Assembly (NCBI GenBank): GCA_039028735.1 | Contig: JBCCHQ010000001.1 | Location: forward strand, 4,585-68,584 | Source: Planctomycetota bacterium | GTDB taxonomy: Bacteria > Planctomycetota > UBA8108 > UBA1146 > JAJFFE01 | DNA length: 64,000 nt | Reading direction: 5' to 3' | Shown here: piece by piece, positions 1-64,000 of the stretch | Numbering within the stretch: the stretch's first letter is position 1 | How the letters are laid out: every line of letters starts with the position of its first letter | Program-made: the position numbers and the translations under genes | The notes under the pieces: model-generated | Database searches by the model: none | Told to the model about the DNA's origin: nothing | The model's input: only the letters and a program-made list of their open reading frames with translations

Positions 1-1
1 G

Positions 2-253
2 GTCGACCCCGACATGATCGACATCGCGGATGGGGCTACGTTTCATGGCATGTTCCAGGCGCACAGCTTCGAAGACCGCGTGCTGAAAACCGACCGCGTA
101 ACGATCGGAGCGGGGGCGACCGTCAGTGCCGGGGCTGTCCTCTTGTACGGTGCACATATCGGGCAAGGAGCACAGTTGGGGCCGCACAGCGTCGTCATGA
201 AACACGAACACCTCTTGCCTACTCGCCACCACGAGGGCTGCCCCACCCAATAG
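2..253 (+). CDS. 3' fragment of a hexapeptide-repeat (left-handed beta-helix) protein, truncated by the window edge
   Basis: The reading frame is open from the window start. IGAGAxV/SAGAVL-type hexapeptide repeats are visible. The fragment ends at TAG 251-253. Confidence 0.4.
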   Translation, partial: VDPDMIDIADGATFHGMFQAHSFEDRVLKTDRVTIGAGATVSAGAVLLYGAHIGQGAQLGPHSVVMKHEHLLPTRHHEGCPTQ

Positions 254-436
254 TCTCCCGATCGCCCGGTTGCAACCGTCCCCAACAGCTCGGCTCACGA
301 CTCCACAGCTTTTTCGCGTTTTGCTGAATCCGGTCGCGTGACCGGGCGAAATGACGTGCAAGAGGAGGAATGGTCCGCCCTCTCCCCACCGGCATCGCGG
401 CTGGTCGGGCAAGGTATTTAGGGAAAGGTAGAGAAG

Positions 437-1033
437 ATGTTCTCCCCCAAGAGACTTGCGTTGTTGAGTTTGATTGCCTTTGGTCTGTTCGCGGCTCCGA
501 TCTCGGCGCAGACCATCACGGCGATCGTCGCCCAAAGCGGCGGTACTTTCGATACAGACAACTCCGACTATGACATTTTGCTGACCGCGGTGCTCGCAGC
601 GGGCCTCGATGATGATCTCGACGACGCGAACGCAAACCTAACAGTGTTTGCCCCCAACGACGGTGCGTTCATCAAGCTGGCGCAGGACTTGGGCTACACC
701 GGCTCCGACGAAGCGGGTGCCTGGCCGTTCCTGGCGCAGGCTCTTGCCGACCTCAATGACGGCGTCGATCCAATTCCAGTGCTCACGAACGTGCTGCTGT
801 ACCACGTTGCTCCCGGCCGCATCAGCCCGCTGGGCCTGATCATCCGGACGTTCTTCAACATCGATATCAACACGCTGCTACCGGGCGCAACGATCGACCC
901 GTTCTTCTTCAAGCTTCGCGACAACGATCCAGACCTGAAGAACCCGCGAGTCCGCAACCCGCTCAACATCAACGCCGACAACGGCAAGATCCATACGATC
1001 AACCGCGTGTTGATCCCGATCGACATTCCCTAG
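437..1033 (+). CDS. Secreted fasciclin (FAS1) domain protein
   Basis: ATG start with an AAAGG RBS. There is an N-terminal signal peptide (LLSLIAFGLFAAPISAQ). FAS1 hallmarks are present: TVFAPNDGAF, LLYHV and HTINRVLIP. Confidence 0.75.
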   Translation: MFSPKRLALLSLIAFGLFAAPISAQTITAIVAQSGGTFDTDNSDYDILLTAVLAAGLDDDLDDANANLTVFAPNDGAFIKLAQDLGYTGSDEAGAWPFLAQALADLNDGVDPIPVLTNVLLYHVAPGRISPLGLIIRTFFNIDINTLLPGATIDPFFFKLRDNDPDLKNPRVRNPLNINADNGKIHTINRVLIPIDIP

Positions 1034-1081
1034 ACCTCCTCCTCGGGTTCGCTCCCTCGTGAGCCCGAACTCGTGCGACAG

Positions 1082-1126
1082 AACAGGCCACCCGGCTGGC
1101 ACACGGGTTGGCCTGTTCTTCTTTTT
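1082..1126 (+). terminator. Rho-independent terminator after the fasciclin gene
   Basis: The stem is AACAGGCCACCCG ... CGGGTTGGCCTGTT. It is followed by CTTCTTTTT. Confidence 0.6.
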
Positions 1127-1323
1127 GAGCTGCGCCCGCCCCTGCCGCCCGGAAGATCTTTGCCGCTTTCACTGCTGGTTCTCGTTGTTACAGATGTCGA
1201 CCGCAAGGTTGGCAGCGCGTCCTCTCACGACGGCTCTTCCCGCCGGTCGTCGCTGCGAGTGCGTACCACGACGCAATCCCTCCACCGTCCAACGACGGAG
1301 AACTCAGTACGACAGGCACCCTC

Positions 1324-4300
1324 ATGGCCACACAACGGCAGCACCGCCAAGACCTGGCGGAGTCCCTGACTCCATCCAAACGCTCACAACACTGCGTTCA
1401 TGCGCAGCTACGGCTCTTGATCTGCATCGTGTCGGCAGTAGCTCTGTTTGTTGTACCCGCATGCAACACCGGAGGTCGCGGTACCGAGATCGTCCCGATC
1501 GACCCACCAGAGTCCATCGATGTGACCGGAGTGACACCAGATGAGGGCAGTGCTGGCACGGTGGTGACCATCAGTGGGCACGGCTTCAACCTGGATCCGA
1601 CGATGAACGAGGTGCTGTTCGTCCAGAACGGTCCCGGCACTGCCCGAGTTGCGGGGCAGATCCTCACGGTCACCTCGAGCGGAACCGACGAGTACGGTCG
1701 CCTCGTTACCGCAATGACGGTCCGGGCGCCGACGAACCTGCACACTTCGACGATCAACGTCAGCGTCTTTGACGGTGACGATTTCGTTTTCGCAGGTGCG
1801 AGAGACTTCTTGGCGACACCGGTGATCACTGCCGTTGTCTATGGTGCGACGAACGCCGGCTCTGGAATCGCGAACATCATCAACGACACGGTCGCGGACC
1901 TCAACGTGATCTTGTACGGATACAACCTATCCAATGTCGTAGGTGCCATCGCCACCGACGAGAACGCTCAGCCCGTCAACGTGATGGCAATGCCCGGGCT
2001 GCCCGCTGGGGCGCCGGCACCTCCGCCTGGCGTAACGGCGGCCACCGTCTTCATTCCTGCAGGCACACCGATTGCATTTCCCAACTGCGTAGAGTCGGCC
2101 ATGGTGCAGCTGCAGGTGCAAACGGCCGGCAACACCGCCGTACCTCTGGTGAGCAATCGCGTGTTGATCAAGTTCCGCAAAAGGTACCCGTCCGGTGCCT
2201 TGGACGACCTGCACGGCAGCGTCACGAGTCTGGTTGTCCCTTCGGGGGTTCGCGCGGGCCAGATCGAATGTGAATTCAACCTGCACGCCGATGCGGATGG
2301 ATCGAGCGCAGTCTTCGACGTTACGCCGCAGTACTTGGATCCTGCGGGAACTTATGTCGACTGCACTGTTGTCGATGGCCCCGTTCAAGTACTTCCGGGG
2401 AAGGCCGTCGAGCCAGCAAGCGCAGCGATTCAGGCCGCTGGGCACAAGAGCTCGTTCATCTGGGACAGTGGCGCAGACCTGCCGCTGTTTGAGGGTGTGA
2501 CGCAACTACGCCTACTGGTGGAGCAGACCGGCAACACGTTTCTGTGCGACCAAGCTGCCGACGGCGAGTTCGTTTCGGCGCCCATCGCTATTGCCAACAC
2601 TGGGGCGTCGGGATTGGGATCGATCTTCGAGACGTTTCGCAGCGAGCGCTATCTCGACGACAATGCCACTGATAATGGTGTATGGGTCGTGGGGTCCGGA
2701 CAGGCAGAGGGCATCGGTGATCCGGCGACGGCTCCCAGCCTGTTTGGTGCGGGGACCGTCGACGTGTTCCTCGAGGACGGGATCGCCTACACGATCGACA
2801 CCGACGCGGGGATCATCGTCGTGGATGATATCAACCTGGGACTCCCCACACCGCTGACTGACGCTGCAAATCCGGGGGCACTGCTCCATGAACTGCACGT
2901 GCGGTCGCTAACGATCGAACCCGGTGCAATAGTCACAGTTGTCGGCGAGTTCCCAGTCGTCTTTCGAGTCAGTGGCAGCGGAGTCGCCGGAGAGACGGTT
3001 GTGCAAGTCGACGGCGTCTTGGATCTGTCCGGGGAAGATGGGCAGGACGGCACGGACGTCACTCCAGGAGCTGGAGGCATTGGCATCGCCGGAGGCGGGA
3101 ACGGCGGTACGGGGGCACAAGCAATTGCTGGCGCACTCGACATCCAAGATATCGTGCCAGCGACGTCCGGGACCGGACCTGGTGCGGGCCAGTTCGGCCG
3201 CAGTACATCGTGGCTCAGCGCGTCGGTGGCGACCGCGCGCGGTGGGCCTGGCGGCGGCGCCGGTCACGCGGCAGCCGGATTGGACGGCGTTAGCACGAAC
3301 ACATCCAACGCGATCGCGAAAGCACAGCCCGGTCGCGGCGGCAGCGCCTATGGTGACTCTTTGCTGGTGCATCTATCGCCAGGCAGCGGCGGCGGTGGTG
3401 GCGGCACTGGCATTCGCTACGTTCCATCGTCACAGGTCCTGAGTGACAAAACCGGTGGCGGTGGTGGTGCCGGCGGCGGTGCCATCGAAATCGTTGCCGA
3501 CGGAGTCGTCGAGATCGGCGGCAGCATCATCTGTGACGGGGGCGCTGGTGGACTCGGCGCACCGGGACCTTACGGCGCGCAAGGAGGTGCAGGCAGCGGC
3601 GGTTCCATCGCGATTCGTGCGACCCAGGGCCTTCGCATCGCAGACGACGCGGTGCTGACTGCGCGTGGGCGCCCTGGGACTCAGCACAACAACAGCAGCA
3701 CGACGTGGCTGAGTGGCGGCAGTAGTGACGGTCGCATTCACCTGGAGAGCAACGGTCCTTCGCACTACGCTGGTTTTCATACGTTCACAGGTCTCGAACC
3801 ACCGCTTTCCGACAGCGCCGTGCGGACTGGCGTCAGCGCACTGCAGGTCAATGTCGGTAGTGGAGGCGATGGTACGCTGAATCTATCGAGCGCCGCGGTC
3901 GGTGCTACTTGGGTCGTCGACAGCGGCGCGACGTCAGCGGATCGCGCACGTGTATTTGATGAGGCAGGCACTTTGGTCCTCGTCGCAGGCCAGCCCGGTG
4001 GCGTCATCGAACTGACAACGCTGATCATTCCAGAGCAAGTTACGCTGCGTGTTTGGGGTGGCAACCCGCTGACACTGCGAGTAACCGGCGCGGCAAAGAT
4101 CGATGGCACTATCGATGTCTCGGGGGGCCCTGGTGGTCTGATCGACGACTCGGGCAGCGATCCGATCGCCGGCGCGGGCGGCCGTGCTGGGCCCGGGGGT
4201 GGCGACGGCGGGAGTGGTGGCATCGTGAGCGGGAGCGCGAATGTCATTGGAGGAATCGGTACCCTACCGCACTCACTACCACCTGAACTCCTTGCCACAT

Positions 4301-5388
4301 CACCGTACTCGGCGGGACCTCAAACTAGCGCGCCCGTCCCCGCGGTGCCGGCGTTGCCGGCCTACGGAGGGCGCAACGTGATTGGTGGGAGCGCTCTCGA
4401 TGCGGCCAGTAGCGGCGGCGGGGGTGGCTTTGGACATCCCGGCAACGAGGGCGCCGCGGGTAACGTCGGTGCGACGACGGTAGCTGGAGGTGGCGGTGGC
4501 TCCGCCTACTTGAACAACGACTTCATCCAACCCGGTACCTTGGCCACCTTGTTGGCCGGGGGGGCCGGCGGCGGGGGTGGAGGCGCGTCGGACTTCTCAG
4601 ACCTTCAGCTTGCGCACGCTCCGGGGACAGGCGGTGGCGGGGGTGGCGGTTGCTTGCAGATCAGCGTCGGTGGAGCGTTCGACCTGAACGCAACCGCGCA
4701 GCTGCTTGCGCGCGGCGGCGACGCGTTTCGCGCGACTCAATGGAGCGGGAATGGCGGCGGCGGTGCCGGCGGCGCGATCCGACTACAAGGGCTCAGCGAG
4801 ATGCGCATCAATGGCGCAGTGATCAGTGTGGCAGGCGGCCAAGCGAATCGACCCGTCGCTGACCACCCTGACCCGGCCCAAGTGATCGGCGCCAGCTACA
4901 TCGAGAACAGCGGTGAACTCGGCGGTATCGGCGGATCGGGACGGATCCAGATTGAATCGCCGTTTGGCATCAACAGCGAGCCAGCCGCTTCTTGCGCTGT
5001 ATCGAGTGCAGCGGGGATCTGCCCGGCGCCCACTTCCGGTTCTTTCTTCTTGGCAGATGCTGGCACCAGCGTTGGGCAGTCTCTGACCTATCACGTGTCG
5101 GTCACGAACGGTGTCTATCCCGGGCATCCCCAGTTCCACCTGATCCGACAGGATCCGGGAACACCGCCCGGAGACACGCCGCGCGTTCTGTCGTTCATGC
5201 GCGGAGCCAGTGAAGACCGGGCGCGCCCCGGAACGATCGGCGAGTTCGGGCCTTGGACCGACTCTCCGTCGACACTGCGAAACACGCAGTATGTGCAGCT
5301 GAAACACATCTTCGTCGCTCGCACGGACTCGGCGGGGATGATCCTGCCGCAGATCCTCGAGGAGGTTGAGGTGCTGTTCGACTACTAG
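1324..5388 (+). CDS. Giant (1354 aa) glycine-rich secreted or lipoprotein with an N-terminal IPT/TIG-like domain
   Basis: ATG start. There is a hydrophobic signal with Cys (LFVVPAC). VTGVTPDEGSAGTVVTISGHGF is an IPT/TIG-like segment. Long Gly/Ala/Ser-rich repeat tracts follow (GGGGGGTG, GGAGGLGAPGPYGAQGGAGSGG, GGGGGGGCLQ). There is no dockerin-like tail. Confidence 0.7.
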   Translation: MATQRQHRQDLAESLTPSKRSQHCVHAQLRLLICIVSAVALFVVPACNTGGRGTEIVPIDPPESIDVTGVTPDEGSAGTVVTISGHGFNLDPTMNEVLFVQNGPGTARVAGQILTVTSSGTDEYGRLVTAMTVRAPTNLHTSTINVSVFDGDDFVFAGARDFLATPVITAVVYGATNAGSGIANIINDTVADLNVILYGYNLSNVVGAIATDENAQPVNVMAMPGLPAGAPAPPPGVTAATVFIPAGTPIAFPNCVESAMVQLQVQTAGNTAVPLVSNRVLIKFRKRYPSGALDDLHGSVTSLVVPSGVRAGQIECEFNLHADADGSSAVFDVTPQYLDPAGTYVDCTVVDGPVQVLPGKAVEPASAAIQAAGHKSSFIWDSGADLPLFEGVTQLRLLVEQTGNTFLCDQAADGEFVSAPIAIANTGASGLGSIFETFRSERYLDDNATDNGVWVVGSGQAEGIGDPATAPSLFGAGTVDVFLEDGIAYTIDTDAGIIVVDDINLGLPTPLTDAANPGALLHELHVRSLTIEPGAIVTVVGEFPVVFRVSGSGVAGETVVQVDGVLDLSGEDGQDGTDVTPGAGGIGIAGGGNGGTGAQAIAGALDIQDIVPATSGTGPGAGQFGRSTSWLSASVATARGGPGGGAGHAAAGLDGVSTNTSNAIAKAQPGRGGSAYGDSLLVHLSPGSGGGGGGTGIRYVPSSQVLSDKTGGGGGAGGGAIEIVADGVVEIGGSIICDGGAGGLGAPGPYGAQGGAGSGGSIAIRATQGLRIADDAVLTARGRPGTQHNNSSTTWLSGGSSDGRIHLESNGPSHYAGFHTFTGLEPPLSDSAVRTGVSALQVNVGSGGDGTLNLSSAAVGATWVVDSGATSADRARVFDEAGTLVLVAGQPGGVIELTTLIIPEQVTLRVWGGNPLTLRVTGAAKIDGTIDVSGGPGGLIDDSGSDPIAGAGGRAGPGGGDGGSGGIVSGSANVIGGIGTLPHSLPPELLATSPYSAGPQTSAPVPAVPALPAYGGRNVIGGSALDAASSGGGGGFGHPGNEGAAGNVGATTVAGGGGGSAYLNNDFIQPGTLATLLAGGAGGGGGGASDFSDLQLAHAPGTGGGGGGGCLQISVGGAFDLNATAQLLARGGDAFRATQWSGNGGGGAGGAIRLQGLSEMRINGAVISVAGGQANRPVADHPDPAQVIGASYIENSGELGGIGGSGRIQIESPFGINSEPAASCAVSSAAGICPAPTSGSFFLADAGTSVGQSLTYHVSVTNGVYPGHPQFHLIRQDPGTPPGDTPRVLSFMRGASEDRARPGTIGEFGPWTDSPSTLRNTQYVQLKHIFVARTDSAGMILPQILEEVEVLFDY

Positions 5389-5491
5389 ACGCGCGCGGAT
5401 CCAAGCCCGGATTCGATACACGTGATTCCCTCTCGGCGAGCCACCGAGTACCGTCTCTGTTCACGACCGGTGTTGCAACAGAACGGGACTC

Positions 5492-6649
5492 ATGGCTGCC
5501 GAGCGGCATGTGATCATCGCGGGTGCTGGAATCGGGGGGCTTTGTGCGGCGATAGCGCTGCGTCGCCGCGGGTTCGCGGTCACGGTTCTGGAAAAACAAT
5601 CCGAACCGCGCGAAGTCGGTGCCGGCCTTTCGCTCTGGGTCAACGCAACACGCGCCCTCGCAAGCCTTGGACTCTCCGAACTGATAGAAGAGCTCTCTGT
5701 GCCTGCTGCAGACGGCGGGTTGTTCGACCATCGTGGACAGTTGCTGACCGCAATGTCGACACGCGCGTTCGAGCAGCGATTCGGTGGCGCTACGGTTGTC
5801 GTACATCGCCCCGACTTCTTGCATGGTCTGTGTGCCCGCTGCGATGCATCGATTCGTGGTGCAGCCACGGTAGTCGAAGTGCAGCAGACTGATTCTGCCG
5901 TGAAGGCGATCCTCGCAAATGGCGAGGAGGTACAGGGCGACTGTCTCATCGGCGCTGACGGCATCGGGTCCGTCGTGCGTGCGGCGATCGGCAGGAACTC
6001 GCAACGCCGGTACGCCGGGTGCACAGCGTACCGGGGTGTCGTGCGACTCGAGGACGCTGGGTTGTCCCTCTCGGACAGCTTTTGGGGGATCTACCTGGCG
6101 CCCGGGGTGCAAGCTGGGTGCACGCCGATGGCCCAAGGGCGCGTTTACTGGTTCATTGGCGTCAACGCTGCCGAGGGAGGTCCGCAGGGTCCGGGAGGGC
6201 ATCGTGACGCTGTGCTCGACCTGCTGTCTCCATGGCCCGATACGATGCAGCGCCTAGCGGCAGCCACGCCCGACTCCGACATTCTTCGCAATGACCTCTA
6301 CGATCTGCCATGCGTCGACAACTGGAGTGAGGGACGTGTGACGTTGCTCGGCGACGCCGCCCACGCAACGACACCGAATCTTGGGCAAGGCGCGTGCATG
6401 GCGATCGAGGACGCAGTCGTCGTTGCACGCTCCCTGGCAGAGCACGACACTCACGAGGCCGCGTTCCAAGCGTACGAGGCAGCTCGTTTGCGGCGCTGCA
6501 ATCGCGTCACGCGCAGCTCGCGCTTCCTTGGGCGTGTCCTGCAGTTGGAGAATCCGCTGCTGATCAAGCTGCGTAACTTCGCCATGCGCCGGGGCAGCGA
6601 GCGCAGCCAGATGCAGCGCCTCGCTTGGCTCCTCGAACATCAACTATAA
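5492..6649 (+). CDS. FAD-dependent aromatic-ring monooxygenase (salicylate hydroxylase / UbiH family)
   Basis: It carries the GAGIGGL dinucleotide-binding motif. It carries the DAAHATTPNLGQGACMAIEDA FAD fingerprint. It is 385 aa. Confidence 0.85.
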   Translation: MAAERHVIIAGAGIGGLCAAIALRRRGFAVTVLEKQSEPREVGAGLSLWVNATRALASLGLSELIEELSVPAADGGLFDHRGQLLTAMSTRAFEQRFGGATVVVHRPDFLHGLCARCDASIRGAATVVEVQQTDSAVKAILANGEEVQGDCLIGADGIGSVVRAAIGRNSQRRYAGCTAYRGVVRLEDAGLSLSDSFWGIYLAPGVQAGCTPMAQGRVYWFIGVNAAEGGPQGPGGHRDAVLDLLSPWPDTMQRLAAATPDSDILRNDLYDLPCVDNWSEGRVTLLGDAAHATTPNLGQGACMAIEDAVVVARSLAEHDTHEAAFQAYEAARLRRCNRVTRSSRFLGRVLQLENPLLIKLRNFAMRRGSERSQMQRLAWLLEHQL

Positions 6650-6683
6650 AGAACGCTGGCGCTCCTGCTGTCGAGATTGCATC

Positions 6684-8681
6684 GTGGGCTGCATGAAACG
6701 CTACACTCACCTCCAGCCTCAGACGCCCACGCCATGTACGGCAAGATTCACCCGCGTGTTGGTCGCGCTCTGTGCCTTCGTCTGTGTGCTGGCGGTTTTT
6801 GGAGGAGACTGCGGCCTCCGACTGGCTCGAGCACAAACGAAACGGTCCCGCGCAAGCGTCAAGCACTACGCACATACGATTCGTGATTCGACGACGTGGG
6901 ACAAGCTAGCGGCACGACCCAAATGGGCGACGCAAGCGCGGACGGAAGTGGTCAAGTTCCTCGTCGACACGACTCAGAACCATCGTGTTTGGTTGATCAA
7001 CACGCGGCGCTTCGAGAACCACTACGAGTTCGTCCGTACGCGCTCGGCATTGTCCAACACGGTGCCCAGCTTACGGGCATTCAACGACCGTGAGTACACC
7101 AGTCCGAACCGGCGCTTCGAGATGGGATCGATCATTCACTATGAGGACTCTGATCTTTGGACAGTGGAGTTGGCTGCATGCGACACGTTGTCCGGGGAGC
7201 GTATCGTGCGGCTCTTCCATCGACTCAAGCGGGCGCTGTGGATTGGCGACCAACTGAAGTTCCGGCCATGCAGTCCGCTGCAGATCGCGAACCTGGCGAA
7301 GTATGGCGAGCAGCTTCCCATCATTAGCACCGACGAGGTGTTTCGAGGTGTACGCTACCAGCCGCTGACGGTGGGTGTCTCCTACGGCTACCTGCGTCTC
7401 GTCGATGGCGAACTCGAGGCAAGTAGCGTGCGACCCGATCAGATCCTGGTGCTGCGCGACTTGCCTGCCGAGGTGCCGCTGTGCGCTGGCGTGATTTCGC
7501 AACCACTACAGGCGCCGCTCGGGCATATCGCAATCCTGTGTGCCAACCGAGGCACACCGAACATGGCGCTGAAGGGCGCGCTCGCTAACGACAGGCTGCG
7601 CCAGCTCGATGGGCGATTGGTGCGACTTGAAGTGCAGGTTCAGGAGTACTTGGTGTCAGCAGCACGGCTCAGTGACGCGAAGAAGGATTGGCAGCGACGA
7701 GCCCCGCCGCGGCCGCGGCTCCCGAAGCTCAATCGCAGAGTCGTCGATCTCGCGGATCTATCTGCCGTAGCGCTCGAGGACGCTGACTATGCCGGAGCGA
7801 AAGCAGCACAGTTGGCGGAGGTCGGCCGGATCGGCGGGATCACGACGCCAGGCGGCTTCGTAGTGCCGATCGCTCGCTACCTCGGTCACGCTCACGCGTC
7901 GGGTGCGTTGCAGAATCTAGATGAGAAACTCGCGGACGAGGAGTTCGGCGGAAGCCTGCCACTGCGGACCGCGTGGCTGGCATCCGTGCGTGAACGGATC
8001 GAAGCGCACCCGATCGACTTTCGGTTGCTGAGCGCCGTGCACGATCGGATCAAAGAGGCGGCGCCAGAGTCACGCTGGATCTTGCGATCCAGCACGAACG
8101 CTGAAGATCTGGCCGGCTTTTCTGGCGCGGGCCTGTACCGGTCCGTTCGCATCAATGCCGGCGCGTCGCGAGCCGAACTGGCGCAAGCCATGCGCAAGGT
8201 CTGGGCAAGCGTGTGGCTGCCGGGCGCTTTCGAAGAACGACAGTGGTATCGCATCGACCACAAGCGTGTTGGCATGGCGATCCTCGTGCAACCATTCCTC
8301 GACGCCGTAGCCACAGGTGTCGCGATCACGGCAAACCCCTTCACCGAAATCAGGCCCGGCGTCTACATCAACACGCAAGCTGTCGGCGGCAGCGTAACCG
8401 GGGCCGCCGGGGATGAGATCCCTGAGCAACTTCTCGTCTACGATTTCATGGGCGACCTCGACATCGAGATCATCTCGCGTAGCTCCCGGACCAACGGAGA
8501 ACCGCTCCTCGCCGAACCCATGGTCCGAGATCTCGCCCAGCAACTGCGAAAGATCCACAACCATTTCGTCCCCACCTATCGCAACCGGGGCAACGCCGTA
8601 GACGTCGAATTCCTCACCACAGCCACCCAACTAATCATCCTCCAAGCCAGACCCCACAAAACCCACCCCCAAACCCCCTGA
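6684..8681 (+). CDS. Membrane-anchored protein with a C-terminal PEP-utilising / pyruvate phosphate dikinase N-terminal-type (PPDK_N, ATP-grasp) nucleotide-binding domain
   Basis: The ORF begins at GTG 6684, with an alternative ATG at 6693. There is one N-terminal TM segment (VLVALCAFVCVLAVFGG). The C-terminal ~330 aa carry RSSTNAEDLAGFSGAGLYRSV and the surrounding PPDK_N pattern. The N-terminal ~300 aa are unassigned. Confidence 0.65.
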   Translation: MGCMKRYTHLQPQTPTPCTARFTRVLVALCAFVCVLAVFGGDCGLRLARAQTKRSRASVKHYAHTIRDSTTWDKLAARPKWATQARTEVVKFLVDTTQNHRVWLINTRRFENHYEFVRTRSALSNTVPSLRAFNDREYTSPNRRFEMGSIIHYEDSDLWTVELAACDTLSGERIVRLFHRLKRALWIGDQLKFRPCSPLQIANLAKYGEQLPIISTDEVFRGVRYQPLTVGVSYGYLRLVDGELEASSVRPDQILVLRDLPAEVPLCAGVISQPLQAPLGHIAILCANRGTPNMALKGALANDRLRQLDGRLVRLEVQVQEYLVSAARLSDAKKDWQRRAPPRPRLPKLNRRVVDLADLSAVALEDADYAGAKAAQLAEVGRIGGITTPGGFVVPIARYLGHAHASGALQNLDEKLADEEFGGSLPLRTAWLASVRERIEAHPIDFRLLSAVHDRIKEAAPESRWILRSSTNAEDLAGFSGAGLYRSVRINAGASRAELAQAMRKVWASVWLPGAFEERQWYRIDHKRVGMAILVQPFLDAVATGVAITANPFTEIRPGVYINTQAVGGSVTGAAGDEIPEQLLVYDFMGDLDIEIISRSSRTNGEPLLAEPMVRDLAQQLRKIHNHFVPTYRNRGNAVDVEFLTTATQLIILQARPHKTHPQTP

Positions 8682-8874
8682 CCCCCACCCAGGGTTGTGG
8701 TCTCCGCTATCGAGCAAACTCTCTTTGAATGGCAGAGGAGGGTCTGCAGAGACTTCTCGAGAGCAGCATCTGTAGCAGAATCAAGAGCGCCATCGTGTCC
8801 GCCAACGGTACGAATTGCGAGTCATCGACCGATTCCTCGGGAGGGGACGCCTTCGCCGCGGGAGTCGAGCAATT

Positions 8875-9411
8875 CTAGGACCGCGGATTACCCGGGGTGA
8901 GGGAGATTCTTTGGGTGATTTGGGTGTGGTGGTGGCTGTGGATGAGGGCGAAGCGGAGCCATTGGCGGGGGGTGAAGCCGCCGAGGATTGGGTGAGGGAT
9001 TCTGCGCTTGATGGTGTCGAGTTGGCTCGTGTGTGGGCGCAGCGTTGCGATCAGTTCTTCGCAGGACGCTAGGGTGTCGGTCAGGTCGGTGGCGGCGGGC
9101 GCGGGTTGGGGTAAGACGGAATCGGGAGCGCTGGCGCCGCTGGGGATGCGTCCGGAGACGAGGACGGCCCAACCGACGGCTTTGATGCTAGGCTCGTTGT
9201 TGCCGACAGCGGGGTCCTGATGGAGCTTGGCGACCGCACGCAGGTTCAACAACGTGGCGGTGGCAATGTGATCGACGTGTTGAGCAACCGACCAGGCAGA
9301 AACTTCCGGTCGCACGACCGCGGCACCTTGCGCATGCTCGGCGACGACATCTCGCCAATGTCGAAGCTCCGCGTCGAGGGCGGCAAGAGAGCGCTGAGAG
9401 CGTGGGTACAA
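8875..9411 (-). CDS. DinB/YfiT-like (DinB_2) metal-dependent hydrolase or thiol transferase family protein
   Basis: A WS.AQH.DHI first His motif and a C-terminal HSHHH cluster are present. It is 178 aa. Confidence 0.55.
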   Translation of the reverse strand: MYPRSQRSLAALDAELRHWRDVVAEHAQGAAVVRPEVSAWSVAQHVDHIATATLLNLRAVAKLHQDPAVGNNEPSIKAVGWAVLVSGRIPSGASAPDSVLPQPAPAATDLTDTLASCEELIATLRPHTSQLDTIKRRIPHPILGGFTPRQWLRFALIHSHHHTQITQRISLTPGNPRS

Positions 9412-9540
9412 ATCCGACTCCTAGGTTGAGCGATACGCCGAAGGCACACTCCTGCGCGATGGCCGGAGCGTACGCTCGGATCATTCGCCGACCCGCTATG
9501 TTGGATTCAGAACACCGCAGTTTCGACGCTATGCACCGCT

Positions 9541-12500
9541 CTAGGGACAGGCACCGTTGTTGGTGCAACCGAGAGGCACTCCAGTCGAATCGATGCCGCA
9601 CTGCGGGAACGGCGGAGGCATCGATCCCCCGCCAAAGAGGAACGTCAACGCAGAGACCGCGTCGGCGATGTCCAAAGAGCCAGAGTCGTTGACGTCGTTG
9701 GCCTCGAGACACCTCGTAACTGACCCGTTGAAGAGATACGTCAAGATCGCGATCGGATCGGCAACGTTGACCGTGCCGTCGATGTTGGCATCACCCCGGA
9801 TGAACAGAGTGCCCAAGGAAACGGTCACCGGCGCAGTCGCTCCACCAACATTCAAGTTCGGACTCATATCACGGGCGAGCGCGATGTACGTACACGTCGC
9901 GCTTCCAGGAAGGCCCGTGTCGACATAGTAAGGACTCTGCTGCCAGCCGCTATCATTGCCTGGGCCGCTGGTGCATTGGAACGAGTACTCGACTGCGCTC
10001 GGGTCCGACGCCGTGACCGCACGCATTTCGAACGAGTTGCCGCCCAACGCTGTCGGCGCCAGATCCCATTGCAACGGGTTTGGCGTGGGTGGGACCACAT
10101 CGGAATCTCCTTGGATGGGTCGCTGTACCCGCCCCGCCGCATACAGACCAAGCACTTCTCCGGGTGCCAAAGCCCGCGACCAAATGGCCACCTCATCGAT
10201 CGCGCCTCCAAAATCGCGATTCCCGAAGCCAGGATCGCGCCCGATCACAAGATCCGTGTCGAACGCTTCGGGCAGGTGAGTGGCACCGCGCACGACCGAC
10301 GTCCCGTTGCGATAGATCGTCGCCTGTGTCGGTTCGATCACGAGCGCGACATGACACCACTCTCCGTCCGGGATCTCCAAACCCGAGTCCCATCCCCATT
10401 GCCCACCGTCCCAGTGATATCGCAATTCATGGTGGCTCCCGAGATTGAGCCCCGTGGTCGTCGATCCCCCACGCCAGAACACGATCCCGTTCGTACCCGT
10501 CTGGGCACCATCCCTGCGCACCCACGCAGAAATCGTCAACGTGTTCGTGTTCAACACGAACGGGTTCGTTTCGACCATGTCGTCGATCCCGTCGAGATCC
10601 ACGCCCCCCGCCACCTGTCCCGCAACGAAAACGGGCCCGTTCATCAAGAGTCCATGGCGCAGTGGCGGTGGCGATTGATCGAGAACTAGCGTGCCGATCG
10701 TGTCCGCAACGTCGAAAGTATAGTGGACGAGCAATCCCTGCTCGTAGCCGTCGCTGCCGGTCGTGAAAGTCCACGGCTCTCCGTCCAGCACGGTACCGTC
10801 CCCCAGGACCGTGTCGACCTGCCACGTGTAGGTCGTTTGCGCCGGCAGCAACGGCATCGGATGCAGTGCATCGGCTCCGTGACGGCCACGGTACTCCGGC
10901 GACGTACGCGTTGCTGCAGCGACCGTCGCCGCGTCGGTCCCAAAGTAGACGTCATGCTGCGCAACGGTGAAACCAGGCGACCACGACAACACCGGGTGCC
11001 GCGGGGCGCTGTTGTCGAGCTGCTGCGGTGCCGGTGCATCGGCAGCTCCTCCGGCCGCTACTTGCGCCACTTGCGCCGCTGTCATCGAGTAAGAATAGAT
11101 GCGCACATCATCGACTGCACCACCAAAGAAGCGCGTACTGTTACTCGAGTCTTGCCCGATCCGCAGCGTGCCGTCGAAGGCTTCCACAGCATGAGCCGTC
11201 GAGTTCATCGCCACCTGCATCGGCGCTCCCGGTCCCGGCTGCATGTAGATGCGGCCGGCGTTCGGCGTCACAACGAGAGCAACGAACGTCCACTGTGCAT
11301 CGGGGAGCGCCAACCCCGAGTTCCAGGACCACTGCCCACCGTCCCAGTGATAACGCAGTTCATTGCCTGTACCGAGATTCAGACCTGCCACCGTCGACCC
11401 ACCACGACAGAATACGAGACCGGCCCACTGGTTCTGCGGACCTGACCGCCGTACCCACGCAGTGATGGTGACACGGTTGGTATTCAAGTTCGGCGCCGAC
11501 ACCTCCACGACATCGTCGACACCGTCGAGTTGCAGACCGCCACCGTAGACAGCGGCGACGCTGTCCGTTGCAAAGTCCACGCCACCTACCAAGGTGCCTG
11601 GTCCGCTGGCGACCGTCTCGTTTGCAGCGATACTGCCTGTAGTCTCATCGAGGCGCCAATGACCTGCGAGCTGTTGCCGCTGCACGTTCACGGCCACGCG
11701 CGCGGTGCTCATCAACACGCCGTCGCTGATCGTGTAGTCAAAGGAGTCGTTGCCAGCGAACCCAGTCGTGGGAGGCGTATAGATCACCTGATCGAAACCA
11801 CCAGTGCCGGTACCCGCAGAGATAACGACAGTCCCTCCCTTGGCGGATGTTGCATCGACAGCAGATACCAGAATCGGATCGCAGTTGCCGTCATGATCGT
11901 TGTCGAGTACGTCGATCGCAAATCCCACACCGCTGACGATCTGCATCTCATCGAGAAACAGCTCGTCCAACTTCGCAAAAGGCGGCAGCGCCGTTGGGTG
12001 CGCAGGCAGACTGTCCAGGCAAGTGCGCGACGCCATGTGCGCACGCTTCACATCCAGCGTACGCGGACCGATGCTGAGACATGCGCCGCACATGTTGTTG
12101 CACGGCGAGGTGTCCAAGCAATGCCCAGCCCCCCAGTTGTGGCCGACTTCGTGACCGATGATACCCGCCGAGTCGAGGCTCCAGCCGTACATCGAATTCG
12201 TACAAACGACCCCAACCCAGGCCAAGCCGCCATATCCAGATAGGTTGGACTTGTTCGTCATCAAGTGGCCAACGTCCCGCGTGATCGCCGTCTGGTTCGC
12301 ATTCCATTCGGCGCGGAACTGATTCAACAAATCGCCGCCACTGATGTCTGAGTAGAACGCAACGCTGCGGACAACAACACCTGTTAGAAGGTACGTGACC
12401 ATCAAGTCGCGGTTGTAGTAGAAGTCCACATCGTTGAGCAGCGCCTCCACGCGATCGGTCGTCTGCAGCACGGTGCCGCCTTGTTGCGTGAAGTATTCGA

Positions 12501-13098
12501 AGTCGCAGTCGAAAGCGATCTCGCAGCGCGTCATGCCGCACAGGTTTGGCGCGACGCCGCCGAACGGCTGCGCACCCGATCCCTGCACTGCGTTCGTCGT
12601 CGCCGCCGCGACCCCGCACTGAAACTGAACTCGACCGGGCGTGAAGACCACGTGCTGCCCGCGTGGTGCTGTGGCGATGAAACGGCGCGCTGGCTCGATC
12701 CGCACCGTCGCCACGGAATCTGCGTGCACTGCCGCCCGCAGGCCATGATCACTGAAACTCGCAACGACCACAGCGTCCGGCAGGTGCGTGACGATTCCGC
12801 GATACGTGCGCGGCGCCGGCAGCGGCATCGCGACAGTCTGGCCCCCCGCCCCGTATACGGATGCCTGCAGCCCCGCAGCTCGCATCGAATAGCGAGTCAA
12901 CTGTAGCTCGTAGGCGCTGCCACGCATCGGCACCGAGACTCTGACCTTGTCTGCTTCAGCAGGAAGCTGCAACTGCACTGTTTGGTAACTGCGTGTGCCC
13001 CACTCCGTTTCGAGACCATCGGCAATCGGGTCAGCCGCACGGACGTGCGATGCGACGAGCAGAAGACTGAGAAGAAACAGTAGGCGGAGACAGGTCAC
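9541..13098 (-). CDS. Large secreted multidomain metzincin metalloprotease with two LamG (concanavalin-like) domains and a C-terminal Cys-containing dockerin-like module
   Basis: The track starts at TTG 13152; GTG 13098 with a GAGGAAG RBS is preferred. There is a signal peptide. HEVGHNWGAGHC is the HExxHxxGxxH zinc site. A cadherin/Big-like segment is present. The two LamG_3 repeats each end in ...GGAIDxV.IY/W...A..V. The tail is RGDANIDGTVN...ACP-stop. Confidence 0.8.
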   Translation of the reverse strand: MTCLRLLFLLSLLLVASHVRAADPIADGLETEWGTRSYQTVQLQLPAEADKVRVSVPMRGSAYELQLTRYSMRAAGLQASVYGAGGQTVAMPLPAPRTYRGIVTHLPDAVVVASFSDHGLRAAVHADSVATVRIEPARRFIATAPRGQHVVFTPGRVQFQCGVAAATTNAVQGSGAQPFGGVAPNLCGMTRCEIAFDCDFEYFTQQGGTVLQTTDRVEALLNDVDFYYNRDLMVTYLLTGVVVRSVAFYSDISGGDLLNQFRAEWNANQTAITRDVGHLMTNKSNLSGYGGLAWVGVVCTNSMYGWSLDSAGIIGHEVGHNWGAGHCLDTSPCNNMCGACLSIGPRTLDVKRAHMASRTCLDSLPAHPTALPPFAKLDELFLDEMQIVSGVGFAIDVLDNDHDGNCDPILVSAVDATSAKGGTVVISAGTGTGGFDQVIYTPPTTGFAGNDSFDYTISDGVLMSTARVAVNVQRQQLAGHWRLDETTGSIAANETVASGPGTLVGGVDFATDSVAAVYGGGLQLDGVDDVVEVSAPNLNTNRVTITAWVRRSGPQNQWAGLVFCRGGSTVAGLNLGTGNELRYHWDGGQWSWNSGLALPDAQWTFVALVVTPNAGRIYMQPGPGAPMQVAMNSTAHAVEAFDGTLRIGQDSSNSTRFFGGAVDDVRIYSYSMTAAQVAQVAAGGAADAPAPQQLDNSAPRHPVLSWSPGFTVAQHDVYFGTDAATVAAATRTSPEYRGRHGADALHPMPLLPAQTTYTWQVDTVLGDGTVLDGEPWTFTTGSDGYEQGLLVHYTFDVADTIGTLVLDQSPPPLRHGLLMNGPVFVAGQVAGGVDLDGIDDMVETNPFVLNTNTLTISAWVRRDGAQTGTNGIVFWRGGSTTTGLNLGSHHELRYHWDGGQWGWDSGLEIPDGEWCHVALVIEPTQATIYRNGTSVVRGATHLPEAFDTDLVIGRDPGFGNRDFGGAIDEVAIWSRALAPGEVLGLYAAGRVQRPIQGDSDVVPPTPNPLQWDLAPTALGGNSFEMRAVTASDPSAVEYSFQCTSGPGNDSGWQQSPYYVDTGLPGSATCTYIALARDMSPNLNVGGATAPVTVSLGTLFIRGDANIDGTVNVADPIAILTYLFNGSVTRCLEANDVNDSGSLDIADAVSALTFLFGGGSMPPPFPQCGIDSTGVPLGCTNNGACP

Positions 13099-13265
13099 AG
13101 GGACTTCCTCTCGAGTTGTAGGCAATGCAGAAAGAGCCTCGAGTGCATGCAATCAGGTAGTGAACCGACAGCGGCGGCGCGAACGCCAGCGAACGGCTGC
13201 GCAAGCACTGGCACCATGATAGCGCGCATTGGCACAGCCACCAGGTTGGATCGACGATCGAACCC

Positions 13266-16166
13266 CTAGAATCTCTCGCGCTGCACTTTGGTCTCCCAGG
13301 TCGGCACCATGGGCAGTTCTTCGGCGATCAGCGACAGGATGGCCATGGCCGTCGAGTACGATTCGGTACGCGGAAAGACTCGATCGTTCCAGCCGCCGTG
13401 CGGCTCGATGGTGCGCCAAAGTAGGTCGCGCATTCGCTCCCGATAGCGCGGTCGCTCCACTTCCGGGAGGTGCTCGACAGCGATCGCGGCGTAGGCGTGA
13501 CCATAGAAGAAATAGTAAGGCGCCACGCCATACGGCTTCTCGTGAGTGCCCTGCTGGCTCTTGCGCTTCAACAGTTCTTTCCAGTTGTTCTCGTCGAAGA
13601 AGCCATCGATGGCAGTACGCAGCCGTTCGACGCTACTACGGCCTGCGCGTAGCAGCACAAGTTCAGCGATTGCAGACCGGGCCGACGCACCGGCCATCGG
13701 CTCGTCGGGATTGCGCAACCGCCCGGCATACGCATAGGCCGCGCCCTCGCCACGCCCTGTTTCCAAGCGGTCGAGCGCCTTCTCGACCATCGCAGCATCG
13801 ACGTCATATCCAGCAGCCTCCGCGCGGAACAGCGCGATCAACGTCGAGCCGGTCATGAACGGGCTGAAGGTGCGTGCTGCATAGTTCCAACCACCGCCTC
13901 GCACTTGCCCCAGCTTCAGGCATTCGATCACGTGCGGAATTGCCGTGTCGACACGACCAAACAAAGTCGAGTCTCTCAGCAGCCCACTTTCGAGCGCACG
14001 CACAAAGAAGCTCAGAGCATAAGTGTGCCCCCAATAACGGACGTCGTAGTTGCGTTGTGGCTGCGCGGCCATCCCTGGATCTTCGGCGATCGCATCGAGC
14101 ATGAAAGCCGTCGCGCGCAACAGGGCCCGCCGGCGCGCCGCATCGAGACCGGGCGCCTCCAGCAACGCTTCTGCAACGATCGCCGTACCGCCGACACGGT
14201 AACCAACCGGGATGCGTCCGTCGGGACGTACTCGGTAGACGCCTTCGTACGGCCACTCGGCAGCGCCTTCCGAAGCTGTGCGAATCTTGCTCAAACGCTC
14301 GCGCTCTCGCTCCTGCCATCCCTCGAGCTTGGCATCGGGCAGCCGACCGATCGCTGGATCTGGTTTGTAACTCTCCTGGTTCTGCAAAAGGAGCTTGCAC
14401 GCCTGTTGCACCGCAGCGGCGACATTGGGAGTCTTCGCATCGTCCGTTTCGGCGTTCGCGTCGACCTTCGAAGCCGCCGCCGTCGACGCACTTTGACCAC
14501 GCACGTGGGCACCGACTGACGATGACGGGGCCGCCCCCGCCTTGCGGTACAACACGACATACGCCTCGGTGCGATGGAACGGCGCCCAGGTCTTGCCACG
14601 CCCTTCGTTCACGTACGGCGCCAGCGTATAGCCGACATGCAGGCGGCGGTCGTCACCGACCAGGGCCGAAGCATCGACGACCCATGGGCGCACGAGATCA
14701 CCCGGAGCCCAGCCCGCACGATCGTACTTCCACGTGCCCCCCTGGGGCCTGCACGGGTTCAGGTAGTTGTCCGTCTTCCAAAGGTTGTTCGTGAAGGTCG
14801 TCCCGTTGATCGTCAGCGTACGCTCGATCGGCATGAACTCGGCTGCGTTGTTGGTGTTGGGATGCATACCGTGTCCGGTGACCACCGATCGGACTTCGGC
14901 CGCTACCGTGTCCGCCCCCAGCTCTACAACGCGCGGGACATAGAAGTCGGACACGGGCTTGTCAGGGTTACCGATCTCAGGACGACCCGACCATAGGCGT
15001 ACCACGTCGTACGCCAGCCGTTTCGACTTCCCGGGGTAGAAGTCGAACGCTACCGTAACGATCCATCCTTCTCCCTGAGTGCCACAGGTCTGTTCGATGC
15101 GTCGCTGACCTTGCAGCAGTGACCGAAACGCCGTGACATCTGCCTTCCAAACGCCCCCTTTGTGATACGGCGTGATGTACCGGACAAGCTCATACTTCTC
15201 ATCACCGTCGAACACATTGATGTAGGCGGCCCGATCCCACGGATCGAAGCGGGTATCGGGCTTGTCGAGGCGCAGCGTCATGATGATGCGCGCGTAGTCG
15301 CTGTTGTCTTCGGGGAATTCGACGACAGACTCGTTCTTTGGATGGTCTTTGTCGTTGATCTTGCGATTGATTGCGACAATGGACAACGGGGCCGGCGGCG
15401 CCGCGGAAAAGCCGCTGAGGCGAGCGCGAAAGTCGTCGACGAATACGTCACCTGCTGTCTCAGAGTTGCGGGCACCAAACCCAGGTCGGCCGACGAACGC
15501 TGTCATTTCCGGAATGAAGTAGCCGTCGTACAACGCATCCCCGTCTATCGAGACATCGACGAGGGCGCCGCCTGTCACGAAGCGAATGCGCGCCTTGACA
15601 GCGTGTGGCTTCTCGTCGCGAAACTCCTTCGGTGTCGTCATCTTGTGAATCTCGGTGCCGTTCCAGTGCAGCGAAAGTTCGTGCTGCGGGCGATCGTAGG
15701 CATTGCCGGAGCCCCGGAACGGGTCACGATTCGGCGGGTTCGATGCATCGAAACCGATGCCGAACGCGCGCGCGACACTGGGCGCCTCCCACTGTTCCAC
15801 TGTGGGTGCCGCTCCGTCGCTACCGTACTCAGCCGTATCGAGCCAAACGAATCCAGCTCCCTCGGTGCCGGTATTCATCGACAGTGTCCACTCCAGCTCG
15901 ATCGTCTCGAAGTAAGCACTCGACGGGGCTGCGAAACCAACCGAAGCGTCCGACTTCCACCACGACGCCAGTAGATACAGCTGCCCGCGCTGCAGTTTCG
16001 CGCCGCCCTTGCGCTTCTTGGCTTCACCAGTGACGGTCGCGACGAACTGCGACGCGGCTTCCGGGTCGTCGAAGTTGCACCTGTAGTCGACTGCGTCCGC
16101 GGCCACGACCAGAGACTGGGTCGCAACACAGCAGAGAAGGCAGATCAGTAGGACGGGTCTGTTCAT
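13266..16166 (-). CDS. Secreted fusion protein: lectin-like N-terminal region + PNGase F-like (peptide-N4-glycosidase F) domain + C-terminal prenyltransferase/terpene-cyclase-like alpha/alpha-toroid repeats
   Basis: ATG start and a signal peptide. DRAAYINVFDG..YELVRYITPYHKGG...FRSLLQG...VAFDFY and NPCRPQGGTWKYDRAGWAPGDLVRPW match PNGase F core motifs (from memory of the Elizabethkingia enzyme). The C-terminal repeats GGWNYAARTF, GGWNDRVFP, RYWGHTYALSF resemble QW/prenyltransferase toroid repeats. Confidence 0.7.
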   Translation of the reverse strand: MNRPVLLICLLCCVATQSLVVAADAVDYRCNFDDPEAASQFVATVTGEAKKRKGGAKLQRGQLYLLASWWKSDASVGFAAPSSAYFETIELEWTLSMNTGTEGAGFVWLDTAEYGSDGAAPTVEQWEAPSVARAFGIGFDASNPPNRDPFRGSGNAYDRPQHELSLHWNGTEIHKMTTPKEFRDEKPHAVKARIRFVTGGALVDVSIDGDALYDGYFIPEMTAFVGRPGFGARNSETAGDVFVDDFRARLSGFSAAPPAPLSIVAINRKINDKDHPKNESVVEFPEDNSDYARIIMTLRLDKPDTRFDPWDRAAYINVFDGDEKYELVRYITPYHKGGVWKADVTAFRSLLQGQRRIEQTCGTQGEGWIVTVAFDFYPGKSKRLAYDVVRLWSGRPEIGNPDKPVSDFYVPRVVELGADTVAAEVRSVVTGHGMHPNTNNAAEFMPIERTLTINGTTFTNNLWKTDNYLNPCRPQGGTWKYDRAGWAPGDLVRPWVVDASALVGDDRRLHVGYTLAPYVNEGRGKTWAPFHRTEAYVVLYRKAGAAPSSSVGAHVRGQSASTAAASKVDANAETDDAKTPNVAAAVQQACKLLLQNQESYKPDPAIGRLPDAKLEGWQERERERLSKIRTASEGAAEWPYEGVYRVRPDGRIPVGYRVGGTAIVAEALLEAPGLDAARRRALLRATAFMLDAIAEDPGMAAQPQRNYDVRYWGHTYALSFFVRALESGLLRDSTLFGRVDTAIPHVIECLKLGQVRGGGWNYAARTFSPFMTGSTLIALFRAEAAGYDVDAAMVEKALDRLETGRGEGAAYAYAGRLRNPDEPMAGASARSAIAELVLLRAGRSSVERLRTAIDGFFDENNWKELLKRKSQQGTHEKPYGVAPYYFFYGHAYAAIAVEHLPEVERPRYRERMRDLLWRTIEPHGGWNDRVFPRTESYSTAMAILSLIAEELPMVPTWETKVQRERF

Positions 16167-16342
16167 CGGGGCTTGCCGTTCTAAATGGGAGTTTATTGTG
16201 CCTCAGGTGATACCCGACGAATCGATCCGGCGCTACCCCGCCCGCCAATCAGAGGCCTACTGCAGCCTCAGCGAGGCCTCCATGGACGCCTGACGGCAAG
16301 CACGGCAAAATAGCGTCCTCGAACAACCATCAGGAGAGAACG

Positions 16343-17059
16343 ATGCGCACTGCCCCCCGATTCCTACTGGCCGTTACTCTATTCGCAACGACTTCGTGCT
16401 CGTTGTGGCAGCCAATCGCTGACAGCGAATGGCGAACGGAAGTACCCGACGGCATCAACGACCGGTTCCTCGACCCTGCCCTGGACCCCGACGAGTGGTT
16501 GAATCGGTGGGAGGTCGAGAGTCGCGAGATCTACACTTCACGCCACGCAATACTTGCAGCAGTGGGGCTCAAGGCTGGCGATCGCGTTGCAGACATCGGC
16601 GCGGGTACCGGCTTGTTCGTCGCGCCGTTCGCACAATCGGTCAGTGCCGCTGGCAAAGTCTACGCCCTGGAGATTTCGCCGGGGTTCGTAAGTCACCTGC
16701 GCGATCGAGTGGCACGTGAGCAGCTAGCGAATGTCGAGGTCATCCTGTCTCAGGAAGCTTCGACAACGCTACCGCCGGCATCGGTCGACGTCGTCTTCCT
16801 CTGCGACACCTACCACCACTTCGAGCATTACCGGAAGATGCTCGCGTCGATCCGGCAGACTCTGCGGCCGGGAGGGCAAGTTGTTGTTATCGACTTCGAG
16901 CGCATTCCCGGCGTATCGCGCGAGTGGATCCTCGGCCACGTACGCGCCGGCAAGCCCCAAGTCATCGACGAGTTCACCGCCGCAGGCTTCGTACTAACCG
17001 CTGAGATCTCGGTGGCTGGACTCGAAGAGAATTACTGCCTGCGCTTCACCCGGCCTTGA
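16343..17059 (+). CDS. Class I SAM-dependent methyltransferase with an N-terminal signal/lipoprotein-like peptide
   Basis: ATG with an AGGAGAG RBS. Motif I is VADIGAGTGLFVAP. It is 238 aa. Confidence 0.75.
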   Translation: MRTAPRFLLAVTLFATTSCSLWQPIADSEWRTEVPDGINDRFLDPALDPDEWLNRWEVESREIYTSRHAILAAVGLKAGDRVADIGAGTGLFVAPFAQSVSAAGKVYALEISPGFVSHLRDRVAREQLANVEVILSQEASTTLPPASVDVVFLCDTYHHFEHYRKMLASIRQTLRPGGQVVVIDFERIPGVSREWILGHVRAGKPQVIDEFTAAGFVLTAEISVAGLEENYCLRFTRP

Positions 17060-17130
17060 GCTCCACACATTCGCGGCCAAGGGCAAAAAAAGCACTGCGC
17101 TCGCGGTGCCGATCGACCGATACAGTCGAT

Positions 17131-17622
17131 ATGGAGATCCTTCTCGGAACAGCATTAGGCATACCTGTCGCGTGGTTCTTCTACTGGCGCAGTCAGCGCT
17201 GGAGTGACCATAACTTGCGGCAGCACCAACAGCAGCTCGAAGAGCAGCAAGCCGAACGCGAACGCGTTGCGGAGGCGCGCCATCGCGAGCTGCAACGACT
17301 CCTCGCCGAGAAGGACGAGCTGGCCAAGAAGTCCCGGAGTCGAGGCGTGCCGCAAAGACTCCTGGCAGAAAACGTCCCGCCGACCCCACTTCCCACAGCA
17401 GTGGTCGAAGCGCCGCTGCCCATGGCCACGCCGGAACTGCTACCCCTTGGAACGTCGCACAGCCAGCCGTCGCCGTACCCATCGTGTCCAAGTTGTGCAG
17501 AGAAGAGTTGGAACGGCCTCTGCTGCCTCGCCTGCGGCCACACAAATGATGACCTCACGCTGACCAACTCCTTCGGACGGAGCTTACTACAGCTGCGCGC
17601 CGCACGCCGCGCCAGCGCGTAG
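17131..17622 (+). CDS. Hypothetical membrane protein with a coiled-coil region and a C-terminal Cys-rich zinc-ribbon-like motif
   Basis: The internal ATG at 17131 is preferred over the track TTG 17056. One TM segment is present (ILLGTALGIPVAWFFYW). There is a Gln/Glu-rich coiled coil. The Cys motif is CPSC...CCLACGH. Confidence 0.45.
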   Translation: MEILLGTALGIPVAWFFYWRSQRWSDHNLRQHQQQLEEQQAERERVAEARHRELQRLLAEKDELAKKSRSRGVPQRLLAENVPPTPLPTAVVEAPLPMATPELLPLGTSHSQPSPYPSCPSCAEKSWNGLCCLACGHTNDDLTLTNSFGRSLLQLRAARRASA

Positions 17623-17660
17623 GGATGCACGTCGACAGCTACCCGCACCAGCGGTGACGT

Positions 17661-18335
17661 TCAGCGTAGAGACACCTGTTCCTTCGGCCCCAAGAACTTC
17701 GGTCGCGTCCCCAACACGTTGACGTCTAGCCATGCCTTGGCGCGCGCGAGGACTTCCCGCAATCTCACTCTCACTCGATAGATCCCTATCGCATCCGTCG
17801 CCACACAACCGACCGCGTCGATGCCGTGCGACTGAGCGAGATAGACAGCCCTTTCGGCGTGGAACTTCTGCGTGACGACGACGAATCCGTTTTGTCCAAA
17901 CACTTCGCGCGCGCGCACAACGGAATCGAGTGTCCGAAAGCCGGCGTAGTCCAGCGTGATGCAGTCCTCGGGCACGCCCGCTTTGATCAAATCCTGACGC
18001 ATGTCTTCCGGTTCGTTGTATTCGACGCGAGAGTTGTCGCCAGAGACCAACAACCCACGCACTTTCCCCGCATGGAACAACTCAGCGGCGGTGCGCACGC
18101 GCTCGCGGTAGTAGACGTTCAACTTCCCGGACCGCAGGTGTTTCGTCGTGCCCAGCACGACGCCGACACTACGCTCGGGAACCGAAGATACTTCCGTGTG
18201 GATGCGTTCGTGGGCTGCCCGGGTCACGTTGTGATCAATGAGCACCAATGCCAGGGCGGCAACGAAGGAAAGGATGGCAGCACAGATCAATACCCGACGC
18301 AGCCGCGGCCAGCGGCAAAGCAATAGTAGAGGCAC
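17661..18335 (-). CDS. SanA/YdcF-like (DUF218) membrane-anchored protein
   Basis: It has an N-terminal TM segment. The DUF218 core is VVLGTTKHL...LLVSGDN...GFRTLDS...VVVTQKFHAERA. Confidence 0.7.
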   Translation of the reverse strand: MPLLLLCRWPRLRRVLICAAILSFVAALALVLIDHNVTRAAHERIHTEVSSVPERSVGVVLGTTKHLRSGKLNVYYRERVRTAAELFHAGKVRGLLVSGDNSRVEYNEPEDMRQDLIKAGVPEDCITLDYAGFRTLDSVVRAREVFGQNGFVVVTQKFHAERAVYLAQSHGIDAVGCVATDAIGIYRVRVRLREVLARAKAWLDVNVLGTRPKFLGPKEQVSLR

Positions 18336-18503
18336 TTTGTCGACTCTCGTCCGGGCGGCGTACCCTGCACTCTACCCAAGTCGGTCGGGCATCTCCATGG
18401 CCTAAAACAAGTGCACTTCTTGCGCAACGCTGCGGCGAATGTCCAGAAAGGAGACGCTGCATGGCGGCACCGCAGCGCTGCTACGAGTCCACAACGCCCG
18501 TTT

Positions 18504-18788
18504 CTATCGTGGCACGAAGTACTCACCCTGCGGCGTTCCCGCCAGCAGCAACATGGCTTGCGCCATCACGTCCGGCGGAATGTTCTGGAGCGACGCCTTG
18601 TGCGACTCCACCGAGTCCCAGACTTCGACGGCGACGATCCGCGTGGGGTCGTCCTGCCCTTGGAGGAGTTGGCACGACACGCAACCCGCGGATCCTTCGA
18701 TGGCAGGCAGGAACTGGTTGATCAAGTTGCAAAGGGCCGTCTCTTGGCCAGGTTGCGCCCGAAACTCGCTGATCCTCGTAACTGTCAT
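18504..18788 (-). CDS. Antibiotic-biosynthesis-monooxygenase (ABM) domain protein
   Basis: ATG with a GAGGAGG RBS. It is 94 aa with an ABM-like ferredoxin-fold pattern (RISEFRAQPG...VAVEVWDSVESHKA). Confidence 0.6.
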   Translation of the reverse strand: MTVTRISEFRAQPGQETALCNLINQFLPAIEGSAGCVSCQLLQGQDDPTRIVAVEVWDSVESHKASLQNIPPDVMAQAMLLLAGTPQGEYFVPR

Positions 18789-18982
18789 GCATCGCCTCCT
18801 CGGTCGGCCGGTGTTGAGCCGGCGACGTTACCACGGCGCGCCACCCAGCGCGACGTCGCTCGTTTGCCCAACCGGGCTGGGCACCACTAGATCCGCGGCG
18901 CCGCCCGTGCGAAACTTTTCTTGCGATTCTGCGCATCACTCCCCAGTTCGGCGGGCATTCAGGGGTAGAAGGGAGCCTAACC

Positions 18983-21568
18983 ATGACACACTCACCCGAT
19001 ACCTTTACCGCCCGAACCCTGCTCGAGAACTCGACCTGGCTCAGTAGCCTGGCCCATCGGCTCGTAAAGGACGAACAACGTGCCGATGACATCATGCAAG
19101 AGGCTTGGCTCGCTCTGATTGAGAAGCCGCCGCGCGACACGGACACCCCTCGGGCGTGGCTCGCAACCGTGGCACGGCGCCTCGCCAACAAGGGATTTCG
19201 CAGCGAAGCTAGAAGACTCGAACGAGAGCAGAAGGCGGCCCGCTCCGAGGCCACCGTCCCCAGCGACATCGTAGAGCGTGCCGAGATCCATCAGCACCTC
19301 GTCGACGCAGTCTTGGCACTGTCAGAGCCATACCGCAGCACGCTCCTCGAGCACTACTTCGATGAGCGCAGCGCGGCTGAGATCGCCAGTCGCCGCAGAC
19401 AGCCCGCAGCGACGGTACGTTCGCAGATCGCCCGCGGCCTCGAGTTGCTCAGAGATCGTCTCGACGGACTGCACGACGGCGACCGCCGTGCATGGTGCTT
19501 CAGTCTCTTGCCACTCGCCGTCATCGGAGCAACGGGTGTCGCGGGAACGGCCGTCGAAGTGCAAGAGCCGATACCGGTCTTGCAACGCCCGTCGGTCTGG
19601 CTGACGACTGCCGCCGGCGTCGCAGCACTGATCTTCGGCTGGACCCTGCTATCTCCAAACGATGGCGCGCGCCCGCAACAGCAAGCCAAAGGCGGCTCAG
19701 ACACGACCGTTCACGCGCCGCCGGCTGACGCCGATGTGGACGGCGGCGGTGGGATGGCTCCGATCGACGACAGCGACTCGGTCGTCGGTGTAGTCGTCGA
19801 TGCAGTCGTCGCGCCCGCCGACAGTTCAGTATCGCCGTCATTGCCCGACGCAGCCACGGCGACCGTACCAGGAGCCCATGAGGCACAAGGAGTCGTCCTC
19901 GACGTACACGGCCATCCGGTCGCCGGCATCGACATCTATCTTGATCAGCGGGCGGGACAAGGCGATCCACGCGCTACCGCCGCAGCCCCGCGACCGAACC
20001 AACGGATCCTTGCCACGACTGACCAAGACGGCATCTTCGAAGTACGCAGTAGGAAGCTGACCAGCTACATGTATCTGCTCGCCGAGAGTGCCGACTATAC
20101 GACACTACGCCGCGGGTGGTTCCAGGACAAACCCGAGGCCGAGATCCTGATCGTCGTCGGTCAGCGAGCGGCGCTGTCGGGTACCGTCCACAACGAAGAG
20201 GGGCTACCTCTGGCTGCAGCCATCGAAGTCGACGCACCGCACGCCCAACTGATCGATTTTCCGGAGTCGCTCGAGAACACCGGTCCCATGACCATCGCAA
20301 CCAGCGCTGACAGCGAAGGCAACTTTACCCTGCGTAGCTATCCTGCCTTCGTCGGCGCCAACCTCAGCATCAAACACGCCGGCTACAAACCGCACTGGGT
20401 GCAGATTGCAGCGATCGACAGCGATTCGATCGACGTCGTGCTGGAGCGCGCAGAACGCCCAGCGAAGAAGCTGGTCCTAGGTGTCGTGCTGCTGGCCGAT
20501 GGCTCCCCCGCCACCGCAGCCAGTATCCACTTTGGGAACAACAAGACGACCGTCGACGAGGACGGTAGCTTCGAGTTCCTTCCGCGCGGCATGATCAACG
20601 ACGCAACCCCCCTCGTGGCCATCATTCCCGAGCGCGCACCGGTAATCCTGCAGAACTTCGGAAAGACTTGGAAACAGGGGAGCGCCGCCGACCCACTCGA
20701 GATCACTGCAGGTGCAGAACCGCTGGCGATCGAGGGCGTAGTCCTGGGTAGCAACGGCGAGCCAGCAGCGGGGTGGGTAGTTCGACTGGCCGATGCAACC
20801 GAGATCAGCATAGGCCACTACCCGGCGACCTACGCCGAAGGACTCGCCAGTGGCCGTCACTCGAATCTCGACATCTACACCGACGTCAACGGATCGTTTC
20901 AGATTGCGGGTTTGATCGATCGCAGCTATCGAATCTTCGCGTATCAAGAGGGCACGCTGCTGTCGATTCGTTCTGAACCCATTGCCGCCGGCACCAACGA
21001 CGCCGTCCTACAGTTGCCCGACGACGCCGTACTACCGCCGCAGCGTGGGCGTGTTGTATCGCGGCGTGGACGGCCCCTCGCAAACGCCCGAGTCACACCG
21101 ACACTCACGACGAACAGCGGTGACACGGGCAGCGTTTGGATCAGTGGCACGAGTGTCACAACCGACAACAATGGCTACTTTTCGCTGACAGACTGTCCGC
21201 GGACTGAAGTCATGATCGCGGTCAGCGGCGCCGGCATCATGCCGACCAAAGTGGAGCTCGACCGCAGCGGCGGTGTCTTCGAGATAGAGGTGCCCGAGCG
21301 TTGCCGCTTCCGGGTCGAAGCAGATCACCTGCCCAACGTCCCCGACGATGGACAGATGCTCGCGGCCGACGGCACCGTTCTGAACGTCTATCGCTTCGTG
21401 GCAGGAGGCAACTCCTCAAGTAATCGGATGACGATCGTCGAGGGACGCACGCCGATCCTCGCCGTCAGCGAGGACGCCCGCACGCTGGTGCTGAGTCGCG
21501 GCGGCAAAGAGGTTGCACGCTTGTCGATCGATCTGAATCCAGACGTCGTGTCCGACCTACGCCCCTGA
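18983..21568 (+). CDS. ECF sigma-70 factor fused to two TM helices and a large extracytoplasmic C-terminal region (carboxypeptidase-regulatory/Ig-like repeats)
   Basis: ATG with a GAAGGGAG RBS. Sigma region 2 is DDIMQEAWLALIE. Region 4 is SEPYRSTLLEHYFDERSAAEIA...VRSQIARGLELLRDRL. The TM segments are WCFSLLPLAVIGATGVAGTAV and VWLTTAAGVAALIFGWTLL. About 600 aa with GVVLDVHGHPVAGIDIYL-type beta-sandwich repeats follow. Confidence 0.75.
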   Translation: MTHSPDTFTARTLLENSTWLSSLAHRLVKDEQRADDIMQEAWLALIEKPPRDTDTPRAWLATVARRLANKGFRSEARRLEREQKAARSEATVPSDIVERAEIHQHLVDAVLALSEPYRSTLLEHYFDERSAAEIASRRRQPAATVRSQIARGLELLRDRLDGLHDGDRRAWCFSLLPLAVIGATGVAGTAVEVQEPIPVLQRPSVWLTTAAGVAALIFGWTLLSPNDGARPQQQAKGGSDTTVHAPPADADVDGGGGMAPIDDSDSVVGVVVDAVVAPADSSVSPSLPDAATATVPGAHEAQGVVLDVHGHPVAGIDIYLDQRAGQGDPRATAAAPRPNQRILATTDQDGIFEVRSRKLTSYMYLLAESADYTTLRRGWFQDKPEAEILIVVGQRAALSGTVHNEEGLPLAAAIEVDAPHAQLIDFPESLENTGPMTIATSADSEGNFTLRSYPAFVGANLSIKHAGYKPHWVQIAAIDSDSIDVVLERAERPAKKLVLGVVLLADGSPATAASIHFGNNKTTVDEDGSFEFLPRGMINDATPLVAIIPERAPVILQNFGKTWKQGSAADPLEITAGAEPLAIEGVVLGSNGEPAAGWVVRLADATEISIGHYPATYAEGLASGRHSNLDIYTDVNGSFQIAGLIDRSYRIFAYQEGTLLSIRSEPIAAGTNDAVLQLPDDAVLPPQRGRVVSRRGRPLANARVTPTLTTNSGDTGSVWISGTSVTTDNNGYFSLTDCPRTEVMIAVSGAGIMPTKVELDRSGGVFEIEVPERCRFRVEADHLPNVPDDGQMLAADGTVLNVYRFVAGGNSSSNRMTIVEGRTPILAVSEDARTLVLSRGGKEVARLSIDLNPDVVSDLRP

Positions 21569-21583
21569 GAGCGATCTTCGCGC

Positions 21584-22201
21584 CTACCGAAGTCGTTCTT
21601 CAAGCTGTGCCAGGTGTTCTACGCGCCAGTCCGCATCGACACCGAGTCCGACAACGAACACTTCCGCGCGAGCGCCCGCAGCCACGTCGTTGGTCGTATC
21701 GCCGACGAGAATCGCTCCGTCGGCGGTGGCGCCGGTGTTGGCAAGCCCGCGCTGAATGATCTCGGGATCGGGCTTGCCACGCGCCACGTCATCTCCACCG
21801 GTCACTCGGTCGACGAGTTGCGACAAACCGATTGCTTCGAGGATTGCTCTCGCCAACGCACGCGGGCAGTTCGTTACGACCCAGATCGGAATGCCGCGAC
21901 GCTCGAGTGTCTGAACCAACGCCGCACCACCGTCGATCGGCTGGATGCGATCAACATACTTCGGGAATGCTTCGTCATACTCCGCAACAAGAGATTCCGG
22001 TGTCGCTCCTGGAAACAGGGTTTCGCAGTCCGCCTCGATTCCTTGCCCCCAATAGGGTGTGACCCCGGCGACGCCGAGCGGCGCGAGGCCGCGTCGCTCT
22101 CGGCACTCATCGAGAACGCCGACCCATGCCTCGAAGGAATTGGCGAGTACCCCGTCCAGGTCAAACAACACCGCCTGTAGCTCTCGGGGCCATGATCGCA
22201 C
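21584..22201 (-). CDS. HAD-superfamily hydrolase (phosphoglycolate phosphatase / beta-phosphoglucomutase-like subfamily)
   Basis: GTG 22201 with a GAGGAGG RBS is preferred over the track TTG 22255. Motif I is LFDLDGVL. Motif III has K in GKPDPE. Motif IV is VGDTTNDVAAG. Confidence 0.75.
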   Translation of the reverse strand: MRSWPRELQAVLFDLDGVLANSFEAWVGVLDECRERRGLAPLGVAGVTPYWGQGIEADCETLFPGATPESLVAEYDEAFPKYVDRIQPIDGGAALVQTLERRGIPIWVVTNCPRALARAILEAIGLSQLVDRVTGGDDVARGKPDPEIIQRGLANTGATADGAILVGDTTNDVAAGARAEVFVVGLGVDADWRVEHLAQLEERLR

Positions 22202-22293
22202 CGAAACACCTCCTCTGCGTTGCCGAGAGCATCGCAGAGGAGGCGCTGTGATCAACTAGAAACGCAACCAGAACTACAACCGTTAGACATCGA

Positions 22294-25200
22294 TCATGGG
22301 CACGGCGAGCTACTACACGTGAGGGTGTCTGCTGTCGGATCGACCGCGCACAAACCATGCGGAGCTGGCGGAGAGGCGCCACCGGAGAACAACGCCGACA
22401 ACTTGTACACAGCGTCGCCAATATTGTTCTGTCCGTCATCGTTGGCGTCACACGCGTCGGCACACGTAGGCGTCGTGCCGCTAGCGAACAAGAACGTTAG
22501 CAAGAACACCGGATCGCCAATGTTGAACGTACTGTCGCCGTTGCAGTCGCCACGATCGAAGCTCGGCTGTGCGGGCCCGCACTCATCGGGAACACCGTTA
22601 CCGTCGCCGTCCAGGGAGTACCCATTCGCGATGTCGCAAGAGTCGAGCACGCCGTTGCTGTTGCAGTCGAACTGCGCTCCCACAGCCAACTCGCAAGCAT
22701 CGAGGATGCCGTTGCCATTGCAATCATTGCCGGCCAACTGACAAACATCGGGCACGCTGTCGTTGTTGCAGTCGGTCATTACACCGGTTGCGAAGTCGCA
22801 CGAATCAGGAATACCATTGCTGTTGCAGTCTGCCTCCAGTGCGACCTGACTCGTGTTGCGGTGGATCGCGACGCCGCTCCCTGAGAACGCGCTGGCCAAG
22901 GCAATGTCGATACGACCATCAGCGTCGTAGTCTGCAGCGTCCAACCGCGAGTAGCTTACCGAACCGCCGACGTATGGCTCTGGAACAAACGCGCCCGCAC
23001 CTTGGTTCAGCATGACGCCGACCGTGGATCCAGCTAGATCGGGGCGGCCATCGCTGTCGAAGTCGCCGACTACCAGCTCTACCGGAGCGGCACTCCCTGG
23101 CAAGAGCACCGACGTGAAAGCACCGCCACCGTCGTTGCTAAGGAGTGCGACTGCAGTGCTCCCACCGGTGGCAATGTCGTAGTCACCGTCAAGATCCGCA
23201 TCGATAGCGACCAGCGTTTCTACGGGCTGTCCAACCGCAGTGATCTGAGGTGCTCCAAACACACCGCCTCCTTGGTTGAAGAACGTTCGCACCTCGGAAG
23301 AGCGCCCGACGCAAAGGTCAACAAGGCTATCGCCGTCGAAATCCTCTGCGATAACCCACCGTGGGATCGAGCCAGTCGCGTAGTCGACTCGTGTGAAAGA
23401 AGATCCAGCACCATCATTGAGCAGCACCGAAACGTTGGCATGCCAGAAGTTCGCGGTCACAAGATCCAGTGCACCGTCGCCATCGAAGTCCCCGGCCGCC
23501 ATCGACCTGGGTGTGCTCCCCACCGTCGTCCCAGATCCGAGACTGAAGACACCTGTACCATCGTTCAAGAGCAGGACGACTGTCGATGAGTAGCCGCCAG
23601 CGACATCGATATCTCCGTCGCCGTCAAAGTCACCGGCAGCCAGTGTGTCGATACCGTTGACAAGATGAATCACGTTGATTGTCGACACGAAGGTGCCGTC
23701 ACCGTTGTTCAACGCAACGTGTAACGGGACAGTCTGGTTGGTAGCCATCACTACGTCGAGATCCCCGTCGCCATCGAAGTCTGCCGTCGCAATGTCGTTG
23801 GCTAGCCCCGCCGGCTGGATCGGAATCAAGTGATGAAACTCGAACTGCAGCAAGCGAGACTCGACATCGCAGTCATCAGGGCGGCCGTTTCCGTTGCAGT
23901 CTTGACTGCTGCCGCTACTGAGATCGGTCGCGTCGTGCACGCCGTTCTGGTTGCAGTCTGCCAGCAGGATCGCCTCGACCGTGTCGATCATGCCGTGGCC
24001 TACTTGTGACGTTGAGCCCGCTACGGGCACTGCGGTCGTCGTCAACACAGCTCGCAGCTGCGCAGGCGTAATGCCAGGTATGGCTTCGATGATCAGAGCA
24101 GCAGCCCCGGACGCCGCCGGCGCCGCCATGCTCGTGCCCCACTGCACGTAGTAGTCGGCTGCACCAGTACCGTAGTTGCTGTCGTTGTCGATCAAGAAGT
24201 CGGGATCCGGGAAGCCAGCAAAGGTGCCAGAGTCCTTGCACGAGATCGTCACACTGCCGGGCGCCACGAGATCGGGTTTCGCTGCACCGTCGATGCGTGG
24301 CCCTTGACCGCTAAACGGTGCTAACGTGCCGACGACCATCCAGTCGAACCAACGCGGAAGACCATCGGAACGCGTCCACGAAGTTCGCTGTGTCCAACAG
24401 CCGATGGTGATGGCGTCGTCAGCGGTTCCCGGGTGGTTCAGGGTATACTGCGGGTCTGGCACGTCGAACGTAGCCAGACTCCAGGTACTGGGATTGAAGA
24501 CGTGAACCAGCGGTGTTTGCCCGGAAAGCGCGGCGTTCGTGATCGTGAAGCTGTAGGTTCTCGACGCACCGACCGCGAGCGGCGTGATATTGAGAAAGTA
24601 CTGCTGTGCCTCAGTGCCACGGCTACTGGTACCGGTCCAGTGCACCCCCGCTGCGGGAACGGTGCCGGTCAATGTTCCCAGCGTCTCGCCGGGGAGCAGG
24701 TTCGTACAGATCAACGTCATGTTGCTGTCGCTAACGCCATCTTGCCAGATGAGCCGCAGATCTTCAGACGGTGTGTACGGGAAACCGCTCGTGTTGTTGA
24801 TCGTCAAAGTAAACGCTGCTGATGTCGAGTTTGGTGCGACCGTCATTGAGGCGTGCTTCGCGACGTTGCCATCATTGCCAGCGGCGACAAAGCATGTCAT
24901 CCCGCTCGCAGTCGCGGCATCGATCGCCTGGCACACGAGAGACGAGCCGTCCATGTACGTGTGGACGCCACCGTAGCTCAAGTTGTAGATGTGGCAGCCA
25001 ACGAACAGCGCGCGGTTGATCGACTCGATGATGTCGGTATCAGACGCAAATGCTGTGACGTCGTCACCGATCTTGTAGAAGTGCAAATCCGCACCGGGGG
25101 CAACACCGGTGTGAATCCCCGAAGACACGACACCACTTCCGAGCACAGTACCGGTGACATGGGTACCGTGGGCCATCACCGTATTGGTCACGGTCGTAGA

Positions 25201-25902
25201 CCAGGCACCCGGGCCCGCGCCCGCGTGCGTCCCCGTTGTCATGTCGAAAGCTTCGGTCGGCGTTGGGAAGTCCAAGTGCGTGAGATCGATCCCACTATCG
25301 GCAACAGCGACCTTGACCCCAGTACCATCGCGCGGCAGCGTTTCGATGCCCAGAGACACATCCCACGCCCGCATCATCTTTCGGGCTTCGAAATTCAAAG
25401 GTGCACTCCACTGCTCGGCCGACACCACAGAAACTACGAGCGGGTGCGCTTCCAGGTAGTTCAGCCGGCTGTAAGAAACCGTGGCGAGATAAAACCCGAA
25501 CGGATGCTTGCCGACGACAGGCGGAACCCACCCGGTCGGATGCAACTGCACGCCAGCCGTGGTCATCGCGAGCCACTCGGGGCCAAGCAGCGGTCGCGTC
25601 ATGTAGATTCCGACTTGCTCGGTCGTCGGATCTCCACGGTGAACGGCTGCAACCGGCGCCGAAGCTTGCGGCGTGCTCGCGAAGTTCCACGCGTTCCGGT
25701 CGTTGCGAGTCGCCTCGGCGCGGCCACCCTCGGCGCCATCCAGGGGCGCAGCCTCGACTGCGTTCTTGATCCGCTGGTGCCCATAGATGACGTCGCAAAT
25801 CTTGCCGTCAGCCGACGCCTCAGTCACAAACAGCACGATCCCCACGAACGCGACGGCGCGCGCCCAATTTCGCCGGGACTGAATCGTCAAAGAGTTCTTC
25901 AT
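22294..25902 (-). CDS. Secreted subtilisin-like serine protease (S8) with FG-GAP/VCBS repeats and a C-terminal Cys-containing dockerin-like module
   Basis: ATG 25902 with a GGAGGAG RBS and a signal peptide. The catalytic triad context is VAVADSGID, HGTHVTGTV, GTSMAAPAASG. Multiple DFDGDGDLDV/GDFDGDG FG-GAP loops are present. The tail is RGDCNGDSTFN...SPCP-stop. Confidence 0.85.
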   Translation of the reverse strand: MKNSLTIQSRRNWARAVAFVGIVLFVTEASADGKICDVIYGHQRIKNAVEAAPLDGAEGGRAEATRNDRNAWNFASTPQASAPVAAVHRGDPTTEQVGIYMTRPLLGPEWLAMTTAGVQLHPTGWVPPVVGKHPFGFYLATVSYSRLNYLEAHPLVVSVVSAEQWSAPLNFEARKMMRAWDVSLGIETLPRDGTGVKVAVADSGIDLTHLDFPTPTEAFDMTTGTHAGAGPGAWSTTVTNTVMAHGTHVTGTVLGSGVVSSGIHTGVAPGADLHFYKIGDDVTAFASDTDIIESINRALFVGCHIYNLSYGGVHTYMDGSSLVCQAIDAATASGMTCFVAAGNDGNVAKHASMTVAPNSTSAAFTLTINNTSGFPYTPSEDLRLIWQDGVSDSNMTLICTNLLPGETLGTLTGTVPAAGVHWTGTSSRGTEAQQYFLNITPLAVGASRTYSFTITNAALSGQTPLVHVFNPSTWSLATFDVPDPQYTLNHPGTADDAITIGCWTQRTSWTRSDGLPRWFDWMVVGTLAPFSGQGPRIDGAAKPDLVAPGSVTISCKDSGTFAGFPDPDFLIDNDSNYGTGAADYYVQWGTSMAAPAASGAAALIIEAIPGITPAQLRAVLTTTAVPVAGSTSQVGHGMIDTVEAILLADCNQNGVHDATDLSSGSSQDCNGNGRPDDCDVESRLLQFEFHHLIPIQPAGLANDIATADFDGDGDLDVVMATNQTVPLHVALNNGDGTFVSTINVIHLVNGIDTLAAGDFDGDGDIDVAGGYSSTVVLLLNDGTGVFSLGSGTTVGSTPRSMAAGDFDGDGALDLVTANFWHANVSVLLNDGAGSSFTRVDYATGSIPRWVIAEDFDGDSLVDLCVGRSSEVRTFFNQGGGVFGAPQITAVGQPVETLVAIDADLDGDYDIATGGSTAVALLSNDGGGAFTSVLLPGSAAPVELVVGDFDSDGRPDLAGSTVGVMLNQGAGAFVPEPYVGGSVSYSRLDAADYDADGRIDIALASAFSGSGVAIHRNTSQVALEADCNSNGIPDSCDFATGVMTDCNNDSVPDVCQLAGNDCNGNGILDACELAVGAQFDCNSNGVLDSCDIANGYSLDGDGNGVPDECGPAQPSFDRGDCNGDSTFNIGDPVFLLTFLFASGTTPTCADACDANDDGQNNIGDAVYKLSALFSGGASPPAPHGLCAVDPTADTLTCSSSPCP

Positions 25903-26158
25903 GGTGCTCCTCCGTTTCGGAACGCACAACAGCTCAGGAGCAAGCCCACCATTGCTCTATCCTGCATAGAGGCCCCGGGGGCGTCTCTGACAAACTTGTG
26001 CGAGAAAACGAGAAGACAGGGCGCCTTCGCCGAGCGCGAGAACACAAGGCGCGCGAAATCAGTGACTTAGCCCGACGGCAGCAAAGCTCCACACGACGTC
26101 GGTCCACGCTGATCCAGCGATTCTGCCCCCCTTCGGAGCACCTCGGGGGGTACCATGC

Positions 26159-26758
26159 GTGGTGCCGATGACTAGATACACAACGCATATCTCCTTGCTG
26201 CAGCGCGTGTCCGCCAGCACCGATCCGGCGGCCTGGCGAGAGTTCTGCGACCGCTACGGCCTCCTGATCCGCAGCTTCGCCCGCCGCCGGGCACTGCAGC
26301 CCGCCGACTGCGACGAAGTCGTGCAAGATGTCCTCACAGCTCTGACGCAAGCCATGCCGGGGTTCGAGTACGACCCAACGCGCGGCAAGTTTCGTGGCTA
26401 CTTGAAAACAATCACGCTGCGCGAGATCCAGAAACGCTACCGACAACATCGCGAGTTGCCGCTCGCTACCGATGGCGAAAGCCAGGGCGTCGAGCTGGAA
26501 CGCGACGACGCTGCACTCGATCAGACTTGGGAAGACGAGTGGCGCCAATATCATCTGCGGCAGGCCATGCGTAGCATCGAGGTGGAGTTCTCGGAGGCAG
26601 ACCGCGAGGCGTTCGATCTCTACGCTGTCCACGGCACACCGGCCCAGGAAACTGCAACGCGTCTCCAACTGAGCGTCGATCAGGTGTACCAGGCAAAGTC
26701 GCGAATTCTGAAACGCATCGAAAGCCTGATCGAGCGCCAAGTCGAGGACGAAGGATGA
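26159..26758 (+). CDS. ECF-type RNA polymerase sigma factor
   Basis: Sigma-70 region 2 is DEVVQDVLTAL. Region 4 is TATRLQLSVDQVYQAKSRILKRIE. Start is GTG 26159 or ATG 26168. The stop overlaps the downstream kinase start (ATGA). Confidence 0.8.
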   Translation: MVPMTRYTTHISLLQRVSASTDPAAWREFCDRYGLLIRSFARRRALQPADCDEVVQDVLTALTQAMPGFEYDPTRGKFRGYLKTITLREIQKRYRQHRELPLATDGESQGVELERDDAALDQTWEDEWRQYHLRQAMRSIEVEFSEADREAFDLYAVHGTPAQETATRLQLSVDQVYQAKSRILKRIESLIERQVEDEG

Positions 26759-28590
26759 GTAACGATTGGTTTCACGGCGATGAGCTCCTCGGCGAGCTGC
26801 GCAAGGCACCTCGCAGTGATGCGGCCCCACGAGTTCCCGGATACACGCACCTGGAAGAAATCGGCCGCGGCGGCCAAGGGGTTGTCTTCGAGGCGCTCCA
26901 ACAATCCACGCAACGAACCGTTGCGATCAAGGTGTTGCACGAAGATGTGACTCGAGTCGTCGAGCGGAAAACTCGTTTCGAACGCGAGATCGAACTGGTA
27001 TCGACACTAGAGCACCCCTGCATCGTGCGTGTCTACGACAGCGGTGTCACTGAAGACGGCCAACTCTACTACGTCATGGAGCGCCTCGTAGGTGTCCCCC
27101 TCGACCAGCACATCAGCGATACGCAGCCGACACAGGCGTGGATCGTACAACTGCTGATTCGAATTGCCGACGCAGTCGGCTTCGCCCATCAACGTGGGGT
27201 CATGCATCGAGACCTCAAGCCAGCCAACATCATCGTCTCTTCCGATGGAGCACCTCACATCCTCGACTTCGGCGCCGCCAAGCGTGCGCTTCCGGTAGAA
27301 GACGGCGAGGGATTCGCAACATTGACTCCACGCGAAGACGTCACGGTGGCCGGTGATTTCCTCGGCACGCTGGCGTTTGCGTCGCCGGAACAAGTCTCCG
27401 GGGATCCAGCGCGTGTAGACATCCGTACAGACGTCTACGCCTTGGGGCTGATTCTGTACCATTGCCTGGCTGGTCGGTTGCCGTACGATGTCTCGGGCGC
27501 TGTCGCCACCGTCGTGCAGTCGATCGTGGACGCACGGCCGCAGCCGTTGAAGGCTCACTCCGAACTGCAACTCATCGTCAGTAAGGCGCTCGACAAGGAT
27601 CCAGAGCGGCGCTATTCGTCTGCCCATACGTTCGCGCGCGACTTGGAGCGTTTCCTTCGCGGCGATCCAATCGAAGCTCGCGGCGACTCGACTTGGTACG
27701 TCTTGCGCAAGACGGTTCAGAAGCACAAGGTCCCGTTCGGCTTGGCTGCGCTCCTCACGGTGTCCGCCGTGTTCTTTGCCGTCTCTATGTTCATCGCGTA
27801 TCGCAACGTCGCTCGTGAACAGAGCAAGACAAGCGACATCAAGATCTTCTGGGAAGACACGCTAGGGTCAGTGGCGCCCGCACGCCCCGGCGCAGCCATT
27901 ACCTTCGCCGACGTACTCAACGAAGCCGTGGCTTGGATCGAGATCACGACAGAAGGAGAACCTGAGATCGAAGCGTCCCTGCGTACGACCGTCGGCAACG
28001 GCTACCGCAACCTCGGGCGGTTCGACGAAGCCGAAGAGCAGCTGCAGCGGGGATTGGCGCTGCGGCGCGAGCTGTTTGGCCCGAATCACGCAGACTCGAT
28101 AGCGAGCTTCAACGCCATCGCTTTGCTCCGACAGAGCCAACAACGCTACGACGAAGCGGCCGCCATGTTCACTGCGGCCCTCGATGCTCGCATCGCACTA
28201 CTTGGTTCTGAACACCCCGCAGTGGCGCAGAGCTACCAGAACCTCGGGCGTGTGGCGTTCCAGCAACAGCGCCTCGACGAAGCGGAGGCGCTGTACCTGA
28301 AAGTACTTCAGCGGCGAATCGCGCTGTATGGGGCGAAACACCAGGGCGTGGCCATGGTGCAATTCGATCTCGCTGAAGTTGCACGAGTTCGCGGTCGCCT
28401 GGAGGAGAGCCTCTCGCTCCATTCCACGGCTCTTGCGACGCGCAGGGAACGGCTCTCGCCACCGCACCCCGATCTCGCACGCTCGCTACGCGCTCTAGGA
28501 GAGATACTCACACTGCTGGGACGAACGGCCGAGGCGCAAGCGGCGCTCGCTGAGGCCGACGACATCGGACGCAGCCTGCGCGGAAACTAG
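26755..28590 (+). CDS. Ser/Thr protein kinase with a TM segment and C-terminal TPR repeats
   Basis: Kinase motifs are EIGRGGQGVV, AIKVL, HRDLKPANII, DFGAAK and SPEQ. The TM segment is VPFGLAALLTVSAVFFAVSMFIAY. TPR-like repeats follow. It is translationally coupled to the ECF sigma gene. Confidence 0.85.
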   Translation: MSNDWFHGDELLGELRKAPRSDAAPRVPGYTHLEEIGRGGQGVVFEALQQSTQRTVAIKVLHEDVTRVVERKTRFEREIELVSTLEHPCIVRVYDSGVTEDGQLYYVMERLVGVPLDQHISDTQPTQAWIVQLLIRIADAVGFAHQRGVMHRDLKPANIIVSSDGAPHILDFGAAKRALPVEDGEGFATLTPREDVTVAGDFLGTLAFASPEQVSGDPARVDIRTDVYALGLILYHCLAGRLPYDVSGAVATVVQSIVDARPQPLKAHSELQLIVSKALDKDPERRYSSAHTFARDLERFLRGDPIEARGDSTWYVLRKTVQKHKVPFGLAALLTVSAVFFAVSMFIAYRNVAREQSKTSDIKIFWEDTLGSVAPARPGAAITFADVLNEAVAWIEITTEGEPEIEASLRTTVGNGYRNLGRFDEAEEQLQRGLALRRELFGPNHADSIASFNAIALLRQSQQRYDEAAAMFTAALDARIALLGSEHPAVAQSYQNLGRVAFQQQRLDEAEALYLKVLQRRIALYGAKHQGVAMVQFDLAEVARVRGRLEESLSLHSTALATRRERLSPPHPDLARSLRALGEILTLLGRTAEAQAALAEADDIGRSLRGN

Positions 28591-30020
28591 GTCGTTTCTA
28601 CCAGTTCCTTGTCGCGACAGTCGACACAGATACCGTGTGTCGCGTGAATGTCCGACGCTGCTGGGAAGAACTGCGCTACCGGAATCCAGGCACCTTCGGC
28701 AGTGCGAATGCGCTGGCACCAGGCACAGACACTCAGAAAGTCGCCGTCGCCGATCACCAGATCGAAGGCCGGGCTTCCTGGCTTCCACAACGCAACGATG
28801 GCTTCATAGAGTCGACTGCGGCGGGCCACGAGCTCATGGCGGTGTGCATTGAGCACCGCCAGATCATCAGCCGTCGGATCGGCGAGTTCCGGGAGCTCCC
28901 GATCGGCACCTTCTAGCTGAATGATGCGGCGCAGAGCTGCCGTAGCAGCCATGTCGTAGGCCGTTCGCGCCTCGTCGATACAGCCCATTTCGGAAAGCTT
29001 GCGGCCGAGGCTGCGCGCTCGCTGGATCAGTTCATCGTCTCGCAATCGTTGACGATACAGATCGATCAACTGTCGCCCGATGCGAGCTGCCTCCTCGGGA
29101 TCGCCGTGAATGCGGGCGCGCCGCAGCTTCAACTCACAGACCATCGTGTTGTGAACAGGACGCCACGCCTCATCGACTTCCAAACGATCGTCGAGGGCTT
29201 CGAGTTCCACCACTAGGGCGTCGACGCGTTCGGGAAACAGCTGCACTTCGAAGCGTATTCGATTGCTGTGGGCACCAATCAGGACTGCACGCTTCTCTGG
29301 AGGGAGATCGTCCAGGCGTTCGATCTGCTCCAGCAGCACCTCGTGTGCAGCGGTCCAGTCTTCGTTGTACTCGTGGATTCGTGCCCACACCGCCAGCGCG
29401 GATGTCTCGACCACTTGCCGGTTGCGCGTGTCGCTGATCTCGGGCAGCAGCATCTCGGCCCTTTGCAACTCAGTGACGGCGGCGTCGACCTCATCGAGTT
29501 GCAGCAGAGCGTTGGCGCGCCGGACTCGTGCAAATGCCGTCGAGTACGGCTCTCGTATCTTTGCCGTCGCGCGCAACGCCATGCCGAGCAGCACGAGTCC
29601 CTCGAAGAAGCGACCTCTCGACGAGAAGGCCAGCGCCAGGTTTTCGAGGCACCCCAGCCAAAGGCGATCCTCGACGCTACGCCCTAGCTCGACTCCGCGT
29701 TGCCACAGGCGCTGCGCTTCCTCGGCATCACCTCCGTACCAGTGAGCAAGCCCCATCAGGTGCAGAGCGCGCCGCTGACCAACTCCGGCGCCTTGTTCGA
29801 TCGCGAGTTCGAGCAAAGGTCGCAGCTCGACCGCAGGCACGTCGTCGATCTGCTCGGTGATCCATCGCAAACGGTCTGCATCATGGACAACGCTCACTGA
29901 ATCCGCATGATCAGCGTATGCGCGAAGCGCTGCTTTGGGATCCCGATCGCGATCGCGGTCCAGAACCGATAGTGCTGTAGCGCTCGTCATGCTCACGGTG
30001 CCCCCTAGAAGCGACCGCAT
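28587..30020 (-). CDS. Hypothetical TPR-like helical-repeat protein with a C-terminal CxWC...HGICxDC putative zinc-binding motif
   Basis: It is 477 aa. The helical-repeat region resembles TPR. The C-terminal motif is SVCAWCQRIR...THGICVDCRD. Confidence 0.45.
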   Translation of the reverse strand: MRSLLGGTVSMTSATALSVLDRDRDRDPKAALRAYADHADSVSVVHDADRLRWITEQIDDVPAVELRPLLELAIEQGAGVGQRRALHLMGLAHWYGGDAEEAQRLWQRGVELGRSVEDRLWLGCLENLALAFSSRGRFFEGLVLLGMALRATAKIREPYSTAFARVRRANALLQLDEVDAAVTELQRAEMLLPEISDTRNRQVVETSALAVWARIHEYNEDWTAAHEVLLEQIERLDDLPPEKRAVLIGAHSNRIRFEVQLFPERVDALVVELEALDDRLEVDEAWRPVHNTMVCELKLRRARIHGDPEEAARIGRQLIDLYRQRLRDDELIQRARSLGRKLSEMGCIDEARTAYDMAATAALRRIIQLEGADRELPELADPTADDLAVLNAHRHELVARRSRLYEAIVALWKPGSPAFDLVIGDGDFLSVCAWCQRIRTAEGAWIPVAQFFPAASDIHATHGICVDCRDKELVETT

Positions 30021-30211
30021 CGGTTACTCATCCGGGCGTCAGGGTTTCGACGATATCTGGTCGTATTGCTGTTGCGCCCAAGCCTCAGCTGTACGTTCGT
30101 ATGTACCTTCGTACGTTGCGAGTCAGTCGCTCGCGTCGCTAGCGTAGTCGCGGCCCCGCAGGCAAGCAAATCCTGTCGGGTCGAAAACCGAAATCTCGAG
30201 AGTCGCTCGCA

Positions 30212-31147
30212 ATGCCACTACTGCCTGCTGTCCAGTGTGATGACGATGTCGATCATCTCCGCACTGATGTCGCAACTTGCGTTGCCGCAATTGCCGCTGT
30301 CGCCGCACAGGAAGGGTTGCCGGCAACGGCCGCCAGCTTCTACGAGGACGGATCGGCACTCGTTGGCTCGGTCGGCGACTCGGTCATCAAGATCTTCGCG
30401 CCGTTCGACGAAGATCTCTGCAACACCGAACAGCGCGTACTCACTACGATCGACAGTCGCTTGACCTGTCCGACTCCAGCACTCGAGCGGCGCGGTACAT
30501 TCGAGGGTTGGCCCTACATTGTGATGCGACGTCTCGACGGCGTTCCCCTTTCCAACATCTGGGACGACCTTCCCAGCACCGACAAGAAGCGGCTGTGTGC
30601 GGCGATGGGGCAAGCAACAGCAGAACTGCACCAGCTATCGACTTCGGCCATCGATGACATTCCGCCGCAATGGGAGTCGTTTCTGCAGCAGCAGCGCACG
30701 TCAGCGGTCGATCGCCAGCGCAAGCACCCGATTCCCGAACCATGGCTGGCTCAGATCGATCCATTCCTAGCGTCGGTACAGCTGCGAGAGTCCTCCCCAG
30801 TGCTCCTCCACACCGAGTTGATGCGCGCTCACTTCTTGGTCGAACAACAGCGCGGCGAATGGCAACTGAGTGGACTCGTCGACTTCGAACCAGCCATGAT
30901 CGGCGCTGCAGAGTACGACTTTTCATCGGTAGGGCTGTTCGTGACATCTGGAGAACCCGGGCTACTTCGCACTTTCCTGCAAGCCTACGGCTACGGCGAC
31001 AAAGACCTCGACGAACAGCTGCAGTACCGCGCCCTCGCCTACACGCTGCTCCATCGGTATTCTTGCTTGGCCTGGTACTTCCGCTTCATGCCGATGGAGG
31101 GCCTCGACACCCTCGAGCAGCTCGCGACACGCTGGTGGTGCTTCTAG
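30212..31147 (+). CDS. Phosphotransferase enzyme family (APH/CotS-like kinase) protein
   Basis: ATG start. The APH-like core is VMRRLDGVPL, a Brenner-like HTELMRAHFLV, and DFEPAMIGAAEYDF. Confidence 0.55.
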   Translation: MPLLPAVQCDDDVDHLRTDVATCVAAIAAVAAQEGLPATAASFYEDGSALVGSVGDSVIKIFAPFDEDLCNTEQRVLTTIDSRLTCPTPALERRGTFEGWPYIVMRRLDGVPLSNIWDDLPSTDKKRLCAAMGQATAELHQLSTSAIDDIPPQWESFLQQQRTSAVDRQRKHPIPEPWLAQIDPFLASVQLRESSPVLLHTELMRAHFLVEQQRGEWQLSGLVDFEPAMIGAAEYDFSSVGLFVTSGEPGLLRTFLQAYGYGDKDLDEQLQYRALAYTLLHRYSCLAWYFRFMPMEGLDTLEQLATRWWCF

Positions 31148-31180
31148 GAGTTCGGCTACGAATTCGGCTAGACTCAACCC

Positions 31181-32392
31181 ATGACAACAGCGAAGCAGCC
31201 AACCACGGATCCCAACGCGGCCGAGTTCATCGAGGAACTCGCACGAGCACTGCATATCTACGGCCTACCGTCGCATCGCCTCGAGGAGGCGCTGCGCGGA
31301 ATGTCGCAAGAGCTGGCCGTGGACGCACAGTTTCTCGTGACGCCCACCGCGATCGTTTCGTCGGTCGGGACCACGACGCATCTTGCACGCATCGATCAAG
31401 GGCAGACGCACCTGGAACGCCTTGCCGATGTGAATCGCATCATGAGCAATGTCCGCAAGGGGCACGTCACCCCTGCTGAAGGTACTCAGCAGATTCGCCG
31501 CTTCGACACACAGCCCGCACGTTATGGCGTCGTCGCTACTATCCTCGCGTTCGCGTTGGCTTCCGCCAGCGCCGCCGTGTTCTTCGGCGGCGGCTGGCGC
31601 GAAAGCGTCAGCGCTGGGTCCATCGGCGCCACGATCGGCTGCATCTCGATGCTCGCGGGGAGCCGTCCCCGTCTCGTCCGACTGTTGCCGACGTTCTCCG
31701 GCTTCTTGGCCGCGCTCGGCGCTCACGTCCTCGCCACCCAGCTACAGCCAATGTTCGGGTTCTTGGCAACGCTCGCGGGCTTGATCATCTTGATACCGGG
31801 ACTCTCTCTAACGATCGCGATGAGCGAACTCGCGCACAATCACTTGGTCAGTGGCACTGCGCGGCTCGTCGGATCCACGATCACGTTCCTACAGCTTGGC
31901 TTCGGCGCGGCGATTGGTTGGAAACTCGCGCCCATGTTCTGGCGGGAAATCACGATGGTGGACCCGGCGCCGCTGCCGCAGTGGTGGCAGTGGATCACGC
32001 TACTGGTAGCGACCGCGTCGTTCGTCGTGCTCTTTCGCGCCCACCCGCGTGACTACCTGAGCATCCTTTTGGGTGCCACCGTCGCCTACGCGGCTTCGCG
32101 CTGGGGCAGTGAGACCTTGGGCCCAGAGATCGGCATGGCGATCGGCGCGTGGGCCCTCGGCTGTGCCAGCACCCTGTTTGCACGAGCAACTCATCGCCCC
32201 GCCGCGATCCCGTTGCTCCCTGGCCTACTGCTGCTCGTCCCAGGCAGTCTGGGACTGCGCTCGCTGCAGGCCCTGGTCGGAAACGATGTGTCTCTTGGCG
32301 TCCAATCCGCTTTCACAATGACGCTGTTTGCCGTGTCGCTAGTGACGGGGCTGTTTCTCGCCAATCTGACGCTGCGTCCCCGGCAGCTGTAG
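31181..32392 (+). CDS. Threonine/serine exporter (ThrE) family membrane protein (DUF1212 + DUF3815 architecture)
   Basis: The N-terminal cytoplasmic domain is EFIEELARALHIYGLPSHRLEEAL. About 10 TM helices follow. Confidence 0.7.
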   Translation: MTTAKQPTTDPNAAEFIEELARALHIYGLPSHRLEEALRGMSQELAVDAQFLVTPTAIVSSVGTTTHLARIDQGQTHLERLADVNRIMSNVRKGHVTPAEGTQQIRRFDTQPARYGVVATILAFALASASAAVFFGGGWRESVSAGSIGATIGCISMLAGSRPRLVRLLPTFSGFLAALGAHVLATQLQPMFGFLATLAGLIILIPGLSLTIAMSELAHNHLVSGTARLVGSTITFLQLGFGAAIGWKLAPMFWREITMVDPAPLPQWWQWITLLVATASFVVLFRAHPRDYLSILLGATVAYAASRWGSETLGPEIGMAIGAWALGCASTLFARATHRPAAIPLLPGLLLLVPGSLGLRSLQALVGNDVSLGVQSAFTMTLFAVSLVTGLFLANLTLRPRQL

Positions 32393-32502
32393 CGCTGCAG
32401 CTCGGCTACGAGCCACGCGCGCTAGTTGGAGTGCAACTGTCGTCACTCCTCGGTAGAATCTCGCACTTCGAAGGACAGTCCAATACAAGAGGAGTAACAC
32501 CG

Positions 32503-32853
32503 ATGGTCAAGCGCGTCGACTGGTACTACCACCGCAACGGCTGAACGAGCTGCACTCGATCTCAGGAGTTCCTGAGCGAAGCTGACGTAACGATCAAAGA
32601 ACAGGTCGACGCCAAGAAGGAGGTCCGTGACCGCGCGGGGGCACTAGAGGTCCTCAGCAAGGCGAATCGGATCATCACGTGTCGTGGCAAGAAGATCGTC
32701 GAGTTCGACATGAAGAACGAACCGCCCGCACAAGACGAGCTGTTGAAGACCGCTCTCGGCCCGACGGGGAACCTGCGAGCACCAACCATCGCTTGCGGCA
32801 AGACGGTGATCGTTGGCTTCCATCCCGATGCGTACGGAGAAGTGCTCAGCTAG
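32503..32853 (+). CDS. ArsC/Spx/YffB-family thioredoxin-fold protein with an in-frame TGA (codon 14) at the redox Cys position: candidate selenoprotein (U-T-S-C motif)
   Basis: ATG 32503 with a GGAG RBS. The frame runs MVKRVDWYYHRNG-TGA-TSCTRSQEFL... and continues to TAG 32851-53 (116 aa total). The tail LRAPTIACGKTVIVGFHPDAYGEVL is ArsC/Spx-like (cf. Spx [25 protein letters not shown]). The TGA is at 32542-32544. Confidence 0.6.
32556..32579 (+). promoter_or_regulatory. SECIS-like hairpin 12 nt downstream of the in-frame UGA
   Basis: The sequence is TCGatCTCAGG-AGTT-CCTGAGCGA. It has a 6-bp core stem plus a 3-bp outer stem. The apical loop is AGUU. Confidence 0.4.
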
Positions 32854-32887
32854 AGCACACTCACTGCGAGACGCGCTACCATTTGGT

Positions 32888-34672
32888 CTACTCGGCCAGA
32901 TCGAAGATCACCTGCAGCCGCACGAAATCGACATCCGATACCGTGATGCGCATCGGTCCACCCTCCGTGAACGAGAAGCTGCGGCGACGCACGGTGACCG
33001 TGGCGGTTGCACCATCGATCTTGACGCGGCCGCCGATCTTGCGAAACGGCAGGAAGCCTGTGACGTTGAACTGGTCGACGGCGATCTCGAGTCCGCCGTG
33101 GCTGACACGCACGATCGTGGCGTCGTGCTTCTCGCCGATGTGTGGCTCCATTAGCTGGCAAACCTTGAGGTCATTGACGGCGCGTTCGACCATGTCAGCG
33201 ACGCTTGCCTGCAGTGTGCTCTGACTCGCTTGGGCGTTCAGGTCTCGGGTCAGTGCGCCTGCTTTCAGCTCTGCCTCGGCTTCTTCCGGCCTGGACTCGA
33301 TTGCGTAGAGCCAGCGGTGCACGACGAGATCGGGATAACGGCGAATCGGCGAAGTGAAGTGGAGGTAGGCCTCGCGTGCCAAGCCCCAATGCTGCGCAAC
33401 GTCTTCATGATCCTTGACCTGATAGTCGGCGCGTTCGACGAGGCCCATGATGCGCTGAATCAGCGCTTCTGAGTTCGGCCGACTGCGCACGAGACGGACC
33501 AGGTTGCCGATGTCGCGTCCCGTCAGGCGATCCTTCTTCGGCACCCTGACCTTGAACTTCTCCAGCATCTTGGCCAGTGCCGCGACCTCTTCCGGATCCT
33601 TCTCGGGATGAACACGGTAGATCGTGGGTAAGCCACGCGTGCGGAAGGTATCCCCGACGGCCTGATTGGCTGCGAGCGCAGTCTCTTCGATCAGGGTCTG
33701 CGAGAAATAGTTCGGTGCGACGACGATACCAACAACCTCGTGCTTCTCGTTGAAGACAAACTTCTTCTCCACCGATTGCATGCGCAGCGATCCCGCTTGA
33801 TCGCGCAACGATTGCTGCGTGCGGGTCCAGCGCCACAACAGGCGAAGTACTGGCTCGAGGAAACGGATCGCCTGCGTCTCTTCAGTGTCCTTGTCGTCGA
33901 GCAGCTCTTGCACGACTCGATACGTGCAGCGGTACTTGCTACGAATCACCGTCTTGGCGACGCGCGAATCAACTCGCTGCCCCTTCGGCGTGAACTCCAT
34001 GAACACTGAATGGGCCAAACGATCGCGATCTGGCACCAATGAGCAGAGGTGATTCGAGATCTTCTCCGGAAGCATTGGAATGACCTGATCCGCGACGTAA
34101 ACGCTGGTGCCGCGCTCCAGCGCTTCGTCGTCGAGTGCCGTTCCGGGTTGCACGTAGTGGCCAACATCGGCGATATGGACGCTCAACTCTACGTTGCCGT
34201 TGGGCAGCTCTCGCATCGAAATCGCATCGTCGTAGTCCTTCGCGTCGTCCCCGTCGATCGTGAAAATCAACTGGTCGCGAAGGTCCTCACGCCCCTCGAA
34301 ATCCGCCGGGTCTGGGTCATCGGGCAGCTGCGCCATCTCGCTCTTGACGTCATCGGGGAACACCGTGCGGACGCGAAAGGAGTGCAAGAGCTGCATCTCT
34401 TCCGACTCTTCGTCATGGTACGGCCAAGGACCGGTGTCCATCGGCCCAAAGGCAGGAGGGCGTCGTCCCGGCACAGCAGTAGTGGCGCCTACGTCACCCA
34501 GCTCCTCGGCGCTCAGATCGTCGCCGCTGCGCTTCAGCGTCCAACCAGACTTCTGCGGCGCCTCTTCTTCCACCTCGCCGCCCAAGGCCCGCTGCAGGTC
34601 TTGGAAGCTACCGAAGCCTTGGGATTTCTGCGAGTCGTCGCCGGACGACGAGCCTCGCTTCGATTTACTCAT
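32888..34672 (-). CDS. rnr: RNase II/R-family 3'-5' exoribonuclease (RNB domain + C-terminal S1)
   Basis: ATG 34672 (MSKSKRG...) is preferred over the track TTG 34795. The N-terminal region is acidic low-complexity. The RNB active-site motif is DGDDAKDYDDAISM. The C-terminal S1-like region is GEKHDATIVRVSHGGLEIAV. Confidence 0.85.
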   Translation of the reverse strand: MSKSKRGSSSGDDSQKSQGFGSFQDLQRALGGEVEEEAPQKSGWTLKRSGDDLSAEELGDVGATTAVPGRRPPAFGPMDTGPWPYHDEESEEMQLLHSFRVRTVFPDDVKSEMAQLPDDPDPADFEGREDLRDQLIFTIDGDDAKDYDDAISMRELPNGNVELSVHIADVGHYVQPGTALDDEALERGTSVYVADQVIPMLPEKISNHLCSLVPDRDRLAHSVFMEFTPKGQRVDSRVAKTVIRSKYRCTYRVVQELLDDKDTEETQAIRFLEPVLRLLWRWTRTQQSLRDQAGSLRMQSVEKKFVFNEKHEVVGIVVAPNYFSQTLIEETALAANQAVGDTFRTRGLPTIYRVHPEKDPEEVAALAKMLEKFKVRVPKKDRLTGRDIGNLVRLVRSRPNSEALIQRIMGLVERADYQVKDHEDVAQHWGLAREAYLHFTSPIRRYPDLVVHRWLYAIESRPEEAEAELKAGALTRDLNAQASQSTLQASVADMVERAVNDLKVCQLMEPHIGEKHDATIVRVSHGGLEIAVDQFNVTGFLPFRKIGGRVKIDGATATVTVRRRSFSFTEGGPMRITVSDVDFVRLQVIFDLAE

Positions 34673-34791
34673 ACTGCATCGCTCCAAAGTCTCGAAGAGG
34701 TGAGATCGACTGCTGGCCACGACGCGCCCGCGTCGATGGCTTGCCTTGAGATTAGTGCAGGTATTGTCGTGTGGGGTACGCCGGGGCGCAA

Positions 34792-35394
34792 TCACTTCCC
34801 CGTGGTCGCAGGGGGCTTCTCGACGTAGACCTTGAGCTTGGCGAGCAACCCCTCGTTGGCGCTGATGAAGTACTTCATCAGCGCGGAAAGCTCCTCGGAA
34901 TCGCTATATCCAATCCCATAGGACCTCACTCTTGTCCGAGTCTCCGAAAGAGCGTCGAAGACGATTGTGTTCGAGAGCTTGTCGGCATCCTTTTGCAGGA
35001 CCTCAGGCCAGTTCGAGCTGAGTTCGGCGCGCAACGTCAGCAACTCTTCGGGTACGTAGCCGAGAATATGCAGCGTGTTGGTTCCCGGCGCACCGATCTC
35101 ACCGTCGTCGTAGCGCGTCAGGATCTTGCCGTCCACACGCAAATCCACCTTCGCCTTCTTTGCCGCCCAGGCCTCCCAACCTTCTTGCGTCGAGTAGGCA
35201 TGCCAGACTCGAGCAACAGGAGCCTCCAGCACGGCTTCCTGGACCAACACCAACTCACTTGCAGCGGTCTTCAGGATCCGACTCGAGATTGCCTTCGGCG
35301 CTGCTTCTTTTGGGTCGGAGGCTGCAAAGGTATAGCCGGCGACAGCACAGCCGAGGGCCAACACGAAGACGATGACCTTGCCAGGGACAGCCAT
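34792..35394 (-). CDS. Secreted SRPBCC-fold (AHSA1/polyketide-cyclase-like) protein
   Basis: ATG and a signal peptide (MAVPGKVIVFVLALGCAVAG). The SRPBCC pattern is VLEAPVARVWHAYSTQEGWEAWA. Confidence 0.45.
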   Translation of the reverse strand: MAVPGKVIVFVLALGCAVAGYTFAASDPKEAAPKAISSRILKTAASELVLVQEAVLEAPVARVWHAYSTQEGWEAWAAKKAKVDLRVDGKILTRYDDGEIGAPGTNTLHILGYVPEELLTLRAELSSNWPEVLQKDADKLSNTIVFDALSETRTRVRSYGIGYSDSEELSALMKYFISANEGLLAKLKVYVEKPPATTGK

Positions 35395-35421
35395 ACGATG
35401 CCTTCTCTCGATCGAAACGTA

Positions 35422-36615
35422 CTAGAAGTGATAGCTCACGGCCAAGGAGATGAAATCGTCCTCGCTGAGCGCACGGGCCACGCTATCAGAATCTGTATTC
35501 AGAAAAAGCCTGGCGGTCAGCTCTACGAACCAGCTGTCGCCAACGCGGCGCTCGGCCTCGATGCTCACAAGCGTCTCCGGTGACTGTAGGTCCACGACCG
35601 CTCCGGCCAAGATCGCAGTATCCTGGGCGTCCTCGAGTGACCACCGGGCGCCGACAAAAACATCGTGGTCGAACGCAGTCCTCGGCGATCGCCGCGATCG
35701 GTCGTCGACCAATAGCTCAGACAGGATCCCCAGGTTGCCGTAGCCGTCAATGAACTGAAAGAACGTGTACTCGAATCCTGCGACTGCGGCGAAGAACCGG
35801 CGCTGGTCGTCGTCGCGCGAGATTGCCTCGAGCTTGCACAACCAAGCATCGCGAGTCCATTGTACGTCGACGCCGGTCTGATCCATCAGGGCGTAATGAG
35901 GACGTAGGACGGTGCCAGACGCCCGGACTTCGGGCACCAACGTCGGCTCGCGACTCGTCCCCGAGAAGTGCGACAGACCAACGTCGAAGTCACCGAGCGA
36001 ATGGGCCCAGCGCACGGCCCAATCTTGATGCCCTTCATCAGCGCTGGACTCGTAAGTAGGGTTTGAGCTGATCGGAAACGGGCCACGCAGACGCTCCTCG
36101 TTGAAGGTGCGCTCTCGAAAGTACGGAAGGTAGAAGAGATCCAAAGCTCCCCACTCTCCCTCGAGAGTCAGGTTGACCATCGGCTGCCCCAGCTTCGCTT
36201 CTTCATCGATGTCCTCGACACCGTCGGTCTGGTTGATGACGTCCACGAGATGGCGTGACTCTGTGACACCCCAGAAGACTTTGCCGACGCCGGCGAGCAA
36301 CGTGAAGCTGTCACCGAGATACAACCAATGCAACTCACGAAGGTCAGCGTGGGTGCGATCATCGTCATTGCTGTCGACGCGGACGAATGGAGTCGCAACG
36401 ACTCGCTGTAGACCATCCTGCCACTCGTAGACGATCTCCGGCTCGACAGCAACCGACACCGACAACGGGTCGTCGTCTTGATCGGCGAACCTTGGGTTTG
36501 CCGGGAACGCACGCAGCTCACCGGTGACAACACCTGAAAAGTCAAAGACGCCACCTTGCGGCGCCTGGCAGCCGACCATGACAAGGAGAGCGGTAGCCAA
36601 TAGCGCTCGCATCAA
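35422..36615 (-). CDS. Outer-membrane beta-barrel protein (DUF1302/porin-like), operon partner of the RND exporter
   Basis: It has a signal peptide. Amphipathic beta-strands alternate. The C terminus is ...ISLAVSYHF (terminal aromatic). Confidence 0.5.
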   Translation of the reverse strand: MMRALLATALLVMVGCQAPQGGVFDFSGVVTGELRAFPANPRFADQDDDPLSVSVAVEPEIVYEWQDGLQRVVATPFVRVDSNDDDRTHADLRELHWLYLGDSFTLLAGVGKVFWGVTESRHLVDVINQTDGVEDIDEEAKLGQPMVNLTLEGEWGALDLFYLPYFRERTFNEERLRGPFPISSNPTYESSADEGHQDWAVRWAHSLGDFDVGLSHFSGTSREPTLVPEVRASGTVLRPHYALMDQTGVDVQWTRDAWLCKLEAISRDDDQRRFFAAVAGFEYTFFQFIDGYGNLGILSELLVDDRSRRSPRTAFDHDVFVGARWSLEDAQDTAILAGAVVDLQSPETLVSIEAERRVGDSWFVELTARLFLNTDSDSVARALSEDDFISLAVSYHF

Positions 36616-37421
36616 CGCGCGCGCTTCAACTTGGCTGGAGTGAACGCGGAATCAGTCAGTTTCAGCCCTAGCTCCCACTCCTGAAACTGCAGAAGCGTCT
36701 GCTTGCCGTTTTGGTGATTGACCATGTTCATGCTGTCGGGGCGCCAATACTTCTCCGCGTACTTCTTGTAGCCTCCGTAGGTCAGCGTCTTCAGCAACGA
36801 ATCCTTGCGGTCATAGAACTCGATCTTCTGCACCCGATACTCAGCCTTGTCCCACCAGACGATTTGCTTCTTGTATCCAGAGTTCTTGTAGCGCGGAATT
36901 CTACGAACGACGAAGCAATCCTGGCCGTCGACCTTCTCCTCTTTCAGAAAGGCGTACTCGTACTTGCCAACCTCTTGGGCCAACAAATCCTCGAACGCGA
37001 ACTCGGAGCCTACGAACGGGCCCGACTTGTTCGCGGATGAAATTCGTTTCACCCGCTTCAGCGCCGGTAGAAACAGCCATTGATCATCTGGATCGAGCAC
37101 CTTCGTGTGTGACAACAGGGCCGTGCCTTTGATGTCGCGCGGGGAGTCGAAGATGACCAGCGACTTGTCCCCCAGCTTCTCGTCCGTAACTTCGAGGCTT
37201 TGCCGGCGCAGCTCGCGCGTCGTCTTGCTCCCATGGCGATTCTGCAAGACCATCTGCAGCTTACTCTTGCTGCCTTGCCAGCCAAGATCGCGGGCCTCTG
37301 CTTCCTTTGCGATCTCGAGGCCCTTCGATTGCGCGTCTGACTGCGCTTGCGCCATGAGCGGCGACGTGATCACCGCTATCGCCAACGCCGCGTAGGCGAC
37401 GGGGGTCATCGTCAGCTTCAT
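36612..37421 (-). CDS. LolA-like outer-membrane lipoprotein-sorting family protein (periplasmic partner of the RND exporter)
   Basis: It has a signal peptide. The conserved core is KSKLQMVLQNRHGSKTTREL...LLSHTKVLDPDDQWLFLPALKRVKRIS...VRRIPRYKNSGYKKQIVWWDKAEYRVQKIEFYD. It overlaps the upstream and downstream genes by 4 nt. Confidence 0.65.
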   Translation of the reverse strand: MKLTMTPVAYAALAIAVITSPLMAQAQSDAQSKGLEIAKEAEARDLGWQGSKSKLQMVLQNRHGSKTTRELRRQSLEVTDEKLGDKSLVIFDSPRDIKGTALLSHTKVLDPDDQWLFLPALKRVKRISSANKSGPFVGSEFAFEDLLAQEVGKYEYAFLKEEKVDGQDCFVVRRIPRYKNSGYKKQIVWWDKAEYRVQKIEFYDRKDSLLKTLTYGGYKKYAEKYWRPDSMNMVNHQNGKQTLLQFQEWELGLKLTDSAFTPAKLKRAR

Positions 37422-39793
37422 GAAACGGCTCCTTCCGGGGTTTCGCTTTCAGCACTGTGTGCGGTTGTTTCGACGACGTCACTGCCTGGCGCGGTCCGGT
37501 CTCCCTTGTCGAACGCTAGCAGCAGCGCTGGCAGCAACAGGAAGTCAGCAATGAATGCACAAGCAATCGTCAAAGACGTCAGCACACCCATATACGATGT
37601 AACTCGAAAAACACTCAATCCAAGCATCGCAAATCCGATCGACAACACAATCGTTGTCACGAAGATCGCACTCCCTGCATGGCGGAAAGCGTAGCGGAGT
37701 GAATCTGCCGCATCATCCCCGCGGCGACGGGCACGGTTGTACTTCGACAGGAAGTGCACAGTGTCGTCGACGATGATCCCCAGCGACAACGGACCGACGA
37801 CCGAGATCGCGAATCCAATCGTGCCCTCGACATAGCCCCAGACTCCGAAAGCCATCAATGCCGGCGTCAGGTTGGGCATCAAGCTGAGAAATCCAAGTCG
37901 GACATCGCGAAAGACCAGAAACAGTACGAGCGCAATCAGTGACAGTCCGAGAGTCCCGCCGATAACCATCGCCCACAAGTTGCGATGCGTGATGTTCGTA
38001 AACATCAAAGCCGTCCCGCTGGGACCGATGACTTCGAGGCCCTTCTCGCGCAGCCAGGTCTGAGAGAGCTCGCCGTCGACGGCCAAAACCGAAGTAGCCA
38101 CGTTGCCGTAAGTCACATCGACTCGAACGGATCTCTTGTCGATATCGATCTCGTCATTCAGGTCGAGCCCGTACGGTAGAGATAGCTCGTACAGCAATAG
38201 GTACTGCGAAGCGAGCTCCTGCGAATCGGGCAATCGATAGTACGACTCGTCGTCGCCATGCATGTTCTTGTTCAGACGCTTCATCGTGTCCGCGAAGCTC
38301 CGCACATGCGCCACCCCGGGGCGTGCTCGCAGCCATTCGGTGAACTCTTCGAGTTTGCCGAGGAACTCTGGATCACAGATCCCCTGCGACTCGCCAGAGT
38401 CGATCGAATAGCTGTTCACGAACAGCCCACCGATGGTGTCGACTGCAAAGTCAGCGGACCTCCGAAACTCCATGGACTCATCGAAGTATTGCCAGAACTT
38501 GTCTGAGATCGTCAGCCGTCCCATCCCGGCGATCAAGCCTACCGAGAACAGCGCCACGACGATCGCCAACGGGCGGCTGTGGGCAATCACCCATTCGCCC
38601 GTTGCGATCGCCCAGCGCGTCGACAGCGTCAAGCGCCCGCCACTCGAAGCGGGAAGAATCGCCAGGAAGGCTGGCAGCAACGTCATCGAGAAGGCCCAGG
38701 CGAACATGACGCCACCGGCAGTCACGTTGCCAAGCAGGCGGTATGGTGGCGACTCGCTGAGGTTAAGACTGAGGAAAGCGATCGCTGTTGTCACACTGGT
38801 CAAGAACACCGGCATCGCGTTGAGGCGCAACGACTCGATCAAAGCCTCTCGCCGAGAGTGACCGCTGCGCAGTTGATCGAGAAACGTGATCAAGATGTGA
38901 ATCGAGTCCGCAACAGCGAGGGTCAAAACGATCGTTGGCGCAGACGCGCTCGCGGGATCCAGCATCCAGCCCAGTAGCCCAACGACACCCAGAGTCACGA
39001 GCACCGAACAGAAGATCACCGCGAACATACCTACGGTGCTAACGATCGAGCGCAGCAAGATCGTCGTTGCGAGCACCAGCGCGGCGAACAACAGCGGCAT
39101 CACGAACGGCATGTCGCGCTCGGGGGCTTCGGCAAAGGCTGTGTTCGCTGGAATGACGCCGGAACTATGGAAGGTGTGATCCGGGTACTTCTCACGGTAC
39201 TCCGCAACCATACCCCGAATGTGCGTGATCGCCTGCTTCAGTTCGGTGCTGTCTTTGCCGGGAAGCACGACCCGCACGTTCACTGCAGTCGTGCGCCGGT
39301 CGTCTGTGATGAGGCGACGTGCGATGATCGGTTCGGACGCGGACACGCGGTCTGCGCGCGCAGCAATCGCTTCTGTAATGTCGCCGTCGGGAACTAGGTC
39401 CTCGACGATCAGGTCATCGCCCTGTGCCCAGGTGTGCTGAAAGTTCGACAGAGAGTCGACGCGTTGGGAGAACGGGATCTGCCAAGAGTCTTCGGTGAGG
39501 TCGCGGACCAATGACAGCGTGCGCTCCGTGAAGACATGCTCCCCCTCGGGGGGCTGCACCAGGAAGACCACGTTGTCGTTCGTCGTGTAGATGTGCTCGA
39601 TCGCGTCGAACGCCTTCAGGTCCGGATTCTCACCGGCGAAGAAGACGCGGTAGTTCTGCGCGAGCCGCACATCTTTGATGCCAACCGCCAACAAGGCGAC
39701 GACGCCGAGCGACGCGAAGAACACCAACCAGCGACGAGCAATCACCCATTCGGCGTAGCGGATGACCGCCGGCGCCTTCGTCTCTGACTCCAT
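37418..39793 (-). CDS. RND-superfamily exporter (MMPL/HpnN-like, 12 TM, two large periplasmic loops)
   Basis: ATG 39793 (MESETKAPAVIRY...) is preferred over the track TTG 39817. It has a duplicated 6-TM architecture with two periplasmic domains. It is about 790 aa. Confidence 0.8.
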   Translation of the reverse strand: MESETKAPAVIRYAEWVIARRWLVFFASLGVVALLAVGIKDVRLAQNYRVFFAGENPDLKAFDAIEHIYTTNDNVVFLVQPPEGEHVFTERTLSLVRDLTEDSWQIPFSQRVDSLSNFQHTWAQGDDLIVEDLVPDGDITEAIAARADRVSASEPIIARRLITDDRRTTAVNVRVVLPGKDSTELKQAITHIRGMVAEYREKYPDHTFHSSGVIPANTAFAEAPERDMPFVMPLLFAALVLATTILLRSIVSTVGMFAVIFCSVLVTLGVVGLLGWMLDPASASAPTIVLTLAVADSIHILITFLDQLRSGHSRREALIESLRLNAMPVFLTSVTTAIAFLSLNLSESPPYRLLGNVTAGGVMFAWAFSMTLLPAFLAILPASSGGRLTLSTRWAIATGEWVIAHSRPLAIVVALFSVGLIAGMGRLTISDKFWQYFDESMEFRRSADFAVDTIGGLFVNSYSIDSGESQGICDPEFLGKLEEFTEWLRARPGVAHVRSFADTMKRLNKNMHGDDESYYRLPDSQELASQYLLLYELSLPYGLDLNDEIDIDKRSVRVDVTYGNVATSVLAVDGELSQTWLREKGLEVIGPSGTALMFTNITHRNLWAMVIGGTLGLSLIALVLFLVFRDVRLGFLSLMPNLTPALMAFGVWGYVEGTIGFAISVVGPLSLGIIVDDTVHFLSKYNRARRRGDDAADSLRYAFRHAGSAIFVTTIVLSIGFAMLGLSVFRVTSYMGVLTSLTIACAFIADFLLLPALLLAFDKGDRTAPGSDVVETTAHSAESETPEGAVS

Positions 39794-39856
39794 AAGATCC
39801 TGTCCTTCCAAAGGCAACAGTCTCTATCACAGTTACAGTTTATGCACCAAAAAATG

Positions 39857-40297
39857 CTACTTCCGCTGCGCCATCCACTGCTCGAGGTCAGCTGCAGCGT
39901 CGACGCCGATGTCGGCAATCGTCGTCTGCGCGAGCACTGCTTCCAATGCTTCTTCGGCGTCACCAAGCACGCGGGTGATCCACTCCTTCACCGAGCCGGC
40001 GATCGGACACTTCTTCTGCGGGGCATGAAGCGCAAACAACGTGTCGTGCTCGGCCAGTCGAAACACGTCACGTAGAGAGATCGTTTGCGGATCAACGACG
40101 AGGCGCGCTCCCCCATGGACACCTGCCTGGGTCTGCACCCAGCCCTCGCCAACGAGCAGCGCGAGCATCCGGCGAATCACCGCCGGATTGGTATCGACCG
40201 ACTTGGCCAGCATCGCTGAGCTCAGATACTCCTGAGGCACCACCGACAGGCAGACCAGAATATGGGTCAGTACTGGGAATCGCGTGCATTGCGCCAC
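39857..40297 (-). CDS. Rrf2/BadM-family transcriptional regulator
   Basis: GTG 40297 with an AAGGAG RBS is preferred. The track ORF extends to 40423 by reading through the operator palindrome. The wHTH is LTHILVCLSVVPQEYLSSAMLAKSVDTNPAVIRRMLALLVGEGWV. Confidence 0.7.
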   Translation of the reverse strand: MAQCTRFPVLTHILVCLSVVPQEYLSSAMLAKSVDTNPAVIRRMLALLVGEGWVQTQAGVHGGARLVVDPQTISLRDVFRLAEHDTLFALHAPQKKCPIAGSVKEWITRVLGDAEEALEAVLAQTTIADIGVDAAADLEQWMAQRK

Positions 40298-40313
40298 GGG
40301 CGCTCTCCTTCCA

Positions 40314-40342
40314 CTAACCGTAACATACACAGTTACGGTTAG
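40314..40342. promoter_or_regulatory. Perfect 11-bp inverted repeat with a 7-bp spacer (CTAACCGTAAC-ATACACA-GTTACGGTTAG), candidate Rrf2 operator
   Basis: It sits 17-45 nt upstream of the Rrf2 GTG. A near-identical half-site CACAGTTACAGTT lies at 39827-39839 in the Rrf2-RND spacer. Confidence 0.5.
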
Positions 40343-40428
40343 CGGCGGCAAGGCAAATCCGGGAAAAGAGCTGTAAGACGCGGTGGCGATTGGCCTCGCG
40401 GTGCCCACGACTCTGCAGGTCATTCAGT

Positions 40429-41406
40429 TCAGGGGCAGGGGGTGTAAGCCGCGCAGTGGAGGGCGTCGACGGTTGGGTCCCAGCCGCACGTCGACGGCCC
40501 AACCAGCGGAATGGTCGGCGAGCCAAACAGCGCGTTCAGCAGCGCGATCACGTCGACGAGGTTCAACCCCCCATCGTCGTTGCCGTCGCAGGCATCGTCG
40601 CAATCGATCGGCGGCGGCGTCGTCTGCGGGAACAGATTGCCCAATAGGACGATCGCATCGCTGAGGCTAAAGCTCCCGTCCCCACTGCAATCGCCTCGCA
40701 CGAACTCAGGCGCCGTTGTGTCTATGATCAAGTCGTCGAACACAAACGTATTGTCAGTGCCTAGCTCGATGATCTCGACGCGCTTGATGCCAATGCCCGC
40801 AGTCACGCTGAGTGGTGCAAAGACCATCGTCGTCACCGTCGCGCTGGCCAATTCAAAATCATTCTCATCGTAGGCGCGCATCTCGAACGTCGCGGGGGAC
40901 TGCCCACCCGCCACCGAGATCGTCACACCGCTGACCGGCATGTCGAAGTGGATTTGTTGCGGGTCTGTCGGCAGATGCCCGTTCGAGAAGTTGGCCTGGC
41001 GGTTGAACGCAAGAAAATTGCTACCGCTTTGGGCTGGCACACCGAAGCTGGAACCATCATTGAGGATGCCGCCTCCGGTGCCGGTAGCGAAGCCGCTGAA
41101 GTGCACTCCCCAAGCCGAGTAGGTCTCGGTCAGGGCGGTCGTCGAGCTGAAGTTCACGGGTGCAACGATCGGCAGTCCGCTGGCATCGACATCGAAGTTG
41201 ATGACAACCGGTCCCGCGCCAGGAGCAACCGTCGCGAGGGCAATGGCCATCGCGAGAGTGACAACGGCGAGTGTCCCTGGTTGCAGAGGCCTGAATAATC
41301 GGAGCCAGCATGATGGGAGCCAGAATAATCGCAGACTGCGTACTGGGAGCCTGCGCAATGACTGCTTGCCAACTGCCCACTTCACGAAAGAACGGATCGG
41401 CGGCAT
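40429..41406 (-). CDS. Secreted protein of unknown function with a C-terminal Cys-containing dockerin-like module
   Basis: ATG 41406 has a strong GGAGAGGAG RBS. The signal/h-region is near LAVVTLAMAIALATVA, so the true start may be further downstream. The central beta-rich domain is unassigned. The tail is FVRGDCSGDGSFS...CDDACDGNDDGGLN...TPCP-stop. Confidence 0.6.
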   Translation of the reverse strand: MPPIRSFVKWAVGKQSLRRLPVRSLRLFWLPSCWLRLFRPLQPGTLAVVTLAMAIALATVAPGAGPVVINFDVDASGLPIVAPVNFSSTTALTETYSAWGVHFSGFATGTGGGILNDGSSFGVPAQSGSNFLAFNRQANFSNGHLPTDPQQIHFDMPVSGVTISVAGGQSPATFEMRAYDENDFELASATVTTMVFAPLSVTAGIGIKRVEIIELGTDNTFVFDDLIIDTTAPEFVRGDCSGDGSFSLSDAIVLLGNLFPQTTPPPIDCDDACDGNDDGGLNLVDVIALLNALFGSPTIPLVGPSTCGWDPTVDALHCAAYTPCP

Positions 41407-41534
41407 CGATCCTCTCCTCTCCCCACAACCACCGCTCCAGTATCGCGCGAACCCGCACGATCTCAAGCATGGCGTCGGGTCAGCGCTGACAAACCGGCAA
41501 CCCAGATTATTGTTAGTATTTGGGAGCGTGGGGT

Positions 41535-42752
41535 TTACGTCGAGCTACGACGAATACTGCCGAGCAGCGGTAAACAGACGAGAAGGAACGCTAGCGCGAA
41601 AATCGCGCCGAACGTCCCCAAGCCGGTCGGGTAGCCGTAAACGTCAATCAAGGCACCTAGTAACAGGCCGAGGGCCGCAAACAGCAGCCGCACCCCAAGG
41701 CTCGACAGCGAGTTCGCAGTCGCTCGAAGCTCTGCTGGCACGCGTTCGTTGAGGGCAGCCTTGATCACGACCTGCGTCAGTCCACGACCGATCTGGAACG
41801 TCGCGCCGAAGAGCAAGCCCCCGCCGATCGCGATCCAGATCGGGACATTGGTGAGCGCGCAGGCGGCCATCCCGAGATAGCCGACGATGGGAACGATCCC
41901 GATGATCAAGACGACTCGAGATGCCCCCAGCCTTTTCTCGATCCGATGCGCGTAGTGTCCCGTCACGGCGACGATGAGGTTGTACCCCGCCCAAGCGAAG
42001 CCAAAGAACCATAAACTTATCCCTAGCTGTTCCCAGTAGCCCTGAAACACCCAGACGGCGAGCAATGTCGACAACCCATAAGCGACCAGCGCTAGGAACG
42101 ACTGGCGCAAGATCGGCGTCGTACAAAAGATGACCCCAAAGATGCGCCCAAAGTTCTCGCGATGTTGCCACTGCGCTTTGGCGCGCGGCGGCTCGACCAA
42201 CGTCACAGCGACCAAGAGTGGCAACCAAGCGACGACAGCATTGAGGAATGCGGGCCACCAGAGTCCTGCCAAGACCAGCGCCCCGCCAATGGGAGCCGCA
42301 ACGGTCTCCCCCACTTGCGACCAGAACAGGCGACGACCGAGGATGCGCGTCGTTCGCTCTGGTTCACCAAGTGCAGCTTCCGTGTCGTAGAGCAGAGCAA
42401 CATCACTGCCCGAGAAAAAGCTCTGCCCGAGGGCTGCCAGAACTTCGAACACGACGAAGCCAGAAAACGACGATGACGTCGCCAGGACCGTGAAGGCGAG
42501 GCCGTGAAACACTCCAGCTACGATCAGAGAGTTGCGACGGCCGCAAAGGTCTGCGATGTATCCGGACGGAACTTCGAACACGACAATGCAGACCGCAAAG
42601 ATCGCCTGCAGCTGGAAGACTTGCTCCATGCTCAGACCGTACTGCCGCAAGAACGGCACGATCACCGGCATGATCAACAGGAACATCCACAGGCTGTTCA
42701 GGAACAGCACCTTCGAGATGTTTGCGCGCAGACGCTCGGGACCCACCGACAA
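41535..42752 (-). CDS. MFS transporter
   Basis: It has 12 predicted TM helices. The MFS loop motif is GYIADLCGRR. Confidence 0.8.
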   Translation of the reverse strand: MSVGPERLRANISKVLFLNSLWMFLLIMPVIVPFLRQYGLSMEQVFQLQAIFAVCIVVFEVPSGYIADLCGRRNSLIVAGVFHGLAFTVLATSSSFSGFVVFEVLAALGQSFFSGSDVALLYDTEAALGEPERTTRILGRRLFWSQVGETVAAPIGGALVLAGLWWPAFLNAVVAWLPLLVAVTLVEPPRAKAQWQHRENFGRIFGVIFCTTPILRQSFLALVAYGLSTLLAVWVFQGYWEQLGISLWFFGFAWAGYNLIVAVTGHYAHRIEKRLGASRVVLIIGIVPIVGYLGMAACALTNVPIWIAIGGGLLFGATFQIGRGLTQVVIKAALNERVPAELRATANSLSSLGVRLLFAALGLLLGALIDVYGYPTGLGTFGAIFALAFLLVCLPLLGSIRRSST

Positions 42753-42791
42753 CTCATGCCTCTCTCGAGTGCGGCCGGCAGCCGCGCCTGA

Positions 42792-43907
42792 CTAGCGGAT
42801 CTTCTCCAGTGTCTTGCCCAACTTGAAGCCGTCGGCGTAGCCAGGCTTGGTGACCCCATTGACGAGAAGCACTGATTTCATCGGTCCGTCGACATCCTTG
42901 ACGAAGAAGACAACGACCCGTCCCGCCTTGCCGGGCAAGCGATAGAGGTTCAACGTCTGCCCCTCGTGGTGAACCACTCGATCGGGCTCACCGACCGCAT
43001 CGCGTACCCATGCGAAACTCTCGAGGTAAGCAATCTCGCGAAAGAGCTGCAAGCGGCGGGCGCGAACGAAGACACTCATCATCGCTTCCCGGACCAGGTC
43101 TACTTCGCCCCGCATTTCTCGCTGTTGTTGCTCATCGACCTCGCCGGCTGTCTGCCACGACTGCGGCGGGCCTTCCATCCATTGCTTGCGTTTAGTGATC
43201 TTGGCCGGCCCATTCTTCGGAATCACCCACACTTGCTGCTCGAGCCCGAGCGCGCACGAGCCTGACATCGTCAACAACAGCTGCTTGGCCACGTAGCCTG
43301 TACCCTTGCCGTTCTTGACAGCCGTGGCGCGGAAGAAGTCAGGCTTTCCTTCGCTTGCCTTCACAGACCAGTGCTGTAGTTGATCGGCCGCATCTTGAAC
43401 TTGCGCGATGATCTCGCCAAAGATCTCCGGTGTCTTCACAACGATCCCGCCTGTAAGCACCCGCACCAGCTGCAACGCTGACAAGTCACTTCGGAGATCG
43501 AGCAATTGGTATGCATTGTCCGCACGCAACTCGTAGCCAATGCCAGCGGCGCGCTCGTCTGCGTTCGCCAATACCAAGTAGGGGAAGCGATCGCGCATAC
43601 CACGCGGCCCCCGAAAGAACTCACGATGCTCCTTCGGCGGCAGGTACTTGAAGTTCAGCGTGACCGGCGTCCAACGGCTCATCTTACGCCGATGCGGAAT
43701 CTTCGCCTGCCGCTTGTCGGTCGTAGCGGGCTTTGGTGTGTCGGGTTTCGCCGGTTTCGTGGTTGGCTTGCCCGGCGCCGGCGGCTGCGGCCGCGAGGTC
43801 GACTCTTGGCCGCGTGTTGGATCGCTTGCCAGCAAGAGCAACGGCAGTAGCAGAAGTAGCATCCAACGGCTGGATCGTGTGGTGGAAGTCATGGTGTCTC
43901 GTTTCAT
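42792..43907 (-). CDS. Hypothetical secreted protein with a Pro/Thr/Lys-rich linker
   Basis: Start ATG 43907 or 43892 (MKRDTMTSTTRSSRWMLLLLLPLLLLA signal). The PAPGKPTTKPAKPDTPKPATT linker follows. A ~300 aa domain with no recognisable motifs follows. Confidence 0.4.
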   Translation of the reverse strand: MKRDTMTSTTRSSRWMLLLLLPLLLLASDPTRGQESTSRPQPPAPGKPTTKPAKPDTPKPATTDKRQAKIPHRRKMSRWTPVTLNFKYLPPKEHREFFRGPRGMRDRFPYLVLANADERAAGIGYELRADNAYQLLDLRSDLSALQLVRVLTGGIVVKTPEIFGEIIAQVQDAADQLQHWSVKASEGKPDFFRATAVKNGKGTGYVAKQLLLTMSGSCALGLEQQVWVIPKNGPAKITKRKQWMEGPPQSWQTAGEVDEQQQREMRGEVDLVREAMMSVFVRARRLQLFREIAYLESFAWVRDAVGEPDRVVHHEGQTLNLYRLPGKAGRVVVFFVKDVDGPMKSVLLVNGVTKPGYADGFKLGKTLEKIR

Positions 43908-44091
43908 TCTACTGCGGCCATCTCCAAGCCCCAACGCTTCACGCTGCAAACAACCTTGGATCGCTTCGCCGGAGCGCGTCCTGACTTGAGCTCCTAGGGG
44001 TACGCCCATCGCTAGCCTACGACGCTGCGACTCGGCTATTCACTTCATCGCACTCCGTTGCCGCAGAAACAGCTCAGGGAGCGAGCCGCCG

Positions 44092-44505
44092 CTAGAAGGG
44101 CTTTACCCAAACCAGGTATCCGGCGCAGCCGCCCAATGCAACGATCAGCCACCACCATACGGTCGAGAGCCCCGGCTTGCGACTGATCAGCGCAACGCTG
44201 CCTCCCAACGCCAGCCAGATCCCCATCTTCGCCAGCAGCCAACCGTCGGTAAGCTGAATGGTGTCCTTCATCTTCACCTGGAGGCCGAAGCCAGCCACGA
44301 TGATGATCACAAGCCCGATCCCGTGCCCAACCACAGCGAGGAAGCGCGCGGCACGACTGCCCCCTTCGCCAGACCGGGCGCAAGCGATCAGTGCACCCAA
44401 CGACATGAACGTCAGCAGGATCCCGACTAGGTGTAGGACTCGATAGACCGTCTCAGACACGGGACTTCCTTTCGCGAAGCGGTTTCTCGGCAAGGCCACC
44501 TCCAC
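44092..44505 (-). CDS. Small integral membrane protein (3-4 TM)
   Basis: Hydrophobic helices are VLHLVGILLTFMSLGALIA, GLVIIIVAGFGL and LALGGSVALI / WWWLIVALGG. The start is uncertain. Confidence 0.4.
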   Translation of the reverse strand: MEVALPRNRFAKGSPVSETVYRVLHLVGILLTFMSLGALIACARSGEGGSRAARFLAVVGHGIGLVIIIVAGFGLQVKMKDTIQLTDGWLLAKMGIWLALGGSVALISRKPGLSTVWWWLIVALGGCAGYLVWVKPF

Positions 44506-44556
44506 GGGTGAGGCGCCGCCTGGATCGCGAACAGTACCGCCTTCGGCACAATCTTC

Positions 44557-47076
44557 CTACCCACGCTTCAGGGTCGCCAGCGGTGCAGCGCGCAGCGCCG
44601 GCACGAGTGCGCCGAGGCCAGCGGCAGTCGCCAGCACCGATGCCAGGCCGATCGTCACCGGCAGCGCAGCGATCGGTAGCGAGCCACGCAGCTCCAGAAT
44701 CGAGTCCAAGAACACTCCAGCCAGCACATAGGCGCCTCCGGCACCCACACAACCCGCCACGAGACCGACAAGGGCGAACTCGAAGCCAAGGATCGTCACG
44801 ATTTGTCCGCGGCTGACGCCGAGCGCTTTCAGCAGGGCAACCTCCGCTGCACGGCGCAGCTGCGTCGCGGCGATCGCGCCGCCGAGGATAAAGATTCCGA
44901 CTGCGATCGTGAACGATCCCAACAAGCGCACGCCCGCCGCGAGTGTCGTCATGATCGACTGCACCCGCTCGAGGATACCCCGGACCCGAATGACGGTGAC
45001 GTTAGGGAAGTCGGCCGCGACCACCCTCTGCAGCTCCTGTTCGGCTGCATCATCGAGACGGATGCCAATCATGCGCACTTGCGGCGCGGCAGCCAGGGAA
45101 CCGGGCTCGGCAACCAAGAAGAAGCTGATCGCGAAGCTCTGCCAGTCGATCGCGCGCAGGCTGGTGACCTCGAAGGACTTGCGGACACCGTCGATGTCGA
45201 ATTCGAGGACCGAGCCAAGACCCGCGCCAATGTCGACGGCAAAGTCGGCATCGAGACTCACTTCATCGACTGCAGGTTTGTGCCACAGTTTGCCGGCGAC
45301 GATTTCCTGATGACTCGGAATCGCGTCGAACCAAGTGATGCGCTGTTCGCGAGTCAGCGCCCACGGCGCGCGCCGACGCCCCGCCGCGTCGCTTTGCAAT
45401 TCTTGGATGCCTTTGCCATCGATACTGCGCAGCCTCGCCATGACGACGGGCACCGGCTGCACGCTCGCGGTGTCGATCGCTGCCAAGCGACTCTCGAGCG
45501 CCGGCCACTGCTTGGGCTGCACATCCCAGAGGTACGTGCTGGGCGCACGGGCTGGCAGCGCGGACCGCAGCTGCCCACCCAGTCGATCCTCCACCAGATA
45601 CAGTCCCAGCACGACGAGCACGCCAAGACCCAGCGCCACTGTGCCACCCACGACGCCGGCAGCCGGGCGACCCAACGCTGCCACTCCGGTGCGGATGGCC
45701 GGGGAAAGACGATGGCGCGGCACCCGCGAAGAGGCGTACATCAAGAGTCGCGCACCGATCCAAAGCAGCCCCGAAACACCGACGACGATGCCAGTGAAGG
45801 CGGCGGCGAAGGCGGTGTCTGCGCCTTGCAGCGCTGCGGTTGCAAACAGCGTCACGACAATCGCGATCGGCGCCGCGATGCGCACCGCCCACGGCAGCGG
45901 CAGCGGCTCAGCAGATGCGCGCAAGACCCGCGAGGGCGGCACGCGCCAGATCGCGAGCAGTGGTGGGATCGCAAAGCCGGTCGCGACGAGGATTCCGAGA
46001 CCCGTCCCACGCAAGACGACGCCGATGTGTAACGGCGTCCGTTCGACGGCCGCAAACGCGTCCGCGAGCCAGCCAGGGACAAACGCAGCCAGCAGGCCAC
46101 CGGCGACCGCGCCGACCAAGCTGGCGCAGACGGCGAAGAAGATCACCTGTCCGACATATGCCAAAACCAGGTCTCGCTGCCGCACACCCAAGCAACGTAG
46201 CGTGGCCAGCGCGGGCGTGCGACGCGCAATCCAGGTCCGAATCACTTGGGCGATGCCAAGTCCACCCAGCAACAGAGACAGCAAGGCAACCAACCCGAGG
46301 AAGCGTTCGAAACGACCGATCGCTTCGCGCACGGCCGGCTGCGCATCGACATAGGTCTCGATCTGCAAGTAGTCCGCCTCGGGGAGCTCTTCTTTCAGGC
46401 GCACTCCCAGAGACTGCAGCGCCGCGCGCTCGACGCCCGGTAGGTAGAACAGCGCCTTGTAGCGCACCCGACTTCCAAAGCCGAGCAGTGCGGTGCGGTC
46501 GAGCCCAGCGCGGTTCATCAAAACCTTGGGGCCGAGAGAAAGCGAGAAGTCCAAGCGCTCCGGCGCCGCCGCGATCGTGCCGGCGATCGCAAACTCGGCG
46601 CCGCCGATGCGCAGCGTATCACCAACAGCGAGCGCAAACTCTCGGAGCAGCTCAGGCGCAACGACGACGTGGTTCGGCGTCAGCAGCTGCGGCAGTGGCA
46701 GCGCCGGCTCCAACGCAAGCGTGCCGTAGAATGGATAGCGGCCGTCCAGCGCCCAAACTTCGACCAGGCGCGCTTGCGCAGTTTCTGGCACCGACGCCAT
46801 CGTCGGCAGCTCGACGACATCGCAGCGTTCCCGGCCGTTGAACTCTTCCCGTTGTGCCAGCGCGTCGGGCAATGGACGCCGAGACTCGACAGAAAGATCC
46901 GCTGCCAGTAACGCGCGCGCTTGCAGCTGGAGCGTTTTGTTGATGTCTTGTACCAGCGACTCGACGCCGACGACCCCGGCCACTCCCGCGGCCAAGCAGC
47001 CGACGAAGAACGCCAATCGGCCAAAACCCCCGCGGACTTCGCGCGCGGCCAGCTTGAGTGCGAACGGCAGCTTCAT
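44557..47076 (-). CDS. ABC transporter permease with two FtsX domains (YbbP-like)
   Basis: ATG 47076. It is 839 aa with two 4-TM FtsX modules and large extracytoplasmic loops. Its stop overlaps the upstream ATPase gene (ATGA). Confidence 0.8.
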   Translation of the reverse strand: MKLPFALKLAAREVRGGFGRLAFFVGCLAAGVAGVVGVESLVQDINKTLQLQARALLAADLSVESRRPLPDALAQREEFNGRERCDVVELPTMASVPETAQARLVEVWALDGRYPFYGTLALEPALPLPQLLTPNHVVVAPELLREFALAVGDTLRIGGAEFAIAGTIAAAPERLDFSLSLGPKVLMNRAGLDRTALLGFGSRVRYKALFYLPGVERAALQSLGVRLKEELPEADYLQIETYVDAQPAVREAIGRFERFLGLVALLSLLLGGLGIAQVIRTWIARRTPALATLRCLGVRQRDLVLAYVGQVIFFAVCASLVGAVAGGLLAAFVPGWLADAFAAVERTPLHIGVVLRGTGLGILVATGFAIPPLLAIWRVPPSRVLRASAEPLPLPWAVRIAAPIAIVVTLFATAALQGADTAFAAAFTGIVVGVSGLLWIGARLLMYASSRVPRHRLSPAIRTGVAALGRPAAGVVGGTVALGLGVLVVLGLYLVEDRLGGQLRSALPARAPSTYLWDVQPKQWPALESRLAAIDTASVQPVPVVMARLRSIDGKGIQELQSDAAGRRRAPWALTREQRITWFDAIPSHQEIVAGKLWHKPAVDEVSLDADFAVDIGAGLGSVLEFDIDGVRKSFEVTSLRAIDWQSFAISFFLVAEPGSLAAAPQVRMIGIRLDDAAEQELQRVVAADFPNVTVIRVRGILERVQSIMTTLAAGVRLLGSFTIAVGIFILGGAIAATQLRRAAEVALLKALGVSRGQIVTILGFEFALVGLVAGCVGAGGAYVLAGVFLDSILELRGSLPIAALPVTIGLASVLATAAGLGALVPALRAAPLATLKRG

Positions 47077-47795
47077 GCCTTGCCCACCGCACCTGGCTGT
47101 TGCTGCACGTTGTCACGGTCGTCGCGAACAACGCGACCGCCCTCGAGATGCAAACGGCGGTCGGCTTGCGCCGCAATCTCACTGTCGTGAGTCACCAACA
47201 CCAACGTAGTCCCAGCCGCCTCTCGCAAATCCAACAGCTGCTGCAAGACGCGAATTCCGTTGGCGCGATCGAGGTTGCCCGTTGGCTCGTCGGCAAGCAA
47301 CAGTCGCGGGCGAGTCCCGAACGCGCGGGCCACGGCGACCCGCTGCTGCTCTCCGCCAGAGAGCTGACTGGGGTAGTGGTGGGTCCGCGCCGCCAGGCCG
47401 ACAGCGGTCAGCAACTCGCGACTACGCGCGGCCGCATCGGCGACGCCCAGCAACTCCAGCGGCACCAACACGTTCTCGAGCGCAGTCAGGTTGTCGAGCA
47501 GCTGGAACGACTGGAAGATGAAGCCGATCTCGGTGCGGCGAAGCGCCGCAAGACCATCTTCGCGCAGCCCCGTCAGATCCTGTCCCGCCACCACGACCCG
47601 CCCCGAAGTCGGCCGATCAAGACCTGCCAACAACCCCAACAGCGTCGACTTACCGCTGCCCGAAGGACCAATCACGGCGATGAACTCACCCTCGGCAACC
47701 TCGAAGCTCACATCGTCGAGGACCGTAACTGGCTCCCCGGCACTTTGGAAGACGCGACGGAGTTGCTCGCATCGCACGATTGGTTCTGGTGACAT
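47073..47795 (-). CDS. ABC transporter ATP-binding protein (LolD/MacB/YbbA-like)
   Basis: Walker A is GPSGSGKST. The signature is LSGGEQQRVAVARA. Walker B is LLLADEPTGNLD. The H-loop is VLVTHD. Confidence 0.9.
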   Translation of the reverse strand: MSPEPIVRCEQLRRVFQSAGEPVTVLDDVSFEVAEGEFIAVIGPSGSGKSTLLGLLAGLDRPTSGRVVVAGQDLTGLREDGLAALRRTEIGFIFQSFQLLDNLTALENVLVPLELLGVADAAARSRELLTAVGLAARTHHYPSQLSGGEQQRVAVARAFGTRPRLLLADEPTGNLDRANGIRVLQQLLDLREAAGTTLVLVTHDSEIAAQADRRLHLEGGRVVRDDRDNVQQQPGAVGKA

Positions 47796-47969
47796 CGTTC
47801 CTTCAGGTCCGCTGTTGTCAGGTCCGCTGTGGTCCGGAGTAGACCCCGGAGACTTGCCTCTTCGTCGCCGCAGCTATCTTCAGTGAGGCACGCGGCCCCT
47901 GTTGCTGGTGCGCAGCACCATAGACGCGGTGCTGCCGCGTGAAAACCTCGTTGATCGCATGTCTTCGCC

Positions 47970-48713
47970 GTGGGTCGGAAAGGATCCTTCTTGCTCAGCG
48001 ACTACAACACGCGCAAACGCGCCCGCCTGTTTGGTTTCGTCGTTTCTGTAGCGCTAGTTTCAATCCTGGGGTGCGCTCCTGACGGCGAAGAACAGCGGGT
48101 CGAACAGCGCAAGAATCCAACTGCGCCAACAGCCCCAGCAACGACCGGGCCACTCGTCGCATTCCTCGGTGACAGCATCACGGCTGGCCTCCACGTCGAC
48201 GAAGCGCAAGCGTTCCCGGCTGTTCTCGCCACGGAGATGCGGTCGGCGGGGACGCCGATCCGGCTGCTGAACGCCGGGCGTAGCGGTGACACGACCGCTG
48301 GTGGCTTGGGCCGCGTCGATTGGATCCTCGCCCAGAAGCCAGACTGTGTGGTCGTGGAGTTGGGCGGCAACGACGGCCTCCGTGGACAGCCGATCGCAGC
48401 GATCACCGAGAACTTGCGCCAGATCCTGAAACGTATTCGCGCGGCGGGAGCGACGCCGCTGCTGTTGGGTATGCGCATTCCGACCAACTATGGCGGCGAA
48501 TACGCCACCGAATTCGCGGCGCTGTACGCAGCTCTCGCGGCAGAGCTGCAGGTCGCATTCGTCCCGTTCTTCATGGAGGGAGTCGCCGGCGATCCCGCAC
48601 TCAACCTACCTGACGGAATTCACCCAACCGTGGCGGGTCACCGCAAGTTGGCACAGAATCTGATCGAACCCGTCACCGCCGTCGTCAGGTCGGCAACTGT
48701 CAAGTCGGAGTAA
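47970..48713 (+). CDS. SGNH/GDSL-family arylesterase / thioesterase (TesA-like), with a lipoprotein-type signal
   Basis: It is transcribed divergently from the ABC pair. Block I is VAFLGDSITAG. Block III is ELGGNDGL. Block V is DGIHPTVAGH. The N-terminal motif is ALVSILGCAP. Confidence 0.8.
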   Translation: MGRKGSFLLSDYNTRKRARLFGFVVSVALVSILGCAPDGEEQRVEQRKNPTAPTAPATTGPLVAFLGDSITAGLHVDEAQAFPAVLATEMRSAGTPIRLLNAGRSGDTTAGGLGRVDWILAQKPDCVVVELGGNDGLRGQPIAAITENLRQILKRIRAAGATPLLLGMRIPTNYGGEYATEFAALYAALAAELQVAFVPFFMEGVAGDPALNLPDGIHPTVAGHRKLAQNLIEPVTAVVRSATVKSE

Positions 48714-48716
48714 CGC

Positions 48717-51700
48717 CTAGCTGGTCACGACGAGGTCGCGGACAGCGGCCAAAGACAGCGTCTTGCCGGCTGCGAGATCGCTGCCCCAGCTGTCGTTGCC
48801 CACCTTCGCCCGGACCTCCGAAACCCAGGCAACGTCCGTCGGCTCAGGTTCCGTGCCGCCAGTGCGCTCTGCAATCGTGGTCGCCAGACCGTATACACGC
48901 ACCGCAGCCGCAACGGCGTTGCTGACGGCTAGGAAGCGCGCCGCGCACCACAACAAATCAGCGTGCAGCGTCGTTTCCGAGAGTTGTTCGGCGGCTTCGA
49001 GCCCCTCAGTCAGCATCGTGGTCACGGCCAAGCGATCCTTCTGATCGATGGCGACTCGAGCGATGTTCGTCAACGAGCGCAGAACACCTTCTTGGTCGCC
49101 GAGTTCACGCTGTAGCGCGACGCTCTCTTCGTGAAACTGACGTGCTTCGTCGAGGCGACCCGCCAAGTGCGCGACCAACCCTAGATTGCTCAGCAGGTTG
49201 CGCTCCGTTCTGCGGTTGCCCACGGACCGACTGATGTCGAGCGCTTCCCGATACAACGTGGCCGCCGCCGCAAAGTCTTCGCGACCATAGGCAACGCTGC
49301 CGCAACTCTGCAAACAGACAGCAATGCCCTGCTGGTCTCCAAGCTCACGGAAGATGCCAAGAGCTTCATCGTAGTAGTCGCCGGCAGCGTCGTTGTCTCC
49401 TTGCGACAGCGCGACAAGCCCCAGGTTACTGAGGGCGACTCCCGTCTTCTTGCGATCAGAAAGCTGACGGGCAATGTCGAGGCTCTCCTCCAGCCGGACT
49501 CGCGCTCCGGAGAGGTCGCCTTCGCGACGATCGACTACAGCGACGTCGTTGAGGGCGCTCGCGATCCCCGACGGGTCACCAAGCTCGCGCCGAATGCGTA
49601 GCGCCTCGTCGAAAGCCAAGCGCGATGTCGACAAGTCGCCCTGCATCATCGCCAACTTCCCCAAGCACGAAAGAGCCGATGCTCGAGGGTTGTTGCCGCT
49701 CGTAGCAGCCGATAGCTCCAACGCATCGCTTGTGAACGAGCGCCCTTCGGTCCAATGGCCGCGCACCAACCAGTAGTGCCCCAACAATGCGACCAGCTGC
49801 AGCGCGTTGCCGCCCCCGTCTGCAGAATCTGCCAAGAAGCGCTGCAGCGCCGCACGAGTGTTGCCACGCTCGAGCTCGAGCAAGTCGAACCACTGCGCCT
49901 GTTCCGGTCCGGCCAGTTTCTCGTCCGCCTGCCCTGCAAGCTGCAGAAAATAGGCGCCATGGCGCTCGACCATTGCCGCGCTCTCTCCACACTCGTCGAG
50001 CTTCTCCCACGCATACTGGCGAATCGTCTCGAGCGATCGGTAGCGCGTCAATTCGTGCTCGCCGTCGGCAACGGCCGTGACTTCGACCAGTGACTTGTCG
50101 ACGAGGTTCGCCAGAAGATCGAGCACTTCGTAGTCTTCGATCTCGTCGTCGGAACAAACCTGCTCTGCCGAATCCAACGTCCAGCCACCGACAAACACAG
50201 CAAAGCGCCGCAGCAGCGCCTGCTCTTGTTCATCGAGTTGGTCGTAGCTCCAGTCGATGGCTGCGCGCAGTGTTTTCTGGTGTGGAAGAGCCATCTTGTT
50301 GCCGCCTCGCAGCAGCCGAAAGCGATCGGCCAAGCGCTCGGCAATATCGTTGACGGACAACACTCGAATGCGCGCTGCAGCGAGCTCTAGCGCCAGCGGG
50401 ATTCCATCAAGGCTCTGGCACACCTGCGCTACGGCGGCCGCATTCTGTTCGGTCAGCTCGAACGACGACTTCAGGGCGCGAGCACGTTCGACGAACAACG
50501 CGACGGCTTCGTTGTCCGCAAGCTCGCCCACGGGGGGCAAATGATCGAGGTCTGGCAACTCCATCGGTTCGACGTGATAGATCTGTTCGCCAGGAACGTT
50601 GAAGGCCTCGCGACTGCTCGCAATGATTTTCAGATCCGGGTACGTCAGCATCAACTGACTGACGATCTTCGAAATCGGTTCGATCATGTGTTCGCAATTG
50701 TCGAACACGAAGAGCAGTTGCTTCCCCTTCAGGTAGTCCATCAAAGTCTCGACTACACTGCGGCCGGGGTCCTCCTTGAGGCCAAGCACGCTCGCAATCG
50801 TACGCGGTACCAGCCCCTCGTCTTGCAGCGACGCAAACTCGACCAACCAGACGCCGTCCGGAAACGCGCCCAGATTGCGGCGCGCAACCTCCAGGCCAAG
50901 GCGCGTCTTTCCCGAACCCCCGGTGCCAGTCAGCGTCAACAAACAGGTGTGGGTCAAACACTCGAGGGTCTGCTCCAGCTGTCGCCGACGGCCAACGAAC
51001 GTCGTCAACTGTGCCGGAAGGTTGTTCGGGCCGGCGTCGCCAGTTCCCCCGGCTTCGGCATCTCGATAACGCGTCAAGACCTCGTCGAGCGTTCGCCGCA
51101 CGTCGGCAATCGACGCAGTGCGTTGCTCAATGTCGGTGGCGAGGCAGCCTTGTAGCAGCGACCGGATCGCCTTCGGGGTCGTTTCAGGGAGGCGTCCCCA
51201 ATCGATCGATGCCCGTTGGGTCGCAGAGACGCACTCGGCCAATGTACGAAACGTCAAAGCTGCTGACCCGGTAAGCATCTCGAACAGTACGCAACCGAAT
51301 GCCCAGATATCGACGCCTTCGCCCAACGGCCCGCCGCTGAGTTGTTCGGGACTCATGTAGCCAGGAGTTCCCGCCATCGACGGGTTGGCATCGTCAAGAC
51401 CAAGGTCTTCGGCGGCCTGGCCACGCGCGGTTGCGATTCCGAAGTCGAGGATCTTGGCAGTACCATCGCTAGCCAGCATCACGTTGCCGGGCTTCAGGTC
51501 GCGGTGAATCACACCGCGCGTATGCGCTGCCTGCAGCCCGCCCGCAATCTGCTTGGCGATACCGAGCGCGTCCGCGAACGACACTTCTTCTTTGAGTCGA
51601 TCTTGCAGCGACTGCCCCTGCAGATGCTCCATCGTGAAGTAGCGCAGCCCACCCTCTCCCTCGAGGCTGAAGATGGTCGCGATGTTGGGGTGATTCAACG

Positions 51701-52187
51701 CAGCGAGCAGCTGCGCTTCTCGTTCGAACGCCTCCAACGCTGCCGTGTTCGCGACGACCTCGTCGGGGAGCACCTTCAACGCGATCCGCCGCTTCAAACG
51801 TGGATCCTCCGCGAGATAGACGACCCCCATGCCGCCGCGGCCGAGCTCGGCAACGATCTGATACGGACCGATCGCGGTCGGAGGTGCGCCGTCGGAGCTG
51901 GCCGTGCCTACCGGGTGCGGGGCATTACTACCGTCGAATGCGACGGTCGCATCGTCTCCGATTGGTGCAGCAGACGGGGCGCCGGTTGCAATCGTTTCCG
52001 ACAGGTCCACGGTCGCACCATCGGCCAGCGGGGCTTGACCAGCACTCGGAGGCTCGGTGGAAATCGTCTCGGACAGATCCACCGTTGCATCATCAGTAAT
52101 GGGAGTGTCCGGCGGCGGCGGCTTGCCGGCCCCGGGGGGCGCATTCCCGGGGGGCCCATTCCCGGGTGTTGGTTCGTCTGGTCTCAT
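48717..52187 (-). CDS. Ser/Thr protein kinase fused to an NB-ARC/AAA-type P-loop NTPase and TPR repeats (STAND-like signalling protein)
   Basis: ATG 52187 with an AGGAG RBS. The N-terminal Pro-rich region carries tandem (D/G)ATVDLSETI repeats. Kinase motifs are ELGRGGMGVVY, HRDLKPGNVM, DFGIA. The P-loop is TGTGGSGKTRL. The C-terminal ~450 aa are TPR. Confidence 0.8.
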   Translation of the reverse strand: MRPDEPTPGNGPPGNAPPGAGKPPPPDTPITDDATVDLSETISTEPPSAGQAPLADGATVDLSETIATGAPSAAPIGDDATVAFDGSNAPHPVGTASSDGAPPTAIGPYQIVAELGRGGMGVVYLAEDPRLKRRIALKVLPDEVVANTAALEAFEREAQLLAALNHPNIATIFSLEGEGGLRYFTMEHLQGQSLQDRLKEEVSFADALGIAKQIAGGLQAAHTRGVIHRDLKPGNVMLASDGTAKILDFGIATARGQAAEDLGLDDANPSMAGTPGYMSPEQLSGGPLGEGVDIWAFGCVLFEMLTGSAALTFRTLAECVSATQRASIDWGRLPETTPKAIRSLLQGCLATDIEQRTASIADVRRTLDEVLTRYRDAEAGGTGDAGPNNLPAQLTTFVGRRRQLEQTLECLTHTCLLTLTGTGGSGKTRLGLEVARRNLGAFPDGVWLVEFASLQDEGLVPRTIASVLGLKEDPGRSVVETLMDYLKGKQLLFVFDNCEHMIEPISKIVSQLMLTYPDLKIIASSREAFNVPGEQIYHVEPMELPDLDHLPPVGELADNEAVALFVERARALKSSFELTEQNAAAVAQVCQSLDGIPLALELAAARIRVLSVNDIAERLADRFRLLRGGNKMALPHQKTLRAAIDWSYDQLDEQEQALLRRFAVFVGGWTLDSAEQVCSDDEIEDYEVLDLLANLVDKSLVEVTAVADGEHELTRYRSLETIRQYAWEKLDECGESAAMVERHGAYFLQLAGQADEKLAGPEQAQWFDLLELERGNTRAALQRFLADSADGGGNALQLVALLGHYWLVRGHWTEGRSFTSDALELSAATSGNNPRASALSCLGKLAMMQGDLSTSRLAFDEALRIRRELGDPSGIASALNDVAVVDRREGDLSGARVRLEESLDIARQLSDRKKTGVALSNLGLVALSQGDNDAAGDYYDEALGIFRELGDQQGIAVCLQSCGSVAYGREDFAAAATLYREALDISRSVGNRRTERNLLSNLGLVAHLAGRLDEARQFHEESVALQRELGDQEGVLRSLTNIARVAIDQKDRLAVTTMLTEGLEAAEQLSETTLHADLLWCAARFLAVSNAVAAAVRVYGLATTIAERTGGTEPEPTDVAWVSEVRAKVGNDSWGSDLAAGKTLSLAAVRDLVVTS

Positions 52188-52286
52188 CCCGCTCCTACCA
52201 TTCTTCAGCGGCTCAGTATAGGACTACGGCGGCTGACCGCAAAGCAGGATAGTGGTCGCAGGTCCACTGAACCGGAGAGGACAGCA

Positions 52287-52811
52287 ATGACGGCGCCCTG
52301 GAGTCAGATCATTCTCGGCGAGCTCGACGACGAAGTACCACCGACTCGAAACATGCTGGCAGCCATCCCCGACGAACATTTGTCGTGGCAACCCCACGAA
52401 AAGTCCTGGCCATTGAGTCACCTCGCGGGCCACATGGCCAACGTCTTGAAGTGGCAGGTATTCGTGCTGCAGTTTCCGGAATTCGACCTGGCAAGCGCCC
52501 CGCCCCCGGACACCGAAAGTGTCGGCGACAGTGCGGCGACGCTGGCGATCTTCGATGACAACGTGGCCGCATTGCGGGAGGCCCTCGACGCGGCTACCGA
52601 TGCACAGCTCGAGGAGACGTGGACGTTGCGCCACGGAGAGAACGTCCTTTTCTCGCGCGCCCGACAAGCCGTCATCCGCAGCACTGGTGTGCGGCATCTG
52701 ATCCACCACCGCGGTCAGCTGAGCCTGTATCTGCGACAATTGAACGTTTCGGTCCCGTCCACATATGGACCCACTGCAGACACTCCGCCCCCTGGACATC
52801 TTAGAGGCTGA
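52287..52811 (+). CDS. DinB-family (DinB_2) protein
   Basis: ATG 52287 with a GGAGAGG RBS. The motif is SHLAGHMANVLKWQ and the C-terminal is HLIHHRGQL. Confidence 0.6.
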   Translation: MTAPWSQIILGELDDEVPPTRNMLAAIPDEHLSWQPHEKSWPLSHLAGHMANVLKWQVFVLQFPEFDLASAPPPDTESVGDSAATLAIFDDNVAALREALDAATDAQLEETWTLRHGENVLFSRARQAVIRSTGVRHLIHHRGQLSLYLRQLNVSVPSTYGPTADTPPPGHLRG

Positions 52812-52866
52812 TCGGGGCTAGTGGCTGATCGGCCGGGCTCGGCAAATTGCCGGGACGGGTTCACCG

Positions 52867-53448
52867 CTAGCGAGAGCCGGGCTCGAGCTCGGCGCGGAGA
52901 CGCTCTTCGCAGGCGGTCAACCCAGAGGCAACGATCCGGCCGCTCGGATTGACGAGATAGAACGTCGAGCCCCAGACCAAGCGCACGCCGTAAGCTTCGC
53001 AGTCTGCTGTGGCGTTGGCCAGCAACAAGAAGTTCAGGTCGCAATCGTCAGCAACCTTCTCGGCATCGCGACGGCTGCCGGCCGTGACACCGACAATCAT
53101 GAATCGCCGCCAGTCGTCGAACTCGGCTTGCACCTGCACGAGGTGCGGCATCTCCTCGATGCATGGCCCTCACGACGGCAGGAAGAAGACCAGCAACGTC
53201 CAACGGTTGCGCAGCGAGCCCGCATTATGGCCAAAACCAGTGCGATCGATACGAGGCTGCAAGACTTGTAGCTCTGGTGTGGGCGCGACCCATTGGCGCC
53301 CTTGCAGCGGCGGCGCGATCGATCCCTCGAGGTCAGAGTTGCTGAGGGCCAGGAACCCAGCGCGGACCGTGCCACAGCCGGAAGCGGTCACCAACAAGCC
53401 CGAGAGGAAAATGAAAAGCGCCAGCTGTCGTCGCATCGCTGCGTGCAT
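52867..53448 (-). CDS. TlpA/ResA-like thiol:disulfide oxidoreductase lipoprotein with an in-frame TGA at the first redox Cys: candidate selenoprotein (U-G-P-C motif)
   Basis: Track ORFs 53170..53553 and 52867..53151 are in the same frame and are separated only by TGA (53172-53170). Read-through gives WTLLVFFLPS-U-GPCIEEMPHLVQVQAEFDDWRRFMIVGV, which is a textbook TlpA pattern (cf. VLVNFWASWCGPCRAEMP). The C-terminal is STFYLVNPSGRIVA. Start ATG 53448 or 53436 precedes the lipobox-like TASGC. Confidence 0.6.
53135..53163 (-). promoter_or_regulatory. SECIS-like hairpin 8 nt downstream of the in-frame UGA (minus strand)
   Basis: Read on the minus strand it is GCAuCGAGG-AGAUGCCGCA-CCUCGUGC. It has an 8-bp stem with a 1-nt bulge and a 10-nt loop. 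Confidence 0.35.
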
Positions 53449-53453
53449 CTTGC

Positions 53454-53720
53454 CTACTGCACGACTCGACCATAGAGGCCGTTGCCGAGGTACTCGATCT
53501 TGCCCTTCTCTACCAACGCGTCCCAAATCTCCTGTGGGAACTGTTCTGGGCACCTGATGCCGACGATCCCGGACTGGCCGCCTTTGGTCATCGCGCCGTG
53601 GCCAAGGCGAGACTCGTCATCGAGACGGTGCAGCTTCAAGCGCTTCTTGAACGCTTTCATCGCTTGCTGCAGTTCTTCTTTGGTGGGGCCTTCCGACCCG
53701 GTGTCGTCCGACGGTACCAT
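53454..53720 (-). CDS. Small hypothetical protein, translationally coupled to the downstream TlpA-like gene
   Basis: ATG 53720 (MVPSDDTGSEGPTKEELQQAMKAFKK...). It is 88 aa. Its stop TAG lies 5 nt before the TlpA-like ATG. Confidence 0.4.
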   Translation of the reverse strand: MVPSDDTGSEGPTKEELQQAMKAFKKRLKLHRLDDESRLGHGAMTKGGQSGIVGIRCPEQFPQEIWDALVEKGKIEYLGNGLYGRVVQ

Positions 53721-53835
53721 GGGGCCTCCTGTTCGAATGAAGTCGGCTCGCCCAAGAGCGAGTAGGATGCTCTTCGACTGCTGCTGACAATAACAACTCA
53801 CCGCCCCAGAATCGAGTACGAGGAGTCCTTAGCGA

Positions 53836-55998
53836 ATGGCGCCCATGAGTGACGAGAACTTCGGAGAGATCGCCCAGGAAATCGGCATCCGCGTGCAACA
53901 AGTGCGCGCGACGGTGGAACTCTTCGCCGACGGAGGCACGGTGCCCTTCATAGCGCGCTACCGCAAAGAGGTGACCGGATCCCTCGATGAAGTGCAAATC
54001 GCTGCGATTCGCGACTCTCTGGACAAACGTATCGAACTGGCCAAGCGCCGCGACGCGATGTTGAAGTCGCTACAAGAACGCGACCTATTGACGCCGGAAT
54101 TGGCGACAGCTCTCCAGAAAGCGCAGTCGATGAGCGCGCTCGAGGACATCTACCACCCGCATCGAGCAAAGCGGCGCACGAAAGCCACGATCGCGAAGGA
54201 ACGTGGCCTCGAGCCACTGGCCGCACGCCTGCTCGAGCAAGACGCGACGCTCGACGTCACGAAAGAAGCGCAAGCCTTCGTTGACCCCAACAAGGATGTT
54301 CCAGATGTCGACGCAGCCGTGGCAGGTGCGCGCGACATCATCGCCGAGTACGTCAGCGACGACGCCGTGTGCCGCGCTCAACTTCGTGAACGCTTACTCA
54401 GGGACGGCGTCATCACCTCACGACTCGCTCGCGGCAAGAAGGAAGCAGCGAAGAGTGAAGAAGGTGCGAAGTTCCGGGACTACTTCGACTGGAGCGAGCC
54501 ACTCTCGCGGGCCCCGTCACACCGTGTGCTAGCGCTCCTCCGCGGCGAGCGCGAGGGTTTCTTGTCGGTCTCGATGCGCCTTCCCGAGCAAGCGGCGCTA
54601 TCGTTCCTGCACGGCCGCTTCGTCAAGAATCAGAGCGCTGCCGGTCGCGCCGTGCGGGATGCAGTCGACGACGGCTACGACCGTTTGTTGGCACCGTCCC
54701 TCGAGACCGAAGCGCGTACTCATCTCAAGGCGCAGGCCGATGCCGAGGCGATTGCCGTCTTCGCCGACAATCTTCGTGAGTTGCTTCTGGCGGCGCCCCT
54801 TGGACAACGCCGAGTACTTGCGCTGGATCCTGGGTTTCGAACCGGCTGCAAGCTTGTCTGCCTCGATCGACAAGGAACGCTCGTCCACCACACTGCGATC
54901 TACCCGCACAACGGTGAGCGGCAACAGCGCGAAGCGGCGAATTGCCTGCAGCGCCTCTGCAGCGAGCATGAGATCGAAGCGATCGCAATCGGCAACGGCA
55001 CTGCTGGCCGCGAGACTGAACGGTTCGTGCGGTCGTTGGACTTGGACAAGAAGATCGCGATCGTCCTCGTCAACGAATCTGGCGCGTCGATCTACTCGGC
55101 TTCGGAAGTGGCTCGGGACGAGTTTCCCGACCTCGATCTGACCGTTCGTGGCGCGATCTCGATCGGTAGGAGGTTGATGGATCCGCTCGCCGAACTCGTC
55201 AAGTTGGATCCCAAGTCGATCGGTGTCGGGCAGTACCAGCACGATGTGGACCAGAAAGCACTCAAACGCAGCCTTGACGATGTCGTGATGAGCTGTGTCA
55301 ACGGGATCGGCGTCGACGTCAACAGCGCTAGTCCGCAGCTGCTCGCCTATGTTGCGGGTCTCGGCCCTCAGATCGCCCAAAATGTCGTGGCCTACCGCAC
55401 AGAGAAGCAACCCTTCACGTCGCGGGCCCAGCTCAAGAAGGTACCGCGGCTCGGTCCGAAAGCCTTCGAGCAGTGTGCAGGGTTCCTGCGCATCACAGAC
55501 GCAAAGAACCCTCTCGATAGCAGCGCTGTTCATCCGGAACGATACGGTGTGGTCGAACAGATGGCATCCGACTTGTCTTGCAAGGTCTCGGATCTCCTCG
55601 CGAAAGCGGACTTGCGCCAGCAGGTCGATCCGCAGCAGTACGTCGCCGCCGAGGTAGGACTGCCGACGCTGCACGACATCCTCGAAGAACTCTCACGACC
55701 CGGACGTGACCCGCGCGCCGAGTTCGCCGCGTTCTCGTTCGCCGATGGCGTCGAGTCGCTCGAAGACCTCGCAACCGGTATGCAGCTGCCCGGGATCGTG
55801 ACGAACGTCACGGCCTTCGGCGCCTTTGTCGACGTGGGCGTGCACCAGGACGGACTGGTACACGTCAGTCAACTCACGGATACGTACGTCAGTGATCCTG
55901 CGGAAGTGGTCAAAGTGCAGCAACAGGTCCAAGTGCGGGTACTGGATGTCGATCTCGCAAGAAAGCGAATCTCCTTGTCGATGCGGAGTCCTCAATGA
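53836..55998 (+). CDS. tex: Transcription accessory protein Tex (YqgF/HhH/S1 domains)
   Basis: ATG with a GAGGAG RBS. The characteristic Tex N terminus is VELFADGGTVPFIARYRKE. The C-terminal S1 region is GIVTNVTAFGAFVDVGVHQDGLVHVSQL. Confidence 0.9.
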   Translation: MAPMSDENFGEIAQEIGIRVQQVRATVELFADGGTVPFIARYRKEVTGSLDEVQIAAIRDSLDKRIELAKRRDAMLKSLQERDLLTPELATALQKAQSMSALEDIYHPHRAKRRTKATIAKERGLEPLAARLLEQDATLDVTKEAQAFVDPNKDVPDVDAAVAGARDIIAEYVSDDAVCRAQLRERLLRDGVITSRLARGKKEAAKSEEGAKFRDYFDWSEPLSRAPSHRVLALLRGEREGFLSVSMRLPEQAALSFLHGRFVKNQSAAGRAVRDAVDDGYDRLLAPSLETEARTHLKAQADAEAIAVFADNLRELLLAAPLGQRRVLALDPGFRTGCKLVCLDRQGTLVHHTAIYPHNGERQQREAANCLQRLCSEHEIEAIAIGNGTAGRETERFVRSLDLDKKIAIVLVNESGASIYSASEVARDEFPDLDLTVRGAISIGRRLMDPLAELVKLDPKSIGVGQYQHDVDQKALKRSLDDVVMSCVNGIGVDVNSASPQLLAYVAGLGPQIAQNVVAYRTEKQPFTSRAQLKKVPRLGPKAFEQCAGFLRITDAKNPLDSSAVHPERYGVVEQMASDLSCKVSDLLAKADLRQQVDPQQYVAAEVGLPTLHDILEELSRPGRDPRAEFAAFSFADGVESLEDLATGMQLPGIVTNVTAFGAFVDVGVHQDGLVHVSQLTDTYVSDPAEVVKVQQQVQVRVLDVDLARKRISLSMRSPQ

Positions 55999-56315
55999 TA
56001 CCGACGATCACCGTGCAGGAGTGTGCGCGGCGCCTTGCGGCCGAGACGCCACCGCTGCTGCTCGATGTGCGGGAGGATTTCGAGCTCGATATCGCGCGTA
56101 TCGAGGGTGCATTGCACATCCCCATGGCTGCGATTGCGCAACGGCTCGACGCACTCGACTCCACTCGGGAGATCGTGGTCATGTGCCACCATGGCGTCCG
56201 CAGCGCTCATGTCTGCGAATTCTTGCTGAGCCACGGCTTCGAGGAGATCATGAACCTAGAGGGAGGGATCGACAGCTGGTCGCGGCAGGTCGACCCAAGC
56301 ATCGCGAGATATTGA
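55995..56315 (+). CDS. Single-domain rhodanese-like sulfurtransferase (GlpE-like)
   Basis: The active-site loop is CHHGVRSAH. Its start overlaps the tex stop (ATGA). Confidence 0.8.
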   Translation: MIPTITVQECARRLAAETPPLLLDVREDFELDIARIEGALHIPMAAIAQRLDALDSTREIVVMCHHGVRSAHVCEFLLSHGFEEIMNLEGGIDSWSRQVDPSIARY

Positions 56316-56394
56316 CGAACAAGCGCCGGAATCGTTGTACCTGCACGAGGGAACGGCGATAATCGTAGGCTTACAATGCCAACTAGGAGAATCC

Positions 56395-58497
56395 GTGAGC
56401 CACGCCGATGAACTGCTGCGCCTTCAGGCTGCAATCCTCGAGAAGATCGCGGTCGGCGAGAGCGTCAAGCCATGCCTGAACTTGCTCTGCGAACTGGTCG
56501 GCGAGATCGTTGGCGACTGCGTCTGCTCTGTAATGATGTGGAATGCGGACCATACGAGCTTGAACGTCGCCGCCGCTCCCGGTGCTCCGAGCGAACTGAT
56601 CTCGGCCCTGAACGGCCTCGTACCCTCGGAACTGGCGGGCTCCTGCGGTACGGCCGTCTATCTCGGCAAACCGGTCTTCGTCACCGACACTTCGTGCGAT
56701 CCCCGCTGGGTCTCGATGCAGGCCATCGCCGACGACTATCAGATCCGCGCCTGCTGGTCGGTACCGGTCCTCTCACGAACTGGTGAGGTCCATGGCTCGT
56801 TCGCGTTGTCGCACCCGACGAAGCGACAGCCCAACGACTCCGACCGGGCGACATTGAAGACCGCAACGCACATAGCTGGCATTGCGATGGATCGCGACAT
56901 TGAGATCGAGCGTCTTCGCGCGTCGGAGCGGCGTTTCCAAGACTTATTCGACAATTCGCCGGACATGTTTCTCAGCGCAGACGCCACAACCGGGTGCGTA
57001 CAAGACTGCAACGCACGGCTGACGAACGTTTTGGGATTTCAGAGAGACGAGATCATCGGCCGCTCGATCTTGGATCTGTACGACCCGGCATGTCGTCATG
57101 AGGCAACGAAACTCTACGATTCGTTCTTGGAGACTGGAGAGCTGCAGTCCGACGAGCTGCGCGTAGTGACCAAGAACGGCATCGGCGTCGATGTCAGCCT
57201 CAAAGTCACTGCGGTTCGTGATAGTGCAGGCACGATCCACGGCAGCCGCTCGGTATGGCGCGACATCACGATCCGTAAGCGAACAGAGGAAACGATTCGC
57301 CAGTCTCAGAAGCTGGAGAGCCTCGGTGTTCTCGCAAGCGGCATCGCCCACGACTTCAACAACCTATTGGTTGGCATTCTGGGCAACGCCCATCTCGCTG
57401 GCCTTGGAGTCGACAAAGAATCCGACGCTGGCCGCGCCATCGGCCGTATCGAAGCCGCCGGACGGAGCGCGGCGGACCTCACTTCGCAGCTGCTCGCTTA
57501 CGCCGGACGCGGCAAGCTCAGCATGGAACCACTTGGCCTTGCGGATTTGGCTCGCTCGATGGTGGAGCTGCTCTCGGCCACAACGGCGACCCCGCTAGAG
57601 CTCGCGGACAACGTCGTCGATTCGGTCATCGTTGGCGACGCAACGCAGATCCAGCAAGTCCTCATGAACCTCATGACCAACGCTGTCGAAGCCACCGCCG
57701 ATGGTGGCGGAGCCGTCAACATTGACACGGGAATCATGGACGCGGACCGTAGCTACTTGGATCGTTGCATCGGTGGCAGTGCACTCGTCCCGGGTCGGTA
57801 TGCCTACGTGTCAGTCGCGGACACCGGTGTTGGCATGGACGACGCAACGTTGAAGCGCATCTTCGACCCGTTCTTCACGACCAAGTCGACCGGCCGTGGA
57901 CTGGGACTGGCGGCAACGCTGGGCATCATCGCCAGCCACAAAGGCTGCTTGCACGTCGACAGTCGGCCGCAACAAGGCACGACTTTTCGCATGCTCTGTC
58001 CAGCCGCCGAGAACATGCCGCTCGCGCAGCCTGACGCAAAGAGAACTTCAGACGCAGCCAAGCCTGGGAGTGATGGGTCACACCTCACGGCCCTGGCTGT
58101 CGACGATGAGAAAATGGTCCTCAGCGTCCTCGCCCGTATGCTCGAGCACTCCGGATACGATGTCGTTACGGCAACGAGTGGCGAGGAGGCAGTGCGCGCG
58201 ATCCGCAAGAACCCCCAGATCGATGTCGCAATCTTGGACCTGACGATGCCAGGACTCACCGGCCATGAGACTTTCGACGAGATTCGAATACAGCGACCGG
58301 ACCTTGCCGTCGTGTTTTGTAGTGGCCAAAGCCCTGACGACTGCGGCACCCTTGTGCACGAACACTCCCGCACCGCCTTTCTAGCCAAACCGTTCGGTCC
58401 CGACCAACTCAATGCCGCGCTCCAGCGTGCCGTTGCAGCGCCGCAGAGCGAAGCCGGTGAAAGCGCGGTACCCGAGGCCGAAGTGCCGCAAGTCTGA
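56395..58497 (+). CDS. Hybrid sensor histidine kinase (GAF-PAS-HisKA-HATPase-REC)
   Basis: GTG 56395 with an AGGAGA RBS is preferred over the track TTG 56335. A GAF region is present. PAS is DNSPDMFLSAD. The H-box is SGIAHDFNNLL. The G-boxes are DTGVGMD and GRGLGLA. The C-terminal receiver is LAVDDEKMVL...DLTMPGLTG...K. Confidence 0.8.
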   Translation: MSHADELLRLQAAILEKIAVGESVKPCLNLLCELVGEIVGDCVCSVMMWNADHTSLNVAAAPGAPSELISALNGLVPSELAGSCGTAVYLGKPVFVTDTSCDPRWVSMQAIADDYQIRACWSVPVLSRTGEVHGSFALSHPTKRQPNDSDRATLKTATHIAGIAMDRDIEIERLRASERRFQDLFDNSPDMFLSADATTGCVQDCNARLTNVLGFQRDEIIGRSILDLYDPACRHEATKLYDSFLETGELQSDELRVVTKNGIGVDVSLKVTAVRDSAGTIHGSRSVWRDITIRKRTEETIRQSQKLESLGVLASGIAHDFNNLLVGILGNAHLAGLGVDKESDAGRAIGRIEAAGRSAADLTSQLLAYAGRGKLSMEPLGLADLARSMVELLSATTATPLELADNVVDSVIVGDATQIQQVLMNLMTNAVEATADGGGAVNIDTGIMDADRSYLDRCIGGSALVPGRYAYVSVADTGVGMDDATLKRIFDPFFTTKSTGRGLGLAATLGIIASHKGCLHVDSRPQQGTTFRMLCPAAENMPLAQPDAKRTSDAAKPGSDGSHLTALAVDDEKMVLSVLARMLEHSGYDVVTATSGEEAVRAIRKNPQIDVAILDLTMPGLTGHETFDEIRIQRPDLAVVFCSGQSPDDCGTLVHEHSRTAFLAKPFGPDQLNAALQRAVAAPQSEAGESAVPEAEVPQV

Positions 58498-58518
58498 GCG
58501 GATGCCCTTCCCGTCGAA

Positions 58519-58630
58519 CTGCGCTGTGCCTGCCCCATGCGGCGCTGTGCCTAGCCAGTGCGGCGCTGTGCCTAGCCGGTGCGGCGCTGTGCCTAGCCGG
58601 TGCGGCGCTGTGCCTAGCCGGTGCGGCGAC
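58519..58630. repeat. Intergenic tandem repeat, 21-bp unit (CGGCGCTGTGCCTAGCC(A/G)GTG) x ~4.5
   Basis: Four perfect or near-perfect copies lie at 58540-58623, plus a degenerate leading copy and a truncated trailing copy. The repeat sits between the HK stop (58497) and the STK start (58709). Confidence 0.7.
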
Positions 58631-58708
58631 GGGCGCAGCCTTTCGTGCTATCGTTACGGAAGCCGCAATGTAGGGCGTGGCTGCAAGATTCCATAGATTC
58701 GGCGAAGG

Positions 58709-61021
58709 GTGCGCGCAGTGGATGTTGAGCTCGAGCAGTTGCTTTCAGAGTTCATTGAGCGCCGTGATCGTGGCGAAGCGTTGACTGCAGACGCCTTCTG
58801 TCGCGAGCACCCCCACCGCGGCGAACAACTCAGAGACGCACTCCGCGCTTTCGAGTCCACCAGCGAGATGTTTCCAGATCGCATCGCTACGCCGCAGCGA
58901 ATCGGTCGCTATGAAGTCCTCGAGACGCTGGGGCGCGGCGGCCTTGGTGTTGTCGTGCGCGCCCGCGATCCCGAGTCTCCCGACACAGACGTCGCGTTGA
59001 AGCTGCTGCAACCGGGCGCTCTCGTGAACGCTCGCGCGAGGGAGCGCTTTCGCCGCGAGGGTGAGGCACTGCAACGCGTTTCGCATCCGAACGTCGTTGG
59101 CGTCCGAGAGGTCGGTGACGACAACGGTCAGCCGTTCCTAGCTATGGAATTGATCGAGGGGCGCTCACTCGCGGATTGGATCGACGACTTCCGCCACACC
59201 TCGTCGACCGAGCTCGAAGCACGGGCGCTTCCCGGGAGTGGCTCCGGGATGCAGCGGGTGTTGCACGCAATGATCCCTCTTGTCGAGGCAGTCGCCACGC
59301 TGCACGGCGACGGCATTCTGCATCGAGACTTGAAACCACAGAACGTGATCCTGCGCGACGACGGTACACCAGTGCTCGTCGACTTCGGCCTGGCTGGCGA
59401 TGACGAAGTGGCCACCATGACTCGCACAGGTGATGTCATGGGCACACTCGCATACATGCCCCCCGAACAAGCCCGCGGTGAGCGCGTGGATGAACGCGCC
59501 GACATCTACGGGTTGGGTGCCATCTTGTATGAACTGGTCACACTGCAGCGACTGCATGCCACGGCTGACTCAGTGAATCTGCTCCAAGCGGTCACGCAGA
59601 AGGGACCAAGGCCCGGCAGTCACCTGCCGCCCGACACTCCAGCATCGCTACGCCGCGTCCTCTACCGTTGCTTGGCCTTCCAGCCCAAGAATCGCTACGC
59701 AGATGTCAACGACCTGCTTGCCGACCTACTTGCACTCCGGGAGAGTGCGCCCGTGCGGGCTGCCGCAGCCGGTCCGATGGAGCGCACCCACGATTGGATC
59801 CGGCACAACACACGCGCGGCTCTCGGAGTAGGTGTTACGGGTGCGCTGCTACTGGTGGCAGCGATCTGCGCAGCGTTCTTTCAGGTCGCTGCCACCCGCG
59901 ACGCGAAGTTCGTGCGACTTGGCGACGAAGCGACGATCGCCTGGGTGCGGGGCGCCTTCGACGCCGCGCGGTCGCATGCGATCGAAATGCAGGATCTGCG
60001 TCCCGATGATCCGTTGCCGGACTTCTTCCTTTCGGAACCAGCAGGCGCTACCGCAGGAAACGCGCCGGTAAGAGCTGGGTATGCGCAGCTGCGAGAAGCT
60101 ACGGCACTGTTTGCAGCCAGAGAATACCCCGCCGCCATGGCGCAGGCTGAAGCGGCGCGGCGCGCCCTCCCGGATTGGGCGCTCCCACCAGTCGTGATCT
60201 CTCGAATTGCCTACAAGATGCGTGATCGAGATCGCGCGGCACGGGAACTGTCGATCGCTGTGGGACTGCTGCCGGCGTCTGCACAGATCCACCACGAACT
60301 TGCAACCGTGCTCTATCGGCTCAGAGACCACGAGGGCAGCATTCGCTCATCGCGTGAGGCCACGGAGCGCGCGCCTCACGTTGCCGACTACTGGATACAG
60401 CTATCGAAGGTCTGCCTGCGACTCTCGCTTCAAGAGGAAGGGCTTGCCGCCGCGCAGAAGGCGGCCACGCTTGGCAGCGAAGGTGAACGTTCCAAGGGAC
60501 TGCAAGCCCTTGGTGTCTTTCTAGACGCGACTGGCGAGCACGAGAAGGGCCTCGAGATTCTCCTCGATCTGTACCAGCGCAACCCCAACAGTCGCAACAT
60601 CTGTTTCAGCGTCGGCCTGATCTACGATCGACTCGAACAGCACAAGAAGGCACTGGAGTTTTATGAACGTTCGATCGAGATCAAACCAACAGAGTGTGAA
60701 GGGCGACTCAGCGTCGCCAACATCTATGCCGGAGCGAATCGAGAGAACTGCGCCGACTGCGAAGCCTTCTTCGCTGCCAATCCAGAGTACCTCGATTTCG
60801 ACAAAGCTACTGACCTGTGCCGCGAAGCCCTGGATATCGATCACGGCAACTCAACAGTCGTCGTGAAGACGTTGGTCGATGTGATGGCAAACATGGGAAA
60901 GCTGGACGAGGCAATCTCGTGGCTGCAGGCTGAACGCGACCAAGCAACGCGAGATCAACAGATCGTGAATCTGCAACGCGGCATCCAGCAAGCCAACAAG
61001 CTGAAAGCAATCTCCCAATGA
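58709..61021 (+). CDS. Ser/Thr protein kinase with a TM segment and C-terminal TPR repeats
   Basis: GTG start. Kinase motifs are LGRGGLGVVV, ALKLL, HRDLKPQNVIL, DFGLAGD. The TM segment is ALGVGVTGALLLVAAICAAFF. TPR repeats follow. Confidence 0.8.
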   Translation: MRAVDVELEQLLSEFIERRDRGEALTADAFCREHPHRGEQLRDALRAFESTSEMFPDRIATPQRIGRYEVLETLGRGGLGVVVRARDPESPDTDVALKLLQPGALVNARARERFRREGEALQRVSHPNVVGVREVGDDNGQPFLAMELIEGRSLADWIDDFRHTSSTELEARALPGSGSGMQRVLHAMIPLVEAVATLHGDGILHRDLKPQNVILRDDGTPVLVDFGLAGDDEVATMTRTGDVMGTLAYMPPEQARGERVDERADIYGLGAILYELVTLQRLHATADSVNLLQAVTQKGPRPGSHLPPDTPASLRRVLYRCLAFQPKNRYADVNDLLADLLALRESAPVRAAAAGPMERTHDWIRHNTRAALGVGVTGALLLVAAICAAFFQVAATRDAKFVRLGDEATIAWVRGAFDAARSHAIEMQDLRPDDPLPDFFLSEPAGATAGNAPVRAGYAQLREATALFAAREYPAAMAQAEAARRALPDWALPPVVISRIAYKMRDRDRAARELSIAVGLLPASAQIHHELATVLYRLRDHEGSIRSSREATERAPHVADYWIQLSKVCLRLSLQEEGLAAAQKAATLGSEGERSKGLQALGVFLDATGEHEKGLEILLDLYQRNPNSRNICFSVGLIYDRLEQHKKALEFYERSIEIKPTECEGRLSVANIYAGANRENCADCEAFFAANPEYLDFDKATDLCREALDIDHGNSTVVVKTLVDVMANMGKLDEAISWLQAERDQATRDQQIVNLQRGIQQANKLKAISQ

Positions 61022-61401
61022 TGATGTGGTTCCTGAAGATCCTCGGTTACTCGTGGGTCGTGCTCGGACTATGGTGGACATTGCGCCCGCAAGGGGCCCG
61101 CAAACGACTCGAAAAGAAGTTCCACAGCGGCCTCCGGCGCACACTGTTCGTCGCAGCGGCCGCGATCGGTGGCGCGCTCTTCGCAGCCGGCCGCCACCTC
61201 GAGGGCACCGCAAGCTGGCTGGTACCAGCGCTGGGCGTCGTGATCGTTGGCAAGGGACTTTTGTTCCTGCGCGGCAAAGTGAGCGAGCAGTTCGTCGAGT
61301 GGTGGACGCGGCAGCCCAACTGGGTCTACCGTTGCTCTGCGCTCGCTCTCAGCGTAACCGGCTTCGCGATCCAGTGGTTCGCGCGGACTCCAACGGAGTG
61401 A
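61018..61401 (+). CDS. Small membrane protein (2-3 TM), hypothetical
   Basis: The N terminus is MMMWFLKILGYSWVVLGLWW. Its start overlaps the STK stop by 4 nt. Confidence 0.45.
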   Translation: MMMWFLKILGYSWVVLGLWWTLRPQGARKRLEKKFHSGLRRTLFVAAAAIGGALFAAGRHLEGTASWLVPALGVVIVGKGLLFLRGKVSEQFVEWWTRQPNWVYRCSALALSVTGFAIQWFARTPTE

Positions 61402-61408
61402 TCCCGAA

Positions 61409-62296
61409 ATGCCTGTGATTCACGACGCCGGGGAACTCGCCTCCCTGCCTCCGCTCGCCGCGATGCCGTACCCCAACGGAGTCCTGCTCTGTACGCCTGA
61501 CCAATTCGACATCGTCGATGTAAAGAACGACTTCATGACCGGACAGGTCGGCCAAGTCGATCGCACCCGCGCGCATGAGCAGTGGGACGGCGTCCAGCGC
61601 GCGTTCCTTGACGCGGGCATGTTCGTCGAGACGATTCACGCCGCTCCGGGTCTCGAAGACATGGTGTTCTGTGCGAATCAGACTTTCGTCGGACTCGACC
61701 CGAAAGGGCTGAAGATCGGTATCGAAGGGCGCATGAAACACGAATCGCGACGCCGCGAAGTACCCCACTTCGTGCGCCACTTGCAGCGCGCGGGCTACCA
61801 AATGCGTGCGCTGACGACACCCGCGAAACCATTCGAAGGGTCGGGCGACCTGCTGTGGCATCCCGGCCGCCGCTGCATCTGGGCCGGTTACGGACAACGC
61901 ACATCACAGCATGCCTTCGCAGAGATTTCTGATCTCTTTGACGCGCCGGTCATCGCGCTCGAACTAGCAGATCGCCGGTTCTACCACCTCGACACTTGTC
62001 TATGCCTCATCGACGAAAGGACCGCGTTACTCTACCCCGCGGGCCTCACGACAGCCGGACGCGAACTCGTGGCGCAACAGTTCGAGGTCGTCATCGAAGT
62101 CGACGCCGAGGAGGCAGGCAACGCCATGGCCTGCAACGCAACGGCGTGCCTGGGTCAAACCATCATCTTGCAGCGGGGCGCGCCTCAGACGGCCGCCGCC
62201 CTGCGCAGCCACGGCTTCGAGGTGACAGAAGTAGACACTGGAGAGTTCATGAAATCCGGCGGGTCGGTCTTCTGCCTGAAGCAGTTCCTGTTCTAG
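61409..62296 (+). CDS. Amidinotransferase-superfamily enzyme (DDAH / arginine deiminase-like)
   Basis: ATG 61409. The C-terminal catalytic Cys context is SGGSVFCLKQ. Other family-like motifs are FCANQTFVG and HLDTCLCLID. Confidence 0.65.
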   Translation: MPVIHDAGELASLPPLAAMPYPNGVLLCTPDQFDIVDVKNDFMTGQVGQVDRTRAHEQWDGVQRAFLDAGMFVETIHAAPGLEDMVFCANQTFVGLDPKGLKIGIEGRMKHESRRREVPHFVRHLQRAGYQMRALTTPAKPFEGSGDLLWHPGRRCIWAGYGQRTSQHAFAEISDLFDAPVIALELADRRFYHLDTCLCLIDERTALLYPAGLTTAGRELVAQQFEVVIEVDAEEAGNAMACNATACLGQTIILQRGAPQTAAALRSHGFEVTEVDTGEFMKSGGSVFCLKQFLF

Positions 62297-62307
62297 CCCA
62301 ATAAGAA

Positions 62308-62339
62308 GAGGGGAGTGGATCCCGCGATCCACTCCCCTC
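62308..62339. terminator. Bidirectional hairpin between convergent genes (GAGGGGAGTGGATC-CCGC-GATCCACTCCCCTC)
   Basis: It is a perfect 14-bp stem with a 4-nt loop. It lies between the + strand stop (62296) and the - strand stop (62377). There is no U-tract. Confidence 0.5.
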
Positions 62340-62376
62340 GGTTGGGCTCAATGCCGGGATGTGAGGTCCGGTCGCC

Positions 62377-63780
62377 TTAGGGACAGCCGTAGCCCGTACA
62401 GGACATACTGTCGGCGGTCGGATCAGCACCGCACGCGCCCACGGGCGCTGGCGGGTTCGCTCCTCCGGCGAAGAGGTTCTCGAGCATGTAGACAGCGTCG
62501 GTCAAGTTGACAGTGCCGTCGTCGTTACCGTCGCACGCGTCGTCGCAAGCGAGAGGGCCTGCGCCTCCAAAGAGGTTGCCGAGTACTGCCAGCGGATCGC
62601 CGAGGTTGTAGTTGCCGTCACCGCTGCAGTCGCCACGGACGAAGAACGGGCCACCCGGAACGAGCGTCACGTTGCCGTCGTTGCGAAGCACCGGAACCGT
62701 GGCGCCGGCGAAATCGATGGCGACGAGGTTCTCGATCGCAGGCGTACCCAGCGACGACTTCCAGTCGAGCTCAGTTGTCGTTGGGGTCGTCGTTCCCTGC
62801 AGATTGGCTGCGTTCGTCGCGTAGTCGATGCTGACGGCTTCGGACGCAACGTCGAAAAGCACGACCTCGGCTGCACTAGCGAGCGAGTAGACAGCGCCAA
62901 CCGTGATCCCGTTCGGGAGCGTGTTGACGCTGAAGAACTCCGGACCCGCTCCCGCATTCAACGCAGCCAGCCCAGCACCTGCGCTGGCACCGGTGGCGGA
63001 CAGTACGTCTTCGTCGTGACCCAACGCCATCGAGAAGCCGTGCGTTGCGTTCGGGAAGTTGGGGCTGCCAGCATCTTCGGAGACAGCAACACCGACCGTG
63101 AACGTCGCGTCGCCACTGGAGGAATCGAAACCCTGCGTCACGTCGGGGAGGCTGAACGTGTACAGAGGTCCGTTGATACCAATGACGATCTCGCCGTCTT
63201 GGGTCGTCGGCTCAACCGAGTTTCCGTTCTGGAAGATCAGTTCGCTGCGAGTCGGTGGAACCCCCAACGTATCGCAGTACTCGAGGTCGGCCGTACCAGC
63301 CTGCCCGAGAACTTCATAGTCGATATCGAGCAGCTCGTAGCCGGCTCCGGCGGGCAGCGTCAAGATGCCGAAGATGTCACGAATCACGCCGGTAGCAACG
63401 CCGTCGGCGAACAGGGAAATCGAACCGAAGCCACCGGGTCCACCCATTGGGTTCTGGTTCGACGGTGGCCCGACCAACGCATCCGCACCGAGTACAGCGT
63501 CATCGATCGTCACCAGCGCCGGGTCGTGACAAATGCTAAACGACCAACCCAAGACTTCGTCCATACCCGCCGTGCTGTCGAGCTTTGCCGTCGTCGAGAC
63601 GATGTCGCCGGTGAAACCAAAGCCGTCATCCACCGACAGAATGTAGTCCGGACTCGGCGGGCCACCGGTGCCCGGCGTGCCACCGGTGCCACCACCGGGA
63701 ATGCCAATCGTACCGTTCTGCGCCACGGCAAGCGTGGGCGCCAGAAGACCAAGAGCAACTGCCATGAGGGCGCGCTTCAT
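62377..63780 (-). CDS. Secreted protein of unknown function with a C-terminal Cys-containing dockerin-like module
   Basis: ATG 63780 (MKRALMAVALGLLAPTLAVAQ signal) is preferred over the track start 63984. A Gly-rich linker follows. The ~350 aa beta-rich domain is unassigned. The tail is FVRGDCSGDGNYN...CDDACDGNDDGTVN...GYGCP-stop. Confidence 0.65.
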   Translation of the reverse strand: MKRALMAVALGLLAPTLAVAQNGTIGIPGGGTGGTPGTGGPPSPDYILSVDDGFGFTGDIVSTTAKLDSTAGMDEVLGWSFSICHDPALVTIDDAVLGADALVGPPSNQNPMGGPGGFGSISLFADGVATGVIRDIFGILTLPAGAGYELLDIDYEVLGQAGTADLEYCDTLGVPPTRSELIFQNGNSVEPTTQDGEIVIGINGPLYTFSLPDVTQGFDSSSGDATFTVGVAVSEDAGSPNFPNATHGFSMALGHDEDVLSATGASAGAGLAALNAGAGPEFFSVNTLPNGITVGAVYSLASAAEVVLFDVASEAVSIDYATNAANLQGTTTPTTTELDWKSSLGTPAIENLVAIDFAGATVPVLRNDGNVTLVPGGPFFVRGDCSGDGNYNLGDPLAVLGNLFGGAGPLACDDACDGNDDGTVNLTDAVYMLENLFAGGANPPAPVGACGADPTADSMSCTGYGCP

Positions 63781-64000
63781 TAGAGTTCCTTTCGCGGGCA
63801 CCAACCGCAGTTGGGCCATACCAAGATAGAGGGATACAGTCGTCGAGCCCGGCACAAACGCCGCTCGACGCACGCTCACCCAAGGCATGCCGCTGGCAGC
63901 TCTGGGGTGACAGGATCCCTCAGCATTTCTGTTTGTTCTTAACTCATGGTTCGTCACTGCCATTACGGACACGCCACTTCGCAATCGGGCAACGGGTCGA

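Follow-up and report, generated by a model that had tools for sequence, protein, structure and literature searches.

Spx of Bacillus subtilis (PDB 1z3e, 3gfk, 6gho) is a redox-sensing regulator that binds RNA polymerase, and among solved structures it is the best profile match to the protein described here. The C-T-S-C and G-L-L-R-R-P segments of Spx both have counterparts in this protein, but Spx uses cysteine at a position where we predict selenocysteine (Sec). The arsenate reductase R773 ArsC (PDB 1i9d) belongs to the same branch of the fold and combines a C-x-x-S motif with an Arg60/Arg94/Arg107 triad. Selenoproteins of this branch have been described before: 14 'arsenate reductase' selenoprotein sequences (COG1393), all UXXS, were reported from the Sargasso Sea in 2005 (PMC1088965), and a 2006 table of 25 bacterial selenoprotein families includes 'ArsC-like', with two proteins from Deltaproteobacteria (PMC1794560). 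The ArsC-like and COG1393 families of Zhang and Gladyshev place Sec at the N-terminal active-site Cys and carry a SECIS element immediately downstream (PMC1794560; PMC1088965), an arrangement likewise predicted at the locus analysed here. This locus lies in a 64-kb window, by which we mean the whole stretch of DNA that was analysed, and its gene is a previously unannotated member of a known, curated and widespread selenoprotein family. With a probability of about 0.9, judged from sequence comparison, it is a genuine Sec gene encoding an intact 116-residue cytoplasmic selenoprotein of the ArsC/Spx/YffB branch, assigned to NCBIfam family NF041106, in which the UGA at 32542-32544 is read as Sec14.

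The coding sequence occupies positions 32503-32853 of the forward strand and comprises 116 codons, including that for Sec14, followed by TAG (32851-32853). A Shine-Dalgarno-like AGGAG can be read in the sequence at 32490-32494, with an 8-nt spacer to ATG 32503. From this ATG, 13 sense codons (MVKRVDWYYHRNG) lead to the TGA at 32542-32544, the sole interruption of the frame, and translation would continue with T-S-C and a total of 102 further open codons (TSCTRSQEFLSEADVT...LRAPTIACGKTVIVGFHPDAYGEVLS) up to the TAG in the same frame. The first-pass annotation had described a single coherent frame split only by this TGA, with 102 open codons behind it, and the coordinates, the peptide, the AGGAG/ATG pair and the codon count were all verified in the sequence. 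According to the open reading frame list of the window, the first in-frame start past the TGA is at 32710 and leaves only 47 aa, so the downstream half could not be made alone as a folded protein; the source assembly annotates just a 47-aa fragment. The codon census and alignments place the TGA at residue 14, the U of U-T-S-C. The TGC codon at 32551-32553 specifies Cys17, which conservation and the Spx alignment mark as the presumed resolving Cys of U-x-x-C, and codons 32758-32784 specify the (nearly) invariant family signature G-P-T-G-N-L-R-A-P (residues 86-94). The protein lacks a signal peptide, since its first strand already begins at residue 5.

Translated with Cys in place of Sec, the read-through protein matches the NCBIfam model NF041106 ('ArsC_rel_Se_1', ArsC family (seleno)protein) with 135.6 bits (E 8.9e-40) against a curated cutoff of 85 bits. 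The match is full length, with residues 5-111 aligned to profile positions 1-107 of 107, and U14-T-S-C17 corresponds to the N-terminal [U/C]-x-x-C motif, Sec or Cys first, that the model specifies. Behind it rank further NCBIfam models for Grx-like (seleno)proteins and for Spx, each well short of its cutoff. The protein shares with NF041106 the U/C-x-x-C motif, the D-W-Y-Y-H-R of strand 1 and the G-P-T-G-N-L-R-A-P signature, and retains all family-invariant residues (C17, G62, G86, P87, G89, N90, L91, R92, A93, P94, V104 and G105); the window copy is materially no different from the family, but is unannotated in the source assembly. When the window sequence alone is searched, Pfam PF03960 (ArsC) reaches 18.8 bits, below its gathering threshold of 24, and PF00462 (Glutaredoxin) reaches 21.0 bits, below its threshold of 22.9 and over the N-terminal 36 residues only. 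Homology to the superfamily nonetheless stands, because PF03960 is among the precomputed matches of many homologs of the window protein and the profile of the family aligns with ArsC/Spx/YffB structures.

Against solved structures, the family profile aligns best and end to end with Spx (1z3e, E 2.3e-9), followed by the ArsC-family structures 2m46 and 3gkx and by YffB (1rw1). In the Spx alignment, C10-T-S-C13 falls on U14-T-S-C17, the correspondence proposed in the first reading of the sequence, and G-L-L-R-R-P falls on the G-N-L-R-A-P of the family signature. A structure model was made from the Cys homolog P0001, which is 56% identical, in place of the window protein; its top Foldseek matches are Spx structures with a TM-score of ~0.5, and it shows a beta-hairpin at residues 56-69. 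The G-P-T-G-N-L-R-A-P signature is placed in the loop before the penultimate strand, and from the cis-Pro position of thioredoxin folds we infer that it has a role in the active site. The assignment to the ArsC/Spx/YffB thioredoxin fold made in the first-pass annotation thus holds on both the full-length NF041106 match and the end-to-end profile alignments with Spx, YffB and ArsC-family structures. Moreover, Cys-containing homologs of the read-through protein place their Cys exactly on the TGA.

Comparison with the other described systems reveals both likeness and difference. R773 ArsC, queried with a sequence identical to that of 1i9d, aligns its catalytic Cys12 to Sec14 only weakly (hhalign probability 12.7%), and 1i9d is not among the PDB sequence matches of the family profile at E <= 1. 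Whereas R773 ArsC relies on C-x-x-S and its Arg triad, in the present family R92 is the only invariant Arg past the active site. The weak alignment stops short of the Arg94/Arg107 region, R92 aligns with the R-R-P of Spx, and position 61 is R in the window protein and K in the family consensus. YffB (PA3664, PDB 1rw1) and the Bacteroides ArsC-family-related protein 3gkx, in turn, are Cys proteins without the G-P-T-G-N-L-R-A-P signature and are 17-24% identical. The Sargasso Sea family carries U-x-x-S (PMC1088965), in contrast to the U-T-S-C of the window protein. Cys17 is invariant in alignments A1, A3 and A4, and L012 (CAZNFA010000044.1, a Planctomycetales MAG, about 2700-3044) is the one locus observed with Ser instead; it reads HRKG-U-V-S-S, a U-x-x-S motif like that of the Sargasso Sea family.

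Searched against 5.8 billion proteins, the read-through protein gave 566 homologs. Of the best 120, 80 have Cys in the TGA column and 8 have 'W', and the other 33 calls start just past the column, many with 'M-x-C'. One such truncated call, L001, conceals in its DNA the upstream sequence MVATADWYYHRKG-TGA-TSCTRSQEFL; this syntenic relative is 72% identical to the window protein and keeps both the TGA and the hairpin, with synonymous differences. The 'W' calls reflect TGA translated with code 4, as the DNA of one of them (L005) makes evident. A scan of one genome per GTDB species gave at least 598 relatives and a scan of JGI metagenomes at least 563; the genome matches are mostly Planctomycetota MAGs (Pirellulaceae, Planctomycetaceae, Phycisphaerae and Gemmatales). 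Members already named by PGAP under NF041106 include Planctomyces sp. SH-PL14 and a Gemmataceae MAG. The closest GTDB species representative is at most 56% identical to the window protein, and the closest Logan metagenome contigs reach 72%. SRA run SRR22824298 contains the same sequence as the window. ArsC-like selenoprotein genes had been described as rare in the first-pass annotation, a view refuted by the at least 598 species genomes with a relative and by the dedicated NCBI naming model.

At the DNA level, the active-site codon of 158 related loci is TGA in 141, TGC in 16 and TGT in one, and the Sec form therefore strongly dominates the clade. In each of the 127 unique Sec loci, an ATG, GTG or TTG opens the frame 9-24 codons before the TGA (the mode, 13, is also the distance in the window), and no stop intervenes. 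Entropy over the nine pre-TGA codons is 0.54 bits at the first codon position, 0.44 at the second and 1.18 at the third, the signature of translated sequence. These results bear directly on the reading of the TGA as a real stop, either because the gene is a pseudogene or because a Cys-form gene was wrongly sequenced or assembled, with no full-length product. In keeping with such a stop, the gene callers of the source assembly recover only the 47-aa fragment, and the 64-kb window contains no selA, selB or selD and no tRNA of any kind, tRNA-Sec included. The TGA recurs, however, in 141 of 158 independent loci drawn from numerous species and samples, which excludes a sequencing error or a private pseudogene, and an independent assembly (L166, retrieved through the adjacent APH gene, whose protein matched exactly) has the same sequence. 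Both flanks, furthermore, retain every family-invariant residue, and the pre-TGA codons are under purifying selection, all of which renders a genuine stop highly improbable. Sec recoding of the UGA at the catalytic-Cys position, as initially proposed, accords with the 141/17 TGA/TGY ratio and with the conservation of both flanks.

Decoding of the UGA by other means, through a reassigned code (Trp or Gly) or near-cognate read-through with Cys or Trp, is exceedingly improbable. The eight database homologs translated with 'W' at the UGA position would agree with it, but homologs align Cys at the UGA and never a genuine Trp or Gly codon. Within the window, UGA serves as an ordinary stop that ends 20 of the 46 crude gene calls, and open reading frames of 1,200-1,350 aa are intact under code 11; the code is therefore standard. 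Leaky read-through would likewise not be expected to come with a fixed-spacing hairpin bearing a loop G and specific to the TGA forms, which is a SelB-type signature. Sec decoding thus remains the favoured reading, and it is documented in planctomycetes (PMC4807772).

A SECIS-like stem-loop within the coding sequence was delineated at 32556-32579 (forward strand) by folding and family comparison. The computed fold comprises a lower stem of 3 bp (32556-58/32577-79), an AU bulge (32559-60), an upper stem of 6 bp (CUCAGG/CCUGAG, 32561-66/32571-76) and an apical AGUU loop (32567-70). The stem-loop spans 12-35 nt downstream of the UGA, at an offset of ~19 from its U, and the codons beneath it read S-Q-E-F-L-S. 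Bacterial SECIS elements are expected right after the UGA, inside the coding region and with a small G-containing apical loop (PMC1088965), and the window hairpin has each of these features. It is not more stable than shuffled sequence (z = -0.87), and, folding energy per sequence being insignificant, its significance rests on comparison with relatives. Searches with Rfam at gathering thresholds gave zero matches within the window.

Over 77 Sec loci, the 60 nt from the UGA align without gaps. The prevalent family hairpin reads C-G-C-A-R-G-A/U-C-U-U-G-C-G, with a GUU loop and columns 20-26 pairing with 30-36. On this helix, 85.7% of cells are paired, versus 30-66% when the 3' arm is slid, and double-sided changes occur at 4 of the 7 pairs, in 26 cells, a level reached by 0 of 500 shuffles. 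In the window and in L001, L006 and L054, the register is shorter by one base (CUCAGG/CCUGAG with an AGUU loop). RNAalifold found no consensus structure on the 77-sequence UGA-anchored alignment; pairs were counted on the stated helix instead because the family mixes two registers one base apart and a second hairpin type. Perfect hairpins with 6 bp or more that start 14-24 nt from the U of the UGA are present in 115 of 131 unique Sec sequences versus 3 of 15 Cys forms (Fisher p = 7.9e-8), and the remaining 16 Sec sequences have bulged stems at the same site. Across the 115 perfect hairpins, the offset is 18-20 in 98 and the loop is 3-4 nt long in 102, with a loop G in 112 and GU in 102. As read from these sequences, the family SECIS is unusually compact and uniform: its 6-8 bp stem begins ~19 nt from the UGA and is closed by GUU or AGUU.

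Since the hairpin lies across the conserved Q-E-F-L codons, RNA and protein conservation are partly confounded. The Cys forms, however, are without both the Q-E-F-L motif and the hairpin, an argument for the RNA as the driver of codon choice. The 6+3 bp hairpin at 32556-32579 had been put forward as a SECIS from its distance to the UGA; its fold was verified, its position, loop G and covariation fit that role, and it is mostly missing in Cys forms. R-[AS]-D-x-F-L-E codons resembling those of Cys forms characterise a set of Sec loci (L025, L035, L058, L059, L073, L077 and related loci). This subgroup is without the CGCARG/CUUGCG stem and carries another, longer stem-loop at +18 to +45 nt after the UGA, which suggests that the SECIS may have been remodelled within the ArsC-like family.

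The proposed mechanism of decoding follows from this arrangement. Instead of terminating translation, the UGA at 32542-32544 would be decoded as Sec, residue 14, from a SelB-GTP-Sec-tRNA(Sec) complex that the stem-loop at 32556-32579, with its small apical loop containing a G, would bring to the ribosome. From the codon, its conservation and the hairpin we infer both actual Sec insertion at this UGA and its dependence on SelB.

The window also contains a second selenoprotein gene on the reverse strand (53448-52867), identified through Sec/Cys pairing and Pfam, which encodes a lipoprotein-like N-terminus followed by a TlpA/AhpC-TSA-type redoxin. It reads LLVTASGC N-terminally and later RWTLLVFFLPS-TGA-GPCIEEMPHL, with the in-frame TGA at 53170-53172 (reverse strand) yielding a predicted S-U-G-P-C where relatives have C-x-x-C. 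The Pfam AhpC-TSA model scores 36.1 bits against a threshold of 26. A word-indexed homolog search with this gene gave no matches, and an exhaustive HMMER search returned mostly 80-100-aa calls that begin right past the motif. A 159-aa relative, P0144, carries FFLPT-C-EG-C, with Cys at the Sec site, and a 45%-identical relative (L167/L168) has LLVFFKPL-TGA-GPCLVEMP in frame in its DNA. Hairpins follow the UGA in both the second gene and its relative and are not obviously homologous; the energy of the second-gene hairpin is insignificant against shuffles (z -0.20). The source assembly splits this gene into products of 92 aa and 94 aa. The region 52867-53448, listed initially as a second candidate, can accordingly be counted as a Sec/Cys-pair gene, with TGA in L167/L168 and Cys in P0144 at the same codon. 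A brute-force scan of the window for other TGA-interrupted open reading frames with redox motifs was swamped by spurious frames at 62% GC.

The co-occurrence of two unrelated Sec/Cys-pair genes within 64 kb makes a Sec-decoding host likely. Selenoprotein loss is frequent in bacteria (PMC1794560), and Sec decoding could have been lost in this lineage, leaving the gene as a recently stranded, intact-looking relic. Such a loss is nevertheless very unlikely, given that the two genes are intact, with the frame conserved on both sides of each TGA, and that the 72%-identical syntenic relative keeps TGA and hairpin with differences that are synonymous. A functional Sec gene in a Sec-decoding host is the reading retained here.

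The ArsC-like gene stands alone, 110 nt downstream of a ThrE-family gene that is preceded by an APH gene, and is convergent with an RNase II/R (RNB) gene on the other strand, from which it is separated by 34 nt (32854-32887). The APH-ThrE-arsC-like order is common to the window and L001; in L001 (10303-12938), four extra genes, encoding a glyoxalase, a CDP-alcohol phosphatidyltransferase, a CTP transferase and an acyltransferase, lie between the selenoprotein gene and the RNB gene. Clustering of flanking open reading frames over 80 genome loci revealed no conserved neighbour, returning just antisense shadow frames and lineage-local neighbours, and context thus offers no hint on function or substrate. 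The shadow frames, 60-130 aa long, occur at 32562-32823 (reverse strand) in the window and at the equivalent site in 16-18 relatives; their clustering across loci follows solely from conservation of the sense gene, and they are an annotation artefact. Elsewhere in the window lie three large Ser/Thr protein kinase-TPR fusion genes (26755-28590, 48717-52187 and 58709-61021), an ECF-sigma-like fusion protein (18983-21568) and an FG-GAP subtilase (22294-25929). Gene content and a GC content of 61.7% fit what would be a Planctomycetota-like genome, a placement based on the genes present and on where homologs occur.

With regard to chemistry, Sec14 is predicted to cap the N-terminus of helix 1, where C-x-x-C thioredoxin-fold enzymes have their attacking Cys and ArsC has Cys12, with Cys17 placed one helical turn further on. 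The Sec14 selenolate would attack an oxidised substrate, which may be a disulfide, a mixed disulfide or an oxyanion adduct, and Cys17 would resolve the intermediate to give a Sec14-Cys17 selenenylsulfide, to be re-reduced by a thioredoxin- or glutaredoxin-type system. By analogy with these enzymes, the ArsC-like protein would be a selenol/thiol oxidoreductase cycling via this selenenylsulfide.

Two more specific assignments were considered and set aside. The name arsenate reductase was not adopted, the R773 ArsC alignment being weak and the Arg triad not evidently conserved, and neither was that of Spx regulator, for which TIGR01617 (Spx/MgsR) gives 21.8 bits against a cutoff of 75, a wide miss. 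The window protein is likened to the RNA polymerase-binding Spx by profile and by a model with a TM-score of only ~0.5. Since Spx is the nearest characterised relative by profile and has a redox switch at the same place, the protein could be a Sec-based redox sensor or regulator that binds a partner such as RNA polymerase, rather than an enzyme, or, in a milder version, a reductase of a novel substrate; we regard this as very improbable. If true, the regulator would be the first Sec-containing transcription regulator, and the milder version would mean that a Sec-dominant, planctomycete-centred family reduces a substrate outside the characterised ArsC/Spx/YffB repertoire. The oxidoreductase reading is the one we prefer.

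Standard gene callers break both selenoprotein genes of the window at the UGA, and without selenoprotein-aware models such as NF041106 the selenoproteomes of uncultured Planctomycetota-like genomes are consequently under-reported. The compact and uniform SECIS of the family would offer a convenient search pattern. The existence of the Sec-dominant NF041106 family will come as no surprise to a selenoprotein specialist, and the family is a reasonable target for characterisation.

What the first reader, a model, noticed from the sequence alone, without database searches (positions are those of the whole stretch)
39794..40429. Rrf2 regulator heading an RND exporter / LolA-like / outer-membrane-barrel operon, with a perfect 11-bp inverted-repeat operator and a second half-site
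On the minus strand the order is Rrf2 (40297..39857), a 63-bp spacer, RND/MMPL exporter (39793..37418), LolA-like periplasmic protein (37421..36612), then OM beta-barrel (36615..35422). The last three overlap by 4 nt, so they are one operon. Immediately upstream of the Rrf2 start lies CTAACCGTAAC-N7-GTTACGGTTAG (40314-40342), a perfect dyad of the size Rrf2 dimers bind. The track ORF 39857..40423 reads through it, giving LTVTVYVTV. A copy of the right half-site (CACAGTTACAGTT, 39827-39839) sits in the Rrf2-RND spacer. This predicts autoregulation plus control of a tripartite-like lipid or hydrophobic-compound export system whose substrate is unknown. RND+LolA-like+barrel triads are thought to export lipids or hopanoid-like cargo to the outer membrane.
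Basis: seen in the sequence. Interest (0 to 1): 0.55.

Follow-up and report, generated by a model that had tools for sequence, protein, structure and literature searches.

The report
Thiol-sensor Rrf2 repressor guarding an export operon
A small repressor of the cysteine-based, quinone- and oxidant-sensing Rrf2 class sits in front of a three-gene envelope export operon in a planctomycete, with the family's standard DNA binding site before its own gene and a weaker copy before the pump gene. This is ordinary regulation attached to an unusual, uncharacterised cargo system.

Summary
A perfect 11-7-11 dyad (40314-40342) lies 17 nt upstream of a 146-aa Rrf2 gene. That gene is followed, on the same strand, by an MMPL/HAE3-type RND gene, a LolA_like (PF17131) gene and a 396-aa lipoprotein modelled as an 18-strand porin-like barrel. 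The longer ORF that reads through the dyad has no homolog support.

The dyad core, GTAAC-N7-GTTAC, is the operator shown by binding experiments for S. aureus HypR and S. pneumoniae SifR. I found it (up to 1 mismatch) next to 76 of 80 relatives of this Rrf2 from many phyla. It usually occurs twice: once about 40 nt before the regulator gene and once just after its stop codon. The window's sites lie at -39 and +461, which fits that layout.

The protein has one invariant cysteine and no Fe-S ligands, which places it among the SifR/YwnA-type monothiol sensors. Relatives usually control NmrA-like reductases; control of an RND export operon is rare. A sister lineage has the same operon without the regulator.

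Binding, the inducing signal and the pump's substrate are all inferred. Verdict: new variant of a known kind, moderate interest.

The parts
40314..40342 (-). Operator site 1: perfect dyad CTAACCGTAAC-TGTGTAT-GTTACGGTTAG, core GTAAC-N7-GTTAC at 40320-40336. The core starts 39 nt before the Rrf2 start codon.
   Evidence: Best score in the whole window (22.1 bits) with a matrix trained only on sites from 80 other genomes. Same core as the HypR and SifR operators.
40346..40351 (-). Candidate -35 hexamer TTGCCG. A candidate -10, TATGTT (40327-40322), lies 18 nt downstream, inside the operator. Inferred only.
   Evidence: Read. The ortholog L001 has TTGCAA-16 nt-TATGTT in the same place. The tool's stricter consensus scan found no promoter.
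40305..40310 (-). Ribosome-binding site AAGGAG, 7 nt before GTG 40297.
   Evidence: The ortholog has GGAGGGAGG before its ATG.
39857..40297 (-). Rrf2-family regulator, 146 aa. It has one invariant Cys (C97, in HAPQKKCPI) and no three-Cys Fe-S motif.
   Evidence: Pfam PF02082, E 3e-26. Best solved structure is B. subtilis YwnA 1xd7, E 5e-17, with the Cys aligned. C97 is invariant in alignment A3. Homolog lengths support this start.
39814..39842 (-). Operator site 2, degenerate: TAAACTGTAAC-TGTGATA-GAGACTGTTGC, core at 39820-39836. It lies in the 63-nt Rrf2-RND spacer, 461 nt after the Rrf2 start.
   Evidence: Matches 18 of 29 positions of site 1 in register; 50 of 20,000 shuffles reach this. 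After the two strands of site 1, it is the next-best matrix hit in the 64-kb window (7.7 bits; the next unrelated place scores 5.1). Conserved as GTAAC-TGTGACA-GATAC in the ortholog. The family median position for the second site is +471.
37418..39793 (-). RND-superfamily inner-membrane transporter, 791 aa, with two MMPL domains and a sterol-sensing-like region. HAE3 is the best-matching subfamily.
   Evidence: Pfam MMPL, E 1.4e-31. TIGR00921 HAE3 scores 151.9 bits, below its 351.9 cut-off; HpnN scores 31 bits against 1100. Only weak PDB matches, to MmpL4 and MmpL5.
36612..37421 (-). Periplasmic LolA_like / TP_0789-like protein, 269 aa, with a Sec signal ending AQA. It overlaps the RND stop codon by 4 nt.
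   Evidence: PF17131, E 1e-62. PDB 3bk5, E 8e-83. Sequence; junction.
35422..36615 (-). Outer-membrane barrel lipoprotein, 396-397 aa, with lipobox-like LVMVGC and a C-terminal Phe. The family has no Pfam model.
34792..35394 (-). Possible fifth gene: an AHSA1/SRPBCC (hydrophobic-ligand-binding fold) protein with a lipoprotein-type signal (LALGC), 27 nt after the barrel gene.
   Evidence: Pfam PF08327, E 1.7e-8. Sequence. Present in the 99%-identical contig L003 and absent in sister lineage L010. Its membership of the operon is not shown.

Best explanation
The 146-aa Rrf2 protein is a cluster-less, single-cysteine repressor of the SifR/YwnA/HypR type. As a dimer it most likely binds the GTAAC-N7-GTTAC dyad that overlaps the core promoter of its own gene. 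That would shut off transcription of rrf2 and, by read-through, of the downstream RND / LolA-like / porin-like barrel genes. The weaker second operator in the 63-nt spacer gives extra control at the pump gene, either over an internal promoter or as a roadblock.

When a thiol-reactive oxidant or electrophile (quinone-like) modifies Cys97, the repressor should leave the DNA and the export operon should be induced.

Shown here: the sequence features, family membership, the cross-phylum link between this operator and this subfamily, the conserved two-site layout, the barrel fold, and conservation in one ortholog.

Inferred: actual binding, repression rather than activation, promoter positions, the inducing signal, co-transcription, and the pump's substrate. 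My best guess for the substrate is a hydrophobic toxic compound or an envelope lipid moved across the periplasm to or through the outer membrane.

The confidence of 0.7 is for the operator-repressor part. The thiol or electrophile signal alone I put at about 0.5, and the substrate guess lower.
For: - The dyad is unique and perfect.
- It lies outside the coding region.
- Its core equals the HypR operator TAATTGTAACTA-N3-CAGTTACAATTA, which overlaps the -10 and was validated by EMSA and mutation (PMC6067689). It also equals the SifR operator TGTAA-N9-TTACA, validated by fluorescence anisotropy, where quinone adduction of the single conserved Cys releases the DNA (PMC9218516).
- 76 of 80 relatives from Chloroflexota, Acidobacteriota, Planctomycetota, Verrucomicrobiota, Burkholderia, Firmicutes and other groups carry the core with up to 1 mismatch near the gene. 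Of 139 such sites, 127 lie in two narrow zones, with medians at -42.5 and +471. The window's sites are at -39 and +461.
- A matrix trained only on those loci ranks the window's two sites above every other place in 64 kb.
- Both sites and the Rrf2-to-MMPL order are conserved at 66% protein identity.
- C97 is invariant and aligns with the YwnA cysteine; there is no three-Cys motif.
- In 30 of 65 distinct family upstream sites a -10-like hexamer sits in the operator spacer. That implies promoter occlusion.
- No terminator-like site lies between rrf2 and the RND gene, and the three export genes overlap.
Against: - No experiment exists for this protein or locus.
- Site 2 is weak: 7.7 bits against a family median of 26.2, with two core mismatches.
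- A core-only search allowing 2 mismatches is not enriched in the window (13 found, 9.4 expected).
- The consensus scan found no sigma-70-type promoter, and planctomycete promoters are poorly known.
- The SifR-cluster motif HxxPNPxC is only partly kept (H-A-P-Q-K-K-C, two residues shorter).
- HypR's second sensing cysteine (Cys33) is absent.
- Relatives mostly regulate cytoplasmic reductases: 40 of 77 downstream genes are NmrA-like. An export operon is therefore an atypical target.
- The closest sister lineage runs the same operon without this regulator.
Confidence: 0.7

Rival explanations
1. The dyad acts as an RNA hairpin. It would be either a terminator for the upstream 345-aa gene or a 5'-UTR structure that masks the ribosome-binding site, and not a protein-binding DNA site.
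For: If transcribed, the region folds at -30.4 kcal/mol (z = -5.1), and the flanks pair with part of the GGAAGGAG region. It lies 87 nt after the stop codon of the upstream gene.
Against: Any perfect palindrome folds this well. There is no U-tract after the stem, and no terminator-like site was called. Across phyla the base identity of GTAAC/GTTAC is conserved, not merely the pairing. The motif follows the Rrf2 gene whatever lies upstream. Two proteins of the subfamily bind this DNA in vitro.
Confidence: 0.05
2. The Rrf2 regulates only itself. The RND / LolA-like / barrel genes have an independent, unregulated promoter, and site 2 is a chance resemblance.
For: Site 2 is degenerate and core-only matches are at chance level. 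The sister lineage L010 expresses the same genes without any Rrf2, directly behind an MFS gene. The regulator therefore looks like a late insertion.
Against: Site 2 sits where 58 of 80 relatives have their second operator. After site 1 it is the best matrix hit in 64 kb. It is conserved in the 66% ortholog while the surrounding spacer diverges. Even without site 2, read-through from the regulated rrf2 promoter would couple the genes, since no terminator was found.
Confidence: 0.15
3. The regulator senses something other than thiol-reactive stress. For example, it could bind the pump's hydrophobic substrate directly, as TetR-type efflux regulators do, or respond through a Cys4-Cys97' disulfide specific to this lineage.
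For: The target is a transporter, not a reductase. The HxxPNPxC motif is altered. Cys4 is shared only with the closest ortholog.
Against: The only invariant reactive residue is C97. It corresponds to the residue whose modification releases SifR from DNA, and to the HypR and SaiR cysteine needed for sensing. Neighbouring genes across the family are redox and quinone detoxification genes: NmrA, FMN_red, DoxX, thioredoxin, DsbA, DUF899.
Confidence: 0.2

Closest known systems
SifR (Streptococcus pneumoniae) and YwnA (Bacillus subtilis): monothiol Rrf2 quinone sensors (PMC9218516)
   Same: Rrf2 fold. A single conserved Cys followed by Pro at the start of the dimerisation helix (CPI here, CPV in YwnA). 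No Fe-S ligands. Operator TGTAA-N9-TTACA, against CGTAA-N9-TTACG here. YwnA is the best solved-structure match (E 5e-17).
   Different: Only about 35% identity. The HxxPNPxC motif is shortened to HAPQKKC. The host is a planctomycete, whereas the class was described mainly in Firmicutes. The target is an envelope export operon, not catechol or quinone reductases and dioxygenases.
HypR (Staphylococcus aureus), hypochlorite- and disulfide-sensing Rrf2 repressor of hypR-merA (PMC6067689)
   Same: An autoregulated operon headed by the regulator. A 12-3-12 operator with the same GTAAC-N7-GTTAC core that overlaps the -10. The conserved Cys99 equivalent is present.
   Different: The NCBIfam HypR equivalog scores 42 bits against a cut-off of 180. 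Cys33, the disulfide partner, is absent. The target is not a flavin disulfide reductase.
AmeABCD (Castellaniella defragrans) and the DUF1302 / DUF1329 / BNR / COG1033-RND clusters (PMC6394551; bioRxiv 10.1101/072470)
   Same: An HAE3-type RND protein encoded with a LolA-superfamily periplasmic protein and an outer-membrane barrel. These clusters are proposed to carry hydrophobic compounds or an envelope component across the periplasm.
   Different: The LolA-like protein here is PF17131, with only a partial DUF1329 match. The barrel is not DUF1302 (no Pfam hit) and is about 400 aa, not about 600. No BNR/Ycf48-like fourth protein is present. No Rrf2 is reported for those clusters.
TOL_3187 / TOL_3188 of Thalassolituus oleivorans (PMC6304351)
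   Same: MMPL and LolA-like domains next to a domain-less predicted porin. Both proteins are strongly induced on the very hydrophobic substrate n-C28.
   Different: MMPL and LolA-like are fused into one protein there. I could not test homology of TOL_3188 to this barrel. The regulator is unknown.
HpnN hopanoid transporter, and ApeL/ApeM/ApeN of aryl-polyene clusters (PMC8253772)
   Same: RND-superfamily lipid exporters (HpnN is HAE3). In the aryl-polyene clusters they are paired with LolA/LolB-like proteins to place a lipid in the outer membrane.
   Different: The HpnN equivalog test fails (31 bits against 1100). No hopanoid or polyene biosynthesis genes lie nearby. The partner here is a porin-like barrel, not a LolB-like protein.

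Membership tests
Rrf2 family (PF02082) | Winged-helix plus dimerisation-helix domain that scores above Pfam's gathering threshold | tested here: met
   92.4 bits against a cut-off of 30, covering profile positions 4-129 of 132.
Fe-S cluster Rrf2 regulators (IscR, NsrR, RirA) | Three conserved cluster-ligating cysteines in the region around residues 90-110 | tested here: not met
   Only one Cys (C97) lies in that region and only it is conserved. The RirA, NsrR and SUF-regulator equivalogs score 21-36 bits against cut-offs of 110-193.
Monothiol Rrf2 sensors (SifR/YwnA class) | A single conserved Cys at the N-cap of the dimerisation helix, followed by Pro | tested here: met
   C97-P98-I99. C97 is invariant in 10 homologs and aligns with the YwnA cysteine in 1xd7. 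The feature is described in PMC9218516.
Monothiol Rrf2 sensors (SifR/YwnA class) | HxxPNPxC signature of SSN cluster 6 | tested here: inconclusive
   The window has H91-A-P93-Q-K-K-C97. His, one Pro and Cys are kept, but the stretch is two residues shorter.
Monothiol Rrf2 sensors (SifR/YwnA class) | Operator TGTAA-N9-TTACA near regulated genes | tested here: met
   CGTAA-N9-TTACG at 40319-40337; the inner GTAA-N9-TTAC is identical. The outer position is T in 75% and C in 23% of family sites.
Monothiol Rrf2 sensors (SifR/YwnA class) | Quinone or electrophile adduction of the Cys releases the DNA | not testable with these tools
   Needs purified protein.
HypR (NCBIfam NF041852 equivalog) | Score above the equivalog cut-off, and the Cys33/Cys99 pair | tested here: not met
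   42.2 bits against 180. There is no Cys near residue 33.
HAE3 family of RND transporters (TIGR00921) | Score above the subfamily cut-off | tested here: inconclusive
   HAE3 is the best-scoring subfamily (151.9 bits, E 1.8e-44) but falls below the 351.9 cut-off. Two MMPL domains score above Pfam's threshold.
HpnN hopanoid transporter (NF052374) | Score above the equivalog cut-off | tested here: not met
   31.1 bits against 1100.
LolA_like / TP_0789-like (PF17131) | Full-length domain match | tested here: met
   211 bits against 30, covering profile positions 3-184 of 184. PDB 3bk5, E 8e-83.
DUF1302 / DUF1329 / BNR / RND four-gene cluster | A DUF1302 outer-membrane protein and a BNR/Ycf48-like periplasmic protein encoded alongside | tested here: not met
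   The barrel has no Pfam hit at E up to 0.01. None of the nine neighbouring proteins scanned is BNR-like.
Outer-membrane 18-strand porin-like barrels (fold level) | Closed beta-barrel that superposes on solved porins | tested here: met

The most novel reading that the evidence does not exclude
The very widespread, unannotated triad of an HAE3-type RND protein, a PF17131 LolA-like protein and a roughly 400-aa porin-like lipoprotein is a stress-inducible trans-envelope system. It would expel hydrophobic electrophiles such as quinones, or remodel the outer membrane against them. The monothiol Rrf2 wired to it here, and placed next to MMPL and LolA-like genes in a Latescibacterota genome, would be the first regulatory clue to its function.
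Probability: 0.25. Interest if true: 0.6.

Novelty: new variant of a known kind. Interest (0 to 1): 0.4.

Why it matters
The regulator and its operator are textbook for a class that has been characterised by experiment in only a few Firmicutes. This work shows three things about that class.
- The same operator and the same two-site layout recur across at least eight phyla.
- In about half of the distinct upstream sites surveyed (30 of 65), the -10 element sits inside the operator spacer.
- In this planctomycete the class has been recruited to an envelope export machine instead of a cytoplasmic reductase.

The export triad belongs to a family with thousands of members and no Pfam model for its barrel. 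Only indirect data exist for related systems (induction on long-chain alkanes, monoterpene tolerance). A defined repressor and operator give a practical handle. Finding what releases the repressor would show when the cell wants this pump, and that narrows down the substrate.

Tried and rejected
- Scanning the reference genomes with the single Rrf2 protein found no relative. An alignment was needed.
- A metagenome scan for closer orthologs returned only six distant relatives at 31-40% identity. The Rrf2-MMPL orthologous group therefore rests on the window MAG, one 99%-identical contig (L003) and one 66% ortholog (L001 = L002).
- The consensus promoter and terminator scans gave nothing useful.
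- The RNA fold of the Rrf2-RND spacer is not unusual (z = -1.2).
- GC content shows no island around the inserted genes.
- A tRNA-like stretch upstream in L001 was not confirmed by ARAGORN.
- The Latescibacterota locus L045 has MMPL and LolA-like genes after the Rrf2 but no barrel; a 102-aa ORF follows instead.
- The third-best matrix hit (14359-14391) lies inside a 966-aa ORF and is treated as chance.
- One literature search was badly framed and returned irrelevant papers.
- Searches failed because of a coordinate error.
- I considered HpnN, DUF1302 and HypR membership and rejected all three on score cut-offs.
Full report
**1. Observation**

On the minus strand the sequence reads TTGCCG-CCG-CTAACCGTAAC-TGTGTAT-GTTACGGTTAG-TGG-AAGGAG-AGCGCCC-GTG. 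The 11-7-11 dyad (40314-40342) is perfect. It is the only match in 64 kb even when 3 mismatches are allowed, and 100 shuffles produced none. It extends to 14-nt arms at 93% complementarity.

The ORF table and Pfam confirm the gene order:
- Rrf2, 39857-40297, PF02082, E 3e-26.
- A 63-nt spacer.
- An MMPL-type RND protein, 37418-39793.
- A LolA_like protein, 36612-37421, PF17131, E 1e-62.
- A 396/397-aa protein with no Pfam or NCBIfam match, 35422-36612/36615.

The RND/LolA-like junction is ATGA. The LolA-like/barrel junction is TTGATG. The three export genes are therefore translationally coupled.

**2. Where the regulator gene starts**

I searched with the 188-aa version. All ten homologs are 140-151 aa and cover only the last 146 residues. 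They include a 99%-identical NCBI MAG protein annotated at 146 aa. GTG 40297 has an AAGGAG 7 nt upstream. The 66%-identical ortholog starts at the equivalent ATG behind GGAGGGAGG. The dyad is upstream of the coding region.

**3. What kind of Rrf2 this is**

- The best solved-structure match is B. subtilis YwnA (1xd7, E 5e-17).
- One cysteine, C97 in ...HAPQKKCPIAG..., is invariant among homologs. C4 and C17 are not.
- The three-Cys motif of IscR, NsrR and RirA is absent, and those equivalog models score far below their cut-offs.
- The protein therefore belongs to the cluster-less, single-cysteine branch. That branch was described for S. pneumoniae SifR and B. subtilis YwnA. In SifR, quinone adduction of the conserved Cys releases the repressor from DNA (PMC9218516).
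- S. aureus HypR is a more distant relative. It uses the equivalent Cys99 together with Cys33 to form an intersubunit disulfide (PMC6067689).
- The window protein has no Cys33 equivalent. It keeps the HxxPNPxC signature only in a shortened form.

**4. The dyad is this subfamily's operator**

The HypR operator is TAATTGTAACTA-N3-CAGTTACAATTA. It overlaps the -10 and is validated by EMSA and by mutation. The SifR operator is TGTAA-N9-TTACA, validated by fluorescence anisotropy on several targets. Both reduce to GTAAC-N7-GTTAC, which is the core of the window dyad.

I then tested whether the motif travels with the protein.
- In the metagenome contigs that carry homologs at 39-99% identity (L001-L006), the exact core occurs once per locus. 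It is upstream of the Rrf2 gene in L001-L003, and between the Rrf2 gene and the next gene in L004-L006. It is absent from loci that lack such an Rrf2.
- An alignment-based scan of reference genomes returned 80 loci at 36-45% identity. They come from Chloroflexota, Acidobacteriota, Planctomycetota, Verrucomicrobiota, Gemmatimonadota, Myxococcota, Burkholderia/Paraburkholderia, Firmicutes and other groups.
- 76 of the 80 have the core, with up to 1 mismatch, within -250 to +700 of the Rrf2 start.
- 127 of all 139 such sites in 746 kb fall in two narrow zones. One is -118 to -19 (median -42.5; 68 loci). The other is +426 to +582 (median +471; 58 loci), just past the Rrf2 stop codon. Fifty loci have both.

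**5. The second site**

The window's sites lie at -39 and +461, which is this layout. Taken in register, it matches 18 of 29 positions of the whole operator as GTAAC-TGTGATA-GAGAC. Only 50 of 20,000 shuffles of the spacer reach that score.

I trained a position matrix only on the 123 distinct sites from the other genomes. Scanned over the 64-kb window, it ranks site 1 first (22.1 bits). Site 2 is next after the opposite strand of site 1 (7.7 bits). The best unrelated place scores 5.1 bits and lies inside a 966-aa ORF.

The 66% ortholog keeps the site as GTAAC-TGTGACA-GATAC while the rest of the spacer diverges, and the gene after it is the MMPL ortholog at 64% identity. Site 2 is therefore a weak but real-looking second operator. 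A search with the core alone and 2 mismatches is not enriched in the window (13 found, 9.4 expected). Its position and its conservation carry the argument.

**6. How it probably works**

In 30 of 65 distinct family upstream sites, a hexamer matching TATAAT at 5 or more of 6 positions occupies the operator spacer. An example is TTGACA-16 nt-TATATT in L045. Only 3 of 58 second sites show this. A bound dimer would thus cover the -10, which is classic repression by occlusion and is what was proposed for HypR.

In the window the spacer is TGTGTAT. The best candidate is TTGCCG-18 nt-TATGTT, which overlaps the right arm. The ortholog has TTGCAA-16 nt-TATGTT. This is inference: the stricter consensus scan calls no promoter.

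No terminator-like site separates rrf2 from the RND gene, so read-through is likely. Site 2 may add control over an internal promoter or act as a roadblock.

The signal is inferred from the invariant Cys and from what relatives regulate. Of 77 downstream neighbours:
- 40 are NmrA-like NAD(P)H-binding reductases, the YwnA-YwnB arrangement.
- The others include DoxX, cupins, FMN reductases, flavodoxins, thioredoxins, DsbA and DUF899.

That is a quinone, electrophile and thiol-stress repertoire.

**7. The cargo genes**

- The RND protein matches HAE3 best but falls below its cut-off, and it is clearly not HpnN.
- The LolA-like protein has a Sec signal and is very close to the structural-genomics structure 3bk5 (E 8e-83).
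- The fourth protein has a lipoprotein-type signal and a C-terminal Phe.
- The barrel's family has more than 7,895 members without a Pfam model; those that carry a source name are called 'hypothetical'.

**8. Is the regulator-pump link general?**

No.
- A sister planctomycete lineage (L010) has these identities to the window: MMPL 81%, LolA-like 77%, barrel 73%, MFS 72%, RNB 85%. Its order is unknown-MFS-MMPL-LolA-like-barrel-RNB, with 30 nt between MFS and MMPL and no Rrf2.
- Relative to L010, the window has gained (or L010 has lost) three genes: the 345-aa secreted protein, the Rrf2, and an SRPBCC lipoprotein after the barrel.
- Pelagibius has the triad with no Rrf2.
- Among the 80 Rrf2 relatives, only a Latescibacterota genome (L045) has MMPL (45% identity) and LolA-like (52%) genes downstream. 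They lie behind a 68-aa ORF and a DUF899 thioredoxin-fold gene, and no barrel follows.

The wiring is rare, but it has arisen at least twice.

**9. What is known about such triads**

- AmeABCD of C. defragrans consists of an HAE3 RND protein, DUF1302, DUF1329 and a BNR-like protein. It contributes to monoterpene tolerance and dye efflux (PMC6394551).
- The same four-gene cluster is cofit in several Proteobacteria and was proposed to export a cell-wall component (bioRxiv 10.1101/072470).
- In T. oleivorans, a fused MMPL-LolA-like protein and the adjacent domain-less predicted porin are induced on n-C28 (PMC6304351).
- Aryl-polyene clusters pair an RND protein with LolA/LolB-like proteins (PMC8253772).

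None of these is the PF17131-plus-400-aa-barrel triad found here, and none is reported with an Rrf2.

**10. Verdict**

It is sharpened in three ways: the regulator is a monothiol SifR/YwnA-type sensor, the dyad is that class's known operator, and the 'half-site' is the class's usual second operator.

This is ordinary regulatory logic. The unusual part is the output, an uncharacterised and very widespread envelope export triad. I rate it a new variant of a known kind, with moderate interest. Binding, signal, transcript structure and substrate remain to be shown.

Noticed in passing
window 34792-35394 (-): An AHSA1/SRPBCC-fold protein with a lipoprotein-type signal (..LALGC) lies 27 nt after the barrel gene. 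It is present in the 99%-identical contig but absent from the sister lineage L010. An exported hydrophobic-ligand-binding lipoprotein next to the triad could be an accessory cargo carrier.
   Followed up: partly
window 40429-41466 (-): A 345-aa protein with an N-terminal hydrophobic segment and dockerin/EF-hand-like C-terminal repeats (DGSFSLSDAIVLL..., NDDGGLNLVDVIALL...) lies directly upstream of the Rrf2 gene. Like the Rrf2, it is missing from L010, where MFS abuts MMPL. The two genes may have been inserted together.
   Followed up: partly
window 41535-44009 (-); L010 1331-3733; L013 1915-3189: An MFS_1 transporter accompanies the triad in both the window and L010 (72% identity). A 375-405-aa unknown protein does too (38% identity). 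Pelagibius also has an MFS_1 gene next to its triad, on the opposite strand. The MFS may be a functional partner.
   Followed up: partly
window 32888-34795 (-): The longest ORF of the RNase II/R-like (RNB) gene overlaps the SRPBCC stop codon as GTGA. The L010 ortholog is 596 aa against 635 aa here, so the true start is probably further downstream. RNB follows the triad in both lineages.
   Followed up: no
L016-L095 (80 reference-genome loci): Across at least eight phyla, this Rrf2 subfamily shows a fixed two-operator layout, with one site about 40 nt before the gene and one just after its stop codon. In 30 of 65 distinct upstream sites a TATAAT-like -10 hexamer sits inside the 7-nt operator spacer. 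The SifR paper describes its cluster mainly from Firmicutes.
   Followed up: yes
L045 4977-10417 (Ca. Latescibacterota MAG OZ252100.1): The gene order is Rrf2, 68-aa ORF, DUF899 (thioredoxin fold), MMPL, LolA-like, 102-aa ORF. Exact operators lie at -34 and +538, and the promoter reads TTGACA-16 nt-TATATT through the first operator. This is an independent case of the subfamily sitting next to MMPL and LolA-like genes.
   Followed up: partly
window 35422-36612 (-) and homologs P0011-P0130: The barrel family has more than 7,895 members at E up to 1e-3 in Proteobacteria, Myxococcota, Dadabacteria, Methylomirabilales and Planctomycetota. It has about 59 invariant columns, including a GKVFWGVTESRHLVD block, and no Pfam or NCBIfam model.
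   Followed up: partly

What the first reader, a model, noticed from the sequence alone, without database searches (positions are those of the whole stretch)
52867..53448. TlpA/ResA-like thiol:disulfide oxidoreductase lipoprotein with U-G-P-C in place of C-G-P-C: second candidate selenoprotein
Two minus-strand ORFs in the track (53170..53553 and 52867..53151) are in the same frame. They are separated by a single TGA (53172-53170). Read-through produces ...RWTLLVFFLPS-U-GPCIEEMPHLVQVQAEFDDWRRFMIVGV..., which is the canonical TlpA/ResA WCGPC active-site context (beta-strand, then Cys-Gly-Pro-Cys, then helix). The UGA lands precisely on the first Cys. The upstream part supplies a lipoprotein-type signal (LLVTASGC). 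The downstream part supplies the rest of the thioredoxin fold (STFYLVNPSGRIVA). A stem-loop begins 8 nt after the UGA on the coding strand (53163-53135). Two independent UGA-at-redox-Cys genes 20 kb apart make chance or sequencing error unlikely. This indicates a selenoproteome in this organism that includes periplasmic thiol-redox selenoproteins.
Basis: partly seen in the sequence, partly recalled or inferred. Interest (0 to 1): 0.85.

Follow-up and report, generated by a model that had tools for sequence, protein, structure and literature searches.

The report
Unannotated TlpA/ResA-like selenoprotein lipoprotein gene
The two short "hypothetical" genes are almost certainly one gene for a membrane-anchored thiol-disulfide redox enzyme. 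Its catalytic cysteine is replaced by selenocysteine, encoded by an in-frame UGA, which makes it a real but fairly ordinary member of a long-known class of bacterial selenoproteins.

Summary
On the minus strand, 53448..52867 is one reading frame broken only by TGA at 53172-53170. Read-through gives a 193-aa lipoprotein with ...FFLPS-U-GPC...

With U replaced by C it matches Pfam AhpC-TSA above threshold, across the UGA. A family profile puts U on the first Cys of ResA's CEPC.

About 35 database relatives are 80-100-aa C-terminal fragments, truncated the same way. All 10 relatives whose DNA I could read have TGA at the same codon (UxxC in 7, UxxU in 3). These sequences are only 25-42% identical to each other.

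A 6-bp hairpin lies 29 nt after the UGA (53146-53130). It is 95.5% paired across the 11 sequences, shows compensatory changes at 3 of 6 pairs (some at synonymous sites), and fits the published bacterial SECIS model.

A second gene (32503..32853) passes NCBIfam's "ArsC family (seleno)protein" cutoff with its TGA at the Sec position. TGA is otherwise a normal stop here.

Sec-insertion genes could not be checked; none lie in the window.

Verdict: a genuine selenoprotein, mis-annotated in GenBank as two hypothetical proteins. It is a new member of the known Prx-like/TlpA-like UxxC class. Interest is modest.

The parts
52867..53448 (-). Complete selenoprotein coding sequence: 193 codons plus a TAG stop, with one in-frame UGA at codon 93. 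GenBank splits it into MEM7163847.1 (AAF581_00195) and MEM7163846.1 (AAF581_00190).
53374..53448 (-). Lipoprotein signal peptide ending in the lipobox ...LLVTASG-C25.
   Evidence: Read directly from the sequence. An equivalent [LA][AST][GS]-C lipobox is present in every relative whose N-terminus is available. Export and lipidation are inferred.
53170..53172 (-). UGA codon 93, the predicted selenocysteine. It is the N-terminal, nucleophilic position of the U-G-P-C redox motif.
   Evidence: TGA sits at the same codon in all 11 family members that have DNA. The column aligns with Cys74 of ResA and with Cys in P0024.
53161..53163 (-). Cys96 codon, the resolving residue of U-x-x-C. It is a second TGA in three relatives.
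53130..53146 (-). Candidate bacterial SECIS hairpin GCACCU-CGUGC-AGGUGC: a 6-bp stem, a 5-nt loop with G-U at loop positions 2-3, and 29 nt between the UGA and the loop.
   Evidence: RNAalifold predicts it independently. It is 95.5% paired, 3 of 6 pairs show compensatory changes, 0 of 500 shuffles reach the observed score, and slid controls reach at most 47%. Model criteria are from PMC13188914.
53148..53162 (-). Possible auxiliary hairpin GCAUC-GAGGA-GAUGC between the Cys96 codon and the SECIS hairpin.
   Evidence: 78% paired across 11 sequences, with two pairs changed on both sides. Support is weaker and its role is unknown.
52927..53217 (-). Thioredoxin-fold (AhpC-TSA / TlpA-ResA-like) domain, residues 78-174.
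   Evidence: An AlphaFold model of family member P0040 (pLDDT 88.7) is closest to DsbE, ResA and TlpA-like structures.
52966..52977 (-). V-W-G-S motif, occupying the position where ResA/TlpA have the active-site cis-Pro loop.
   Evidence: Alignment to ResA. W159 and G160 are invariant in the Sec-type alignment A2.
32503..32853 (+). Companion selenoprotein gene of the ArsC family with a U-T-S-C motif. UGA is at 32542-32544. A hairpin CUCAGG-AGUU-CCUGAG lies at 32561-32576.
   Evidence: NF041106 ArsC_rel_Se_1 scores 135.6 bits against a cutoff of 85, E = 9e-40.

Best explanation
53448..52867 (minus strand) is a single gene for a roughly 19-kDa lipoprotein with a TlpA/ResA-type thioredoxin fold. 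Its active site is Sec93-Gly-Pro-Cys96.

How it is made (inferred): during translation, a hairpin 24-40 nt downstream of UGA93 acts as a bacterial SECIS. It recruits SelB-GTP-Sec-tRNA(Sec), so that UGA is read as selenocysteine rather than stop. This follows the established bacterial Sec pathway.

Where it goes (inferred from the lipobox): the pre-protein is exported and lipidated at Cys25, and it faces the periplasm.

What it does (inferred by analogy with ResA, TlpA and CcmG): Sec93 attacks substrate disulfides. The mixed selenenylsulfide is resolved by Cys96, and the Se-S bond is re-reduced by a CcdA/DsbD-type membrane electron shuttle.

What is shown here: the single frame, the fold assignment across the UGA, conservation of TGA at that codon in a divergent family, and a conserved, covarying hairpin that fits the bSECIS model.
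For: 1. Pfam AhpC-TSA matches above the gathering score and spans the UGA.

2. Family-profile hits to ResA, DsbE and TlpA-like structures run down to E = 1e-12, with the U column on ResA's first Cys.

3. A phmmer search of 1.84 billion representatives gave 47 hits. Most are 76-101-aa fragments starting 1-20 residues after the UGA position, the signature of gene callers stopping at a TGA.

4. All 10 relatives whose DNA I could fetch have an in-frame TGA at the identical codon, with conserved coding sequence on both sides. The sequences are only 25-42% identical pairwise.

5. Non-Sec relatives include a CxxC form (P0024).

6. The hairpin at nt 27-43 after the UGA is 95.5% paired.
- Pair 28-42 changes C-G to G-C, pair 29-41 changes A-U to G-C, and pair 30-40 changes C-G to U-A.
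- At pair 30-40, the synonymous third position of codon 9 is U exactly in the three sequences whose partner is A, and C in the seven that pair with G.
- No shuffle out of 500 reached the observed score.

7. The hairpin meets all four published bSECIS criteria: loop 3-9 nt, stem 4-16 bp, G in the first two loop positions followed by U, spacing 16-37 nt, and MFE of -7.5 kcal/mol or lower in its 25-nt context.

8. In the same window, an ArsC-family gene with UGA at the Sec position passes NCBIfam's curated (seleno)protein cutoff.

9. TGA is a normal stop for 15 of 36 genes in the window, so this is not a genome-wide code change.

10. The TGA is reproduced in an independent assembly.

11. Planctomycetes with complete Sec machinery are documented (PMC4807772).
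Against: - No selA, selB, selD or tRNA-Sec lies in the 64-kb window, and the rest of the genome could not be searched.
- No Rfam family matched.
- For the window sequence alone, folding of the post-UGA region is not significant against shuffles.
- One relative (L095) breaks the hairpin register and has a shifted 7-8-bp hairpin instead.
- I could not obtain DNA of Cys-form relatives to show that the hairpin is absent there. A peptide-level upper-bound test was uninformative.
- The covarying positions 9 and 13 are i and i+4 in helix alpha-1, so part of the non-synonymous covariation could be protein-level.
- No selenium incorporation data exist.
- The physiological substrate and the reductant are unknown, and there is no conserved gene neighbourhood.
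Confidence: 0.88

Rival explanations
1. The gene is a pseudogene, or the TGA is a sequencing or assembly error, so it is a dead or mis-read Cys-type TlpA gene.
For: A single in-frame stop in a MAG. GenBank annotates two hypothetical proteins.
Against: - The same TGA is present in an independent assembly.
- TGA is at the identical codon in 10 of 10 relatives that are 25-42% identical, with both halves still conserved as protein.
- About 35 database clusters are truncated in the same way.
Confidence: 0.02
2. These are two independently translated small proteins: an N-terminal lipopeptide and a C-terminal 94-aa protein that starts at ATG 53151.
For: An ATG lies 18 nt after the TGA, and gene callers use it.
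Against: - That codon is GTC, ATC, GCG or GCA in 4 of 11 relatives. Callers chose starts 3, 9, 18 or 21 nt after the TGA.
- The split falls inside the beta1-loop-alpha1 active site of a single thioredoxin fold.
- The six intervening codons, including Cys96, are conserved in frame.
Confidence: 0.02
3. UGA93 is read through, but not as selenocysteine. For example, near-cognate Trp or Cys insertion stimulated by the downstream hairpin, in an organism that lacks Sec machinery.
For: Sec machinery was not found in the window and could not be searched genome-wide.
Against: - The UGA sits exactly on the redox-nucleophile position that Cys occupies in homologues.
- The hairpin matches the SelB-type bSECIS model, including G-U in the loop.
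- A second gene in the window belongs to a curated (seleno)protein family.
- UxxU variants parallel known two-Sec Prx-like selenoproteins.
Confidence: 0.05
4. It is a genuine selenoprotein, but it works as a thiol or selenol peroxidase (Prx-like) or a metal or selenium handling protein, not as a ResA/TlpA-type disulfide reductase.
For: - The best Pfam hit is AhpC-TSA.
- Weak NCBIfam hits to thiol peroxidase appear in relatives.
- The canonical cis-Pro substrate-binding loop is replaced by [IV]-W-G-[SNT].
- Sister proteins lack redox residues altogether (SxxS).
Against: - Peroxiredoxins place the peroxidatic residue at the second position (TxxC or TxxU). Here Sec is at the first position with a resolving Cys, as in Trx, TlpA and ResA.
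- The closest sequence and structure relatives are ResA, DsbE and TlpA-like reductases.
Confidence: 0.15

Closest known systems
Prx-like thiol:disulfide oxidoreductase selenoproteins (PF00578; UxxC/UxxU; 1-2 Sec). This corresponds to 'Prx-like 1' of the GOS selenoproteome. First described by Kryukov & Gladyshev 2004, as listed in PMC13188914 and PMC9312934.
   Same: - The PF00578 hit is above threshold.
- Sec is at the first position of UxxC, and UxxU variants occur in relatives.
- Thioredoxin fold.
- A SECIS hairpin lies inside the coding region just after the UGA.
   Different: - The sequence is very divergent. No word-index homologues were found with the single sequence, and no NCBIfam model reaches its cutoff.
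- It is a lipoprotein.
- Trp-Gly replaces the cis-Pro.
- In this clade, TGA forms appear to outnumber Cys forms, whereas published families usually have many more Cys homologues (PMC2398784).
- Direct similarity to the published exemplar WP_010940744.1 was not tested.
ResA (Bacillus subtilis), TlpA (Bradyrhizobium) and DsbE/CcmG: extracytoplasmic thiol-disulfide reductases of cytochrome c and cytochrome oxidase maturation.
   Same: - The fold matches, and these are the best PDB matches.
- A membrane-anchored extracytoplasmic location is predicted.
- The active site sits at the N-terminus of helix alpha-1, and U aligns with the nucleophilic Cys.
   Different: - Sec replaces Cys.
- Scores are far below the equivalog cutoffs: ResA 21.9 against 170, TlpA 16.5 against 230.
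- The cis-Pro is replaced.
- The anchor is a lipobox rather than a transmembrane helix.
- There is no ccm/res or ccdA neighbour.
SelL and the SelL-related redox protein (NF040769), Prx-like selenoproteins with a UxxU diselenide motif.
   Same: Thioredoxin/Prx-like fold. Three relatives of the window gene have U-x-x-U.
   Different: The window gene itself is UxxC. The NF040769 score is 18.3 bits against a cutoff of 120, and at most 32.5 bits in relatives.
Escherichia coli fdhF-type bacterial SECIS and the bSECISearch consensus model.
   Same: - A hairpin within the ORF just 3' of the UGA.
- G-U in a small apical loop.
- UGA-to-loop spacing within 16-37 nt.
   Different: - The stem is short (6 bp).
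- No bulged U was identified.
- The loop G-U is supplied by a conserved Val codon.
- SelB binding is not tested.

Membership tests
Bacterial selenoprotein gene (Sec-UGA plus bSECIS) | The in-frame UGA aligns with Cys in homologues. | tested here: met
   P0024 has C-E-G-C at the same columns. The U column aligns to the first Cys of ResA's CEPC.
Bacterial selenoprotein gene (Sec-UGA plus bSECIS) | The TGA is conserved at the same codon in orthologues from other organisms, with coding conservation on both sides. | tested here: met
   11 of 11 sequences, at 25-42% pairwise identity.
Bacterial selenoprotein gene (Sec-UGA plus bSECIS) | A downstream hairpin fits the bSECIS model: loop 3-9 nt, stem 4-16 bp, G in the first two loop positions, 16-37 nt from the UGA, MFE of -7.5 kcal/mol or lower. 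| tested here: met
   5-nt loop CGUGC, 6-bp stem, 29-nt spacing, -7.5 kcal/mol for the bare hairpin and -9.0 in a 25-nt context.
Bacterial selenoprotein gene (Sec-UGA plus bSECIS) | The genome encodes selA, selB, selC (tRNA-Sec) and selD. | not testable with these tools
   None are in the 64-kb window. There is indirect support from a second selenoprotein gene.
Bacterial selenoprotein gene (Sec-UGA plus bSECIS) | Selenium is physically incorporated at the UGA position. | not testable with these tools
   This needs 75Se labelling or mass spectrometry.
Prx-like thiol:disulfide oxidoreductase selenoprotein family (as defined in PMC9312934 and PMC13188914 by domain plus motif) | PF00578 (AhpC-TSA) domain. 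| tested here: met
   36.1 bits against a gathering score of 26, E = 7e-9.
Prx-like thiol:disulfide oxidoreductase selenoprotein family (as defined in PMC9312934 and PMC13188914 by domain plus motif) | UxxC or UxxU Sec motif. | tested here: met
   U-G-P-C in the window. Relatives have UxxC (7) and UxxU (3).
Prx-like thiol:disulfide oxidoreductase selenoprotein family (as defined in PMC9312934 and PMC13188914 by domain plus motif) | Demonstrable sequence relationship to the published exemplar (WP_010940744.1). | not tested
ResA / TlpA / DsbE(CcmG) / MauD equivalogs (NCBIfam) | Score at or above the curated cutoff. | tested here: not met
   ResA 21.9 against 170, TlpA 16.5 against 230, MauD 18.5 against 188.6. 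The same holds for 7 relatives.
ResA / TlpA / DsbE(CcmG) / MauD equivalogs (NCBIfam) | Conserved cis-Pro loop opposite the CxxC. | tested here: not met
   V-W-G-S aligns where ResA has L-P-T-T. W and G are invariant in the Sec-type alignment.
Thioredoxin-fold extracytoplasmic oxidoreductase (superfamily level) | Trx fold with the redox motif at the N-terminus of helix alpha-1, plus an export or anchor signal. | tested here: met
   In the model of relative P0040 (pLDDT 88.7), the U-equivalent residue 79 immediately precedes helix 80-99. The top structural matches are DsbE, ResA and TlpA-like proteins. The lipobox is read from the sequence.
Peroxiredoxin (Prx) selenoproteins | Peroxidatic residue at the second position (TxxC or TxxU). 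| tested here: not met
   The motif here is U-G-P-C with Sec at the first position. The Prx motif is as listed.
SelL-related redox protein (NF040769) | Score at or above the cutoff of 120 bits. | tested here: not met
   18.3 bits.
ArsC family (seleno)protein NF041106 (companion gene 32503..32853) | Score at or above the cutoff of 85 bits, with UGA at the family's Sec position. | tested here: met
   135.6 bits, E = 9e-40, full-length match of profile positions 1-107.

The most novel reading that the evidence does not exclude
The window gene may represent a previously undescribed clade of TlpA-like selenoprotein lipoproteins, apparently centred on Planctomycetota. Its possible distinguishing features:
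- Sec, rather than Cys, is the prevailing state at the active site.
- The universal active-site cis-Pro is replaced by Trp-Gly.
- Some members carry a U-x-x-U (diselenide) motif served by a single SECIS hairpin. That hairpin lies within the allowed distance of both UGAs.

If so, this would be a distinct periplasmic selenium-based redox module rather than just another Prx-like UxxC protein.
Probability: 0.3. Interest if true: 0.5.

Novelty: new member of a known kind. Interest (0 to 1): 0.33.

Why it matters
Practical value:
- It corrects a GenBank annotation. Two "hypothetical proteins", and several truncated "redoxin domain-containing proteins" in other Planctomycetota MAGs, are halves of one selenoprotein.
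- It marks this uncultured Planctomycetota lineage as a selenocysteine user with at least two selenoproteins.
- It shows a clade that no current NCBIfam model captures, so automated pipelines will keep splitting these genes.

Scientific value:
- It adds a set of 11 divergent sequences with a covarying in-ORF SECIS. These could help refine bacterial SECIS models.
- It gives a natural series of UxxC, UxxU, CxxC, SxxC and SxxS active sites in one scaffold.

It does not change the general picture. Trx-fold UxxC selenoproteins are the commonest kind of predicted bacterial selenoprotein.

Tried and rejected
Searches that found nothing:
- A word-index homologue search with the read-through protein gave no hit at E <= 1e-3. 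The relatives are divergent and stored as fragments.
- Pattern and tblastn scans of GTDB genomes and JGI metagenomes with the single protein found nothing. With the Sec-type alignment, only two loci came back.
- Rfam gave no hit at gathering thresholds.
- ARAGORN found no tRNA or tRNA-Sec in the window or in the relatives' loci.
- Pfam scans of 39 further window proteins (38 other ORFs and the companion ArsC-like gene) found no SelA, SelB or SelD.

Approaches that led nowhere:
- Synteny through the neighbouring Tex gene: the best GTDB match is a 68%-identical Planctomycetota MAG, and none of 80 loci has a TlpA-like relative nearby.
- Single-sequence folding of the post-UGA region was not significant (z = -0.66).
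- The peptide-level upper bound on hairpin formation in non-Sec relatives was not discriminating: 5 of 6 pairs are possible in most of them.
- The read-through sequence could not be submitted to the exhaustive search or to structure prediction. I used the C-terminal 100 aa and the non-Sec relative P0040 instead.

Ideas tested and rejected:
- No other TGA-terminated gene in the window has a plausible in-frame extension.
- There is no conserved gene neighbourhood (orf115, DinB) around relatives.
- P0002 is a repeat-driven false positive.
Full report
**1. The observation**

On the minus strand, the ORFs 53170..53553 and 52867..53151 share one frame and are separated only by TGA at 53172-53170. 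The preceding gene ends at 53454, so the likely start is ATG 53448 (or ATG 53436).

Read-through gives a 193-codon product. It begins MHAAMRRQLALFIFLSGLLVTASG-C25, which is a lipobox, and it contains ...RWTLLVFFLPS-U93-GPC96-IEEMPHLVQVQ....

An independent Logan assembly of run SRR22824298 carries the same TGA, at 99.99% identity over 7.2 kb. TGA is an ordinary stop for 15 of the 36 genes I delimited in the window, so there is no genome-wide reassignment.

**2. What the protein is**

With U replaced by C, the protein matches Pfam AhpC-TSA at E = 7e-9, 36.1 bits against a gathering score of 26. The match covers residues 78-174 and so runs straight across codon 93. NCBIfam gives only weak, sub-threshold hits: ResA, MauD, SelL-related and TlpA.

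A profile of the family (A1) finds Bacillus ResA as the best solved relative (E = 1e-12), followed by DsbE/TlpA-like thiol:disulfide interchange proteins. In the printed alignment, the U column falls on the first Cys of ResA's C-E-P-C. The family's [IV]-W-G-[SNT] motif falls where ResA has its cis-Pro loop.

The tools would not accept the read-through sequence for structure prediction, so I modelled a full-length non-Sec relative, P0040. The AlphaFold model has a mean pLDDT of 88.7. The residue equivalent to U (N79) immediately precedes helix 80-99. Foldseek places the model next to DsbE, ResA and other TlpA-like reductases.

**3. Relatives, and why the UGA is not an accident**

The single-sequence word-index search found nothing. 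Pattern scans of GTDB genomes and JGI metagenomes also found nothing.

An exhaustive phmmer search with the 100 residues after the UGA found 47 proteins. Most are 76-101 aa long, and their first residue aligns 1-20 residues after the UGA position. That is what is expected if gene callers stopped at a TGA in every one of them.

I retrieved DNA for nine fragments, plus one locus from a metagenome scan. In all ten distinct relatives, the first in-frame stop upstream is TGA at exactly the same codon:

| Locus | Motif around the TGA |
|---|---|
| L083 | FFKPL-U-GPC |
| L085 | FFRPH-U-NKC |
| L087 | FFLPG-U-APC |
| L088 | FYDPG-U-GPC |
| L091 | IFNPW-U-GSC |
| L095 | FFDPG-U-GPC |
| L096 | FLIPT-U-GVC |
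| L086 | U-PV-U (two TGAs) |
| L089 | U-GH-U (two TGAs) |
| L094 | U-GT-U (two TGAs) |

The eleven proteins are only 25-42% identical pairwise. Even so, they keep conserved residues on both sides of the TGA (W53, W83, F89, P91 upstream; P101, L103, V118 and others downstream). Every relative with an available N-terminus also keeps the lipobox.

Full-length non-Sec relatives carry C-E-G-C (P0024), N/D-x-A-C, S-x-x-C or S-x-x-S at the same columns.

The codon that supplies the "start" of the downstream ORF in the window is ATG or GTG in seven sequences. In the other four it is GTC, ATC, GCG or GCA. There is therefore no conserved independent start.

**4. The recoding signal**

The sixty nucleotides from the UGA align without gaps in the eleven sequences (A3). 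RNAalifold predicts a single hairpin, columns 27-32 paired with columns 38-43. In the window this is GCACCU-CGUGC-AGGUGC at 53146-53130.

Counting pairs gives the following:
- 95.5% of cells are paired.
- Three of six pairs have changes on both sides (eight cells).
- No shuffle out of 500 reaches the observed covariation score.
- Controls with the 3' arm slid by 1-3 columns reach only 18-47% paired.

The changes are C-G to G-C at pair 28-42 (L083, L094), A-U to G-C at pair 29-41 (L086, L089, L091) and C-G to U-A at pair 30-40 (L087, L094, L096).

Pair 30-40 is the most telling. Column 30 is a synonymous third codon position. It is U in exactly the three sequences whose partner is A, and C in the seven sequences that pair with G. 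Protein-level selection cannot produce that pattern.

The published bacterial SECIS model requires a 3-9-nt loop, a 4-16-bp stem, G in the first two loop positions (usually followed by G or U), 16-37 nt between the UGA and the loop, and an MFE of -7.5 kcal/mol or lower (PMC13188914). Here the loop is 5 nt with G-U at positions 2-3, the stem is 6 bp and the spacing is 29 nt. The energy is -7.5 kcal/mol for the bare hairpin and -9.0 in a 25-nt context. Across the family the range in that context is -8.7 to -13.8.

For the U-x-x-U relatives, the same loop lies 29 nt from the first UGA and 20 nt from the second. Both distances are inside the allowed range, so one hairpin could serve both codons. 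This last step is inference.

Other structures in the region:
- L095 breaks the register but has a shifted 7-8-bp hairpin with loop AGUU.
- A second, weaker hairpin (nt 11-25, window 53162-53148) is 78% paired.

Caveats. The tool's own notes warn that related sequences can beat shuffles without any structure. I could not obtain DNA of Cys-form relatives as a negative control. A peptide-level upper-bound test was uninformative.

**5. Is the organism a selenocysteine user?**

The window contains no tRNA and no SelA, SelB or SelD among the 39 further window proteins (38 other ORFs and the companion gene) that I scanned.

The indirect evidence is good.
- A second gene at 32503..32853 (+) has TGA at 32542 in WYYHRNG-U-TSC.
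- With U replaced by C, it scores 135.6 bits (cutoff 85, E = 9e-40) on NF041106, "ArsC family (seleno)protein".
- It has a 6-bp hairpin with loop AGUU, 22 nt after the UGA.

Database names place the window in a GenBank Planctomycetota MAG. There the target gene is annotated as two hypothetical proteins, MEM7163847.1 (AAF581_00195) and MEM7163846.1 (AAF581_00190). The C-terminal halves of relatives are annotated as "redoxin domain-containing protein" in other Planctomycetota MAGs. Planctomycetes with complete Sec machinery and selenoproteins are documented (PMC4807772).

**6. Mechanism**

Shown here:
- one reading frame;
- a thioredoxin fold across the UGA;
- a TGA fixed at the nucleophile position in a divergent family;
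- a conserved, covarying SECIS-like hairpin.

Inferred:
- SelB-dependent insertion of Sec at codon 93;
- export and lipidation at Cys25;
- action as a periplasm-facing thiol:disulfide reductase, in which Sec93 attacks the substrate and Cys96 resolves the mixed bond;
- re-reduction by a CcdA/DsbD-type shuttle, by analogy with ResA, TlpA and CcmG.

The substrate is unknown, and there is no conserved gene neighbourhood. A peroxidase-like role is a minor rival. It is disfavoured because peroxiredoxins carry the reactive residue at the second motif position (TxxC or TxxU).

**7. Comparison with what is known**

Recent catalogues list "Prx-like thiol:disulfide oxidoreductase" selenoproteins (PF00578; UxxC or UxxU; 1-2 Sec) as predicted with high confidence since 2004. 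[quoted passage not shown]

By those papers' criteria of domain plus motif, the window gene belongs to that kind. It is not a member of the ResA, TlpA, DsbE, MauD or SelL-related NCBIfam families. All scores are far below the cutoffs, both for the window protein and for seven relatives. That also explains the mis-annotation.

Features that set the clade apart:
- the lipobox;
- Trp-Gly in place of the cis-Pro;
- the apparent predominance of TGA forms over Cys forms;
- a large S-x-x-S sister group.

**8. Verdict**

It is a new, unannotated member of a well-known kind of bacterial selenoprotein, possibly a distinct subfamily. It is useful for annotation and for SECIS modelling, but it would not surprise a specialist.

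Confidence that it is a genuine selenoprotein gene is about 0.88. Interest is 0.33.

Noticed in passing
window 32503..32853 (+); TGA 32542-32544; hairpin 32561-32576: A second selenoprotein gene of the ArsC family (WYYHRNG-U-TSC). It passes NCBIfam NF041106 'ArsC family (seleno)protein' at 135.6 bits against a cutoff of 85. A 6-bp hairpin with loop AGUU lies 22 nt after the UGA.
   Followed up: partly
L086 2968 and 2977; L089 870 and 879; L094 2980 and 2989: Three relatives have two in-frame TGAs, giving U-x-x-U at the active site (a possible diselenide). They share the same single downstream hairpin, which lies 29 nt and 20 nt from the two UGAs.
   Followed up: partly
window 52966..52977 (-), residues V158-S161; alignments A1 and A2: In most Sec-type members, the cis-Pro loop of the thioredoxin fold is replaced by [IV]-W-G-[SNT] plus two extra residues. 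W and G are invariant in A2. A minority (L096, P0021, P0027, P0033, P0045 and the Cys form P0024) keep V/I-P.
   Followed up: partly
proteins P0039 and P0049-P0078: A large sister group of 150-200-aa lipoproteins has S-E-R-S or similar in place of U-x-x-C, with no redox cysteine at all. This suggests a redox-inactive thioredoxin-fold paralogue family in the same lineages.
   Followed up: no
window 53454..53801 (-): A 115-codon ORF with no Pfam hit ends 5 nt before the selenoprotein start, so the two are probably co-transcribed. It has no homologue next to the relatives' genes.
   Followed up: partly
window 52867..53448 (GenBank MEM7163846.1 and MEM7163847.1); L091 (GCA_038757895.1, MEM1452534.1): Public annotation splits or truncates these genes as 'hypothetical protein' or 'redoxin domain-containing protein'. 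No NCBIfam model reaches its cutoff for the 8 members tested.
   Followed up: yes
window residues 65-78 of the protein (about 53215..53256, -): Compared with all relatives, the window protein has a 14-residue insertion (PRIDRTGFGHNAGS) between the N-terminal beta-hairpin region and strand beta-1.
   Followed up: no
window 26755..28590, 48717..52187 and 58709..61021: Three large Ser/Thr protein kinase genes fused to TPR or STAND-like regions lie within 64 kb. This fits a Planctomycetota origin.
   Followed up: no
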